A stretch of 64,000 nt of DNA from Malacoraja senta (taxonomy: Eukaryota). The stretch covers positions 2,542,001 to 2,606,000 of the forward strand of contig CM075991.1 of NCBI GenBank assembly GCA_038087875.1. Direction: 5' to 3'. The notes beneath the pieces were generated by a model. It was given only the letters and a program-made list of their open reading frames with translations, searched no databases and was not told the origin of the DNA. Position numbers and translations under genes: made by a program. This document shows positions 1 through 64,000 of the stretch, piece by piece; position 1 is the stretch's first letter; the number at the start of each line of letters is the position of its first letter.

Positions 1-1849
1 ATGAAAAGTGGCGATGCTTGTGGATTGTGCAAAAAAAACTACAAAACAGAATGGAACAGAAACACATAAGCACATATTGCATATTTGTGGGAGGAAAAAA
101 AGGAAAAAAAACAGCAATTTTAAAAAGACACAACAGCAAAAAGGTCCAGTAAAGTTAGTCCCTGGAGAGATAGGAGTTTACAGTCCGAATGGCCTCTGGG
201 AAGAAACTCCTTCTCATCCTCTCCGTTTTCACAGCATGGCAACGGAGGCGTTTGCCCGACCGTAGCAGCTGGAACAGTCCGTTGCTGGGGTGGAAGGGTT
301 GCATAATAATGTTGTCCCTCAGATTCCTATTAAATCTTTTCCCCTCTCACATTGATTCTGGTACTTGGGGTAAAAGACTCTGTGCAGTTATCCTATCTAT
401 TCCCCTCATGATCTTGTTGGCACCTTGTGATGTATAGTTCCTGCAGGGGGGCGAGTGTAGTTCCCATAGTGCGTTCGGCCGAACGCACTACTCTCTGCAG
501 AGCCTTCTTGTCCTGGGCAGAGCAATTCCCAAACCAAACTAAACTTCTCTGAACTAAACGTAAACATTCAGTTTGCATATTGCAGAGCCTGGTTTATCAA
601 CCCATTGAAGCATTAGCTTCCAGGGACATCCAGAACGAAAAGAGATAGCACGGTTTGTTTAGGGAAAATCATATCTGACTAAATTGATTGAATTTTTCAA
701 AGCATTTGAATTTCCAAGATGCATTGATGAGGACAGTGCGATTGATATGGGCTGCATGGTCTTTGACAAGATCTCAATGGAAGCTGGTCCAAACGGTTGG
801 AGCCCGTGGGCAAGATGTAAACTGCGGCCAATGTTGGCTTGATAATAGCAGGCAACAGATGACAATGGAGATTATTTTGTCTTTGGACTACTGTGGTCAA
901 TGGCGTGTCACTAGGACTGTGTACCTTAGCTGTTTGATATCCAAGTTATAGATCTGGATATGAAAATGGGAAGCATTAGTAAGTTTGAAAATGATATGAG
1001 AATCGTTTGCGCTGTTGATAATGAGGAGGTTAATCATAGGCCACCGGGCGCTATTGGTCAATTGATAAGACAGGCAGAACAATGGCAGATGGAATTGAAT
1101 GCAGATAAATGCAAGGTACTGCATGTAGGGAAGTGTAATATGGGAAGGGCACACACCACAAATACTAAGGCCTGAGATGGGTAACAAAGACAGGGGAATT
1201 TCTGTTACAAGTCCCAGGAGCTCTGAAGGGAGCAGCAGAGGTAGGTTTGAGTTTAGTTTATTGCCATGTGTACCGAGGTACAGTGAAAAGCTTTTTTTGC
1301 ATGCTAACCAGTTAGCAGAAAGACAACACATGATTATAATCGAGCCATCCACAATGTACAGATAAATGATAGCGCGAATAACATCTAGTGCAAGATAAAG
1401 CCAGTAAAACCTGATCAAAGATAGTCCATGGGTCTCCAAGGAGGTAGTAGTTCAGGGCTGTTCTCTAGTTGTTGTGGGGGGAGGGGTGGTTCAGCTGCCT
1501 GTTAACAGCTGGGAAGAAACTGTCCCTGAAGTTTAGCCAGGGAGGTAATAGCTTACAGACAGGGAAGCTGGGGAAGATGACTTATGGTAAATAGGCTGGG
1601 GTCTTTTCCTTAGAGCAGAGGAGGCTGAGGGGGACCAGAGAAAGGTATACAGAATTATGTAGGACACAAATAACAGTAAATAGAAGGAACTTTTTCCTCA
1701 TATCTAACCACCCTGTGTAAAAGACTGTACATTCACGCTATCAATTCCCTCATGATTTTATAAAACCACCACTTAGCCTCCTGCGCTCTAAGGAATAAAG
1801 TCCTAGCCTGCCCAACCTCTCCCTGTAGCTCAAGCCCTCAAGTACCTAG

Positions 1850-1940
1850 CCGTCGTCATCGTGGCTATCGCTCAAGGTCGAGGATGATGGTCTACATCCT
1901 GTTGTTTTGATGGACGCTCAGGTGGCTTATGAGTCCAATC
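1850..1940 (-). mobile_element. RTE-type 3' end fragment inserted in a CR1
   Basis: CATCATCCTCGACCTTGAGCGATAGCC-(GAT/GAC)n tail interrupting CR1 at CCT(A/G)GC. Confidence 0.55.
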
Positions 1941-2149
1941 CTGGCAACATCCTCGTAAATCTTTTCTGCACTCTTTTCAGCTTAACGACATCCTTCCTAT
2001 AGCAGGGTGACCAAAACGGAACTTACTACTCCAAAATGCAGCTTCACCAACGTCTGTTCCAACTTCTCTCCTCTATCCCCTGACTGATGAAGGCCAATGT
2101 GCCAAAAGCCTTCTTCACCGCCGTGTCTACCGTGATGCCACCTTCAGCA

Positions 2150-2792
2150 GACCTCGCGACCTCATGGTCGCGTTGAGGCGCACGGGCATCGTATGGCCGC
2201 GCGGAGCCGGTCCCACTGAGAAGCGCGGAGGGGTATGTAGTTGTGCGCGACATCGCACGGGACTCTGAAATTTTTGTGAACAAAATGTTTGCGCGCCAAC
2301 GGCCTGTCGCGTAACTGACGGCCAAAGTGGGACAGGCCCAAGACCCTGGCGCGACGCAATGTCTCACCTCAAACAGCAGCAGAAACAGGCAAACAATCGC
2401 CGAGCTCGGCCTGGGGTTCACGGCTTTTGCGGTCCGGATCCACCCGCACTTCTACTCCCAGAGCGGGGCCAAGAAAATTGATGGACACAAAATGCAGGAG
2501 TAACTCAGCGGGACCGGCAGCATCTCTGGAGAGAAGGAATGGGTGACGTTTCGGGTCAAGACCCTTCTTTTCAGACTGAAGAAGATTCTCGACACGAAAC
2601 ATCACCCATTCCTTCTCTCCAGAGTTGCTGCCGCTCCCGCTGAGTTACTCCTGCTTTGTGTCCATCTTCAAATGACGTCACGCGCTCCAGATGGCTGTGC
2701 GTATGCATGAAATCGTACGCGACCTTCGCGGCTCAACGCGACCACGAGGTCGCATAATTTGCGTGCCAAGGACACGTAAGTGGGACAGGCCC
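2150..2792 (-). mobile_element. MITE with GGGCCTGTCCCACTT terminus that has captured a Penelope hairpin; one end truncated
   Basis: Inverse match to 10557-11059; subterminal inverted repeats at 2156-2177 and 2732-2753. Confidence 0.75.
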
Positions 2793-2999
2793 TTAAGGTT
2801 CAGCCTCTGACAATGAGCGAGGCCCAGAACAGAAAGGTCAGTATGGGAATGGGAAAGGGAGGTAAAATTGTTAGCACACGGGAAATCCAAGAGGCCTTGA
2901 CGGACCGAGCGTCAACACATCTTCTCATGCAGGTTTTGAGCATCTGCGCAACGTTGTTTCATCAACAGGTATACCTTGTCAAAAAACATCATCCCGTAC

Positions 3000-3128
3000 C
3001 TGAGGAAGAGGGGCGAGATGCTAGCCTGGATTTGGTGCAGGATTCCAATGACGTTCTCCACATTACAAGGTGACTTCTGATCAGACTCAGTTGTGTCAGC
3101 TATGTTTTCCTTCACAGCATCCTGCACT
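3000..3128 (-). CDS. GPAT2: GPAT2 coding exon (RVQDAVKENIADTTESDQKSPCNVENVIGILHQIQASISPLFLR); gene continues beyond the left edge
   Basis: Acceptor ttgtacAG and donor AG|GTACGG; 129 nt, phase 2 to 2, in frame with the preceding exon; resembles GPAT2 'VQRILGHIQAPPRPFLVR'. Confidence 0.85.
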
Positions 3129-3235
3129 CTGTACAAAAAGCGTCAATTGTTTTACCACACTTATCCCGTTCAAAAGCAGCAAAGAGGACAAATAGAGAGA
3201 TAATTGAACAATATTCGTGTGGAAATGGCTCTCAC

Positions 3236-3343
3236 CTGGGACTGTCGATGATTGTGTGTTGCAAAGGAGGTACATCGGGGTAAACCTTGCGCTCAGCAAG
3301 AAACAGGATGTAGCAGAGGCGTCGAGCCAGCCACCCTCGGTAC
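3236..3343 (-). CDS. GPAT2: GPAT2 coding exon (YRGWLARRLCYILFLAERKVYPDVPPLQHTIIDSP)
   Basis: ctgcAG acceptor, GTGAG donor, 108 nt; RGWLxRRL motif of the GPAT1/GPAT2 N-terminus. Confidence 0.92.
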
Positions 3344-4009
3344 CTGCAGGAGCACAACAGTCATAGCTCAAGAGCGCCATTGTGACCGGCATCAACAGTG
3401 ACACAGCTACTAGAGACACTGCCTAACAGCGCCTGACACCTGGGTTCATCAGAAGATCAGAAGTGATAGGAGGGTCATAAGTGATAGGAGCAGAATTAGG
3501 CCATTCGGCCCATCAAGTCTACTCCGCCATTCAATCATGGCTGATCTATCTCTCCCTCCTAACCCCATTCTCCTGCCTTCTCCCCCATAACCTCTGACAC
3601 CCGTACTAATCAAGCACTACCCGTACTTGCATGTTCTCCCTGTGATCACATGGGCTTCATCTGGGTGCTCCAGTTTCCTCCAACTTTGCTAAGGCATGGG
3701 CTAGTAGGTTAATTGGCCTCTGTAAATTGTCCCCCAGTGTACCGATGATTGGTAGAATCTAGGGGGAGTTCAAGAGAATGAGGGAAGAATTAAAAAAGCG
3801 GGATTAAGGTAGGATTAGTGTCAATGGGTGGTTGATGGTCAGTGTGGACCTGATGGGCCGTACGGTCCTTTCATGCTGCATCTTTCCAGGACTTCATCCA
3901 TCGTCAGCTTAGTGCTAATCGGGTAAAATAGGAGGGCAAATATACACTGTACAACATCAGATTACACACACCGGGAAGGATATCACATACTAACACCATA
4001 AAAACCATG

Positions 4010-4860
4010 AAACGACACTGGAGTGACTCAGCGGGTCAGGCAGCATCTTTGGGGAACATGAATCGGTGATGTTTTGGGTTGGGACCCTTCTTCAGATTGC
4101 TTGCAGAGGTGGAAGAGAGGAGGGGCTGGACAAAGCCTGGCAGGTAACAGGTGGTTACAGGTGAAGGTGGTGTTTGACAGGCAGATAGTTCGACAAAGGC
4201 CAGAGAAAAAAGAATTGAAGTGTTGAAAATTGTGAAGCTAGTGGAAGAAATGCAGGTGGAAGGGAAGGAGAGAAATGCAGGTCCAGGTGGGGCAGAGGGA
4301 TGAGGGGAGGGGAGAGAACAGAAAGAGAGGGGGAGGTTTACGTTCCCTCAAATGGGAGGATCCAAACCGTTGGGATGTAAGCCGCCCATGCAGAATATGA
4401 GGTGTTGCTCCTCCAGTTTGCATGTGGCCTGACTCTGGCAATGAAGGCAGCCCAGGACAGATAGATCAGTGCGGGAATGGGAAGGGGAGTTAACATTATT
4501 GGCAATCAGGAGATCCAGTCGGCCTTGGCAGACCATGCACAAGTGTTTGGCGAAATGGTCGTCACGTCTACGTTTGGTCTCGCCGATGTACAGGAGGTGA
4601 CACCGGGAACAGTAGATGAAGTTAGAGGAAGTGCACGTGAAACTCTGTCCCACCTGGAAGGACTGCTTCAGTCCCTGGATGGAGGCAAGGAAGGAGGCAG
4701 AGGAACAGTTGTAATATCTCTCTTCCCCTGCCCCCCTCCTTTACAATCAGCCTCAAGAAGGGTCCTAACCTATCCACATACTCCAGAGATTCTGACCCAG
4801 AATTACTCCAGCACTTTGAGTCTTTTTTTTGTAACCCAGCATTTGCAGTTCCTTGTTTCA
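4010..4860 (-). mobile_element. Penelope-like 3' fragment (GIY-YIG) flanked by inverted terminal pieces
   Basis: ORF 4348-4653 FTCTSSN..YC...LYIGETKRR; terminal hairpin-repeat halves at both ends. Confidence 0.8.
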
Positions 4861-5129
4861 CATAAAAACCATGGATTGGCATGGATGAGACTGCTGTAGA
4901 TTATTAATATCTTTAGTTAAACATAACTGCAATGCATCTTGTTTGATTTGTCATTACAAAGCAGCAAAATGGCACCATCCATCCATCTATTCTGCATGAT
5001 GCTACAGTATTCTCCAGAGTTGTCAGATAAAGCAGACTGTAACACGTTGACAGCAATCAAATCAAAGTGCTCCATGCTTCCAATACACCAGTGCTGATAC
5101 CCCATTAAAATGCCACAAGGCTGGATTGC

Positions 5130-5645
5130 TGGAATTATGTTCAGTTCTGTGCACCATGTTATAGAAAAGATGTTGTTAAGCTGGAAAGGGTGCAGAGAAC
5201 ATTTACAAGGATGTTGCCAGGGCTAGAGGGTCTGAGCTACAGGGAGAGGTTGAGTAGGCTGGGACTCTATTCCTTGGAGCACAGGAGGATGAGGGGTGAT
5301 CTTATTGAGATGTTTAACATCATGAGAGGAATAGATAAGGTAAATGCACAGAGTCTCTCGTCCAGAGTAGGTGAATCGAGGACCAGAGGACACAGGTTTA
5401 AGATGAAGGGGAAAAGATTTAAGAGGAATCTGAGGGGTAGTGGGTTTTTGGAACAAGCTGCCAGAGGAGATAGTTGAGGCAATGACTATCCCAACATTTA
5501 AGAAACAGTTAGACAGGTAAATGGATAGGACAGGTTTGGAGGGATATGGACCAAACACGGGTAGGTGGGACTAGTGTAGCTGGGACATGTTGGTCAGTGT
5601 GGGCAAGTTGGGCGGAAGGGCCTGTTTCCACACTGTGTCCCTCTA
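5130..5645 (+). mobile_element. CR1 LINE 3' end; opposite-strand CR1 piece follows at 5730-6310
   Basis: QRTFTRMLPGLEGLSYRERL..LGLYSLEHRRMRGDLIE. Confidence 0.88.
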
Positions 5646-6452
5646 GGACTCTAGGACACTGGCTTCACTGCCTAGTTACTGAACAATGCCTCATGCAATG
5701 TCTCCAGTGCAGTATCACCCAAAAACTAGAATCATAGAGCCAAACTGCATGGATACAGGCCCATCCTCCCAACCTGCCCATGATGACCCATCCACACTAG
5801 TCCCACCTGCCCACATTTGGCCCATATCTCTCTAAATATGTCCTATCCATGTACTTGTCCAAATGTGCTTTAAATGTTATTCTAGTACCAGCTCAACCAT
5901 CTCTAGCTGCTCGTTCTATATACCCACTACACTCTGTTTGAAAAAGTTGCCCCTCAGGTTCCTATTAAATCTTTCAACTCTTACCTTAAACCTACATTCT
6001 CTGGTTCTTATTCCCTTACTTTGGATAAAAGACTCTGTGCATCTACCCTATCTATTCTCCTCGTGATGCTATGCTCCACTATAAGATCATCCTTTATACT
6101 CCTACGATCCATGAAATAAAGTCCTAGCCTGCCCAATCCCTATAGCCCAATCCCTCAAATCCTGGCAACATCCTCGTATACCCTCACTGCACTCTTTCCA
6201 GCTGAACAACATCGATCCTACAGCAGGGTGATCAAAACTGAACACAGTACTCCAAATGTGGCCTCATCAATGTCTTGTGCAACTGTAACATAACATCCCA
6301 ACTTCTATACTCAATAAATAGACACAAAATGCTGGAGTAACTCAGCAGGACAGGCAGCATCTCTGGAGAGAAGGAATGGGAGACGTTTCAGGTCGAGACC
6401 CTTCTTGAGATGAAGGGACTATTGTCCCTAATTTGCTGAAAGGCTTCTAGAC

Positions 6453-6685
6453 CAAGGGTTCCCAACGTGGGGTAAATTTACCCCTAGGGGTAAATTTCAC
6501 CTACCCAGGGGATGAATTTCTTGATTCTGGATTTGTACATATTTTCTCTGATTGACAGACTGTGTTTGGTTCTGGTATACCGGTATTTGTTCATCATTAG
6601 TTGTTCATAAATAAGTGAACTAACATTGTTATGTGCTGTTAAATTTACCTGGGGTAAACGGGACGAAAAAGGTTGCAAACCCCTA
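6453..6685. mobile_element. hAT (Charlie-like) MITE
   Basis: 8-bp TSD TTCTAGAC, imperfect TIRs CAAGGGTTCCCAAC/GTTGCAAACCCCTA. Confidence 0.85.
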
Positions 6686-7189
6686 TTCTAGACCATCCTA
6701 TCTATCTGTGATGCCACTTTCAAAGAACTAAGAGAACACTTTGCACATAATGGAAATATGAAGCATCCGTGGAAAAACATTGACAACGTTCGACATCATC
6801 CAAGAATCTAGAACCATTGCTCTGAGGATTTTAAACTGGTGCAGGCTATTAATAATTGCATTTAATGAAGCTGGCCAGAAGATGTTACAATGCCGTCAGT
6901 ATACTGCAGAGGTGAGAACTCCACATGCGAGGCCACTGTCATTTTCTCAATCTATCTCTGGAACTCAGACAATGGAAATCATAGGACAGTACAGCACAGG
7001 AACGGGTCCTTTGGCCATGAATGTTTGTGCCCAACATGATGCCAAGTTAAACTGATCTCATCTGCCTGTTCATAATCCATATCCTTCTGTTCCTTGCACA
7101 TACACTTGCCTATCAAAACCCCACTTAAAGTCCACTATCGTACCTATCTCCACCACTGCTCCTGGCAATGTGGTCCGATTCATTTAAGA

Positions 7190-7490
7190 GTAAGGCGCAG
7201 CGGTAAAGTTGTTACCTTACAACGCATGTAGCACCGGAGACCCTGGTTTGATCCTGACTATGGGTGCAGTCTGTATGGAGTTTGTACCTTCTTCCCGTGA
7301 CCGTGTGGGTTTTCTCCGAGATCTTCGCTTTCCTCCCACACTCCAAAGACGTACAGGTTTGTAGGTTAATTGGCTTGGTATGAGTGTAAATTGTCCCTAG
7401 TGTGAGTGGGATAATGTTAATGTGTGGGGATTGCTGGTAGGTGCGGACCCGGTGGGCCGAAGAGAGATTCCGCGTTGTTCCTTTAAACTA
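7190..7490 (+). mobile_element. tRNA-derived V-SINE (HE1-like); further copies near 3620, 8280(-), 12640, 17955, 56120(-), 56930(-), 61855(-)
   Basis: tRNA-like head, GGAGTTTG..TTCTCCC.GTGACC..GTGGGT V-domain, CR1-like tail. Confidence 0.8.
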
Positions 7491-7651
7491 ATGTAAAGCA
7501 CAGAAAGTTACACAAAGCTCGCTGAGGGGGTGTGAGCATGACAAAATAACTCCAAACACCTCAATGACCTTTCAATCCACCTGTCATTCCAACTTCACTG
7601 CTGTCAAAGTAAAAAAGAACAAAGATGTCTGTAACTGCATTATCAACCTAC

Positions 7652-7725
7652 CTTGTTTGCTTCTCAGTCACAAGAATAGCATTTCGAAATCCCAGCAAGG
7701 GTAAGTACTTATGGAAAAGCAAGCC
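7652..7725 (-). CDS. GPAT2: GPAT2 coding exon (GLLFHKYLPLLGFRNAILVTEKQTR)
   Basis: ttccAG acceptor, GTAGG donor, 74 nt phase 0 to 2; matches the LGFxNxILV motif of GPAT2. Confidence 0.9.
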
Positions 7726-8559
7726 CTGGAATAACAAGATAATTTTAGTGTAGGAAGCTGCACTCAAAATATGAAGGCAAAGAAGCTGCGAGAGCAATAG
7801 AGGGTAATGCATGAAAACCATGAGATGGGCACGGCACACTAAGGCAGTGACGATTGAATTAAAATAAAAAGCCCTTGTGGGCAAAATCCATATGCAACTC
7901 TGATTCACAAACTGAACGACAGTATGGAAACAGGCCCTTCAGCCCACTGTGTCCGTGCCAACCACCGATCACTCGTTCACACTAGTTCTATGTTATTTCT
8001 ATGTTATGGTCTTCCCGGTTGTTATCAGGCAACTGACTATTCTATCAACAACCAGAGATCGTCCCATCCTGAGCTTCTCTCTACCTCATTGGTGAACCTC
8101 ACATCATTAATCGGACTTTACTGGAGTTTATCTTGCACTAAACATGATTTCTATTATCATGTGTCTATACACTGTGGATGGCTCAATTGTAATCATGTAC
8201 TGTCTTTCCGCTGTCTGGTTAGCATACAACAAAAGCTTTTCACTATATCTCGGTACATGTGACAACAACTAAACTGTCTTACTTTTGCATCCACTCCCTA
8301 CACATGAGGACGATATACAGAGGCCAATTAACCTCCAAACCAACATGTCTTTGGGATGTGGGAGGAATTCGGAGCACCCGGAGGAAACCCAGGATGAACT
8401 TGCAAACCCCACAGAGACAGCACCCGAGGACAGGATCAAACCCAGATCTCCTGTGCTGCGTCACTGTGCCGCCCGTAATATACAACGTGGAGTTCTAAAC
8501 TAAACAATTCTTTTCATGTTTTGGAAAATAGCTTCACTAAGGCGTATATTTTGCTTAAG

Positions 8560-9100
8560 CAAAACCCACAAAGTGCTGGAGGAAGGTAGTGGGTCAGGCT
8601 GGATCGGCAGAAGGAATGGCCAGATGATGTTGCAAATTGGGAACCTTCAACGGGACAGGCAGCATCTCTGGAGAGAAGGATTGGGTGACGTTTTGATCGA
8701 GACCCTTCTTCAGACTGGTTAGGGATAAGGGAAACGAGAGATATAGGATGGTGGTGTGGAGAGATAAAGAACAATGAATGAAAGATATGCAAAAAAGTAA
8801 CCATGACAAAGGAAACAGGCCATTGTTATCTGTTTGCAGGATGAAAATGAGAAGCTAGTGCGACAGGTGGGGGCGGGATAGAGAGAGGGGGGAAGCTGGG
8901 GCTACATGAAGCGAGAGAATGGTCTGTGGAGGAATGGGAAGGAGAATTAAAGTGTCCAGCAAGCGGGATATCAGGAAGGTTCAGGCGGGCTGGGCGAAGG
9001 TGTTCTGCAAAACGATCGCCCAGTCTGCGTTTTCGTCTGACCGATGTATAAGAGTCCAGGAGGTGCAAGTGAATCTCTGCCTAACCTGAAAGGACTGTTG
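8560..9100 (-). mobile_element. Penelope-like 3' fragment
   Basis: KRRLGDRFAEHLR..HFNSPSH peptide plus terminal repeat. Confidence 0.75.
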
Positions 9101-9303
9101 GGATCCCATCACTCCCCGCTCAATCTACACTTCACACTGCCTCGGAAAAGTAGCCAACCTAATACAAGACCTGTCCCACCTCAGTCATTTTCCCTTCTCC
9201 CTGCTCCCATCGTGACAACGGTACTGAAACTTAAGCTTAACTCAGGAACAGCTTCTTCCCCTCTGTTATCAGGTTTCTGAACAGTTCTTCCATAAGCTAG
9301 GGT

Positions 9304-9645
9304 AATAATAATAATAATAGATTTTATTTATATAGCGCTTTTCAGGACTCAAAGTCGCTTTACATTGAGAGTCAGGAATAAACAAAACAAAATAGAGCAG
9401 TAAGACAGAGATGCAAAGGGGAGGGGAACATGGGACTAAGGGTATGCAGAGGTGAAGAGATGGGTCTTGAGGCGGGACTGGAAGATGGTGAGGGACTCAG
9501 AATTTCGGACCAGTTGTGGGAGGGAATTCCAGAGCCTGGGAGCTGCCCTGGAGAAGGCTCTGCCTCCAAAAGTGCAGAGGTTTGATTTCGGAGTGGAGAG
9601 GAGACCAGCTGATGTGGATCTGAGGGACCGTGAGGGTACTGTCTG
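9304..9645 (-). mobile_element. L2 LINE 3' end
   Basis: RSLRS...GGRAFSRAAPRLWNSLP..LKTHLF; tail GTAAAGCGACTTTGAG..AAGCGCTATATAA-(ATT)n. Confidence 0.85.
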
Positions 9646-10120
9646 ATTCACCTCAACCTCATTGTGGACATTGGGCTTTGCTTATGGACTGGTGCGCTAC
9701 AATGCTGAGAACTATATTCTGCACTCTGTATCTTCCCCTTTGCTCTCTCTACCTATTGTACTTGTGTTTGGCTTGATTGTATTTATCTATAGCATTAGCT
9801 TACTTGATTGGCTAGCAAGCAAAACTAACCTTTCACTGTTCCTTGTTTAAGAAGGAACTGCAGATGCTGGAAAATCGAAGGTAGACAAAAATGCTGGAGA
9901 AACTCAGTGGGTGAGGCAGCATCTATGGAGCGAAGGAAATAGGAGACGTTTCCTTCGCTCCTTGCACTGTTCCTTGGTGCACGTGACAATAATAAACCTA
10001 GGCTTCTATGCCACAGAGTCTCCAGGCCTCTACGCCACATAGTCTCCAAGAGACTAATGAGCTCAAAATGCTATGCCTGGCCCGAGTTATAGTTCGCTAT
10101 AAGCAACACATTTCTTTTAC

Positions 10121-10240
10121 CCAGCTTTGTGGAGCACAGATGTAGCAGCAACGGCCTACGAATGGCCGGGTATTCCCCAAGAGACTGATACCTCCAGATA
10201 GGCCTAAAGTCGGTACAGATAACACGCCCGCGTGATTCAC
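10121..10240 (-). CDS. GPAT2: GPAT2 coding exon (VNHAGVLSVPTLGLSGGISLLGNTRPFVGRCCYICAPQSW)
   Basis: Polypyrimidine-ctAG acceptor, GTAAA donor, 120 nt; RPFVGRCC motif of GPAT1/2. Confidence 0.92.
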
Positions 10241-10556
10241 CTAGGAGCAAAAGAAAAACAGTAGCATTCTTTAAAGCTTATCTGTAGTATTGCAAATTTA
10301 GAATATTTCCTTTTCTTAAGATGTGCTTTCTAGTTCCTTTGATGGTCAGCTCTCTTGAAGTTGAACGTTGAAAATATTAAGTGTAGGAAAACTGCAGATG
10401 CTGGCTTAAATCAAAGATCAACACAAAATGCTGGAGTAACTCAGCAGGGCAGGCAGCATCTCTGGAAAGAAGGAATGGGTGATGTTTCGGGTCGAGATCC
10501 GTCTTCAGACTGATGTCAGGGGAGTGGGCAGATAACATGTGGTCGGAGACAGTAAA

Positions 10557-11059
10557 GGGCCTGTCCCACTTATGTGTCCTTGGCACGCAAATTACACAAC
10601 CTCGTGGTCGCGTTGAGCCGCAACGGTCTCGCGAAGGTTGCGCGCGATTTCATGCGCCAGCACAGCCTTCTGGAGCGCGTGACGTCATTTGAAGATGGAC
10701 ACAAAATGCTGGAGTAACTTAGCGGGACCAGCAGCATCTCTGGAGAGAAGCAATGGGTGATGTTTCGGGTCAAGACTCTTCTTCAGTCTGAAAGAAGGGT
10801 CTTGACCCGAAACGTCACCCATTGCTGCTCTCCAGAGATGCTGCCGGTCCTGCTGAGTTACTCCAGCATTTTGTGTCTATCTTCAATTTTCGTGGCCCCG
10901 CTCTGGGAGTAGAAGTGGGGGCGGATCCGGACCGCAACGGCCGTGGGCCCCAGGCCGAGCTCGGCGATCATTTGCCTGCTTCTACTGCTGTTGCAGGTGA
11001 GACGTTGCGTCGTGCCAGGGTCTTGGGCCTGTCCCACTTTGGCCGTCAGTTACGCGACA
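10557..11059 (+). mobile_element. Second copy of the same MITE, truncated, inside a Penelope element
   Basis: Co-linear with the reverse complement of about 2305-2792. Confidence 0.75.
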
Positions 11060-12600
11060 ATGCGGACCGAGCGGAGGTGTTCGGCGAAGCAATCGCCAAG
11101 CCTACGCTTGGTCTCACCGATGTAGAGCAGCTGACACCTAGAGCAGCAGATGCAATAGATGAGGTTGGAGGAGGTGCAGGTGAACCTCTGTCGCACCTGG
11201 AACGACTGCTTAGGTCCTTGAATGGAGTCGAGGGGGGAGGTAAAGGGACAAGTGTAGCATCTCTTGCGGTTGCAAGGGAAAGTGCCCGGGGAGGGGGTGG
11301 TGCGGGAGGGAAGGGAAGAATTGACCAGGGAGTTACGGAGGGAGCGGTCTTTGCGGAAAGCAGACAGGGGGGGGATGGGAAGATGTGGCGAGTGGTGGGG
11401 TCACGTTGGAGGTGGCGAAAATGATCGAGGACTATTTGTTGTATGTGACGGCTAGGGGGGTGGAAGGTGCGGACTAGGGGGACTCTGCCCTTGTTACGAG
11501 TGGGGGGATGAGGAGAGCAGTGTTACGGGGTATTGAAGAGACCCTGGTGAGAGCCTCATCTATAACAGGGGAGGTGAATCCCCGTTCCCTGAAGAATGAG
11601 GACATTTCCAATGCCCTGGTGTGGAACACCTCATCCTGGGAGCAGATGCGGCGTAGACGGAGGAATTGGGAGTAGGGGATGGTGTCCTTACAGGAAGCAG
11701 GGTGGGAAGAAGTGTAGTCTAGATAGCCATAGGAGTCAGTGGGTTTATAGTGGATGTAGGTCAGTAGTCTGTCACCTGCGATGGAGATAGTGAGGTCAAG
11801 AAACAGTAGGGAGATGTCGGAAATGGTCCAGGTGTATTTGAGTGCCGGATGGAAGTTAGTGGCAAAGTTGATGAAGTTGTGTGTGAGTGAAGGAGGTAGC
11901 ACCAATGCAATCGTCGATGAAGCGGAGGTAGAGGTTGGAGATGTGGCCCTGGTACGTCTCGAACAAGGATTGTTCGACGTACCCTACAAAGAGGCAGGCA
12001 TAGCTGGGCCCATGCGCGTGCCCAAAGCCTTGTATTTGGAGGAAATGGGAGGAGTCAAATGAAAAGTTATTTATGGTAAGGACCAGCGGAGGAGAGTATC
12101 TGTAGAAGGGGATTGGTTGGTTCTCCGGTCGAGGAAGAACCGGAGGGCTTTGAGACCCTCCTAGTGGGGGATGGAGGTGTAGAGTGACTGGACTTCCATG
12201 GTGAAGATGAGGGGATGGGGGCCTAGAGAACGGAATGCCGGAGACGACGGAGAGTGTCTGAGGTGTCTTGAACATAGGTCGGGAGGGATTTAACCGGGGG
12301 AATAGGATGGAGTCGAGGTAGGTGGAAATAAGTTTGGTAGGGCACGAACAGGCAGAGACAATGGGCCTGCCAGGACAGTCAGGTTTGTGGATTTTGGGGA
12401 GAAGGTAAAATCGGGCCGTGCGGGGCTGGGGAACGATGAGGTTGGAGGCTTGGGGGGGCAAGGAGCCTGAGTGGAAGTCAGTGATGGTGCTAGAGATAGT
12501 GGTCTGGTGCTCGCCTGCGGGATCATGGTCCAGGGATAAGTAGGAGGTGTCCGAGAGTTGGCGCGAGGCCTCAGCTTTGTAGAGATCAACGCGCCAGACT
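11060..12600 (-). mobile_element. Penelope-like retroelement fragment (RT plus GIY-YIG endonuclease), degraded
   Basis: FYLLPKIHKP..PGRPIVS, YLRFIDD, LDYTSSHP..IPYSQFLRLRRICS, LYIGETKRRL. Confidence 0.9.
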
Positions 12601-13439
12601 GTGCCTTGTTATTAAAAAATACTGCTGAAATACTAGGGCAGCACAATGGCACAGCAGGTAAAGTCACTGCCTCATGGCGCCAGAGACCCGGGTTAGATCC
12701 TGACTTCGGATTCTGTGTGTGTGGAGTTTGCACGCTTTCCCTGTGACCTCGTGGGTATCTTCTGGGTGCTCCAGTTTGCTTACACATCCCAAAGATGTGC
12801 AGGTTTGCAGGTGAATTGGCCTCTGTAAATTGCCTCGAGCAAGTGGGGAGTGAATGAGAAAGTGGGATAAGGAGGATCTGGTGTGAACAGGTGATTGATG
12901 TTGGGCTGAAGGGCCCGTTTCCATGAATCAAAAAATCTTTTCCCAAACTAGCATGATGAAAGTTTATGTACACAAAGTATCTCAGCTCAAAAGCTTCATT
13001 ACCTTTGGATCCAAATTCAAAATGGAATATTATTTGGAGCCTCAACTGCAACATACTGCATGCTTATCAGTAACAAGGAAAGTATTTCATCCCAGTGTAG
13101 GTAGACAAAAATGCTGGAGAAAAAACTCAGCGGGTGAGGCAGCATCTATGGAGAGAAGGAATAGGCGACGTTTCGGGTCGAGACCCTTCTTCAGACGCAG
13201 TGAGGTCAGTAAGTAAACTGAAGGAAATGCAAAACGATTCCAAGGATTAACTCTTTAAACCTTTAAATGAATGAATGTATAAGTGTATTGGCCAAGTATT
13301 CACATACAAGGAATTTGCCTTGGTGCTCCGCCCGCAAGTGTCTGAAAAAGGGTTTCGGCCCGAAACGTTGCCTATTTCCTTCGCTCCATAGATGCTGCTG
13401 CACCCGCTGAGTTTCTCCAGCACTTTTGTCTAACATGAC

Positions 13440-13607
13440 ATACAGTGACCGTTAGGAATGACACATGAAACATTAATGAACATAAAACAATTAGTGAATC
13501 TATTCAGTACCTCCTCCAAATCTAATATTTCCTCCTTGTTTAGGAAGGAAATATTAGCTTTGGAGGAGGTACTGAAGAAGGGTCTCGACCTGAAACAGCA
13601 TCCATTC
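13440..13607 (+). repeat. 168-bp segment duplicated at 15126-15293, containing a long hairpin
   Basis: Near-identical direct copies (ORF track shows MTHETLMNIKQ... twice). Confidence 0.9.
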
Positions 13608-14059
13608 TTTCTCTCCAGAGATGCTGCCCATCCCGCTGTGTTTCTCCAGCTTTTTGTGTATATTTTCCTTCTTGTTCAAGGTTCTCTATACCACATCCTC
13701 ACTTTTATATTGCAATTGCCTTGTGATAAAGACTAATATTCCATTTGCCTTTTAGATGTAATTATTTATTGCATTCAGTGTTATCTTTAAGCAGCTTACA
13801 TACATAAATACTTAAATCATTTTCAGTCTCCACTGCACCTAGTTTCTATTAGGAAAATATTCAGTTCTCCCCAGGGTAAAATTATCTTTCTTTCCCAACA
13901 TCACTTCAACTTAATGTTCATTCACGCATTTATCCCATTCCAGATCCTTTGTGATTCTTACTCCCATGGAATATATGGGTGGTATAATATACAATGCTGA
14001 GAAACAGCAACTTCTAACCACTAACCTTCAACACATTAGGACCTGCGTTAACAACTTAC

Positions 14060-14125
14060 TTTCTTGATTAATTTTCTGGATTCTTTTGGAACAAATTCAT
14101 CATCCTTATCTTCCTTCAAAGCCAT
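14060..14125 (-). CDS. GPAT2: Probable first coding exon of GPAT2 (MALKEDKDDEFVPKESRKLIKK); exon begins at 14152
   Basis: accATGg Kozak context, GTAAGT donor in phase 0 matching the next exon, ttttcAG acceptor upstream; no homology support recalled. Confidence 0.6.
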
Positions 14126-14199
14126 GGTATCAGCTTAAACGAGGAAAAGTTACTGAAAAATAGTTAATTATGGTTATAAATGTGCAATTAATAAAAGAG

Positions 14200-14765
14200 T
14201 AACTTGGTGAGACCACACCTGGAGTATTGGGTGCAGTATTGGTCCCCTAATTTGAGGAAGGACATTCTTGCTATTGAGGGAGTGCAGCGTAGGTTCACAA
14301 GGTTAATTCCCGGGATGGCGGGACTGTCATATGCTGAGCGAATGGAGCAGCTGGGCTTGTACACTCTGGAGTTTAGAAGGATGAGAGGGTATCTCATTGA
14401 AACATATAAGATTGTTAACAGCTTGGACACGCTAGAGGCAGGAAACATGTTCCCGATGTTGGGGGGAGTCCAGAACCAGGGGCCACAGTTTAAGAATAAG
14501 GAGGAAGCCATTTAGAACGGATACGAGGAAACACTTTTTCTCACAGAGGGTTGTGAGTCTGTGGAATTCTCTGCCTCAGAGGGCGGTGGAGGAAGGTTCT
14601 CTGGATGCTTTCAAGAGAGAGCTAGATAGGGCTCTTAAAAATAGCAGTCAGGGGATATGGGGAGAAGGCAGGAACGGGGTACTGATTGGGGATAACCAGC
14701 CATGATCACATTGAATGGCTCGAAGGGCCGAATGGCCTACTCCTGCACCTATTGTCTATTGTCTA
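14200..14765 (+). mobile_element. CR1 LINE 3' end
   Basis: VRPHLEY..QYWSP...LEFRRMRG.LIETYKI; (CTATTGT)n tail. Confidence 0.9.
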
Positions 14766-14838
14766 AATGTTCTCACGTTCCAAGGTTCTAGGTGGGATGG
14801 CAGGTTGGACCAGGGAGGAAGCCATCTACACTCTACAT

Positions 14839-15041
14839 CAGTGGTTCTTAACCTGGGGGTGGTGACCCCCTATGGTGGGGTCGTTTGGGGCTTTGCCGGG
14901 GGTCATGAAGGGGACACAAATAACATATCAATTTGTTGAGCCCATGTTTAGGAACCTAACAAAGGTACATACCACATGCAGTATTTTGTTCACGTATGGG
15001 CGTACTGGTGCCAAAAAGGCTCGAAAGTGCCAAAATCACTG
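14839..15041. mobile_element. hAT (Charlie-like) MITE
   Basis: CAGTG...CACTG ends; TSD CTCTACAT/GTCTACAT. Confidence 0.75.
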
Positions 15042-15895
15042 GTCTACATCTACACTCACGATGCCTTGGGAAAACAGCCAACATAATCTTCACCCCAGTT
15101 ATTCCCTCTTTCCTTCAGGCAGAAGATACAGTGACAGTTAGGAATGACACATGAAACATTAATGAACATAAAACAAATAGTGAATCGATTCAGTACGTCC
15201 TCCAAATCCAATATTTCCTCCTTGTTTAGGAAGGAAATATTAGCTTTGGAGGAGGTACTGAAGAAGGGTCTCGACCTGAAACATCATCCATTCAGGCTTG
15301 AAGGAACGTATCACCATGTTCGAGAACAACTTCAGTCTCTGTTATCAGGTTGCTGAACAGTCCTTTGACAAGCTAGGGTGCAGTCCCAATCTTCCAACCT
15401 ACCTTACTGTGGACTACGGATCTATACTTTACTCTTACATTATACAAAAGTAGCAATTTTTTTGTTCCGTACGCAGCGGAGTACAAAGGTAAGGATACTC
15501 AATATGATACCCGACATGAGATTGCAGTTTCTCTGTTCTGCATGAAACGGGATACACAGATAATGACAATGTATATGATCCTAGCAAATACCAGCTGGTG
15601 GCTTCTGCGCGCTGCATGTGTCAAGGTAAGGATGATGAATATGTTGACAACTGATACTAGTGGCATCCTCTGAACTTTGCACGCAGTGGAGTTCAAAGGT
15701 AATGACAACAAATGTGTTAAGAGCACGTCTGTGTGTATTGGAGGCATAATGGTAATGAGTGTGTATGTTAAATAGCAAATACTAGCTGGCGTGGAGCAAT
15801 TCAAAGGTAGGGAAAATGAATATGTTAAATAACATTCTAACTGGCAGCTTGGTTTAATGTATTAATGAATTGTACACCTCAATAGTGTTTGAGGT

Positions 15896-15948
15896 GGGGT
15901 GGGAGATTGCAACCTTCACATGGTCCGCCCTGTTTCGACGAATGCAAT
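15896..15948 (+). ncRNA. Predicted minimal HDV/CPEB3-like ribozyme (L3 variant TTCACAT)
   Basis: P1 GGGGTGG/CCGCCCT, P2 ATTGCA/TGCAAT, P3 ACC/GGT, J4/2 ACGAA. Confidence 0.7.
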
Positions 15949-16021
15949 CAACCTGGCGTGCACAATCAAATACAAGTTGTCCTACAACTTTTGGCTGTGC
16001 ACGCTATAGGCAAGAAGAAGA
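15896..16021 (+). mobile_element. Short retroposon headed by an HDV-like ribozyme, copy 1
   Basis: TSD AGTGTTTGAGGT (15884-15895 and 16022-16033), (AAG)n tail, near-identical to 54057-54194. Confidence 0.85.
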
Positions 16022-16049
16022 AGTGTTTGAGGTGTACAACAGTCTATAC

Positions 16050-17596
16050 CAGGGGTCTCCAAACTATGGCCCGCGGGCCACATCCGGCCCGCAGCAAGCT
16101 CTTAACACGTGCCGTGCGGCGGCTATTTAGCGGGTTCTGCGGTAGCGCGGGCAGGGGTGCAGTGCTGCCGCAGCTCACCGGAGCGCCACTCCGGCACCTC
16201 TGTAAAAACAAAAAGCCAAAATAAACAGCGGGGAATTTTAACTAACGGGAATTTTAACTAGAGGTTTATGGGCTGGTGCTTAGAGAACAACTTAGCACTC
16301 AATACAAAAAAAACAAAAGAGCTCATCATTGACTTCAGGAAGAAGCAGGGTGACCATCCCCCACTGCACATAAACGGAGGAAGAGTGGACAGAGTATCCA
16401 GTTTCAGGCTCCTGGGCACCCACATCTCAGCAGATCTCAGGTGGTCAACTAACACACACTCCCTGGTAAAGAAGGCACACCAACGGCTTTACTTCCTAAG
16501 ATCACTCAGGAAAGTCAACTTGCCACAGCTGCTGCTAGTGTCATTCTACCGTTGCTCCATAGAGAGTGACCTGACACATGGCATCCTGGTGTGGTAAAGC
16601 AACAGGTCTGCGGCAGCCAACAAGGCTCCGCAGAGAGTCATCAATACAGCCCAGATCACCAGCACATACCTGCCTGTCCTGGAAGAGATCTGTAGCTCTC
16701 GTTGCCTGCGGAAGGCATCACGCATCCTAAAGGACTCATCTCATCCCGCACATCATTCGTTTGCTCTTCTGCCCTCAGGAGAGCGTCACAGATCCATCAA
16801 AGCACACACCACAAGATTAACAAACTGTTTCTACCCCACGGCCATCACCACTCTGAACTCTGCACTGAACACACAGCCCCCATAGCCAATATTTTGTTCT
16901 GCTACACTATACTGTGATATATTGCACATTATCACTTGACCTGACATTTTCTTGCCGTTTTTGTTATTCGTTATTATTTATCTGATACGTTGGAGCTCGG
17001 GCAGTGCGCCTGAAATTTCCTTCTATGTATTTACAATGACAATAAAGTCCATTCTTTATTTATTTATTTATTTATTGTGGTCGGGGTAACCTGGTTAAAA
17101 GAGGGGGGAGGGGAAGACCCATCAGTACTGAGGTTCCCTGTAGGAGGGAAGGAGCAAGCACTAGGACCCAGCAGAGTCAGAACACGTGCTGTCTGCATGG
17201 TGGAGGTTGTGGGCCGGGTGCTGAGCCGGGAACTCTGGTGAGGTGACGGCTCTGGCCCGCTGGCGGCTGGTGGAGGCCTGTGGGGGGCTGGAGTAGAGAT
17301 ACAGGTCAGCGGCAGCAGCAGCATTGGTGGCCCCGGGAAGACCGTGAAGGTCAGCGACAGAGGCCAGTGAGTGAGCGCGCATGTGCCCAGAGCTGTGGCA
17401 GAGTCAGGGCGAGTTGGTGCTGGGCCACCACCTCGGTTAAAATACATGATTTCAATTTCTTCCATTTATTTTACTTAAGTTCTTTTTTGAGTTCATTAAA
17501 TTTATAAAACTGACATTTCTTTATTTTCTCCTACAGCCCGCAAAAATGTGCCAAATATATATGTGGCCCTCATGCTGAAAAGTTTGAAGGCCCCTG
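16050..17596. mobile_element. hAT (Charlie-like) non-autonomous element with a LINE insertion
   Basis: TIR CAGGGGTCTCCAAACT/AGTTTGAAGGCCCCTG; TSD GTCTATAC on both sides. Confidence 0.85.
16262..17070 (+). mobile_element. Rex1/Babar-type LINE 3' fragment
   Basis: WC..NNL.LN..KTKELIIDFRK, KKAHQRLYFLR; AATAAA and TTTA tail. Confidence 0.8.
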
Positions 17597-19333
17597 GTCT
17601 ATACCCTGGATGTTGGCTCCTGAATTCCCAGGAATTGGTAACATCCTCCCTGCATTTATTCTACATTGTTAGAATTGCATAGGTTTCTATGAGACTCTTC
17701 ATTGTCCTAAATTCCAATACAGGCATGGATGGCCCAGTCCCTCCTCTTTAGTCTACACCACCATTGGCCAAGTGATACTTCGTTGCATTCACTCAATAAC
17801 ATGAACAATCTTCTTTAGATAAACAACACTCAAAACTCCAACTAAGGTCACACAAGACCCGATACAACTGCAGGGAAAGACATCCTTGTTCTTACTTTAA
17901 TCCTGTTGCAAACATACCATGTGCCTTCTTCACTGCTTGCCACATGCTTAGGATGGCACAATGCATGAGACCCGGGTTTGATCCTGACCTCAGGTGCTGT
18001 CTGTGTGGAGTTTGCGCGTTCTCCCTGTAACCGCAAGGGTTTCTTCCGGGTGCTCCGCTTTCCTCCCACATCCAAAGACGTCTAGGTTTGTAGGTTAATT
18101 GGCCTCTGTACATTGCCCCTAGTGCGTGGGGAGCGGGTTAACATGGAACTAATGTGACTCGGTGGGCTGAAGGGCCCGTTTCCATGCGCAACGTCTAAAC
18201 TATAAACTAAAAAGCTTGCTTTCAATGATGGATTTACAAGGACATGTAGATCTTAGTGCATTCCCATTTTCCCAATCTCTCACCATTCAGGTAACATAAT
18301 ACCATACAGGACAGAACAGCTTTCATAAAGAGGGGTCTTGCCCCTGAACTCAATATCTACTCCTTTCTTACTTTCATTTCAGCATGTACAATATGCAAGA
18401 TGTACTCACCTGAAGGTGATCAATAAGGGAATGGGTGCAGATGATGTCTACATGGACTTTAGTTAAGCATTTAATGATGCCCCAATGATAGGCTGATCCA
18501 TAAGGTTATGATGCAAGGGATTCACTGTGACTTGGGCGCATGGATTCAAAACTGGCTTACTCATGGAAATTAGAGGGCTGTGGTGGAAGAGTTATTCTGG
18601 CTGGAGGTCTACGACCAGTGGAGTTTCTCTGGGATCAGTGACCGAGACATAAATGTAGATGTAGACACAAAATGTTGGAGTAACTCAGCGGGTCAGGCAG
18701 CATCTCTGGAGAGAAGGAATAGCTGACATTTAGAGTCGAGACCCTTCTTCACACTCTGACTCCGATGTTGGGTCAGACTCTGATGAAGGGTCTCAACCCA
18801 AAACGTCACCTATTCCTTTTCTCCAGAGATGCTGCCTCACCAGCTGAGTTACTCCAGCATTTTATGCCCATCTTCGGTGTAAACCTGCATCTGCAGTTCC
18901 ATCTTACATATAAATGTAAATAAAATGTATTATTATTATTATTATAAATGTAGGTGAGTTAGTTAGCAACTTTGCAGAAGACCAAGATTGGTGGATTTGC
19001 AAGCAATGAGGAAAGCTCTCGAAGTATACAGTGGGATGAAGGTCAACCAGGCAAATGTCTGGAGAAAAGGCAGATGGAGCTTAATCTGAATAAGTGTGCG
19101 CTGGTGCACTTTACGAGATCGAATTTGATCGAATGTAAGATATATAGTTGATGGCAAGATGTTTAAATGTACTGACGGACAGAAGATTTTTTCACACTCG
19201 CGTTCTCTCTCCTGGAATACCCTGTCACAGGGAATGGAGGGATATAGATCAGGTGCAGGCAGATGAGATTAGTTATCTTGGTATCATGTCCAGCATAGCC
19301 ATTGTGAGCCAAAGAGCCTATTCCCATGCTGTA

Positions 19334-19729
19334 TTTCTCCATGGATTGTCACCTTGTCGTGGTGGAGAAGCTTGCGTGGTCCCAAGAGCGATGCCGTCTG
19401 GAGCTATGCTCCTGGTAGGGCCACCCATGGTGGTGAGGTCGAGGGGGAGGTCTCTGACAAAGAGCAATCCAACCAAGACCTCAATGGTGGAACAGGCAGA
19501 GGATGATGGCTGATGTTAGTGGAAGGCCGGGAAGGTGGATGAAGGCTGCAGCAGAAAAGGGTCTCCGGTTGTCTTGGATTCCATGCCACTAGATCCTGAC
19601 CCAGATCTGTCACGGACCGTGTGGTGGCTGTCTGTGCAACATTAAACAAAAGTCACGCACAGGCGTCCTCCAACCCTGGAGATACCCATGGTCAGCCATG
19701 GGTATCTCCTAGGGGGGACCTAAGAAGAA
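19334..19729 (+). mobile_element. Non-autonomous RTE (Rex3/Expander-like) derivative with an HDV-like fold at its 5' end
   Basis: RTE-type 5' UTR (CACCTTGTCGTGGTGGAG...CCTGGTAGGG...GACAAAGAGCA), AAGAAGAA tail, no ORF. Confidence 0.6.
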
Positions 19730-20829
19730 CTTCTCAGTGTTCTAAGTTTGACATATATTGAAAGTGGCATCACAGGTAGATAAGAGTGGTGAAGAAGGCC
19801 TTTGAAATGCTGGCCTTCTTCAGTTTGGGAATTGAGTCTGGAAGTTAGGACTTTATGTTAAAGTTGTAACAAACGCTGGTGACTTGGGAGTATTGAGTTC
19901 AGTTTTAGTCCTCCTGCGGGAAGAAAGATGCCATTAAGTTGGAATGAGTGCAGAGAAAATTGATGAGGATGATGCCGGGACTGGAGGCCCTGAGCTGAAG
20001 GGAGAGGTTGGGCATGTTTGGACTTTATTCCAATGGAGCACAGGGAACTCTAGAGGCGATCTTCTAGAAGTGTATAAAATTATGAGGGGAATAGTGAGAA
20101 CACACATTCATTTCCCCAAAGGGAAGGGAAAGCAAGATGTAAAGGGCATGTATGGTTGGAGGGAAACAGTCAACAGGAACCCGAGGAGCACTATTTTTAC
20201 ACAGAGGATGGTGGGTATATGGAATGAGCTGCCAGAAGTAGTAGTTGAGGCAGATATTATAACAACATTTAACATTGCACTATACATGGATAGGAAAGTT
20301 TGAGACTGATATGGTCAAATGGGTCTAGCTGAGATGATGCAGTTTGGTCATAAAGCCTCATAAAACTATGCAGTTTGACTCTAAAGGTACGTCTTAAAGG
20401 AAATTCTGCAGTGATATCCATCACCAAAAACGATGGTCTTACAATGCTGGTCTTGGAGGGATTTTCCTTTGAATTCTGTGATCACAGTGCAATCACCTCT
20501 GCCAGGGATTTTTATTGTAAATGTCAGTTGTACCTAGCCTTGAGAGGGGACACAGGACATCTGGCACAACAAATAATCAGCAGGTCAAGCAGCATCTGTG
20601 GGTGGAAAGGAATGGTCGACATTTCAGGTCAAAATCCTGCACCAGGACTGAGAGTGAATATCTAATCTTCACAGGCTGCAGCTGCTGGTTTACAAAAAAG
20701 ACACAAAGTGCTGGAGTAACTCAGCGAGTCAACCCGCATCTAGGGAGAAAATGGAAAAGTGACGCTTTGGGTCGGAACCCTTCTTCAGACTGACATAATC
20801 TTGACATCTTGACGTAGTCTTGATCTGGG

Positions 20830-21308
20830 TCCTAGAAATATACAGCATGGAAATAGGCCCGACAACCCAACGTATTCAGACCAACCAAGTTGCCTAACCG
20901 TGCATGGCTCATTTCCCATCAAACCTTACCCATCCACATACCTGTCCAAGTGTTATTTAAATGCTGCAATTGTACATACCTCTGTATTGTACAATTATAC
21001 TGTTTCCTCTGGCAGCTCATTTCATATAAGCACCACCTTCTGTGTGAGAAAAGCTGCCCCACAGACCCCTTTTAAATCTTTCCCCTCTCATCTTAAAACT
21101 ATGCCCTCTAGTTTTAGACCGTCCTACTCATGAGAAAAGTCAGTTACTATTCATTGTATCTATCTGTGCCCTTCATGATTTTGTAAACCTCTATAAGATT
21201 CCCCTCAACCTCCAACACGGTAGGAAAAATGGTCCCAGCCTCTCCCTATTACTCAAACCTTTCAGACCCAGTAAGACGCTCATATATATATTTTTGCACT
21301 CTTTCCAG
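20830..21308 (-). mobile_element. CR1 fragment forming the outer layer of the nest; continues at about 31588-31700
   Basis: CR1 3' sequence breaks after TTGCACTCTTTCCAG and resumes ACATCCTTTCCATAG, as in the uninterrupted copies near 1970 and 6190. Confidence 0.7.
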
Positions 21309-22169
21309 GGACAGTTTTCCCCAGGTGCAATAAGGTAAGTGAACCATCCTCTCACTAGCGAGCAGTCCTGAGCTACCATCTACCTCATTGAAGATCCTCA
21401 GACTATCTTCACTGGATTTTATCTTGCACTGAACATTATTGCCTTTTTCCTGTATCTGTACCAGGCACGTGCCGTGAGTAATTAGTCAACGTAGGCAGTG
21501 GCTTTAAAAAATCTTGGAAACCGTGCATGCGCATATTGTTCTCTCGACTTTTATCAAGTAATTTGTCTTCAATAGGTCCTATCTGTTAATAAAGTATTTG
21601 AAAACATATAGCTCAAAGAAATTTACTTACCATATTATTTGTACACAAAATAGTAAGATTAAACGAGAACTTACCAGTTTGAAGTTTGATCTGTATTTTA
21701 TGAGGAGTTACGATGAGGGATTACGTGAAGAACCCGTCCAGCACGCATGCGCGACATACTTCAAAGCAGCGGTGTGGAATCACAGGAAACACAATAATTG
21801 AAATAAACATAGTAAAGAAAAGGAGAACTAAGATACCAGTTGATCTCTATAATTGAGGGTGGGAGCGGAGGGCACGTAATCCCTCTTAGTAACTCCTCAT
21901 AAAATACAGATCAAACTTCAAACTGGTAAGTTCTCGTTTAATCTTACTATTTTACTTCGGAGTCACGTGAGTGACTACGTGAAGATTTTAAAGCTCTGTG
22001 ATTTCAAACCGTGTAACAGTTCATACTTCACTCGCTGCCGAAGTCATTCAAGGGAGGAAGTATGTTATCGTAATCAACCATGAATCTGTTTGTAAAACAA
22101 TAATGGTATTTATTAAACAATAACAAAAGAAAAATGCTCCCCCAGGCTTAAATTATATATTTGCAGATT

Positions 22170-23138
22170 CTAAACTCTTTCTGCAAATAATACAGGATCT
22201 GCTAGCGGCTTATTGTAGAACGTTTGGAACGTTTTCTCCATGGACCACCCCACTGTAGCCAGGATGTGGTCCAGTGGCACGTCCATCCTTTTAGCCGCCG
22301 ATGTGGACGCTGCCCTGATGGAGTGAGATGTATATACGTCAGTATCTACTCCAGCAGCTCCCAGTACCTGCTTGAGCCATCTTGAGATAGTTTGGCTCGA
22401 CACCCGACCATGAGGTTTCTTGTGGCTGACCCATAAGGCTTTTTCTCTCCCTCGGGAATCTCTTGTTGTGTTGATGTAAGTGAGTAAGTGGGTCATGACA
22501 CATAACCGTGGGTCAGGTGGGTATGCCCGGAAATCCATAACTAGGCCTGAAGTTCCTGGCCTGCTCTGCTTTAGCAGCTCCTGAATGGTGAATGAGACAC
22601 GGTCTGGTGTTATAACCATGTTGTCCAGTCGCAGTAAGTGGAGGGACTGGACTCTTTGTGCTGAGACTAGTGCCATCAGCATGACCGTTTTCAGGGTTAG
22701 CTGTTCCAGGGTGAGAGACCTGGCTGGTGACCATCCCCTTAGGTATGTCAGGACCACACTGACATCCCAGATTTGGGTGTACCTAGGTCTAGGGGGGTTG
22801 GAGTTGAATATACCACTCATGAGTTTGATCACCAGCGGGTGAGACCCTATGGCCTGTTGTCCTGGTGCCTGTTTTAAGTAGGCTGACAGAGCACTTCTGG
22901 CAGTATTGATGGCGCTGTAGCTCAGTCCTTCATTATGGTGAAGGCCGGCCAGGAACTCGAGTACATTGGTTATGGTTGTAAATGAGTACGTTGTCCCAGT
23001 ATTCGAGCAGTATCTTTCCCACTTCCTGATGCTCGATAGGTATTGTTTCCTGGTGGACATACGGTGGGACGCTGTCATCGTGTTGATGGTCCTGTCAGAC
23101 AATCCCAGGCCCAGCAGTGGTCTTTTCATAATCTGCAA
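22170..23138 (-). CDS. DIRS tyrosine recombinase
   Basis: SAQR, HSIR, GWS...FY catalytic pattern; 322-aa open ORF. Confidence 0.92.
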   Translation of the reverse strand: MQIMKRPLLGLGLSDRTINTMTASHRMSTRKQYLSSIRKWERYCSNTGTTYSFTTITNVLEFLAGLHHNEGLSYSAINTARSALSAYLKQAPGQQAIGSHPLVIKLMSGIFNSNPPRPRYTQIWDVSVVLTYLRGWSPARSLTLEQLTLKTVMLMALVSAQRVQSLHLLRLDNMVITPDRVSFTIQELLKQSRPGTSGLVMDFRAYPPDPRLCVMTHLLTYINTTRDSRGREKALWVSHKKPHGRVSSQTISRWLKQVLGAAGVDTDVYTSHSIRAASTSAAKRMDVPLDHILATVGWSMEKTFQTFYNKPLADPVLFAERV

Positions 23139-23716
23139 CCCAGTAGGTTAATTTTGTCATGGCATGGATGACTTATGCCTGATACCGGGTGAGTCAATAG
23201 GTCTGGGCTACTGGGAAAGGTCATAGGAGTTTCGATGACCATGTCGAGGACCACTGGGAACCATGGCTGTGTAGGCCAGTCGGGTACTATCAAAATACCT
23301 GAAGCAGAGTCCATCTGTATTTTGCGCAGTACCCGACTGATGAGGCAGAAGGGGGGAAAGGCATAAAAGAAATAGTTTCCCCAGTCCAGCGTGAATGCAT
23401 CTATCGCTGCTGCCTCAGGGTCTGGTTCCCAAGCGACATACATTGGTACCTGGTGATTTAGTCTGGATGCAAAGAGATCGATATCTGGTGTGCCATATTG
23501 CTTTGTAATTTTAGCAAATGCTTTAGGATTTAACATCCATTCGGTGTTATCATTGAATTTGCGTGACCTGGTGTCTGCCACTGTATTTAGCTTACCTGGT
23601 AGGTAAGTTGCTGATAGCCAAATATGTCTATCAACACACCATTGCCAGATTATGTTGACCAAATTGTCACATGATATCGATTTTATTCCGCCCATATGGT
23701 TAATATAGGCCACCAC
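23126..23716 (-). CDS. DIRS RNase H C-terminus plus Dam-like methyltransferase domain
   Basis: VAYINHMGG, LPGKLNTVAD (RNase H); DIDLFASRLN, YAFPPF, IVPDWPTQPWF (MT domain). Confidence 0.88.
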   Translation of the reverse strand: MVAYINHMGGIKSISCDNLVNIIWQWCVDRHIWLSATYLPGKLNTVADTRSRKFNDNTEWMLNPKAFAKITKQYGTPDIDLFASRLNHQVPMYVAWEPDPEAAAIDAFTLDWGNYFFYAFPPFCLISRVLRKIQMDSASGILIVPDWPTQPWFPVVLDMVIETPMTFPSSPDLLTHPVSGISHPCHDKINLLGCRL

Positions 23717-23726
23717 TGTGGTATTA

Positions 23727-24420
23727 TCAATCTGTAAACGAACATTGCAAATGGTGCATATTCGTAGAATATGCTTTTAAACCATAAAACGCACCCAACA
23801 TTTCCAAATAATTTATGCCCAGTGTCTGTAGTAAAGATGATTCTAGGTTAGTCCATCTACCACCTGTGCTGGATATGGTATTAGTTGCTCCCCAGCCTTG
23901 AGCACTGGCATCTGTTTGTATAGTTAACGTTGGGTTATTGATGATGATAGGGCTGGAACTATGCCAAATGTGCTCTATCCACCATTGTAACTCTGATATT
24001 GCTTCAATGGGTAATTTCATGGTTCGGTCAAAGTGACCTGCATGTCGTTTTAACGCCTGCACTTTTGCCGTTGTAGGTTTTGATAGTGCAGAGGTCCAAA
24101 TTGTGTAGCTGGAAATGCTGCTACTATTTTGCCAATTACTCTTGCCACTTGTCGGATGGTTGGTCGATCGCTAACCATTAAATTGTTACACGTCTGTGCC
24201 AATTCTGCTGCTTTATCTTTTGGCAATGTTACAGACATGTGGACTGAGTTAATTGTGAATCCCAGATGGTCCATAGTTGTGGATGGCGTCAACTTAGATT
24301 TATCTGGATGTAAGACAAATCCCAGGGTTTCAAACAATTGTTTGGTAGCTAATACAGCTGATTTAGCCAATTCCATGGTTTTGCCTACTATTAGAATATC
24401 ATCAAGATATGCCATGACAA
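23727..24420 (-). pseudogene. DIRS RT C-terminal part and RNase H, frameshifted
   Basis: AYLDDILI, TDAS, INYLE motifs across ORFs 24050-24415 and 23727-24062. Confidence 0.88.
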
Positions 24421-24437
24421 TATGTCTCTGTTTTCTT

Positions 24438-27400
24438 TTTTTTTTTTTTTTTAATTTGTATTTTATTAGAAGTACATTACATTACAACCACATACATTAG
24501 TACTTGTCATTTATATCTTCTTACAATTAATGTACTCCATTTATTTTGTACACTAGAAAAGGAAAAGATTGAAAGAAAGAAGAAAGTGAAGGAAAAAGTG
24601 GAAGTGTAGGAAATGTGACAACAAAAAAGGACAAAGACCCTATAAGAGCAAAATTAAAAACAAAAGAAAAAGAGTTAAGAAATAGACCCTAGGAAAAAAA
24701 GAAAGAGAGAAAGAGGAAAAAGAGAGAAACAAATATTTTTATGAGCATTACGCAAATTGGACATACCAACTCTTCAACTATCATCCCCCCTTACCTGACC
24801 TCAATTTTTTTTTTCAAGTACTTTTGCACCTTATGTTTGTAATAATTCTATAAATGCAGACCACGTCAGGTGGAAATGATCTGGTTTACCTGCTAGGAGG
24901 AGTCTTATCTCTTCTAGGTGTAATGTTTCAAACATATTTGAAATCCACATATTTATAGTTGGTATTGGAGCCTTCTTCCAAAATTTTAGAATTAGCTTTT
25001 TTCCAGTTATTAACCCATAGTCCATTAGTTTCTTTTGAAACACATTTAGTTCTGGACCATCTTCCGTTATACCGAAGATAATCCATTCTGCTTTGGGTAT
25101 CAGTCTTGTTTTAAATAACTTTGTAAAGATTTCAAAAATTTCATTCCAAAATTTTTGAATTTTTGTACAAGAAACGAATGAGTGCGTTATAGTAGCTTCT
25201 TGGGATTGACATTTATCACAAATAGATGATACATTTGGGAAAATTTTATGAATTTTAGTTTTCGAATAATATAATCTATGTAAAATTTTAAATTGTATTA
25301 AAGTGTGTCTTACATTAATCGAGCATTTATGCACGTTTAATAAGTATTCATTCCAACTTTCCTTTGAAATTTTAATAGCTAACTCTTGTTCCCAGTCTCT
25401 TCTGATACCCTCCGTAGATGGTATTTGTGCATTTAAGATAATATTCTACAAATATGATATTAAGTTTGCTGATTCCGCTTTTATCTGCATTGCCTCGTCC
25501 AGTACATCTGCTGGGTTATTATGATGATCTTTTGTATATTTTTTCAAATAGTCGCATATTTGAAAATATTTAAAATATTGATTATTTCCGAGTTTATATT
25601 TTATTTGTAATTGTTGAAATGAAAGTAATTTTCCAGTTTCATACAAGTCACCAAGCGTTTTAATTCCTAATCTATCCCATTGTGTATAAGCTTTATCTAT
25701 AATAGAAGGATTAAACGAAGGGTTATTGACTATAGGTAATAAAAGTGATAAATTTCTTAATTTTAAATTTTGTTTTATTTGTTTCCAAATTCGGATTGTA
25801 CTATGGATAATTGGGTTCTTATTATAATTTATGTTATTGAATTTCATTGGAGAGAGGAGGATCGCTCCAATGTTTCTAGAGGAGCAATCCTCTTTCTCCA
25901 TTACAATCCAATCCACTTGCTGGGCGGAGTTATCCATCAGTTGAATCATATTTTTAATATTTACTGACCAATAATAATACATAAAATTAGGTAGTGCTAA
26001 ACCCCCTAATACTTTAGGTTTATTCAGATGAGTTTTTTGTATTCTATGTGATTTATAGTCCCATATAAAATTAGTGATATCTGAGTCGAGTTTTTTTTTA
26101 AACTTCTTTGGTAAGTATATAGGAATTGATTGAAATAGGTATAAAATTTGTGGTAAAAAAAATCATTTTTATTGCGTTTATTCGGCCTATTAAAGACATC
26201 GGGAGCGTTTTCCAGAATTTAATTAGTGTGTTTAATTTATTAAGTAAGGGGTCAAAATTTGCCCTAAACATACCTTGATATGATCTGGTAATTTTGATTC
26301 CCAAATATTTAAATTTTTCTGTAGCTATTTTAAAAGGGAATTTTAAAAGATGTGATGAATCTTTCGGTTTTATTGACATAATTTCACTTTTATTCCAATT
26401 TATTCTATATCCAGAAAAAGATCCAAAATCTTCAATTAAATTTAATATATTTGGTATAGTGATTTGAGGTTTTGTAATGTACAGTAATATATCATCCGCG
26501 TATAAAGATATTTTATTATATGAATCTTTAGTATTATATCCATGGATATCAGGGTGTATTCTAATTTTTTCTGCTGGCGGTTCAATAATGAGAGCAAACA
26601 GTTGTGATGATAATGAGCATCCTTGTCTATTTCCCCATGATAGTTGGAATTTCGAGGATAATATGTTATTAGTTAGTATTCTAGCTGTAGGTTTGTTATA
26701 TAGTAACTTGATCCATAGAATAAAATTCTCCCCCAGTTGAAATTTTTGTAATACTTTGTCCATATAATTCCATTCTACTTGATCAAATGCTTTTTCAGCA
26801 TCCAGCGAAATAATTGATAATTCTTGATCTTCAGATTTGTGTGAATGCATTATGTTGAGTAGACGTCTCATATTGTTAGATGAGTATCTCTTAGGGATAA
26901 ACCCCGTCTGATCTGGGTTTATTAATTTACTAATGTATTTACTTAATCTTCTAGCTAATGTTTTCGCTAATATTTTTTGATCTGTGTTTAACAATGCTAT
27001 AGCTCTATATGAACCAGGTTCTTCTAAGTCTTTATTTTTCTTAGGTATTAATGTAATCGTTGATTCCGCTAATGTATCAGGTAGTATTCGTTTTTTAAAA
27101 GCATATTGGTACATTTTTTGTAATCTTGGTATTATTTTATCGTAAAAGCTTTTATAAAATTCATTAGTAAATCCGTCAGGGCCTGGTGTTTTTCCATTCT
27201 TTAGTGAGTTTATTGTATCTTCTAATTCCTTAATTGAGATTTGTGCACCCAGTTCATCTTGTTCCTTCAATTCTAACTTTGGAAGGTTACAGGTATCCAA
27301 GAACTTTGTGATATTATTGGAATCACTTGTTGTTTTAGATGTATACAAATTCTCATAAAATTGCGCAAATCTATTATTAATATCCTTTGGTGTTGTTAAT

Positions 27401-29175
27401 AATTCCCCTTTATCTGATTTGATCTTTGGTATAGTATGTTCCTTTTCTCGTTTTTTTAGCTGGCGAGCCAAAAGTTTATGCGGTTTATCCCCAAATTCAA
27501 AGTGCTCTTGTTTTGTAATTTGAAAAAGTTTAATAAGTTTGGCAGATAATAATTTATTTAATTTAAATTTCAAAATTATTATTTTATTATGTTTATCTAT
27601 TGATGGATCTTTAGCATTATCTATATCCATTTGTCTAATAAGTTCTTCTAACTGTCTTTGTTCATTCTTATTATTTTTATTTTGAAAAGCTTGATATGAA
27701 ATTATAATACCCCTAATGTATGCTTTAAAAGATTCCCATAATACAGTAGGCGATATATCTGGAGTATCATTTATTTGAAAAAAGACCTCCATTTGTTCTT
27801 TTAAATATATACTCGCTTGTGGATCTTTTAGAATTTGAGAATTGAATCTCCAAAACGATTTATTCTTAGACAATCCTTCCAGTTTTAAAAAGAAAGTTAG
27901 TGGAGAATGGTCTGAAATCGAGTTTGTGTGGTATATTGCATTAGATGTTTGGGGGATTAATTTTGTATCCAGCAGAAAGTAGTCTATACGTGAGTATGAC
28001 TTATGTACCATTGAGTAAAACGAGTATTCCCTGCCAGTTGGATGAACAATTCTCCAAACATCTGCTATATTAGTGTTTTTTATATAGGTATTGAGAAGCT
28101 CCCCAGTTTTTGATTTCATATTCCCTCTCTGTTTTTGACTTGATTTATCTAAGTACGGATCTAAAACACAGTTAAAGTCTCCTCCTATTATAACATTTTG
28201 ATAGTTTGACTCTGCAATTATGTTGAAAATGTTATTGAAAAAGTGGGGGTTATCAAAGTTAGGGGCATATATATTTACCAAAGTAAGTGGAGTATCATGG
28301 ATTTCTCCATTAACTATTAGGTATCTCCCTTCTATATCTGTTATAATATTCTTTGCTTTAAATGGTATACCTTTTCTTATGATGATTGACGTGCCTCTAG
28401 ATTTTGAAGTAAATGAAGAGTGGTATGTTTGACCTATCCATTTCGCCCTTAACCTAACTTGATCCTGAGATTTTAGGTGTGTTTCTTGTAGGAAGATAAT
28501 GTCGGAGTTGTACAATTTCAGCTGAGCTAGTATCTTACCCCTTTTAATAGGTTCGTTAATACCTCTTATATTCCAACTACAAAATGAGATTCCTCCTAGG
28601 TTCTTTTGTGTGGTGTCATGCATTTTGAATAATTATAGTACCTTTAAATCTTGTGGTGCGTCCAAATCCCAGGTCTTTAGGTATTGGGGGAGCTTTTGAG
28701 TTTTTAAGTTTTGCTGTTATGTCCATTTTACGCTTGTCACTAAGCACAAAACACAAACAAGTGATTTTATGTGATAAAAAAAACCCTATAAAAGTGAAGA
28801 TACAGTGTCTAATATAGTCGGCACTGTAGCGAGTGTCCCACCTGTAGGTGGGAAAAAACCTTGTTTTGACTTCCATTGCGTTGTTACACAAATAGCTCCG
28901 CTCTCTTGGTTAATCATAACATATTATATTAAAACGGGGCCTCAGATTCAGATATATAATACACTTTTACCCTGTGTATTTCATTGTAACATATATATAT
29001 ATCGGAATTTTAACTACTGATTATTAAACCGATATTTTTGACTTCTATAAAAATCAACTGCTGGTTGAAGGGGTTAACGAGACGTGCCCCTGGACCTAAG
29101 CCAGTTGCTCGTTTCTCATCCCCTCCTCCCACTTATAGATAAGGTTTCAGTTTATTAAAAATTCATATTAGTAAG
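24438..29175 (-). mobile_element. 5'-truncated L1-clade LINE (inter-ORF spacer, ORF2, 3' UTR, polyA)
   Basis: TSD TATGTCTCTGTTTTCTT (24421-24437, 29176-29192); polyT on the + strand; TT/AAGA endonuclease-type site. Confidence 0.95.
24831..28623 (-). pseudogene. L1 ORF2 (APE endonuclease, RT, CCHC) with two lesions
   Basis: SWNIRG, LQETH, GGDFN, SRIDY, SDHSP; LDAEKAFD, YADD; CDKC..H...C; +1 in an A-run near 26155-26162 and an in-frame TAG at 25446-25448. Confidence 0.93.
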
Positions 29176-29440
29176 TATGTCTCTGTTTTCTTAATGTTGC
29201 CAAGGCCGGTTTTAATATCTTGGTAAATAATCTTGGGGCTGATGTTAACCCATTAGGCAACGCTTTAAACTGCCATAGTTGCCCCATCCAGGTAAATTTC
29301 AGGTATCTGCGATGATCCTTTTGAATGGGTACTGAATTCTATTTTGTATCCACGAATACTGTTAAGTATATAACTATCATTCGTGATAGACCTCCATGCT
29401 TCCATGAACAGGTGTAATCTCCCCCCTGTTAGTACAGTTC
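29176..29440 (-). pseudogene. DIRS RT N-terminal part with an internal deletion
   Basis: GGRL...GYKIEF joined out of frame to VPIQKDHRRYLKF...LPNGLTSAPRLFTK. Confidence 0.8.
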
Positions 29441-29525
29441 CCCCACTTTTTATATGCTGGTAGGAACCAGACCCACCTACCTCCAATAGTTATGGGAGTG
29501 TTCCTTTCTTCTGTTTCTTCATCCG

Positions 29526-30473
29526 TCATTGTGCTGCTGGATATACTGCTGGTTGGGGGTGGCGCATTTTCCATGGGGTCCGCTCTGGGCCCTGGCCTAA
29601 AAAAAGCTTTCGGGGATGGTATGTGGACCCTGAGCTTTCACCAGTCCCATGAGTTTGACGTCGACTGGTGGAAGCGGTGGGGTACTGCCGTCTGGGTTGT
29701 GTGGGTCTGCTCGTTCCGGGACCTGCCCTCATGAGGCCGAATGCTTTGGACTCTTCCTCTAGGTCTTTTACTTGTTTTGACAAGTCCTTACCAAATAGCA
29801 GGATCTGTGGCTCTGAGGCCGGTGTTTTACACAGTCCTGCAAATTTGGGATTGAGGGCAGGTCTTATTATCTCCTTGCAGAGGTTGTTTATTTCGTATTG
29901 GGTGTTACACAGCAGAGCCAGAGTGTCTTGCTGGTTGGTGGTCATGTCCACCCCATCCACGGAACGAGCATACGATGTTATGGCTGTCGTCAGGAGCTTG
30001 AGGATACGCTGTAATTTTAGCTCCTGGTTTCGGATACTCTGCCCAACGTACCCCCAGATTTGGCTGTTGACGGCCGGTACATTGAGCGAAATGCAGTTCT
30101 CCAGAGGCGAGTAGAATTCTAGTGCCTCATTGACTACCTGTTCTTGTAGGGGTTTGAAGGACAAGTAGTCAATGCTGGCCGCCAGTTTTGGCTGCAACGG
30201 CCGCCCTGCTCGTGGTGTAGCCACGTAGCGATTCACCACACCCAGCAGCTCTTCCTGGTCCTGTACCCCGTGCGTACTCCCGACATCTTCGGGTAGTGAC
30301 CCCTGTTCCTGACCAGCCCAGCCCTGGTGGCCAACGCTGCCCTCGGTTGAGGGGGAAGCGATGGGCAGTGCATTGTAAGGCACTGGTGCGGGAATGCCTG
30401 AACTCCCTTGGCGAGACTGCTCCCGCTCCCGAAGCAAGTCTGGCTGGATCATTTGCTCCATGAGCCTTTCCAT
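29526..30473 (-). CDS. DIRS ORF1 (gag-like)
   Basis: 315-aa ORF in the ORF1 position; VPAVNSQIW and LLFG motifs. Confidence 0.75.
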   Translation of the reverse strand: MERLMEQMIQPDLLREREQSRQGSSGIPAPVPYNALPIASPSTEGSVGHQGWAGQEQGSLPEDVGSTHGVQDQEELLGVVNRYVATPRAGRPLQPKLAASIDYLSFKPLQEQVVNEALEFYSPLENCISLNVPAVNSQIWGYVGQSIRNQELKLQRILKLLTTAITSYARSVDGVDMTTNQQDTLALLCNTQYEINNLCKEIIRPALNPKFAGLCKTPASEPQILLFGKDLSKQVKDLEEESKAFGLMRAGPGTSRPTQPRRQYPTASTSRRQTHGTGESSGSTYHPRKLFLGQGPERTPWKMRHPQPAVYPAAQ

Positions 30474-31995
30474 GCGGCTCAGGCGGCTACCTCTGCCGCT
30501 CTCAGGCAGAGAGTCTTCCTCGTCGGAGTCATCAGAGATTACCGGCCGGTCAGTTTTCCGTTTTGATTTGCCTCCAGTCCGCTGCTGTTGGTCAGGCTGC
30601 GCTAGCGGTACTGGGCTCGGCTCGGTATCAATGATTGTGGACCGCAGCGTGTGCGGTCCAGGTGCCGCCTCTCGCCCCCCACTGATGGAACGCTCCTGTT
30701 CTGTTGGAGTCGAACGGGGGGGCGGTCTTTTTTCCTTGTCGTGCTTTGCTCATTTTCCAGCTTTTCTCGATCTGGAGTGCACAAAGCAGAGCAACGTTTC
30801 CCAATTACGACCTGAGTAAGTACTTACCTGATGGTCCGCTTTTTTAAGCTTGTAGCGGGAGCGCCTGTACTCCCGTTCGTCGCTGTTGCACTGCGTGAAC
30901 GCTCATGTCGCGCATGCGTGCTGGACGGGTTCTTCACGTAGTCACTCACGTGACTCCGAAGTAAAATCCATTCTTCTCTCTTTGTTTCCTGTTGTACCAA
31001 GCTGTTTTAAATGTTCTAATTATTTTTGTTCCTTTGCGCTGTTGAAGTTCTTTAAGTTCCGGCGCTGGTCTGCCATTTTCAATTATTTTGGTCTTTTCCT
31101 CGTACGTTTGCTTCGAGAAACTCTTCAGGTAATCACTATCCATCTTTGAAAAACCCGCCAAGAAACTTGCAGTAGGCTGATGCTCATGCGCAGTGCGCAG
31201 CACATACATGCAGTCCACAGTGTAAAGGCAGAATTTCAGCTGCCTTTACAGACCGTTGCCACTGATGGCTTGAAGCAGCGTCGACGGCACATGAGTAGCA
31301 CATACTTCCGCGTTTACGATTTATGACCATTTTATATGTTTTATATATGTTTTATATATATATTTTATACATGTTTTATATATATAAAATAATGACTATT
31401 TTATAATTTTAGTCAGGGTAGGCACTGCCTATCTTGCCTACCCTGATGGCACGTGCCTGATCTGTACACTGTAGACGGCTTGATAATAATCATATATTGT
31501 CCATCCGCTGACTGGTAAGCACGCAACAAAAGCTTTTCACTGTACCTCAGTACAGGGGACAATAAACAAAATTAATTTAAACTAATGGACATCCTTTCCA
31601 TAGTAAGTGACCACAGTACTACAAATGTGGTCTTAGCAACGCTTTGTAGAGCTGTAACATGGAGTCCCAACTCCTGTACGCAATACCCTGACTGATGAAG
31701 TTGAGATCAAAGCTGATGATGTCTTCAGGTAGTGACCACCCAAACGAAGCATCAATAAGCAGGGTGTTATTGCCCCATCCATAGTTTTATGGACTATTGG
31801 GAAGATGATAGTGATGTTCCTGATCCTCCAACTAAACTGCAAGAAAACCTTATTCAGTCTCAATCACAACTCTATCACTATAGCAGCGATTAGTTTATTA
31901 CTTCACTTCATCACCAGTGCAGGCCTGGTTAATACCAGAATCTCAATGCACCATGTAATCCCGTTTGTGCTTGTTTCAGGCCTGGCTTGACTTAA

Positions 31996-32494
31996 GGGGC
32001 TGTCCCACTTGGGCAACCTAATTGGCGAGTTTAGAAGCGTTTAGGAGAGTTTGAAAAAATGTCATGTTGAAGACCTCCTTCGACTATGTTGAAGACTAGC
32101 TACGACTAACTTCGGGAAAATTGGACACCGAATAGTGGAGTGAAGACGACCTCCTTCAACCTCCCTTCGACTATGATGAAGACTATCTACGACTACCTTG
32201 GACTACCCTCGATTACCTACGACTAACATGCCGACGACCTACTACGACTAAACCTACGAGTAGAAATAATATCGATTTTTTTCCCACGGCGACCTTTTTT
32301 TACTCGCGGGCATTTTTCAACGTTGAAAAATACGCTGCGATCTAGCCGAGGCCTCGAGTTCACGGGGACTACTTTCGAGCATGAAGGAGAGTTACAAAGA
32401 CCTCCCAGGACCTTGTGTCGACCATGCTGCGAGTACGAGTCGAGGGCAAACTCGCCAGAACTCGCAGATTAGGTTGCCCAAGTGGGACAGGCCC
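31996..32494. mobile_element. Complete MITE with related TIRs (Harbinger- or Kolobok-like; unresolved)
   Basis: About 40-bp TIRs GGGGCTGTCCCACTTGGGCAACCTAAT.../...ATTAGGTTGCCCAAGTGGGACAGGCCC flanked by TTAA on both sides; internal CGACTA repeats. Confidence 0.85.
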
Positions 32495-33039
32495 TTAATG
32501 CTAGAGACAGACACAAAAATCTGGAGTAACTCAGCGGGACAGGCAGCATCTCTGGAGAGAAGGAATGGGTGACATTTTGGGTCGAGGCCCTTCTTCACAC
32601 TGGCCAGTCCTGACCTCAGTATCAATACTCCTTCACTGCTATCCTCAAACTTTAGCCCTCTCACCTCACCTCTACACTCATCCCATGCCAGTACAACCTT
32701 TCAAACTCACTTCCTGCTAGTCTAGGATCAATTTCTGACTGCACCACAACCCAGACCAGAATCTAAACTTCAGCCCCACCTCACTCACAGCAAGGCAATG
32801 TCAGCCCCCAACCCACTCGCACCAGACAGGCCTGTCCAAACGCCAGCTCACACTGCACCCTACTCCAATCCCAGTCCGTCCCCTGAACCCCTCTTCAGGG
32901 CAGCACCGCTATCTCACTCTAACAAGGTGGCGCTTCATGTTCATAAGACATAGGACCAGAGTTAGGCCCATCGAGTCTGCTCCACCATTCGATCATGGCT
33001 GATCTATTGTTCCCCCTCAACTCCATTCTCCGGCGCTTC

Positions 33040-33430
33040 TCGCCGTCGGCCAGGACAGGGGTCAGGCCCGGTCCCTCACGATCCACCCACCCAGCCAGAG
33101 AAAAGCCAGTGGCCGCCCCCGGCTCAGCCCACCCGGGCGGGCCTAGCGACGCCGGCTCCTCTCCCAGCCTAGGCCAGACTACCCCAAGGTCAGGCCAGAC
33201 TAGGCCTCGCCAGTATCCCCCCCCCCCCCGCCCAGTCCTGCCTTCCCCTCCCCTCACTCACCAGCTCCACTAACCGAAGCCAAAACAGCGCGGTTCCTCA
33301 CCTCCGGCTGCCGGAGCAGCACGACGCCTCCAACGCTGGTCCTGGTCCAGGGTTACGCCCACGCCACGGCCCCTCCCGCCCACCCGACCCTGAAGTGCTG
33401 CAGACACGAGGGGCGTTGAGTCAAGCACCA
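33040..33430 (-). promoter_or_regulatory. CpG-rich island; candidate promoter and non-coding first exon of GPAT2
   Basis: Non-repeat GC/CpG-rich patch between the ELMOD3 3' end and GPAT2; minus-strand donors GAG|GTGAGG (exon end 33302) and CTG|GTGAGT (33262). Confidence 0.5.
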
Positions 33431-36400
33431 AGTGCCGGAGGAACTCAGCTGGTCGGACAGCAACTGTGGAGGGGATGGACCTGTGGACGGCGTTTGGGGT
33501 CGAGACCCTCCTTCAGACGGGTGGAAGACTCGAGGTTTTACTTTAACCTTGTACTCTGCCAGTGTATCGCATCATTGTACTACACACCCTGACCTTGATG
33601 GGAGGTTGTTTGCCATAAACGATGAAAACTCAAAGAACCTGGTTTTTCTGCAATCACAGCAGGAAATCGTTTTTCCTCCCCCAATACAACGGTACAGCAC
33701 AAGAACAGGATCTTCGGCCCACTATTTCGTGCTGAACATGTTGCCAAGTTAAAATAATATCCTCGTGATCCATATCCCTCCATATCCATGTGCCTATCTA
33801 AAAGCCTGTTAAACGCCACTATGGTATCTGCTCCACCACCCACCACTGGCAGTGCATTCTAGGCACCCACCACTGTTTAAAAAAAACTTGCCCTGCACAT
33901 CTCCTTACAACTTTGCTCCTCTCATCTTACAGCTATGCCCTCTAGTCTTTGGCATTTTCCACATGGACAAAAGGCATTTTCCACATGGACACCCGCTGAG
34001 TTTCTCCAGCTTTTTTGTCTACCTTTGATTTTTCCAGCATCTGCAGTTCTTTCTTAAAGATTTTCATCAAGGCCCCTGCAATCTCCTCTCTTGCCTCTCT
34101 TCCATTGCCCTCGTTTTTGAGGTACATGTAAAATTCCTTGGGATTATTTTTAGATTGCCAGTGACATTTCATGGTCCCTTTTAGCCCTTCTAATTGCCCA
34201 AATGATTTATTTTCTACATGCTTTATATTCTTCAGAGGCCCCATCTGATTTCGTCTTTCTAAACCTCATACAATCCCAACAATACAGTATGTTACTCCAA
34301 TCATTCTATTGGCCTAATTTGTTGCAAATCCTGCCATTCATGGCTAACTGCCCCTATACCTGAGTTATTTGGAACAAGTATACTCAATGATGCCACAGAG
34401 CTGGGCTGTGAACAAAGAGACGTTAAAGATAAAATGTTCATGTTGGTCATACCAATGGCTGCAGAGGTGAGTGGAAAGTTACCATGAGTGAACAATTCCA
34501 ATAAAAAACTGCAGCGGAATTAGACATGGATGATGTCAGGAGCTATATTTGTTTGGACCTAGGCTGCAATAGAGTCTGGAGCTGTGGCTTAGATTAAATT
34601 CATATTGAACCTTGGTGCAATGATGTATGTGTAGGGAGGAACTGCAGATGCTGGTTTAAACCAAAGATAGACACAAAAAGCTGGAGTAACTCAGCAGGAC
34701 AGGCAGCATCTCTGGAGAAGGAATGGGCGATGTTTCGGGTCGAGACCCTTCTTCATACTTTAGTCTATCTTGGTGAAATGATTGTTGATAAGGACGTGTC
34801 AGTTGATAGCTCATTAAACCTCACCCTCCATCACTGTTTTTGTAATAGAAGAGTGAATGAACCAGGCGTCTTCAGCAGCATTGGCCCATTGTTGTCTGCT
34901 GTTATTGCCACAGTACGACCTCGTTGAGGATGGTAATGATGGACCCTATTACTCATGCTAGCTATCTACAGCTTACAATTGGATGTGGCAGCACTGTAGG
35001 AATTGTGTGTCATATGGTGGAGCATAAATTATCGTTGAGCAGTACCTTAACCTTGGTTATCCATTTTATTTTTATAAACATAAAATGCCTTGAGATTTTC
35101 TTTAATCCAACTCATCAATGACATTCAATGGCCCATTTTGGCCCGACTAACTGCTGGCTTTATCTCCTTGGGACACTTGGAGCTTCTCACAGAAAGCCCT
35201 TCCACCTGCCAGAGTTGGTCCTCTGGTTTGATTGTAATAGTGCAGTGAGATATTTAGCATGTGAGACTTTACTAATTGTGGGAGAATGCCATTCTGTTAC
35301 TTCTGATTATCCACGGCGCTTCATAGTTTTACCACTTTTAAACTACTGCTTCTGATTTGAATCGAGCCCAGTTAGTACAATATGAATGCCATATCTCACA
35401 ATGCAAGTTTTCCTTAGTGTGAAGATGGACCTTTGTCCCCAAGCTGTCTTTAGAACTTGTCACTCCACCCATTCACATAATGGAGAAATAATTATGTTAC
35501 AGGTAGATTGCTGTGATTCAGGTTTGGCTGTGATTCATTCACCACCTGCCATAATCTCAGTATGGAAGTTATGATTTCAGGAATCAGCCAGCTCACTCAA
35601 ATTTTAAATTTTGTTTTGGCCTGGTTTTGATTAAAACTAAATTACATTGCTAAGCTATTGCACTGGGCTAGTGAGAGGCATCGTTACATAACGATACAAG
35701 GGATTTAGTAGAATGGTATCAAGAAAGCCAGTTTTAAAGCTTCCAATGTCAACATTTTCACCCCATGTTCGCGAGTACCTAACAAACCAAAAGAGAGACA
35801 CAAGACTACAGATGCTGGAATCTTGCCTAGTGCACAAAGTCCTGGAGTAACTCAGCCAGTCAGGCAGCATTTCAGGAAGACATGGATAGTTGACGTTTCA
35901 GTCTCGCAATTAGAGTGCTGTGAACCTGTCTCACCTGGAAGGGCTGAGGTCCCTGGATGGAGGTGAGGGAAGAGGTACAGGGGCATGTCTGAAGAAGGGT
36001 ACTGGACCAAATTGTCACCTATCCATGTCCTCCAGACCTGCTGTGTTACTCCAGCACTTTGTGTTCTGAGCCAAAAGCGAGGTTGGCTACATTGGGAAAG
36101 ATGTCCAGCGCAGCAGCAGATTGGAAATGATTCTGAGACAAATGAAGCAGCGTCAAAGCTGAGAAGATGGGAATGTTGAAGTTGGCTGTATGTTGATAGT
36201 GTTGACAAAGAAGAGTGAAGAGCAGGAAGGAATATAGTTGCCAAAGTATTGTGTTATTTTGGGACTGGGATCATGCGTCTGTCAGACTTCTAAAAAGTTT
36301 AAGACTCTTTTCATAGTTTGGAAATTACTTGTATTAGTGTAACAATCCATAATTTTTATGGTCACTTATTCCTGCTGCCAGCTCATGGGCTACAAGATTA

Positions 36401-39400
36401 ATTAAATTAGTTTTCATAGTGGATCATGTCGAATTTGAACATGCATGGTAGGATATTAATCTATAATTGTAAAGCAGGGGGAATTATCTTTGAGGAAAAA
36501 GGGTGAATCATCAGGTGGAAGCTCTCTAATGTGGTCCACCAGACTTGGCTGTCTTACAAACCTCTGAAGTGGTGGAGCCAGGCTAATTGGAACAAAATTC
36601 AAATTCATTCCTAAACCACTTCATCTTCAGCCAAAGGTATGGCCACACTGACCAGGAAGCATCTTAATCCATGGTTTCTGGGAGAAATTATGAAAGATTA
36701 ACATAAAAACTGAAAAAGTCCAAAAAAGAATCAAGGGAGCAACTCGTGTGTAACCACAGGTGGGAACAAAAAGGAAAAGACTCCAGGTCTCAGAGGACCT
36801 AATTTGATTAACCACACTGTTCAAAGAAATTACTAAAAATCCATTTGCAAAATCTATTCATGAAGTATACTCATGGTACTGAGAGTTGTGCTGCCGTCTT
36901 CTAATTTTACGTAAGTACTTGGAACAAGACGCGATTCGTTGGTGCTTAGTAGGCTGAGGGCTGATTTTATATAGGCGTATGAAATTAAGAGGGGGATAGG
37001 CTGAATGCAGTCTTTTCCCAGGACATGGGAAATCAAGACCCAGCGGATACATATGAAAGGAGAAATATTTAATAGGAATCTGAGGGGCTACTTTCCCCAC
37101 ACAAAGGGTGGTGAGTATATGATACGAGCTGCCAGATGAAGTAGAGGCAGCTACAATAACAACATTTAAAAGATATTTGGACAGGTACATGGATATGAAA
37201 GGTTTAGAGGGAAATAACTAAGTGCAGGGACTAACTTAATCGGCATGGGCGAGTTAGGCTGAAGGACTGTATAACTCCAAGATGATAGGTGGGAAAAGGG
37301 TAGGTTTACTAAAATAAGGAGGGAATTTGTGCATTGAGTCGGAGGAAGTGGATAAGGTCCTTAATAAGCTCTTTGCATCAGTATTCACCAAGAAGGACAT
37401 GGATAATGATGAGATTATGGAGGGTAATGTTGATATTCATATTAGGGCGGTACTATTAGGTGCCTTGAAAAGCATAAAGGTTGCTAAGTCTCCAATGCCT
37501 GATGGAATCTACCCCAGAAATCTGAGGAAAGCAAGGAAGGAAATTGTTGGGGCTTTGACAAAGATCTTTGTATCTTCTTTAGACATGGGTGAGGTGCCAG
37601 AAGGCTGGTGATTAGTCCATGTTGTTGCTTTGTTTCAAAGTAACAGGAGCAAACCAGGAAATTATAAATTGGTGAGATGCATTAATCTATACTTCCTAGA
37701 ACGAAGCCAAGGGCAAACTATCTATTCCAGGATAACCACTGGAGCAGTCACAAAATTAATCTTTATTGTGATGCAGTAATGCTACCGGTTGGGAAACAGT
37801 TAATAGTAGCAGATTCATTTTTTTATTTTAAAAACATAAAATTTAATGGATGCAAAAATAAAGATGTTTAGTGCTTATGTTACCATGACATCCCAAGTAC
37901 GACCACACATCCTGAATACAACCACAGTGCTCATTAGTGAAATCCTGCTTAAAAGTAAGAACAATAATTCATCTGTGTTTGAGCAAAGAAAACAATAAGA
38001 AATCACAGAATAAATGAGAACTGTCAATAAAACATCAAACTTTTGAAACAAAGTCACATTACCTGCGGTGACTTCAATAGCCCAAAGATCTTTGAAAGAA
38101 TTTCAGACAGAATTTCGCAGGTCCCCAGTATTCATCTTATCTCTGCACAATTGTTACAGGACATTTAATGTAGTAAAGGAACATTGGATCCATCAGCAAA
38201 CTTGTTCAAATCCAAAACCTGTTTCTAACACTAAAATGGGTAAGGACTCAATTCCCAAACTCTGAATTGGCCCAACCTCATCACAAACCGTGGCCAGTGT
38301 GGAGAAGTGTGCAGTATGTTGGCAGATTGCATCGACAATTAAACAGCACACTTCCAGGAAACCAGAGCCATTGGTATTCTAGCATCTCTCAACCTCCCAT
38401 GCAGCTGTTTCCAGTGTTGTCACCAAATTTGATTAATATTGGTTGGTAACAGTGGCTTTGGAAAAAAGGAATGCCTTTTTAATACATTATAATTTTATCT
38501 GTTAAGCATCTGTGCTGTTAGTTCATTGTCCCCTACCAACACCACCAGTAAGTTTAGTTCTCACCTGTCCTTCCAACCGAGACAAGATATGCCCTAAATT
38601 TGTTAAAATAATAAACTGCAAATGTAATGCCTCTTTACTGAAATGTTCATTGTTAATTTTCCTATTCCGACGGATGCCTAACAATGCACAATGTTTAAGA
38701 GTCTCCCATTCATTTTAAAATCCAAGTAGAGTTTTTGCCCAATTTGAATGAAATTTGGTCATTAATCGAAAGATAGAATCCAATTACAAGATAACTGTCG
38801 GTGAGGAAAGCCGCTTAATCCATCATGGGCCATTCATCAAGAATCATCCTCAAATGTCCACAGCAGCATGCACCAGTTTCTCAAAAGCCTGGACAATTTT
38901 CACCACCACTACTATTTCTATAGGTCTCTTCTACATAATCAGTTTCTCTGTGATCCAACATTTTGCAGCTCGTTCCATATTGCCTTTTACCAGCTTTATG
39001 CTGCTTCCTTGTTCAAAACTTACAATTTACTTGAATTTTAAATTGTGACCATTTTCCATAATATCATTTTTTTAATCCTCTAAAAGACTTTGTCCAGCCT
39101 TTCCATACGGCAGTGTTGATGAAAGATTATCTCTCTCCTTATAATGTTGCTTGACATTATAACATGTTCTGTTTTTAACCCCACAAATAGGCTTACACTC
39201 ATTGCTATTCCCTGCACCATCTCCAGGTGGTGATCAGATCAGAAACAAGAGTGGTCGGATCACCAGTTCCTCCAGCTTAATTCACTATCATCTTGGCTGC
39301 ATTGTTTGCTAATCTACTTTGATTGGACATATTTAATAGCAACTGATTCCTTACACATTTATTATAATATCTCTCTCTTGAATGAAAATGTGGAAACAGT

Positions 39401-40877
39401 GTGTTCTGGATTTAAGCAGAGTTAAAAGATACCCAAGCTTACCACTGGCTATATGTTTTACTGCAACTTGTGCATCTGGTGGCACAACATAAACTGCTAG
39501 AATAATGTCAGACAAGGGCTGGTACAATCACTACATGGCAAGTTTCCAATATTGACCTCAGTACAAGGGGGATGCAACAAACTCTAAAGCTATTGGGAGT
39601 TAGCATCTATAAAATGCCATTCACTTTGTAAATGGAGTCGGGGGAAAAGCAAATTTACCTGTTCCAATAAACAAATAATATCCAGCACAGAAGGATCTCA
39701 TAGTTCCATTCCGTTTCACCAATCTGTGATGCCTACTTCTACTTTAGCTTATTCCAGATATACTACCAAGATTTTCTAAGGAATCTCAGCAAAGTGCACC
39801 ATGTGACTGATAATTGCTAAAGTGCAGAATTTGCCTGTCTTTACACAAGTTTTATCAACACAGATCTCTGCATTGGCAAATTCTATGCAGCAATCTGCTC
39901 CTTTATAACTTCTCGTGAATGAATTCATGGTGGAAACAACAAACTCTGATATGTTTAAACCCTTGTGGTGTTCAAGGACACATATTCCATATACTTTGAA
40001 TCTAAATTCAAAAGAATCAGACAAAAATAATTTTCTCCTCAAAACAAACATCCCACAAAAGCTTCCGCAAAACACTGCATACCATCATACTGAAGGGCTT
40101 CATTTACTGCTCGTCAAGAAAAGGATTCACTGCAACCTGTCGGACGCTGGAGAAATGCAATGAAAGCTACAGCTGGAATTTAACCTCAACCACTTCAGAG
40201 GTACAGTTCAATGACGGTTCCACGTTGTGGACAAGTTTTAATAAGCCACAACTAAAGATCTCTGATAACCTAACAGTCCAATTTAGGAGTACATTTAAAA
40301 CATATTAGAGTACATACATAGAACAAAACAAGGCTAGCAAGTGTTTTCTTGGAAGTTCTAATGTTACTGGTACCATAAACTGATCAGCAATTACACAGGA
40401 CAGTAGCCGTACCACGTGTCTGATCTAGCACTCACGAGTGTTGAAGGAGGGGAACAGCACACCATAAAAAAATAGATAAAAGCCACACAAGGCTCAACAC
40501 TCTGCACAGCTGAATAGTTTGCTTGTAAATAAATGTGAAGGTACAGAATATAAAGATGCAAGAATACTCAACGATTGGACCATATGCAAGACTACATGTA
40601 ACTAGCCTGTCACTTGCAACTATTGATTGGACTTTGTATGAAATTCTAAAACTTTCATGGGTTTGAAGAAGTTTTCAGCTCATTCAGAATCACTTTTCTA
40701 TTTGGTGCCTGGCCCACAACTTGCTGTCTGAATAAGTACTACAGAATGAGAAAACTGTAGAACCATGTAGGGCTGTCAGGTATTACATGTCTTTTGATTA
40801 CATCAAATACTTAGGTCAACAAGTTTGTGTGGTTAAGATAGAAATCAGGGTAAGAGAGAACCAACTTGTAATAAGTA

Positions 40878-41097
40878 GGAAAGAACTGCAGATGCTGGTT
40901 TAATTCAAAGGTAGACACACAAAATGCTGGAGTAACTCAGCGGGACAGGCTGCATCTCTGGAGAGACGGAATGTGTGTCGCTTCGGGTCGAGACCGTTCT
41001 ACAGACTGAGGAAGGGTCTCGACCCAAAACGTCACCCATTCCTTCTCTCCAGAGATGCTGCTTGTCCCGCTGAGTTACTCCAGCATTTGTGTCCACC
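40878..41097. repeat. Penelope-derived palindromic repeat carrying hammerhead-like cores (representative of about 25 full or half copies)
   Basis: GACACAAAATGCTGGAGTAACTCAGCGGG...CAGACT followed by its inverse; other copies near 2482, 6320, 9850, 10383, 10695, 13099, 13341, 18661, 20675, 32508, 34630, 55010, 55800, 57420, 60150, 60960, 62690. Confidence 0.85.
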
Positions 41098-41658
41098 TTG
41101 AAATAAGAATCTTTCCATTCAGTTGAATAATATGAACCAAAATCATTTTGCCAACCAGAATAGAGATACAGTGGTATTGCATCTTTAAGCTTTCTGTATT
41201 GATACTGACAGCACTAATTCAGAATTAAAGCTAATTAGTGTCACTTAAAAAGTAGAGTTCAAACTATGCCCAGCACAGACCGCATCATTGTTAAAAGGAA
41301 CTAATATGTTCTCCTCTCCTGAGTAAGGTAATGTTCCAATCGAGGAACAGTTTTAGAAAGGTAGCAGAAAGCTTCTGTGTTCTAGCATTATCTGGAAACA
41401 GTATTTGAGTGTTCAAGCTGGAGCAGAACTCATTATATGAGCTAATACAGCAAGCCTACAACAATTACACATTTGCAAGCCACTGTTATTAGGAGAAGCC
41501 GAGGTTCTACTGCACTTATGTTGTTGTGTATGTTTAATGCCAGCATTGTATAATGTCCAGTACTTGAGTAGTGCATGCCATGGTCGTGAAACCTTCAGAT
41601 GTCACATCCCTGCCATGTGGTGATGCTGATTATCTTTTCCAATCACTCACACCTAGTT

Positions 41659-41894
41659 TTAGATTAGCCGCACCTCACCGTCAGACTCTGGCTCTGGCTC
41701 CAGCTCACACACACCCATAAAATTAATCTCTTTGGTGTTTGCAGCCGACGTGGGTTTTGGCCTCATCTCAGCGTGGTTAGCACTGAGGGACACTTTGTCC
41801 GTGAGTAGGACCATCCCATTCTGACGCTCCATCAAGTATGTTTCCAACTTTTTCAGCAGTTGCTTTGGATTCTTTTTGGCAAACGTTTCAACCT
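41659..41894 (-). CDS. ELMOD3: ELMOD3 last coding exon (EVETFAKKNPKQLLKKLETYL...EVRLI*)
   Basis: ttgcAG acceptor; resembles human ELMOD3 '[21 protein letters not shown]...VWLI*'. Confidence 0.92.
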
Positions 41895-42149
41895 CTGCAA
41901 GGAAATATGACAGATATCTTGTATTCACAAAATAGTGAAAGTTGACATGCAATGTTGAACAACATGGTTTCATATCAGTCTCACTGCATTTTAATTGGAA
42001 GCACCAGGGTAGATTGGGCAAAATATATTGTTCATATTGGTTTGAAGCCAACTTTTCATCTTTAATTTGGCTTTTCCCATATCTCCCATGGGCAACTCAA
42101 TGTTTTACAGTCAAATGCTTCCAAAACCATTTTATGCACAAATATTAGT

Positions 42150-43340
42150 CAGAGAATCAGTCGTGCAGCATGGTAACAGGCTAGTCAATTTGTCTGCCTT
42201 GATTCCATTTGCTTATGTTTGGTGCACATCCCTCTAAACCGTTCCTATCCATATGCCTGACTAATTGTCTTTTAAACATTGTTATGTACCTGCCTCTGCA
42301 ACTTCCCCTCGCAGCTCCTTCCAAATACATACCACCCTCAGTTCCTTGTAAATCTTTCCCTTCTCACCTTAAACCTATGCCCATTAGTTTTAAACTCCCA
42401 TACCCTGGGAGGAAAAAAAACTGTGATCATTCACCATATCTACACCCCTCATAATTTTACATTCAGCCTCTTATGCTCCAGGAAAAAAAGATCCTAGCCT
42501 ATCCAGCCTTTCCCAATAACGCAAGCTCCTCAGTCCCAGTAACAGTGTTGTGAATCTTTTCTACACCCCTTCCACCTTCATATCCTTTCTAAAGCCGGGC
42601 AACCAGAACTGCAGATAATTCTCTGTCTGGTCTCACCTACGACTTGTAAAGTTGTAACATGGCATCCCAGCTCCTGTACGCATTGACCTGACTGATAAAG
42701 GCAAGTGTCTTCTTCAGGTAAATGCCTTCTTCAGCACCTTGTCTGTGTCTCCACTTTCAGGGAACTATTTATCTCTACCCTTAGATCTCTCCGTTCTACA
42801 CTTTCCAGGTCCTACCACTGATTGCATAACTCTAGCCCAGGTTTAACTTACCAAAATGCAACACCTTGCACTGGTCAGAGTTAAATTCCATCTGCCATCC
42901 TTGGCCGACTTCCCCAGATGATCTAGATTTTGTTGTAATCTTAGTGTGATTCCATTGTTATCTTACCCATTGTTCACTGTCCACTATACTACCAACATTG
43001 GTGCTATCGGCAAACTTACTAACCATGTTAACAACACTGTCATCCAAAAGATTAGTACAGATGACAAACAACAGTGGACCCAGCGTCAACCCCTGTGGCA
43101 CACAATTGGTCATAGGTCTCCAAATCTGAAAAAGAAAACCTCCATAACCACCGTCGGACTCCTCTGCCAAGCTAATTTTGTACCCAAGTGACTAGCTCAC
43201 AGTGGAACCCATATGATCACAACTTCCAGACACGTCTAGAGTTCATGGAGACAACGTCCACCACCCTCTCCTCATCACCTCTTCGAAAATCTCAATCAAA
43301 TTTGTCAGATACGATTCACCGTGCACCAAGCCATGCTGAC
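42150..43340 (-). mobile_element. CR1 LINE fragment
   Basis: VPQG..LGPLLF...SKFADST and CR1 3' end. Confidence 0.85.
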
Positions 43341-43456
43341 TATACCTCATATTTTAGGAGTAAGATGTGAGGACCAGTGGGATAATCTAATGTTTCCCTG
43401 ACCTAACACAATATAATGTTCAACGGATTTCACAAAAAATGCATGAAATTTCTCAC

Positions 43457-43584
43457 CTTTAAGAACAAATCCTGAATCACTGATGGTTTTGTGCTGTGTT
43501 TTCCAAATCTGATAAAGATGCAGGAATGCTGCCACGTAGAAATCATTTAGGACTGCAATCACTTGCTGTCTTCGATTACATTCT
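43457..43584 (-). CDS. ELMOD3: ELMOD3 exon ([42 protein letters not shown])
   Basis: AG/GT boundaries, 128 nt phase 2 to 1; ELMO domain C-terminal part. Confidence 0.95.
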
Positions 43585-44150
43585 CTGCCACAAAACACAC
43601 ACACTATGTAGAACACACCCAAAACTTTACATGGTTAGAATAATCCTCTTACAGAGCACAGTAGAGCCAAATATTTCATTATTTTCCCTCCAACTTTATT
43701 TTTGTCTCCTATCCCACTCATTCAGGCAGACAGACATTCACACCCCTTGCTACTGAGGCACGGACTGTTGACTGTGCCTCTGGAATTTGTCTGTCCCATT
43801 ATCTAGCTTTTGGAAAGGGAAGCCCTTTGCACCCAAGATGCCTGCAAAGTGAGCCATGTATATTTTCACTGCGTCTTCCTCGTAGGTTGACGGAACTTTA
43901 TAACCTACGCACAAATGAAGAGTCCATGGTTAACTTCTTGAAATACAATTACTATACAATTAAAAGTCGGCACACAGTCATTCTCAAATTATAAATCTTA
44001 ATGTTTCGGGCCCCAAAGGTTTATTTATTTGGGATGATATGGAGGACAAGGAAAAATTTAATTTGCTCCCAAAATAAATCATTTTCTTTGTGCTTATGTT
44101 TGTCTTCACACTACTCAGGTTAAATTAGCATCATTTGCTGAGTCACCTAC

Positions 44151-44227
44151 CTGGATAGACATTCTTCCCTCAGAGCCTGGATAGCGATTCTGGTGATATT
44201 AATGGACATCAGACAGAAAGGGAAATT
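44151..44227 (-). CDS. ELMOD3: ELMOD3 exon ([26 protein letters not shown])
   Basis: AG/GT boundaries, 77 nt; near-identical to ELMOD3 '[25 protein letters not shown]'. Confidence 0.95.
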
Positions 44228-46265
44228 CTGAAATAAAAAGCAAAATGTTATGTTGTCAGAACATAACTCTGTTGAGGAGATATGGTAGAACATTGACTGA
44301 GGAACCAATATGATCAATAGTTCTCTCACAAATATGAAGATCAAAATGGGTCTGAAGTTTGTTCAGAGGGTAATTTTATTCAATAACAAGAGTATGTACT
44401 AAAAGTCATAGTCATAAAGTCAGAGTGATACAGTGTGGAAACAGGCCCTTCTGCACAACTTGCCCACACCGGCCAACAATGTCCCAGCTACACTAGTCCC
44501 ACTTGCCTGCGCTTGGTCCATAACCCTCCAAACCCATCCTATCCCTGTACCTGTCCAACTGTTTCTTAAACGATGGGATAGTCCCAGCGTCAACTACCTC
44601 CTCTGGCAGCTTGTTCCATACACCCTCCACCTTTTGTGTAAAAAAGTTACCCCACAGATTCCTATTAAATTTTTCCCCTTCACCTTAAACCTACGTCCTC
44701 TGGTCCACGATTTACCTACTCTAGGCAAGAGACTCTGCATCTACCCGATCTATTCCTCTCCTGATTTTAAACAAATATGCTACAGATTTTATATTAAAAA
44801 ATACTAACGCTAAAAAAATAATCAAGACATTCACCATCCAAAAAAAATTCCAAGATTTTTATGTGCTGATTCTTTGTTAAAACTTAACTAGAATGTTTTT
44901 GTTCACTTCAGTTTTCCATGTGCATATGTGTACACGTTTGTAATTGCAGAAAATAAAAGTTCATTGTGCAGAAGGCATGGATAGAATATCAGATGGCGAA
45001 TAGGAAAGAGTTGACACAAATGGGTATTTATCTGATTGGCAAGATGCAATGAGTGGTGTGCCATGGAATTAGATGCTGGGCTCTCAACTTTTTATAATTA
45101 ATTTGACTTCAATGCACCATCAAAAGGCATGATTGTTGAGATTGCCAACGACAGATAGAAAAGCACAGAACTAAGTTGCAGAAAGGATAAAAGAAAAATT
45201 GACATTTGAAGACAACAAAGAAAATAATTTCAAAATAGTTGTGCTACAACGTGATAGTTGGTTTGTTTTTCCCACAGCATTTTCAAGAACAGGTCTTTTT
45301 AATAACTAAAAGGACACAAAGTGTCCAGCACTGTATCCTATTGTGTAAACCAACATCTGCAGTTCCTTGTTTCTACATTTTGATCTCTTTTTAACAGCTA
45401 CAAGTTTAGTATTTTTCCCACCAGCTAAAAATACATATCACTGCACCAGCCAATAGACGTGATTGTTTATCAATTCCAAGGACTACCCACAGTGAAACTA
45501 GCCGCTGTGTTCTTAAGAAACAATAGTGTCTAGTTACTGTGGGGTGGTTACATGGAAACTATTTCTTCACCCCCCCTTCCCCGAGACTGTTTTTTAATGC
45601 AAGACTGCCTTTTTTTCTGTTCATAAATTTCCAAAGTAACTTCTAAGTGGTTGTCAAGTTTTTTATGGAAAATCGTGTTATAACTGATTTGGTCTGTACA
45701 AATAGTGCTCTCTAACTCATCAATAACATTATATCCAATTAGATACGTGTGTTATAGCAGAACTACCTACACAGTATAGGAGGTTGTGAAATTGCCTATT
45801 TTGGCCCCAAAAATAATAAAACCCATCTAATCTAAATGGTGAGAGTATAGAACTCAGATGCAGATGGATGTGGGTATCGACGGCATGCTCCAGTAGGCTG
45901 ATATATTCAAATAATTATGGAAGTTAACAGAATGTCATTGTTTATTAATAGATAAATTGAATATAGATGGAGGAATATGCTAGTTATATAGCGCATTGGT
46001 GAGAATACAACAGCAATACTGCGTGCAGTTTTGATCTTATTCAAGGAAGGAGACAGTGTATTAGCAGTGCAAACGAGGTTTGCCTGATTAATACCCAGAA
46101 TTCAGGTTATTGTATGAGAAAAGGGCTGAACTGGCTAGGCTTGTAACTACTAAAGTTTACAACGAAGGGAATGCAAGAATCTGAGAGATCTTGATAGGAT
46201 GAATACGAGAGGGTGTTTCTTATTGAGGGAGAATTGAGGGAGAATTGAGGGAGTTTCTTATTTTT

Positions 46266-46608
46266 GGCGACGACAGATGGCGCAATGGGCTAAGTGTTCG
46301 GCTGGCAACCGGAAGGTAGCCGGTTCGAATCCCGCTTGGAGTGCATACTGTCGTTGTGTCCTTGGGCAAGACACTTCACCCACCTTTGCCTGCGTGTGAA
46401 TGTGTGTGAGTGATTGGTGGTGGTCGGAGGGGCCGTAGGCGCAGATTAGCAGCCACGCTTCCGTCAGTCTGCCCCAGGGCAGCTGTGGCTACAGAAGTAG
46501 CTCACCACCACCGAGTGTGACTGAGGAGTGAATGAATAATGCGATGTAAAGCGCCTTGAGTATTAGAAAGGCGCTATATAAATCCCATCCATTATTATTA
46601 TTATTATT
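46266..46608 (+). mobile_element. tRNA-derived CORE-type SINE with an L2 tail (AFC-like)
   Basis: A box TGGCGCAATGG, B box GGTTCGAATCC, GTCCTTGGGCAAGACACTT core, L2-type stem-loop tail with (ATT)n. Confidence 0.85.
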
Positions 46609-47309
46609 AGAATCTAAAACTAGGGACAATTGTTTACAAACAAATGCCCACTTAAGACATGAATGAGACAAGATATTTTCTCTTGGAGGGCATAGTCTTT
46701 GAAATACTCTCCCGCAAAGGGTGGTGGAAGCGGAATTGAGATTTTAAGGCAGAAATAAAGAGATTATTGGTGAGCAAAGGGAATAAATGATAATTGTTGA
46801 GGTAATCGTAAGGCTAAAGGTGTCAGGAGTCAAGTCAAGAATCAAGAGAGTTTTATTGTCATATGTCCCGGATGGGACAATGAAATTCTTACTTGCTGCA
46901 GCACAACAGAATATGTGAATATGTAAACATTGTACATAACGGGGGAAGAGAAAAAAAGTACAATAAATAACAAATATGGTACAATAATAATATAGTCTTT
47001 TGCCGTTCAGAGCTTATTCGTTGTTGTGTTTAATAGCCTGATGGTTGTAGGGAAGAAGCTGTTCCTGAACCTGGACGTAACAGTTTTCAGGCTCCTGTAC
47101 CTTCTTCCTGATGGCAAAGGTGAAGTAAGTGTAGATGAGATGAGACATGGAGTTAAGGTTACAATAAAATCAGTCCAGATATTTTTGAATTACAGCACAG
47201 GCTTGAGGAAGTGTACCCTTTGCTCCTAATTCACATGTTACTATTGGGATTTTAATCATAATTCCCTAAGGCCAGCCCTATACACAAGTGTGTCACTAGT
47301 GCTAGCATT

Positions 47310-47880
47310 TATTTCAAGAGGGCTTGTATACAAAACTACGGATGTAATGCTAAGGCTCTATAAGGCGCTAGTAAGGCCGCATTTGGAATATTGTGAGCAA
47401 TTTTGGGTACCATATCTGAGGATGTGCTGGCTCTGGAGAGGATGATCCCAGGAATGAGTAGTTTAACCTATGATGAGTGTTTGTCAGCACTGGGCCTGTA
47501 TTCGCTGAAGTTTAGAAGAATGAGAGGGGACCTCATTGAAACATATAGAATAGTGAAAGGCTTGGATAGAGTGGATGTGGAGAGGATGTTTCCACCAGTG
47601 GGAGAGGCTAGGACTAGAGGTCATAGCCTCAGAATTAAAGGACGTTCTTTTAAGAAGATAAGGAGAAATTTCTTTCGTCAGAGCGTGGTGAATCTGTGGC
47701 ATTCTTTGCCACAGAAGGCTGTAGAGGCCAAGTCAGTGAATATTTTTACGGCAGAGATAGATATTTGATTAGTACAGATGTCAGAGGTTATGCGGAGAAT
47801 GCAGGTGAATGGGGTTAGGGGGAGAGATAGATCAGCCATGATGGGCTAAATGGCCTAATTCTTACTCCTATCTCTTATGA
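47310..47880 (+). mobile_element. CR1 LINE 3' end
   Basis: LGLYSLKFRRMRGDLIETYRIVKGLDRV..RTRGHSL. Confidence 0.88.
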
Positions 47881-49410
47881 CTCCAACAAAATATGAATTT
47901 GAAGTTTTCCTGCTCTCTCCTTTACTAAAGGTGCTCTCTTTTTCTGTAGGTGCAAGTTTTGTAGGTTCAGGTCCAGCGAACACCCTTGAGTACCTCACCA
48001 GAATAATTGGGTCTTTCTTCATGGATTCTGAGGTGCTAATGCTGTGAAACAGCCTCTCAAACTAACGGAGGAAACCGCAAGGGGCATCGACACATTGATG
48101 CGAATGTATTGAATCGAAGGAATAATATCTGTAAAGATATTTTAGGTCAAGTCAAGTCTATTGTCATCTGCCCATGTACAGTGAGGTACAGGTACAATGA
48201 AAATCTAGCTTGCATCTGCATCACAAGCACAGGCTCAAACGCAAAAAAAAATAATCATAAATTACACAATCTAAAAGAAAAACAACCATGCCAAAACCAA
48301 GACATGAGTGCAAAAAATTAATTAGAAGAAAATTAAGTCCTTAATTTAAAAAAATTAGGTGGACCCTAGTCTTCCGTTGTCAAGGTAGGATTAAGGTTCA
48401 GCGGGTTGGTTCACAAACCAAATTTATTTAGTCATACAGCACTGAAAAAGGCCTTTGGCCCTAATTTCCAATGCCAACCAAGATTCCCCATCCAAACCAG
48501 TCCCAACTGCCCACGTTAGGCCCATATCCCTCTAAACCTTTCCTATCCATGAACCTGTCCAAATGTTACAGTACCTACCTCAACTATCTCTTCCGGCAGC
48601 TTGTTCTATGTGTAAAAAGGTTGCCCCACAGATTCCTATTAAATCTTTTCTCTCTCACCTTAAACCTATGTCCCTTGATTCCCCTATTCTGGGTAAAAGA
48701 CTCATACAAAAGATTTTATATACATCTGTAAGATCACCCTCACCGTCCTGTACTCCAAGGAATAAAGTCCTAGCATGCCCAATCTCTCTCTATAGCCCAG
48801 ACCCTCGTCTTGGCAATTCCTACAGCAGGTTCAACTGTGTATATATCATGAATACAGTATATTTTTGAACCTGTTGTAGGAACACCCTTCCTACAGCAGG
48901 TTCAACAAAACTGAACACATTATTTCAAATGCAGCCTCATCAATGTCCTCGATCCCTCTGCTCTACAACACTCCCCAGGGCCCTGCCGTTCACTGTGAAG
49001 GTCATGCTCTGCTTTGAAGCCAAAATACAACACCTCAAACGTATCTGTAGTAAACTCCATTAACCATTCTTCAGCCCACTTACTCAACTGATCAAGATCC
49101 TGCTGTTACTTTTGATAACCATCTTCACTATCTACAATACCACCCACTTTAGTGTCATCTGTAAACTTACTAGTCAAGCCTTCTACATTCACATCCAAAT
49201 CATGGATATAAACCACAAACAGCAATGTGCCCAGCACCGATCCCTGAAGCACACCACTTGTCACGGGCCTCCAGTCCGAAAAACACCATCACCCTCTGGT
49301 TCCTTTCATGAAGCCAATTCTCTATCCAGTCCGCTACCTCTCCCTCAACCCCAGGCGATATGACCTTCCATGCAGAACTTTATCAAATGCCTAATCAATA
49401 TAGACAATGT

Positions 49411-49802
49411 CTACCTTTTTGGTTGTAGGCCCCCCTCGGTCATGACTGACCATGGGTGATGCATCCTAGTTGTTGGCTGCTTGCTCCAAACCTCGGCTGG
49501 AGCAGCAGGTGACGTGTGGTCGGATGCAAGCCTGGGCGATGTCATATGGACGATTGTCTGTTGCCCATGCAGCACGTCCCTCCTCTCCAAAGGAACAGCA
49601 GGGCGGTTACAGTTTGGCACCAGCGCCGTCGCAGGAGCTGCCAGAACGAGGTAGTAGACAACGACGAACTGCCTTAGGGGTCCGACTCCGGATTTTCTTG
49701 AGGTTTACTCCTGGAGCCTTTTCCATGACTGGATATGGCCACAAGGCAGTGGAGGTTGACGAGCCCCATCTGCCCGAGACTCGTGGGGGCGGGAGCGTCT
49801 AC
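49411..49802 (-). mobile_element. RTE-related short non-autonomous element
   Basis: RTE-type 5' UTR motifs (AAAATCCGGAGTCGG, GGTGCCAAACTGTA) and RTE-type 3' end ACCCATGGTCAGTCATGACCGAGGGG. Confidence 0.5.
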
Positions 49803-50645
49803 CTGCAGGTCTGTAGCACCTGCCCACTTCTTCAGAAAACATTGCTGTGTATATATATTGAATACAGTATATTTTTAAAATTAGGTAAAAACTTAGCCTG
49901 ACCTCTGAATGCTGAGAAAGCAGCAAACAAAGCATAGTACGATGGCAAGCCTCAGCCTTCTTAAATGATGGCCACACATTCCTTCCAGCAGAGCGGGTTG
50001 GATGGTAGCAAAATTCTGCGTTAAAACTTCCTTCCCTGGTCTTGAGCATTAACCAAGCACAGCAACTTTTACAATGATCCTGATATTAGCTAACTCTCCA
50101 CAGGTGTGGTGTGGAAACGTCAGCCCACAGACGTCTGTAAAACAGCTTGTCAAAACTTCCTATTCTTAAGGCCACATTGACGGCTCAATCAAAATTCTAT
50201 TGTGCATGCAAAGTCTTCAAACACATGCCTCAAACACAGTCGAAGGTCTGCAATAGGGAGAGGGGGGAATTTGCCGAGGCCCATAATGATATTAAAGGGG
50301 CCATCAATACCCGAGCTACAAGCCCCTTCTACCTACCTACAGCAAGATCCTTTCCCTGTGCACGCCCCTTTTCCTTTTACCCCCCCTCCAGCACACGATC
50401 TTCCCAACCCAACTCCAGTTTACAATTTCCCTTCTCCACAATGGTGAGTGGGCAGAACAAATGTTCTGTGCATATTTAAGCATGCAACAGCCTGATCTGA
50501 TTTGCTTGGGCTGCATGAATATCGTACCCGTGGAGAAACTTGACACTGCCCCTCGTGCAACTTTAACATGAATTTTTTTATGAGCACTGGGATGCCTCAA
50601 CCTTAATGGACTTTAAGCTGTTAAAATGTGCGAGCATTAACTAAC

Positions 50646-50776
50646 TTGTGTCGGATGGTGTGACAGTTTGTAGATGTCACGAGCCAAAGGTAGAGTCTGC
50701 AGGTCCATCACCATATACAAAGTGTGCATCAGGCCAAGGAACCCGGTCCCACGCAGGTCAGTCCCTGGATCTTCAC
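50646..50776 (-). CDS. ELMOD3: ELMOD3 exon ([44 protein letters not shown])
   Basis: AG/GT boundaries, 131 nt; second half of the ELMOD GAP signature PxTDLRG. Confidence 0.95.
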
Positions 50777-52368
50777 CTAGTCAAATAAAATGTGGTAGAT
50801 GTGAACTTCTTCACCATTCTACTTTGGTTCACAACTAAATGTCGACACATTTTTTCTCAACTTTTCTTTCGACACACTTTGAATAAAGAAAAAGCAAACG
50901 TACTCTCACAACGCAGCCAATTTTACACGGTTTATCTATTTCCATCTATACTGCACCTACACACTTAACGGTGTTACTTATAATACTATTATTGCTAAGC
51001 AGCTCGACCCCAGTGTTGCAATCCCTTATACCACACACTTTATGACACTTAATACCACTAACCAAAAGCTTAGTTGCACATTTTCACTTATTTTCTTATT
51101 GGAAATTTAAACTCCTATACAGGTGTAGACAATCACTTAGGGAATAGATAGGGTAAATGCAGAGTCTTTTACCCAAGAGTCAAGAGTGTTTTATTGTCAT
51201 GTGTCCCATATAGAACAATGAAATTCTTACTTGCTGCAGCACAACAGAGTATGTAATCACAATAAATAATAACAAAAACTCAGAAAAAAACAATAACTGC
51301 AATAATCATAATAATCTATTGTAGTGCATAGCTTATGAGGTTGTAGTGTTTAATAGCCTGATGGCTGTAGGGAAAAAGCTGTTTGTGAACCTGGAGGTTA
51401 GAGTTCTCAGGCTCCTGTACCTTCTTCCCGAGGGCAGTGGTGAGATGAGTGTGTGGCCAGGATGGTGTGGGTCTTAGATGATGTTGGCTGCCTTTGAGGC
51501 AGCGACTACGATAGATCCCTTCGATGGTGGGGAGGTCAGAGCCGGTGATGGCCTGGGCAGTGTTTACAACTTTTTGCAGTCTTTTTCGCTCCTGGACTTT
51601 CAAGTTGCCGAACCAGGCCATGATGCAATCAGTCAGTATTCCCAGGGTAGGGAAGAAACAGAGAGGGAAGTAGGGAGAAACAGAAACAAAGGACAGAGGC
51701 TTCAGGTGCGAGGGGAAAGATTTGATAAGAACCCAATGGACAGGTTTTTCACTCGTGGGCGGTGGGTATGTGGAAAAAAATTGCCAGAGAAGGTCGTTAA
51801 GGCAGGTACAACAGTATTTAATAGACACTTGGATGGATACAAGTATAGGAAAGGTTCATAGGAATATGCAACAAACACAGGCAAATGGGACTAGCTTGGA
51901 CGAGTGAAGCCGAAGGGCCTATTTCTATGCTGTGTGAAGCTCTCCCAACATTTGGGTCATACTTTAGGAATACATTCCTTAATAAACACCAGCCCGTCGC
52001 ACTGGTAATGCTGTAGCATAGTCATACAGCATGGACACAGGCCCTTCGGCCCATTTGCCTATGCCGACCAAGATGCTCTGTCTGCACTAGTCCCACCTAG
52101 TTCCCACTTGGACCATATTCCACTAAACCTTTCCTATCCGTGCACCTGTCCGAATGTCTTTTAAATGTTTTTATAGTGCCTGCCTCAACTACCTTCTCTG
52201 GCAGCTCGTTCCATACACCTACCACCATCTGTGTGCAGCAGTTGCCCCTCAGGTTCCTATTAAATATTTCCCCTCTCACTTTAAACCAATGTCCTTTGGT
52301 TCTTGATTCCCCTATTCTACCGTGCATTTTCCTTATGGAAACTTGTAAAGTGGTTTGTTTCTTGTTAC

Positions 52369-52491
52369 CTTGAAATCCTAGTTGTTCCCAGTGTGTGCCA
52401 TATCTCGCAGAGTCAAATCTTGCCCCCGTCAGTTTTTTGTAAATTGTCTGCAAAACTCGAATGTGAACTTTCTGATTGTTGTCCAGGGAAC
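52369..52491 (-). CDS. ELMOD3: ELMOD3 exon ([40 protein letters not shown])
   Basis: AG/GT boundaries, 123 nt; WxxLGFQ part of the GAP signature. Confidence 0.95.
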
Positions 52492-52908
52492 CTGCATCAT
52501 AAAATATTTAGTTTAACAATATTAATAATTATAAAAAATACACCATGTGGAATGTTTAGTCCTCCATTTGAAACTACACCTAGTGAATCCACACCTGGAT
52601 TCTTACATTGTGCAACAAATGATCCTATGGACAAGTTTGAGCTACTCAATCATCCAATAATGATAGACAACTTTGTTAACCCACGACTCAATATACATTA
52701 ATTTCTGCTAATCCAGTATTGGGTACCCACAAGCTAATTCTTTAAGGAGCCTTAAGATTTTTAGCTATTTGGGAATGTTAAGCTAGGGTTGTGCTTAAAA
52801 GTGTAAAACAGTCAGTATCATGTATAAATCTAGTTGCTAAAATATTCAATGTACGAGAGGAAAGGTTCATCTTCTTTCATATTCAATTATACCGCTTGCT
52901 ATACTCAC

Positions 52909-53032
52909 ACTGGGCAATGGCAAATACCAGATCCCGTTCTTCCTGCAACTCCTTGTGCAACCGCGGAGGACCAAAAAGAAAATGGGTGATGGCAGAAAAC
53001 CCGGTCCTACGTACAATTGGCTGGATGTTCTT
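52909..53032 (-). CDS. ELMOD3: ELMOD3 exon ([41 protein letters not shown])
   Basis: AG/GTGAGT boundaries, 124 nt; strong similarity to ELMOD3. Confidence 0.95.
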
Positions 53033-54056
53033 CTGCAAGTACAAAGAAAAAATGACCAGGGATGTCCACGAGAACTTAAAGATCCCGCCACATTTCAAAT
53101 ACTCCACTCTTTACGCCAAGGCCACTAAATCTCTGTAACACCCGACCAGTTCCAAACTTACCCTGAATTTGATAAGTCAAGACTTGAGTAACCGCCCTTA
53201 GACTAAATGCATGTTTGTCATTACCCTAATCAATTTGTCTTTCATGCGTTTGAGCATTCTTCCCTAAAGGAGAAGGAACATCTTCAGGACATCACCTTCA
53301 GGACAATCAGGAGGCAGCTCAAACGACAGCGAAGCATCACTACCTGACGAGCTCAATGAGTTCTACGCACTGATGTGCCTTCCTGAGCCCCCATTCGCCC
53401 TGACGGTATTATAGTCCCAGTCTCAGAGGCCGACGTCAGAAGGTCTCTGCGCATCCCTCTGCAATTAGATCCTCGACTTCCTCATCCACAGACCAGTCTG
53501 TTCGAATTGGTGGAAACACTTAATCCTCAGCAACAGTTAGCATGGGAGCACCTCAAGGCAGCGTGCTCAGCCCCCTGCTTTACTCACTCTATACCCATGA
53601 CTGCGCAGCCGGACACAGTGCAAACTCCATCATCAAGTTCACCGATGACACCACTGTTGTTCGATGAATCACAGATGGGAATGAGTCAGAGTATAGAAGT
53701 GAGATTGACCAACTGACCAAATGGTGCCAGCATAACAACCTGGCTCTCAACATCAGTAAGACCAAGGAACTGATTATGGACTTTGATAGGGGAAGGATGA
53801 GGACCCACAATCCTGTTTATATCAATGGGACGATGGTGGAAAGGGTCAATAACTTCAAATTCCTGGGCGTGCATATTTCCGAAGATCTTGCCTGGACCCA
53901 GCACACCGATGCAATTATAAAGAAGGCACATCAGTGACTCTACTTCCTGAGAAGATTACGGAGATTTGGCATGTCAAAGAGGATTCTCCTAAACATCTAC
54001 AGGTGCACGGTAGAGAGCATTCTGACTGGTTGCATCGTGGCCTGGTTCGGCAACTT

Positions 54057-54194
54057 CTTCTTGTTGTGTACGGCGTGCACAGCCTAAAGTTGTAGGACAA
54101 CTTGTTCTATTTGATCTTATTTGATTGTGCACGCCAGGTTGATTGCATTCGTCGAAACAGGGCGGACCACGTGAAGGTTGCAATCTCCCACCCC
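54057..54194 (-). mobile_element. Short retroposon headed by an HDV-like ribozyme, copy 2, inserted in a Rex/Babar LINE inside an ELMOD3 intron
   Basis: TSD GTTCGGCAACTT (54045-54056 and 54195-54206), (AAG)n tail. Confidence 0.87.
54142..54194 (-). ncRNA. Predicted minimal HDV/CPEB3-like ribozyme (intact, L3 TTCACGT)
   Basis: All nested double-pseudoknot elements present in the correct order; G1-U wobble; putative catalytic C at 54151. Confidence 0.8.
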
Positions 54195-56581
54195 GTTCGG
54201 CAACTTGAACGTCCAGGAGCGGAAAAGACTACAAAAAGTTGTGACCACTGCCCAGTCCATCACTGGCTTTGACCTCCCCACCATCTAAGGGATCTATCGT
54301 AGTCGCTGCCTCAAAAAGGCAGCCAAAATCATCAAAAACCCACATCATCCTGGCCACACACTCATTTCACCATTGCCATCAGGAAGAAGGTACAGGAGCC
54401 TGAAAACTGTAACGTCCAGGTTCAGGAACAGCATCTTCCCTACAGCCATCAGGCTATTAAACACAACAATGAATAAGCTCTGAACTGCAAAAGACTATAT
54501 TATTATTGCACTATATTTGTTATTTATTGAACTTTTTTTCCCTCTTCCCCCATTATATACAATGTTTACATATTCACATATTCTGATGTGCTGCTGCAAG
54601 TAAGAATTTCATTGTCCTATCCAGGACATATGACAATAAAACACTCTTGACTCTTGTCTTGTAATTCTGACGTTGGTCCATGCTGTATTTAATCATCATT
54701 GCCTGAATTTATCCTGATCAGCTGCAGTTAGTTCCGAATCAAATTTCATTCAATTGCTTTTATTATCCCTATTTCTCAGCATTCCACATTTTTCCTCGAA
54801 TGAACTGCATCTGTAGTTCCCTCTGCAGGTCCTGATAGATCCACTGCTACATTCCCTGCATCTCTCTCCCACAGCACTAATACGCTAATTTCTTTACGAA
54901 ATTGTGATTCCTCAATTTGGAATGGGCAGCAAACCTCAATATCATATGTCAGTGGCCATCATCCATAAACCCAACGGACTTCCATCCTGCAATGCTCACA
55001 TTTTGAGGACAAAAACAAAGTGTTGGAGGAACTTAGTCAGGCAGCATCTGTGGAGGGAATGAACCTACATTATTTCAGGTCAGAACCCTTCTCAAAACAT
55101 CATCTGTCTATTTCTCTTCACAGATACTGTCCGACCTGCTAGGTTCCTCAAGCAGTTTGTTTTTTGCTGAAAATTCCAGCATCTGCAGTTTCTTTTGTCT
55201 CAACCTTTCAATCGAGCATCACATTTGCCATCTATAATCTTTTGGCACAATTAAACACTGCCCATAGATTTTGTGCAAATCATGATGCAAGTCTGTACAT
55301 TTTTCTCCCGGGTCTTCTCCAGTATCTGGTTTCACTATCAACATCTGATGATTTTTCTACTTTTATTCTCGTTAAATAATAGCTCCTTAACATAATACAC
55401 TTTCAATATATCATTTAGTTTAACAGCCAGCCAGTTCATATTGTTAATAAATCCTTGCAGCAGACTTCTTATGATGCCTCTTCAAGATGTCTGCAGTTTA
55501 TTTGAATTCTATCCAAATTTACTAACATCAAAATTCATCTCACGTTCCTTGGCAACTTGCTCATTGTCTTGTGAACATTACCAAAGAGTCCCAACGCAAA
55601 ACGTTGGCTATCCATGTGCTCCAGAGATGATGCCTGACCCGCTAAGTTACTCCAGTACTTTGTGTTTTTTTTATTAACAAACAACAGGATCATCTGAACC
55701 CAACAATTCAGAGCAGTAGTGACAGAATGCTGCACTGTCAGAGTATTGCTTTGTTAATGAGATATTAAATTGAAGCCCTCTTTTCCCTTTAAACAAAGGG
55801 ACACAAAGTGCTGGAGTAACTCAGCGGGTCTCACAGCATCTCTGGAGAACATGGATAGGTGATTTTTTGGGTAATCTCCAATCCATGTTCTCCAGCGACC
55901 TGACCCGCTGATTTACACCAGCACTTTGTTTCTTTTTTGCAGAAAACTTTCCAGTAACTATCTTTAAATGATTGGTCATGAAGCAGATTTATGTCTTAAA
56001 AGATTTATATAAATACAACTTTTTTTACACGTCACTTAGTTCCAACTGTTGTAACACCAGAGAACTGCAAACAGCAATAATCTCACAACAGAATCTTGCA
56101 TAATTTCATGGTTTAGTTTTGGAGATACAGCATGGAAATAGGCCCTTCGGCCCACCGAGTCAATGCCGAACATCGATCACATGTTCATACTAGTTCTACG
56201 ATATTCCACTTGCGCTTCCATTGCCTACACATGAGGGGCAACTTTACACAGGCCAATTTACCAAGTGACTTGCATGTTTTTGGGATGTGGGAGGAAACCC
56301 ACGCGGTCACAACAAAAACGCACAAACTCCACAAAGGCAACACCTTAAATCGAGATTAAACCCGGGTCTCTGGCGCTATAAAGCAGCAGCTCTATCAGTG
56401 CACAATAGATAAGACATATAATAGCCACATAATTTACATTATAGAATCCACCATAAGCATATTATAATGAAAGAAACACAGCATAAAAGGCAGCACAGAA
56501 GTAATTTTCTCAAATAAGCAAAACATTAAATGAAAGAATGATGACGGTGCACACAGCTTCCTTCTGTCTCTTTGTGCATAC

Positions 56582-56670
56582 CCTGTACTCGTAGAGATCC
56601 GCTGTTTGAAAATGCTGAAGAGCTTCGTTAAAGGAGATGAGCAGAGTGCATCCTGTGGCGTCAGTCGGAC
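56582..56670 (-). CDS. ELMOD3: ELMOD3 exon (GPTDATGCTLLISFNEALQHFQTADLYEYR)
   Basis: AG/GT boundaries, 89 nt; matches 'LISFSEALQHFQTVDL'. Confidence 0.93.
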
Positions 56671-56813
56671 CTACAACGGACACAGACGAAGAATAACTAA
56701 TATACTGATGTCTCATACAAAACAAAAATAAAACTCTACTTTTAGTTACTCTTAATATTGAATCTCACTAATCTATTGAAATACAGCATGCATCTTCGCA
56801 AGTAAAATCTTAC

Positions 56814-56837
56814 CTTCCCGTTCCTCCAATGGTAATT
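56814..56837 (-). CDS. ELMOD3: ELMOD3 24-nt microexon (ELPLEERE)
   Basis: tttcAG acceptor, AG|GTAAG donor, phase 1 to 1, frame-preserving. Confidence 0.65.
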
Positions 56838-59483
56838 CTGAAATCAAAATAAGAGTCACTCAGCCAGTAGAGGTATACTGCAATGGCCCAAACATTCCTG
56901 AGCTGACTGCACTATTTAGTTTACTGATACAGCATGGAAACAGGCCCTACGGCTCGCATGGTCCGTGCCAATCATCATTCACATTAGTTCTTTGTTATTC
57001 CACTTTCCCATCCACTCGCTACAGATTCGAGGCAATTTTTCAGAACCCAATTAACCTAAAAAACCTGCATGTCTTTGGGATGTGGGAGGTAACCGGAGCA
57101 CCTGGAGGAAACCACAACGATCACTTTGAGAACGTGCAAACTCCACACAGACAGCTCCTGAGGTCAGGATCAAGCGCTGGTCTCTGGTGCCATGAGGCAG
57201 CAGCTCTACCAGCTGTGACATTGTAAACTTGGCCTAATTGTACTTCTTAATGTCTCTAGAGGCAAAATGGAAAATTGTTCCAATATTTCAGATAAATACA
57301 CAGATTATGTTTCTTTGTAATCATATGAAATTATCTAATCTTTGAATTAAGTAGCTGAACACAAATGTAGTCCAAAGTCAATGTTTTTGTTGAATTAAAA
57401 AGAAATTAAGACATATGAAACCGCAGATGCTGGAATGTTAAGCAAAACAGAGCTGGAGTCAGTCTGAAGAAGGGTCTCAAACCAAAACATCACCCATTCT
57501 TTCTATCCAGAGATGCTGCCTGTCCCGCTGAGTTACTCCAGCATTTTGTATCTATCTTCGGTTTAAACCAGCATCTGCAGTTCCTTCCTACACAGTATTT
57601 GAAGCGCAGGTCAGGGTTGTTTTGAGATTCACATTGCCGTGTTTCCTGTCCCCATGCACCGTCCTGTCGAAGTCTCCGAGGACTGTTGCAGGTGGGGGGG
57701 GACTCCGTGGAGATGTGGCTGCCGCGCTGCACTACCTCCTGGGAAATGTAGTCCACCCCTCAGCCCGCTTCCTGCTGGGACGTGGGCAGAAAGAACTACA
57801 ACCCTTCGGCTCAACTTGTCCAAGCTGACCAAATGCCCCATCTGCACTAGTCCTAGTTGTCCGTGTTTGGCCCATATCCCTCTTAACCTTTCCTGTTCAT
57901 GTACCTTTCAAATGTAGTTTTACTTCTTGCCTCAATTGCCTGCTCTAGCAGTTTGTTCCATATAACCAACTGTGTGAAAAAAGTTGCCCCTCAAGCTCTT
58001 CCTTTCTCACTCTAAACCTATGGCTTGGGGTTCTTGATTCCCTTACTCTGGGTAAAAGTCTTTGCATTCACCCTATCTTTTCCCCTCATGATTTTACACA
58101 CCTCTATGAGATCACCCCTCATCCTCCTGCACTCCAAAAAAAAAAGTTCTCGCCTGCCGAACCACCTCCTATAGCTCAGACCCTTGAGTCCTGACTACAC
58201 TCTTGTAAATCTCCAAGAAGATTTCACAAATGGAGACACGAGATACTACAAATGCTGGAACCTTGAGCAAAACACAAAAACACTCTCTGAACATTATATT
58301 TCTATTACAAAATGTTTCAAGAACAAATGAAATATTCACTCTATAGACACTTATTTGACTTGGCAGGAATGAAATGCATATCCAAATCAAAATATGATGT
58401 TGTGTTTCACTGAAAGAATTTTTGGGTAATTCTTAGAAGTGGAATCAGCCCACTGTGAAGAAGAAATAACTTCAATGCCCAACAACCACCACCATGCGAA
58501 TGTGGTAGCTGGGCACAGCTAAACAGTAAATCAAACAAAAGGTTCTGTAAATGAGTAAAGTTTCAGTTCATGAAAGACGTGGTCTCTGCCAAGAACTTCC
58601 TGTGCACTGAAGAATAATTCATAGACTGACCCTACCCGTCTGCTTGACTTTTCCCACAGCAAACCCCACAATACAAAACGCTTCTCATTTACAATAAGAG
58701 TGGAAATGACCAGGAGGTATGACTGAATCACTTGTTTCTGCTGAAGTGTGACAAGGATCTTGACTGAATCTGAACAGTTGAATCCACCCAGTTCATGCAA
58801 GGTTACGAGGTCAACGTTCCTTTTCTTTTCTTTCTTTTTGTGTCAGAATTTATGGAGAGACTTGATGATTCTTTAACACATCTGATTTTTTGTGACTTCT
58901 GAGCTCACAACTATGAACTGCTTTTGTAATTATTTAAAGTTATTTCATTTAAATAAAATCAATCTATTGCAAGCTCTGGGATCAAAACAGGAGAGGGTTA
59001 TTTTCCATTTAAACATTGAATGTAAGAGTCACTAAGTTATGTTGCAGCTTTATAAAAATGTGGTTAGGCTGTGCTTGGAGTAATGTGTGCAGTTCTGGTC
59101 ACCCCTTTACAGGAACAATGTGCAGGCTTTGGGGACGGTATAGAAGAGGTTTACTAGAATGTTGTCTGATTTAGAGGGTACTACCTTACAAGGAGAGGTT
59201 GAACAAATTTAGATTGCATTCTTTGGAGCACGGTAGGTTGAGGGGAGACCTGACAGAAGTATATAAAATTATGAGAGGCAGTTACAACATTTTTCCTAGG
59301 TTGGAGACGTCAACGACTAGAGGGCATAGCTTTAAGGTCAGAGGGAGAATGTTTAAAGGAGATATGTGTAACAAGTTTTTTTTTTACACAGAGAGTGGTG
59401 GTTGCTTGGAGCACGCTGCCACTGGTAGTGGTGGAAGCAGATATGAAAGTACTATTTAAGAGGCTTTTAAAAGGTGCATGGAT

Positions 59484-59905
59484 TAGTGTACAAAAGTACT
59501 TTAAAAAAAAAAAAAAATTGAGGTCAGGTAAGGGGGGGTGATAGTTGAAGAGTTGGTATGTCCTATTTACGTGATGCTCAAAAAAAAACCATTTGTTTCT
59601 CTTTTTTTCTCTTTCTCTTTTCTTTTCTTAGGGCCTATTTCTTAACTCTTTTTCTTTTTGTTTTTAATTTCGCTCTTATAGGGTCTTCGTCCTTTTTTGT
59701 TGTTACATTTTCTACACTTTTCTACACTTGCACTTTTTCCTTCACTTTCTTCTCTCTTTCAATCTTTTCTTTTTCTAGTGTAAAAAAATAAATAAAGGGA
59801 GTACATTAATTGTAAGAAGATATAAATGACGAGTATTAATGTATGTGGTTGTAATGTAATGTACTTCTAATAAATAAAAATTTAAAAAAAAAAAAATAAA
59901 AAAAA
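59484..59905 (+). mobile_element. Short 5'-truncated copy of the same L1 (3' UTR plus polyA) inserted in a CR1
   Basis: Matches the reverse complement of 24438-24830; TSD AAAAGGTGCATGGAT (59469-59483, 59906-59920) at TTTT/AAAA. Confidence 0.93.
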
Positions 59906-60297
59906 AAAAGGTGCATGGATATGCAGGGAATGAAGGTAGATCACCTGCAGGCAGAGTAGATTGGTTTAACTTGGCAACATGTTTAGCACAGCCATAAAGT
60001 CTATTCCTGTGTTGCACTGCTTTATGTTACACACATTTAAAGTTAAGAGACACATTCTATCAATTGAAGACTGCAGTGATGTGGACTGACATGTAATGTG
60101 GCCAGCTACCATTCTGACTGAAAACAGGAGCAGTCTGAAGAAATGTTTGAGAAGGAAATGCAGATGCTGAAAAAAAATCGAGATTAGACAAAAAATGCTG
60201 GAGAATCTCAACGGGTGAGGCAGCATCTATGGAGAGAAGGAATAGGCGATGTTTTGGGTCGAGACCATTCTTCAGTCTGAAGAAGGTGGTGTCTCAC

Positions 60298-60363
60298 CTC
60301 TTTGTGCCGTTTCCAAAGCTTCCCATTCTGCCTCTGCCTGCAACATCTTCAGAGTCACCTCTG
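60298..60363 (-). CDS. ELMOD3: ELMOD3 exon (AEVTLKMLQAEAEWEALETAQR)
   Basis: CAGCAG acceptor, GTGAGA donor, 66 nt; resembles 'EVVRAQEEWEAVDTIQ'. Confidence 0.85.
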
Positions 60364-60654
60364 CTGGACATAAAACAACAAGAGTCACAGTTAGAAGGTT
60401 TCCACAGTTCAAGGTTGGCAAGCTCTTTCTTTCATTGTCCCCTAATTTGTCAAATTCAGCAACATAACCTTCTCACTCAATTCACTACCACTAGCTTGCT
60501 TCCATTCCAGCATGGACATAACATCTTTCCCTGGCTCATGCTGGAAGAATAGAACTTACTTTGGCAGTTGAGGGGCGTGCAGTTTGTCTGATAAAGTTAA
60601 ATCTTCAGGAAACCTCCTCATCTCCTTCATCAGACTTTAGGAAAAAGTACTCAC

Positions 60655-60724
60655 CATCATGTGTCCGCTCACCCCCTCCAGCTGTAAGAGATTGTAGAAG
60701 CCCATTGTGTTTCAAAGTAGAAAT
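60655..60724 (-). CDS. ELMOD3: ELMOD3 exon (ISTLKHNGLLQSLTAGGGERTHD)
   Basis: ttccAG acceptor, GTGAGT donor, 70 nt; resembles 'ISELKNHGILQALT'. Confidence 0.88.
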
Positions 60725-60857
60725 CTGGAAAGAAATCAACAATGATTATGAACCGAAACATTTCAAACACCTCCAATGGCTATAACAGAAACGTGACAGG
60801 TATCCTAGGACTCAGTTTCAGTCTAGAAGTTAATTCTGCAAAACTCTTACTACTCAC

Positions 60858-60935
60858 TGGTATAGATTTCAGGATTGTTTTGCCATTGCATGCATCGTCA
60901 GTCACCTGTGGGCGCAGACACAAACCCAACAAACC
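60858..60935 (-). CDS. ELMOD3: ELMOD3 exon ending ...ACNGKTILKSIP (exon start 60935 or 60905, both in frame)
   Basis: GTGAGT donor in phase 0; IP|IS junction as in ELMOD3 'RGIP|ISEL'. Confidence 0.7.
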
Positions 60936-62924
60936 CTGAAAGACAGCACAAGACATATGTAGACACAAGGAACTGCAGACATTGGTTTACAAAAAAACAT
61001 AACAAAATGATGGGGTAACTCAGCGGGTCATGCAGCATCTCTGGACCTATCCATGTTCTCCAGGGATGCTGCCTGACCCACTGAGTTACTCCAGCACTTA
61101 AAGTCTTTTTTTTAACAACAAAGGATATCATGCACTTGCAGATGCCTTCAACTTATCCCATATTTAACTGAATGAAAAAAATACTGCTGCAATCTCATAC
61201 TATGAGAGTTAAATATTAACTACTTTCCTTTTGCAGAAAGCAATGAGAAAAGACTCCACTTCATTAGGATCAGACTTTATGTCGCCCAATTAGTTGGAGC
61301 TGCAGGCTAACAATTAATTCCCTGGGTCCTGATGAATTGAAATGTTTGGGTCTGAAGGGTAGTGGGAACGGATATGCATCAATTTTAAGGTGCACAACTC
61401 CCACCCTCCATCTGCAGGCTTCTCAAAGCGAACAGGCTTTTTGTTGAGCTGATAGACAGCCCAGGGAAAGATTACTTAAATTTTTTTTTTATTTAGAAAT
61501 GTATTTATTGAAATGAGAACTCTTTAAATTTGAGACCATATAGTGGGATGCTTAGTAGTGTGATAAATCTGTTAGAAACTTTCGAAACATTGAAAACATT
61601 TTGGCATCTTAAATAAAAATGACAGCACAGAAGTAGGCTATTCAGCCCAAACTCTTCTGTTATCGTGTTCACACTCCATGTCAACACACTCTTCTTTATT
61701 TAGCCCAATCGGTTTAAACCTTCCCTCCAAAGATATTGCCCGACCTGCTGAGTTCTTCCAGCACTTTGTGGTTTGCTCAAGAATCCAGCATCTGAAGCTC
61801 CTTGAGTCTCCATCAAATAATTTCAATGGCTTTCTCCCTCACATTTGTTCTGGAGATACAGCGTGGAAACAGGCCCTTCGGCCTACCTAGTCCATGCTAG
61901 CCATCGATCACCCGTTCACATTAGTTCCATTTTATCCTACTTTTACATCCGTTCCCAATACATATGGGGTAATTTCTACAGAGCCATTAACCTACAAACC
62001 CAACCAGGTTTGGGATGCGGGAGAAATCCGTAACACCCGGAGGAAACCCACGCAGTCGTAGGGAGAACGTGCAAACTCCACAAAGACTGCACTCAAGGTC
62101 AGGATTGAGCCCGGGTCTCGGTCGCTGCGAGGCAGCAGCTCTGCCAGCTGACCACTGTACTTATTTAGATTATATGCATATCAACCTATGTCTGCATCAG
62201 GTTTCACATTCCCGCAACTGATCTGTTTTACAGTCAATGCCTACTATGTTCTGTTGTGCTGAAGCAAAGCAAGAATTTCATTGTCCTATCAGGGGCACAT
62301 GACAATAAACTTGAATCTTGAATCTCGGTGAAGGAAAATTTTCCATATTTTTTGTTGGATTGATGTCAAATTTGGACTCCTCCTCATGGAGCTAACCTGG
62401 ATAAATCAATCAAACACACTCATGATTTTATGAAAATTCTTTCAGGTCACCCTCTTCTCTTTTCTTGAGAACAGAATCCCAAGTCTGTTAAGCTTTACCT
62501 GCTATTATGCATGTAGATCTGTTCTGCACATTTCCCAGTTACTAAATATCATCTTTGCAATACTAATTTTAGACCCTCACAACATTCAAACCAGAAGATT
62601 TTTGTAAACTCAGACCTTCATAACTGCAATAGGTACATATAACCACAGGGTCAAAGAAGTCAATAACCATAATATTCTATTGCAGGAACAAAGAACTGCA
62701 GATGCTGGTTTAAAACACAAAGTGCTGGAGTAACTCAGCCAGTCAGGTAGCACCTCCTAGAACGTGGATATGTGATATTTGACCCTTCCTCAGATATTAG
62801 CAATATACTATTGCACTTGTGTTTCTTACTTTCTACTGATGCCCACTTCTAGTCTCAGTTGAACGTGGGACAATGCTCCCCATAACTCACAGCAATATCA
62901 CAAAGGACGACCGCATAAACGTAC

Positions 62925-62993
62925 ATTTTTGTAACTGTGCTGTTCTTGAAGAGAGCCCGGAGCACAATTCCCAATACCAGGAAAGTTCAACAC
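62925..62993 (-). CDS. ELMOD3: Candidate upstream ELMOD3 exon (VLNFPGIGNCAPGSLQEQHSYKN)
   Basis: Good acceptor (ctttgtattctgcAG), GTACGT donor, 69 nt open in phase 0; no homology support. Confidence 0.45.
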
Positions 62994-64000
62994 CTGCAGA
63001 ATACAAAGAGAGTTATTTGCACTTATATAAATAGGCGTGACTAATATCTCCTTTTGCTAACTTTATTTAATTAAATCTCATTTATATTGCACAACGCAGT
63101 TGGGTGCACAGTCTCATGCTGAATTCATATGCTCATGCTCTGTATAAACAGCCCCAACATGTGCAGAAACCTGTGTGACTCAATGCTAAGACTGAAATAG
63201 CTCTCATTTCAAATCCTGATCTCACAGTGCAGCAGTGCTAGATAAATTATGGATGACGTGGAAGAAGAGAAAAGTGGTAGCCACTTCAGTTATTACAAGA
63301 TATGTAACAATTAAATGCTGCTGGAAGGTCATCAAGAAAGACGTTCTTTGGTCAGACTGAAATGTGTTGGTGTTCGAGCATAGTGAGATGTTAGTCAGGG
63401 CCATTCCAGACTGCAGGAATAGGTGCTGAAGCTTGGTGTGGTCAAAGCAAAGGCTCTGTGGGGTAGGATCGCAGTCTAGGGTCCTTCTGCTGGACATTGA
63501 GGGGCAGAGTCCGATCGGGGCACCCCTCCAACAAGGGAGGAATATCACCTCAAAAGGGTGTACTGTGTAAATACAGGTGCGAACACTACTGAATATGAGA
63601 CTAATGAATGTACAGACACTGAGAATGTATGAAGAGTTTTTGTAGTTTTTAATTTTTTTATTCTGAATAAATTTTATTTTACAATTAAAAAAGGTATTTA
63701 ACAGTATGTGAAATGTTTACAGTTTGAACACTGTTAAGAAAAAGATGTATGGAAGCAGAATGAGACTTGGCAGGAGAATATGAGATTACATAAATGAGGG
63801 TAACAACCCAGGAAATCTGTGGTGCAATGAAAGAATGATAAAGTTTAACTGTGCAGGATACAATGAGAATACAGCAGCAGTACAGGATATTGCACCCAAA
63901 ACAGAAAATGCTGTTAAAACTCAGGTCAGACAGCATTGAAAGAAACAGTTCAAGTCTGACCCCCTTCATCAGATCTGAGAAAGAGAGAAAACAAGTTAGT

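What the first reader, a model, noticed from the sequence alone, without database searches (positions are those of the whole stretch)
54057..54194. Ribozyme-headed SINE: a 53-nt HDV/CPEB3-like ribozyme plus a stem-loop and (AAG)n tail
Seen: two copies (15896-16021 on +, 54057-54194 on -), each with its own 12-bp TSD and both starting at the same base. The 5' end reads GGGGTGG(P1)-GAG-ATTGCA(P2)-ACC(P3)-TTCACGT(L3)-GGT(P3')-CCGCCCT(P1')-GTTTCG-ACGAA(J4/2)-TGCAAT(P2'). No tRNA A/B boxes are visible. Established: this is the nested double-pseudoknot order of HDV-like ribozymes; L3 UUCACGU, the G1-U wobble and CGAA in J4/2 match the mammalian CPEB3 ribozyme; HDV-like ribozymes process the 5' ends of R2 and RTE retrotransposons. 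Inference: a promoterless short retroposon that cuts itself out of host read-through transcripts (cleavage 5' of G1 is exactly the element boundary) and is mobilised by an RTE-type LINE via the (AAG)n tail. P4 is almost absent, so it would be among the smallest such folds. I do not recognise it as a described SINE family but cannot exclude that it is catalogued.
Basis: partly seen in the sequence, partly recalled or inferred. Interest (0 to 1): 0.93.

Follow-up and report, generated by a model that had tools for sequence, protein, structure and literature searches.

The report
Ribozyme-headed short retroposon, RTE-dependent
A 138-base jumping element present in thousands of copies begins with a stripped-down, 54-base version of the hepatitis-delta-type self-cutting RNA that also heads the RTE-type LINE elements of the same genome, so it most likely trims its own 5' end out of host transcripts and borrows the LINE's enzymes to copy itself.

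Summary
Both window copies exist, start at the same G, and each has its own 12-bp target duplication. The family has over 3,000 copies in this 1.94-Gb animal genome. In a sample of 30, 27 start at the same GGGG.

The first 54 nt fold as a nested double pseudoknot: P1 7 bp, P2 7 bp, P3 3 bp, P4 nearly absent. L3, J1/4 and the C-GAA of J4/2 are identical to Rfam's CPEB3 consensus. Rfam's own models score it below threshold.

The same genome holds RTE-type LINEs (APE+RT ORF, (AAG)n tail). Their 5' heads score up to 64 bits on the CPEB3 model (cut-off 35). A model built only from those heads finds the two window copies as its top two hits (E 6e-4 and 5e-3). Against the LINE head, 9 of 18 pairs changed on both sides with pairing kept, and 13 of 13 core bases are identical.

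Best reading: a promoterless, ribozyme-processed, RTE-mobilised non-autonomous retroposon. This is a minimal-P4 variant of a known kind (RTE and R2 ribozymes, R2 SIDEs, NARTc).

Cleavage itself is untested. One poly(A) RNA-seq lay showed no pile-up of 5' ends at G1.

The parts
54141..54194 (-). 54-nt minimal HDV/CPEB3-type ribozyme head. Coordinates run 5' to 3' on the - strand: P1 54194-54188, J1/2 54187-54186, P2 54185-54179, P3 54178-54176, L3 54175-54169, P3' 54168-54166, P1' 54165-54159, J1/4 54158-54157, P4 remnant/linker 54156-54152, J4/2 54151-54148, P2' 54147-54141.
   Evidence: Searches show all 17 named pairs are standard and that the nested MFE of the 54-mer equals P1+P3 (-12.4 kcal/mol). 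Searches align it end to end with the CPEB3, HDV-F-prausnitzii and local models. Searches show covariation.
54151..54151 (-). C44, the presumed catalytic cytosine (first base of J4/2, C-G-A-A).
   Evidence: It aligns with the C of 'GCGAAU' in the Rfam CPEB3 consensus and with the conserved C of all 40 other heads. Its function is inferred, not tested.
54071..54136 (-). Body hairpin. The outer stem pairs positions 59-69 with 114-124 (11 bp). The inner stem-loop is AAGTTGT/ACAACTT (54103-54097 with 54093-54087).
   Evidence: Predicted by the RNA fold. The whole-element z-score is only -1.5. The hairpin's function (a possible recognition element for the reverse transcriptase) is inferred.
54057..54070 (-). 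3' end and short (AAG)n tail. This copy reads ...ACACAACAAGAAG, whereas most copies read ...ACGCAAGAAGAAG.
   Evidence: Searches show the tails of the sampled copies. RTE LINE tails of the same genome end ...ACACGAAAAGAAGAAGAAG and similar.
54195..54206 (-). 5' copy of the 12-bp target-site duplication AAGTTGCCGAAC. The 3' copy is at 54045-54056.
   Evidence: Empty-site forms of the flanking repeat skip exactly 150 bases (138 + 12) in reads and contigs of 4 runs (joint 54044>54195).
15896..16021 (+). Second copy (126 nt). Head at 15896-15949, with L3 G25>A and a 12-nt body deletion. Target duplication AGTGTTTGAGGT at 15884-15895 and 16022-16033.
   Evidence: (17.9 bits, E 5.4e-3).

Best explanation
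The element is a non-autonomous non-LTR retroposon with no promoter of its own. Read-through transcription from host or neighbouring promoters produces RNA containing it. The first 54 nt fold into a P4-less HDV/CPEB3-type double pseudoknot, and C44 acts as the general acid to cut the chain just 5' of G1. Every RNA template therefore starts at the element's first base. The body hairpin and the terminal ...ACG(N)AAGAAG(AAG)n end are then used in trans by the endonuclease and reverse transcriptase of the genome's RTE-type LINEs, whose own RNAs carry the full-size version of the same ribozyme and the same tail. Target-primed reverse transcription produces 10-14-bp target duplications. Shown here: the anatomy, the copy number, the shared 5' end, the duplications, the homology and covariation of the fold, and the co-resident intact LINEs. 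Inferred: catalysis by the P4-less form, read-through transcription, and which LINE family supplies the enzymes.
For: Family. Of 40 scored matches (194 first-look candidates), all are 95-100% identical; 36 start at query base 1 and 4 at base 2. In 30 sampled loci, 27 start with GGGG at the same base, 2 lack the first G, and 1 is altered there. Upstream flanks are unrelated. 22 of 31 copies have an exact duplication of 7 bp or more, and 21 of those are 10-14 bp. Whole-genome pattern counts are 425 exact 54-nt heads, 3,041 and 3,102 for two partial-head patterns, with reversed-pattern controls of 0.

Fold. All 17 pairs of P1, P2 and P3 are standard, and the nested MFE of the head equals P1+P3. 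L3 UUCACGU, CCCUGU and CGAAU are letter-identical to the Rfam CPEB3 consensus. Model R1 was built from 40 heads of other families, with P2 not modelled. In the 64-kb window, filters off, it finds the two copies end to end as its top hits: 21.2 bits (E 6.4e-4) and 17.9 bits (E 5.4e-3). The next hit scores 11.0 bits (E 0.44).

Covariation over 72 heads (62 distinct rows). 91.3% of cells are paired, against 34.6-46.5% when partners are slid by 1-3 columns. 18 of 25 pairs change on both sides. The covariation score is 0.472 against at most 0.095 when slid, and 0 of 500 shuffles reach the observed score or percentage paired. Against the LINE head L033, 9 pairs are the same, 9 changed on both sides, 0 on one side and 0 are broken, and 13 of 13 unpaired core bases are identical.

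Partner. Rfam RF00622 run on the genome gives 39 of 59 scored candidates (60 match rows) at or above the 35-bit cut-off, the best at 64.2 bits. These sit at the 5' ends of ~3.15-kb elements with one 934-aa ORF (Pfam Exo_endo_phos and RVT_1), an (AAG)n tail and a 13-bp duplication. Open frames reach 1,014 aa among 150 scored copies of 3,241 candidates. 11 of 18 sampled ends of more distant RTE families also carry (AAG)n or (GAA)n tails.

A second short family. 'SINE B' (~190 nt, with duplications and an (AAG)n tail) has the same P4 remnant (GU UUCCA C CAA against GU UUCGA C GAA) but different, compensated P1, P2 and P3. Its head reaches 36.2 bits on RF00622.

Subfamilies. Subfamily-level changes in the head fall at position 32 (U5.G to U5-A) and position 45 (CGAA to CUAA, as in a second LINE family). 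In the first 100 of 3,102 matches the haplotypes are GG 45, GT 19, AG 17 and AT 19 (counted by eye).

Three unrelated bodies (LINE, SINE B and this element) all begin at the ribozyme's first position or within 1 nt of it.

Literature (passages read). RTE, R2, R4 and L1Tc heads cleave at the element 5' end (PMC3774820). RTEs lack their own promoters (PMC6765202). Natural minimal HDV-like ribozymes lack P4 (bioRxiv 10.1101/2023.06.13.544163).
Against: No cleavage assay exists. Rfam's curated models score the head far below their gathering scores: RF02682 gives 14.4 bits against 44, and RF00622 gives 11.0 against 35. The window-wide gathering search found nothing.

RNA. In one poly(A) RNA-seq run kept as raw reads (X24, a coded organism that may be a relative, since 604 of the 879 laid reads are only 90-95% alike), 220 reads run across position 54194 into diverse flanks. 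The table of places where many molecules begin or end is empty; its threshold is 5 reads and a fifth of the neighbouring depth. Both strands are covered. There is therefore no sign of efficient cutting at G1 in that sample, although the output does not separate sense from antisense reads or intact from decayed copies.

P4 is reduced to at most one U-A pair. Whether this core cuts without P4 is known only for other minimal HDV-like ribozymes, not for a CPEB3-type core, whose P1.1 is weak (one G-C plus a U-U; PMC4836649 passage).

No LINE was found that shares the element's own P1, P2 or P3 sequences or its body. The link to the LINE rests on the ribozyme type and the tail.

Within the young family there is almost no independent covariation. 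The covariation is between families. Some non-SINE-A rows entered the alignment through a parser that required partial pairing.
Confidence: 0.72

Rival explanations
1. The head is a relic ribozyme. It descends from an RTE-type ribozyme but lost activity with P4. The fixed 5' end would then come from something else, such as a transcription start at G1 driven by an unrecognised internal or upstream promoter in a few source copies.
For: P4 is nearly gone. Rfam scores are sub-threshold. RNA-seq reads cross G1 with no pile-up of ends.
Against: Two short families with different, compensated helices keep the same minimal core, and each reached high copy number. Subfamily changes avoid fold-breaking positions. 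No tRNA-type promoter is present. The LINE, SINE B and this element, with unrelated bodies, would each need a start site at the same structural position. Upstream flanks are unrelated, so no shared upstream promoter exists.
Confidence: 0.17
2. The folded head works mainly as a protein-binding or template-end signal for the LINE reverse transcriptase, and cleavage is secondary or absent. The 5' pseudoknot of R2 RNA, which binds R2 protein, is the precedent.
For: The review passage says R2 protein binds a pseudoknot that is part of the extended ribozyme region. The head is the only sequence-level feature, besides the tail, that the element shares with the LINEs.
Against: The conserved bases are the catalytic-core bases: L3, J1/4 and C-NAA, 13 of 13 identical to the LINE head. 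The helices vary freely, which is the pattern expected of a ribozyme rather than of a sequence-specific protein site. The two roles are not exclusive.
Confidence: 0.08
3. The resemblance is chance: an ordinary short repeat whose 5' end happens to draw as a double pseudoknot.
For: Short helices are easy to find. The whole-element fold z-score is only -1.5.
Against: The local model gives E 6.4e-4 and 5.4e-3 with nothing else under 0.4 in 128 kb searched. On top of that there is an unmodelled perfect 7-bp P2, 13 of 13 identical core bases, 9 two-sided compensations against the LINE head, and placement exactly at the element's first base.
Confidence: 0.02

Closest known systems
HDV-like ribozymes at the 5' ends of RTE-clade (and R2, R4, Baggins, L1Tc) non-LTR retrotransposons (Ruminski et al. 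2011, paper not held; cited in passages of PMC6765202, PMC3774820 and PMC11620745)
   Same: The ribozyme sits at the very 5' end. Cleavage 5' of G1 would define the element boundary. The elements are promoterless and depend on co-transcription. The co-resident LINEs here are of this kind.
   Different: This element has no ORF, and its ribozyme has lost P4 (54 nt against 72-78 nt in the LINE heads of the same genome).
R2 SIDEs of Drosophila (Eickbush & Eickbush 2012, PMC3414825, abstract seen in listing) and NARTc / L1Tc of Trypanosoma cruzi (PMC3383444, abstract seen in listing)
   Same: All are short non-autonomous elements that keep the LINE's 5' HDV-like ribozyme and a 3' end used by the LINE's enzymes in trans.
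   Different: SIDEs and NARTc are recognisable deletion derivatives that share long stretches with their LINE. SIDEs insert in rDNA. Here no body or helix sequence is shared with any LINE found, insertion is dispersed, and there are over 3,000 copies.
Mammalian CPEB3 ribozyme (Rfam RF00622)
   Same: L3 UUCACGU, CCCUGU after P1, CGAAU in J4/2, the G1.U wobble, and identical numbering up to position 38.
   Different: The element is not in a CPEB3 intron. P4 is missing. P1, P2 and P3 sequences differ. It scores 11.0 bits against a gathering score of 35. The LINE heads of this genome, by contrast, reach 45.8-64.2 bits.
Minimal HDV-like ribozymes (drz-Mtgn; Riccitelli et al. 2014, known only from citing passages) and theta ribozymes of gut phages (PMC10879173, listing only)
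   Same: The P4 domain is missing, leaving a fold of about 50-55 nt.
   Different: Those come from metagenomes and phages, next to tRNAs or of unknown context. This one heads an animal retroposon and has a CPEB3-type core.
Other ribozyme-bearing SINE-like elements: hammerhead Sm-alpha SINEs and twister-variant non-LTR elements of Schistosoma (PMC6765202 passage; PMC8501958 abstract), and retrozymes (PMC4918200 abstract)
   Same: A self-cleaving RNA motif is built into a short non-autonomous retroelement.
   Different: They use a different ribozyme class. Sm-alpha is Pol III-transcribed, and retrozymes propagate through circular RNAs.

Membership tests
HDV-like (delta-like) self-cleaving ribozyme | Nested double-pseudoknot order P1-P2-P3-P3'-P1'-(P4)-P2' | tested here: met
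   P1 7 bp, P2 7 bp and P3 3 bp, all standard pairs. Aligned end to end with two Rfam HDV-type models and the local model R1.
HDV-like (delta-like) self-cleaving ribozyme | Cytosine in J4/2 just before P2' (C-N-A-A) and a G1.U wobble closing P1 at the cut site | tested here: met
   C44-G-A-A sits directly before P2', and G1 pairs with U36. The catalytic role is inferred.
HDV-like (delta-like) self-cleaving ribozyme | Helices supported by compensatory change | tested here: met
   91.3% paired against at most 46.5% when slid, and 18 of 25 pairs change on both sides; 9 two-sided changes and 0 broken pairs against the LINE head. The support is between families only. Some rows were pre-filtered for partial pairing.
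HDV-like (delta-like) self-cleaving ribozyme | P4 helix | tested here: not met
   Only a 5-nt linker (UUCGA) remains, with at most one U-A pair. P4 is also absent in the known minimal variants, so this does not exclude the class.
HDV-like (delta-like) self-cleaving ribozyme | Score at or above Rfam's gathering threshold | tested here: not met
   RF02682 scores 14.4 against 44, and RF00622 scores 11.0 against 35. There were 0 gathering-level hits in the window.
HDV-like (delta-like) self-cleaving ribozyme | Site-specific self-scission leaving a 5'-OH at G1 | not testable with these tools
The RNA-seq lay showed no pile-up of ends at G1.
CPEB3 ribozyme family (Rfam RF00622) | Gathering score of 35 bits, and a conserved intronic locus in mammalian CPEB3 | tested here: not met
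   The element scores 11.0 bits. It is a dispersed repeat, not a single conserved locus. The LINE heads (45.8-64.2 bits) and the SINE B head (36.2 bits) do pass the score.
Classical SINE | Pol III head derived from tRNA, 7SL or 5S with an internal promoter | tested here: not met
   ARAGORN finds no tRNA-like gene. No B-box-like site lies in the element (the consensus was recalled from memory). 7SL and 5S would have appeared in the Rfam scans and did not.
Classical SINE | Short, with target duplications, dispersed, and with a LINE-type 3' tail | tested here: met
   126-145 nt long, duplications of 10-14 bp, an (AAG)n tail like that of the RTE-type LINEs, and over 3,000 dispersed copies.
SIDE / NARTc-type internally deleted LINE derivative | 5' and 3' ends recognisably identical to a parent LINE | tested here: not met
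   Only the ribozyme core and the last ~13 nt resemble the LINEs sampled. No long-P4 version with this element's helices exists in the assembly at 0 mismatches. Not all LINE families could be sampled.
RTE-clade LINE (the proposed partner, locus L041) | About 3.2 kb, one ORF with an APE endonuclease and a reverse transcriptase, a short 3' UTR and a simple-repeat tail | tested here: met
   a 934-aa ORF with Exo_endo_phos and RVT_1, a ~230-nt 3' UTR and an (AAG)n tail. The clade criteria are recalled from memory. RT phylogeny was not done.

The most novel reading that the evidence does not exclude
This genome preserves a living radiation of CPEB3-type ribozymes on RTE LINEs and their parasites. 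Two consequences would follow. First, the 54-nt P4-less head would be an active ribozyme, the smallest natural eukaryotic HDV-like ribozyme, and it alone would supply the 5'-end definition that let a promoterless ~138-nt RNA reach thousands of copies. Second, the mammalian CPEB3 intronic ribozyme, said to have no relatives outside mammals (PMC8233481), would be an exapted head of this RTE ribozyme lineage. The near-identical core and P2/P3 letters are what suggest this.
Probability: 0.3. Interest if true: 0.85.

Novelty: new variant of a known kind. Interest (0 to 1): 0.66.

Why it matters
The finding would place the P4-less 'minimal' HDV-like ribozyme, so far described from metagenomes and phages with unclear origin, in an animal genome with a clear job: defining the 5' end of a retroposon. 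It offers a natural series for asking what P4 contributes, because the same genome holds full-size LINE heads of 72-78 nt and two minimal 53-54-nt heads with compensated helices. It shows that a non-autonomous element needs only a ribozyme, a hairpin and a short repeat tail to reach thousands of copies without a Pol III promoter. As a by-product, the LINE heads supply candidate outgroups for the mammalian CPEB3 ribozyme, whose origin is an open question.

Tried and rejected
Rfam. The gathering search of the whole window gave 0 hits.

Pol III head. A tRNA or Pol III head is rejected.

Parent LINE with this element's helices. A pattern requiring this element's P3 and P2 with a long P4 found 1 hit, which is a rearranged copy of the element. 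blastn-short of the element against two full LINE copies and 18 ends of distant RTE families gave only 9-16-nt matches. An 11-nt match near the tail of one LINE family has a chance expectation of about 0.8 and was set aside.

Other minimal-P4 families. A pattern with P3' starting A or T gave 110 hits; the 100 listed were 99 decayed copies of this element and one SINE B copy. An earlier version of that pattern had one N too many and caught only copies with 1-nt insertions.

RNA runs. No RNA holder is listed on record; one raw-read RNA run came from the same study as a DNA holder. The lay itself is reported in the Against line.

Earlier findings of this scan. Nothing on this genome or sequence. 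One search listed HDV-like ribozymes in other settings that do not bear on this one.

Literature. Ruminski et al. 2011 (PMC3308841) is not held. Riccitelli et al. 2014 is known only from citing passages.

Searches for prior description: 'HDV-like'+'SINE'+'ribozyme'+'retrotransposon' gave 16 papers. 'CPEB3 ribozyme'+'RTE'+'retrotransposon' gave 2. 'HDV-like ribozyme'+'RTE'+'non-autonomous' gave 6. 'CPEB3 ribozyme'+'retrotransposon'+'origin' gave 19. A search pairing the ribozyme term with fish-group words gave no listed paper holding the ribozyme term. None describes this family or a P4-less retroposon head. Dfam and Repbase could not be searched.

Organism. It was not named. The nearest protein-atlas cluster of the LINE ORF is mostly Chordata.

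Full report
OBSERVATION. The two copies are real. Copy 2 lies at 54057-54194 on the minus strand and copy 1 at 15896-16021 on the plus strand. A 37-nt head pattern with up to 3 mismatches finds only these two sites in the window, and none in 100 shuffles. Both start GGGGTGGGAG. Each is flanked by its own exact 12-bp duplication, AAGTTGCCGAAC and AGTGTTTGAGGT. Reads and contigs of four public runs contain the flanking repeat without the element, skipping exactly 150 bases (138 + 12). This is an empty-site form and shows that copy 2 is an insertion.

THE FAMILY. The window belongs to an unnamed 1.94-Gb eukaryotic assembly. The LINE protein discussed below has its nearest atlas cluster mostly in Chordata.

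- The element matched 40 scored places of 194 first-look candidates, all 95-100% identical. 32 span bases 1-138, 36 start at base 1 and 4 at base 2.
- In the 30 loci fetched, 27 begin with GGGG at the same base, 2 lack the first G and 1 is altered there. Upstream flanks are unrelated.
- 22 of 31 copies have an exact duplication of 7 bp or more, and 21 of those are 10-14 bp. Two of the 31 are one insertion inside a segmental duplication.
- Exact whole-genome pattern counts give 425 copies of the intact 54-nt head, and 3,041 and 3,102 for two partial-head patterns. Reversed-pattern controls gave 0.

THE FOLD. Numbering from G1:

- P1 is 1-7 with 30-36 (GU GC GC GC UG GC GC).
- P3 is 17-19 with 27-29.
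- L3 is UUCACGU, and J1/4 is GU.
- A 5-nt linker, UUCGA, stands where P4 should be.
- J4/2 is C44-G-A-A.

The minimum-energy nested fold of the 54-mer is exactly P1+P3 (-12.4 kcal/mol), and P2 alone is worth -4.8.

Rfam's models see the head only weakly. RF02682 scores 14.4 bits (gathering 44) and RF00622 scores 11.0 bits (gathering 35). Both alignments run from G1, and L3, CCCUGU and CGAAU match the CPEB3 consensus letter for letter. Passages of PMC4836649 give the same numbering for CPEB3: U20, C22, A23, G25, a 4-nt J4/2 with the active cytosine, and a P1.1 made of one G-C and one U-U.

THE KEY CONTEXT. Running RF00622 on the whole genome gave 60 match rows from 59 scored candidates. 39 are at or above the 35-bit cut-off, up to 64.2 bits.

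The best hits are the first ~72 nt of ~3.15-kb elements. At locus L041 the head is followed by one 934-aa ORF with Exo_endo_phos and RVT_1 domains, a ~230-nt 3' UTR, an (AAG)n tail and a 13-bp duplication. This is the build of an RTE-clade LINE. The clade criteria are recalled from memory, and no phylogeny was made.

The LINE family looks recently active. Of 3,241 candidates, 150 were scored, and open frames reach 1,014 aa. More distant RTE families (48-62% identity) exist, and 11 of 18 sampled 3' ends also finish in (AAG)n or (GAA)n.

Other RF00622 hits head a second LINE family (J4/2 CUAA) and a second short element, 'SINE B'. SINE B is ~190 nt with duplications and an (AAG)n tail. Its head has the same P4 remnant (GU-UUCCA-C-CAA) but different helices, and it just passes the Rfam cut-off at 36.2 bits.

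IS THE WINDOW ELEMENT'S HEAD ONE OF THESE? I built a covariance model (R1) from 40 heads that exclude this family, with P2 not modelled. I then searched the 64-kb window with filters off. The two copies are the top two hits, end to end: 21.2 bits (E 6.4e-4) and 17.9 bits (E 5.4e-3). The third hit has 11.0 bits (E 0.44).

On a MAFFT alignment of 72 heads I counted the pairs of the full pseudoknotted structure. The 72 heads are 32 of this family and 40 others. 5 of the 45 RF00622-hit loci were dropped as rearranged, deleted or lacking L3: L061, L069, L074, L075 and L077.

| Measure | Structure as drawn | Partners slid 1-3 columns |
|---|---|---|
| Cells paired | 91.3% | 34.6-46.5% |
| Covariation score | 0.472 | at most 0.095 |

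18 of 25 pairs change on both sides, and 0 of 500 shuffles reach the observed score or the observed percentage paired.

Head against LINE head L033: of 18 pairs, 9 are the same, 9 changed on both sides, 0 on one side, and 0 are broken. All 13 unpaired core bases are identical.

Caveats. The covariation is between families, not within this young one. Cells count sequences, not events. Part of the non-family rows were located by a parser that required partial pairing.

SUBFAMILIES. In the first 100 of 3,102 matches, the changes too frequent to be random decay sit at two positions. Position 32 is G or A, which turns the U5.G wobble into U5-A. Position 45 is G or U, which turns CGAA into CUAA, the form seen in the second LINE family. 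The haplotypes are GG 45, GT 19, AG 17 and AT 19 (counted by eye). Both changes are neutral for the fold.

WHAT IS NOT SHARED. Apart from the ribozyme core and the last ~13 nt (...ACG-N-AAGAAG...), the element matches no LINE sampled. No long-P4 version with its helices exists at 0 mismatches. Its body is a predicted long hairpin. There is no tRNA-like or B-box feature.

RNA. No RNA run is on record as holding the stretch. One poly(A) RNA-seq run kept as raw reads (X24, a coded organism) was laid with three contig runs. 879 reads were laid, of which 604 are only 90-95% alike. 220 reads continue past 54194 into diverse sequence. The table of places where many molecules begin or end is empty. 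Both strands are covered. Depth on one strand label rises from about 61 at the 3' end to about 173 near the 5' end, while depth on the other stays at 117-237 (about 180-237 beyond the first 3'-end bin). This gives no support for efficient cutting in vivo. It is also not a clean test, because antisense transcripts, decayed copies and the high threshold (a fifth of the local depth) are not separated in the output. The DNA contig runs of coded organisms A, D and H also hold the family at very high depth.

MECHANISM, WITH STATUS. Shown: the anatomy, the fixed 5' end, the duplications, the homology and covariation of the fold, and the co-resident intact LINEs with the same kind of head and tail. 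Established elsewhere (passages): HDV-like ribozymes at the 5' ends of RTE, R2, R4 and L1Tc elements cleave at the element boundary, and RTEs lack promoters and ride on host transcripts. Inferred: the element is co-transcribed, C44 cuts 5' of G1, and an RTE enzyme primes on the AAG tail.

A structural argument favours cleavage over a promoter. Three classes of element with unrelated bodies (LINE, SINE B and this one) all begin at the ribozyme's first position or within 1 nt of it.

COMPARISON AND NOVELTY. The kind is known: ribozyme-headed LINEs and their non-autonomous parasites, namely R2 SIDEs and NARTc. P4-less HDV-like ribozymes are also known, but from metagenomes and phages, with 'origin and biological functions' undetermined. 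I found three things in no paper: a P4-less CPEB3-type head on an animal retroposon, its copy number, and its lack of any other similarity to its presumed LINE. Dfam and Repbase could not be checked, so the family may be catalogued without the ribozyme being noticed. I rate it a new variant of a known kind.

BY-PRODUCT. The LINE heads share long identical runs with the Rfam CPEB3 consensus: AGAAGCGUUCACGUCGCG, CCCUGUCA and UGCGAAUUCU. Bendixsen et al. [quoted passage not shown] If this genome is non-mammalian, as its DIRS-like and L1/Tx1-like elements suggest by inference, these heads are candidate outgroups and hint at an RTE origin of the CPEB3 ribozyme. This was not tested.

Noticed in passing
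Loci L031-L040, L059, L062 and L060 (for example L033:1501-1584, minus strand); not in the window: RTE-type LINE heads of this genome score 45.8-64.2 bits on Rfam's 'mammalian CPEB3 ribozyme' model (cut-off 35) and share long identical runs with its consensus. A 2021 paper says the CPEB3 ribozyme is unknown outside mammals. They may be outgroups, or a retrotransposon origin for CPEB3.
   Followed up: partly
Loci L043-L056 (for example L053:162-215, plus strand): A second short (AAG)n-tailed retroposon, 'SINE B' (~190 nt), has a minimal P4-less head. 12 of 14 copies have T at the position where the LINE heads have G1, and that T often lies inside the target duplication. P1' has four C plus T against four G, so the G1.U wobble is unclear. 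Part of its 3' half matches the 3' region of one RTE family (85% over 60 nt, E 3.6e-6).
   Followed up: partly
window 45516-45574 (-): This is the third-best hit of the local head model (11.0 bits, E 0.44). It reads GGGGGTG...CCACCCC with a possible P2 (AAGAAA/TTTCTT) but no clear C-NAA. It may be an old decayed head or chance.
   Followed up: no
Loci L114-L118, about 8 nt before their (GAA)n tails: There is an 11-nt exact match to positions 8-18 of the window element (GAGATTGCAAC, the J1/2-P2 strand) in the 3' end of one distant RTE family. About 0.8 such matches are expected by chance in what was searched.
   Followed up: no
window 22170-24481 (-) and 24831-28632 (-): The window is dense with mobile elements. 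It holds a DIRS-like element (tyrosine-recombinase-like and RT/RNase H-like ORFs, judged by eye) beside a long L1/Tx1-like ORF of 844 aa plus further pieces, and many CR1/L2-like RT tails elsewhere. No host gene was recognised.
   Followed up: no
window 53950-54056 and 54195-54300: The sequence into which copy 2 inserted is itself a very abundant repeat, judging by its huge depth in three DNA contig runs. Uninterrupted copies of it are also seen in RNA reads.
   Followed up: no
L033:1670-1796: A near-perfect ~127-nt palindrome (MITE-like) about 90 nt upstream of a LINE head gives several sub-threshold plant and animal miRNA-family hits on both strands.
   Followed up: no
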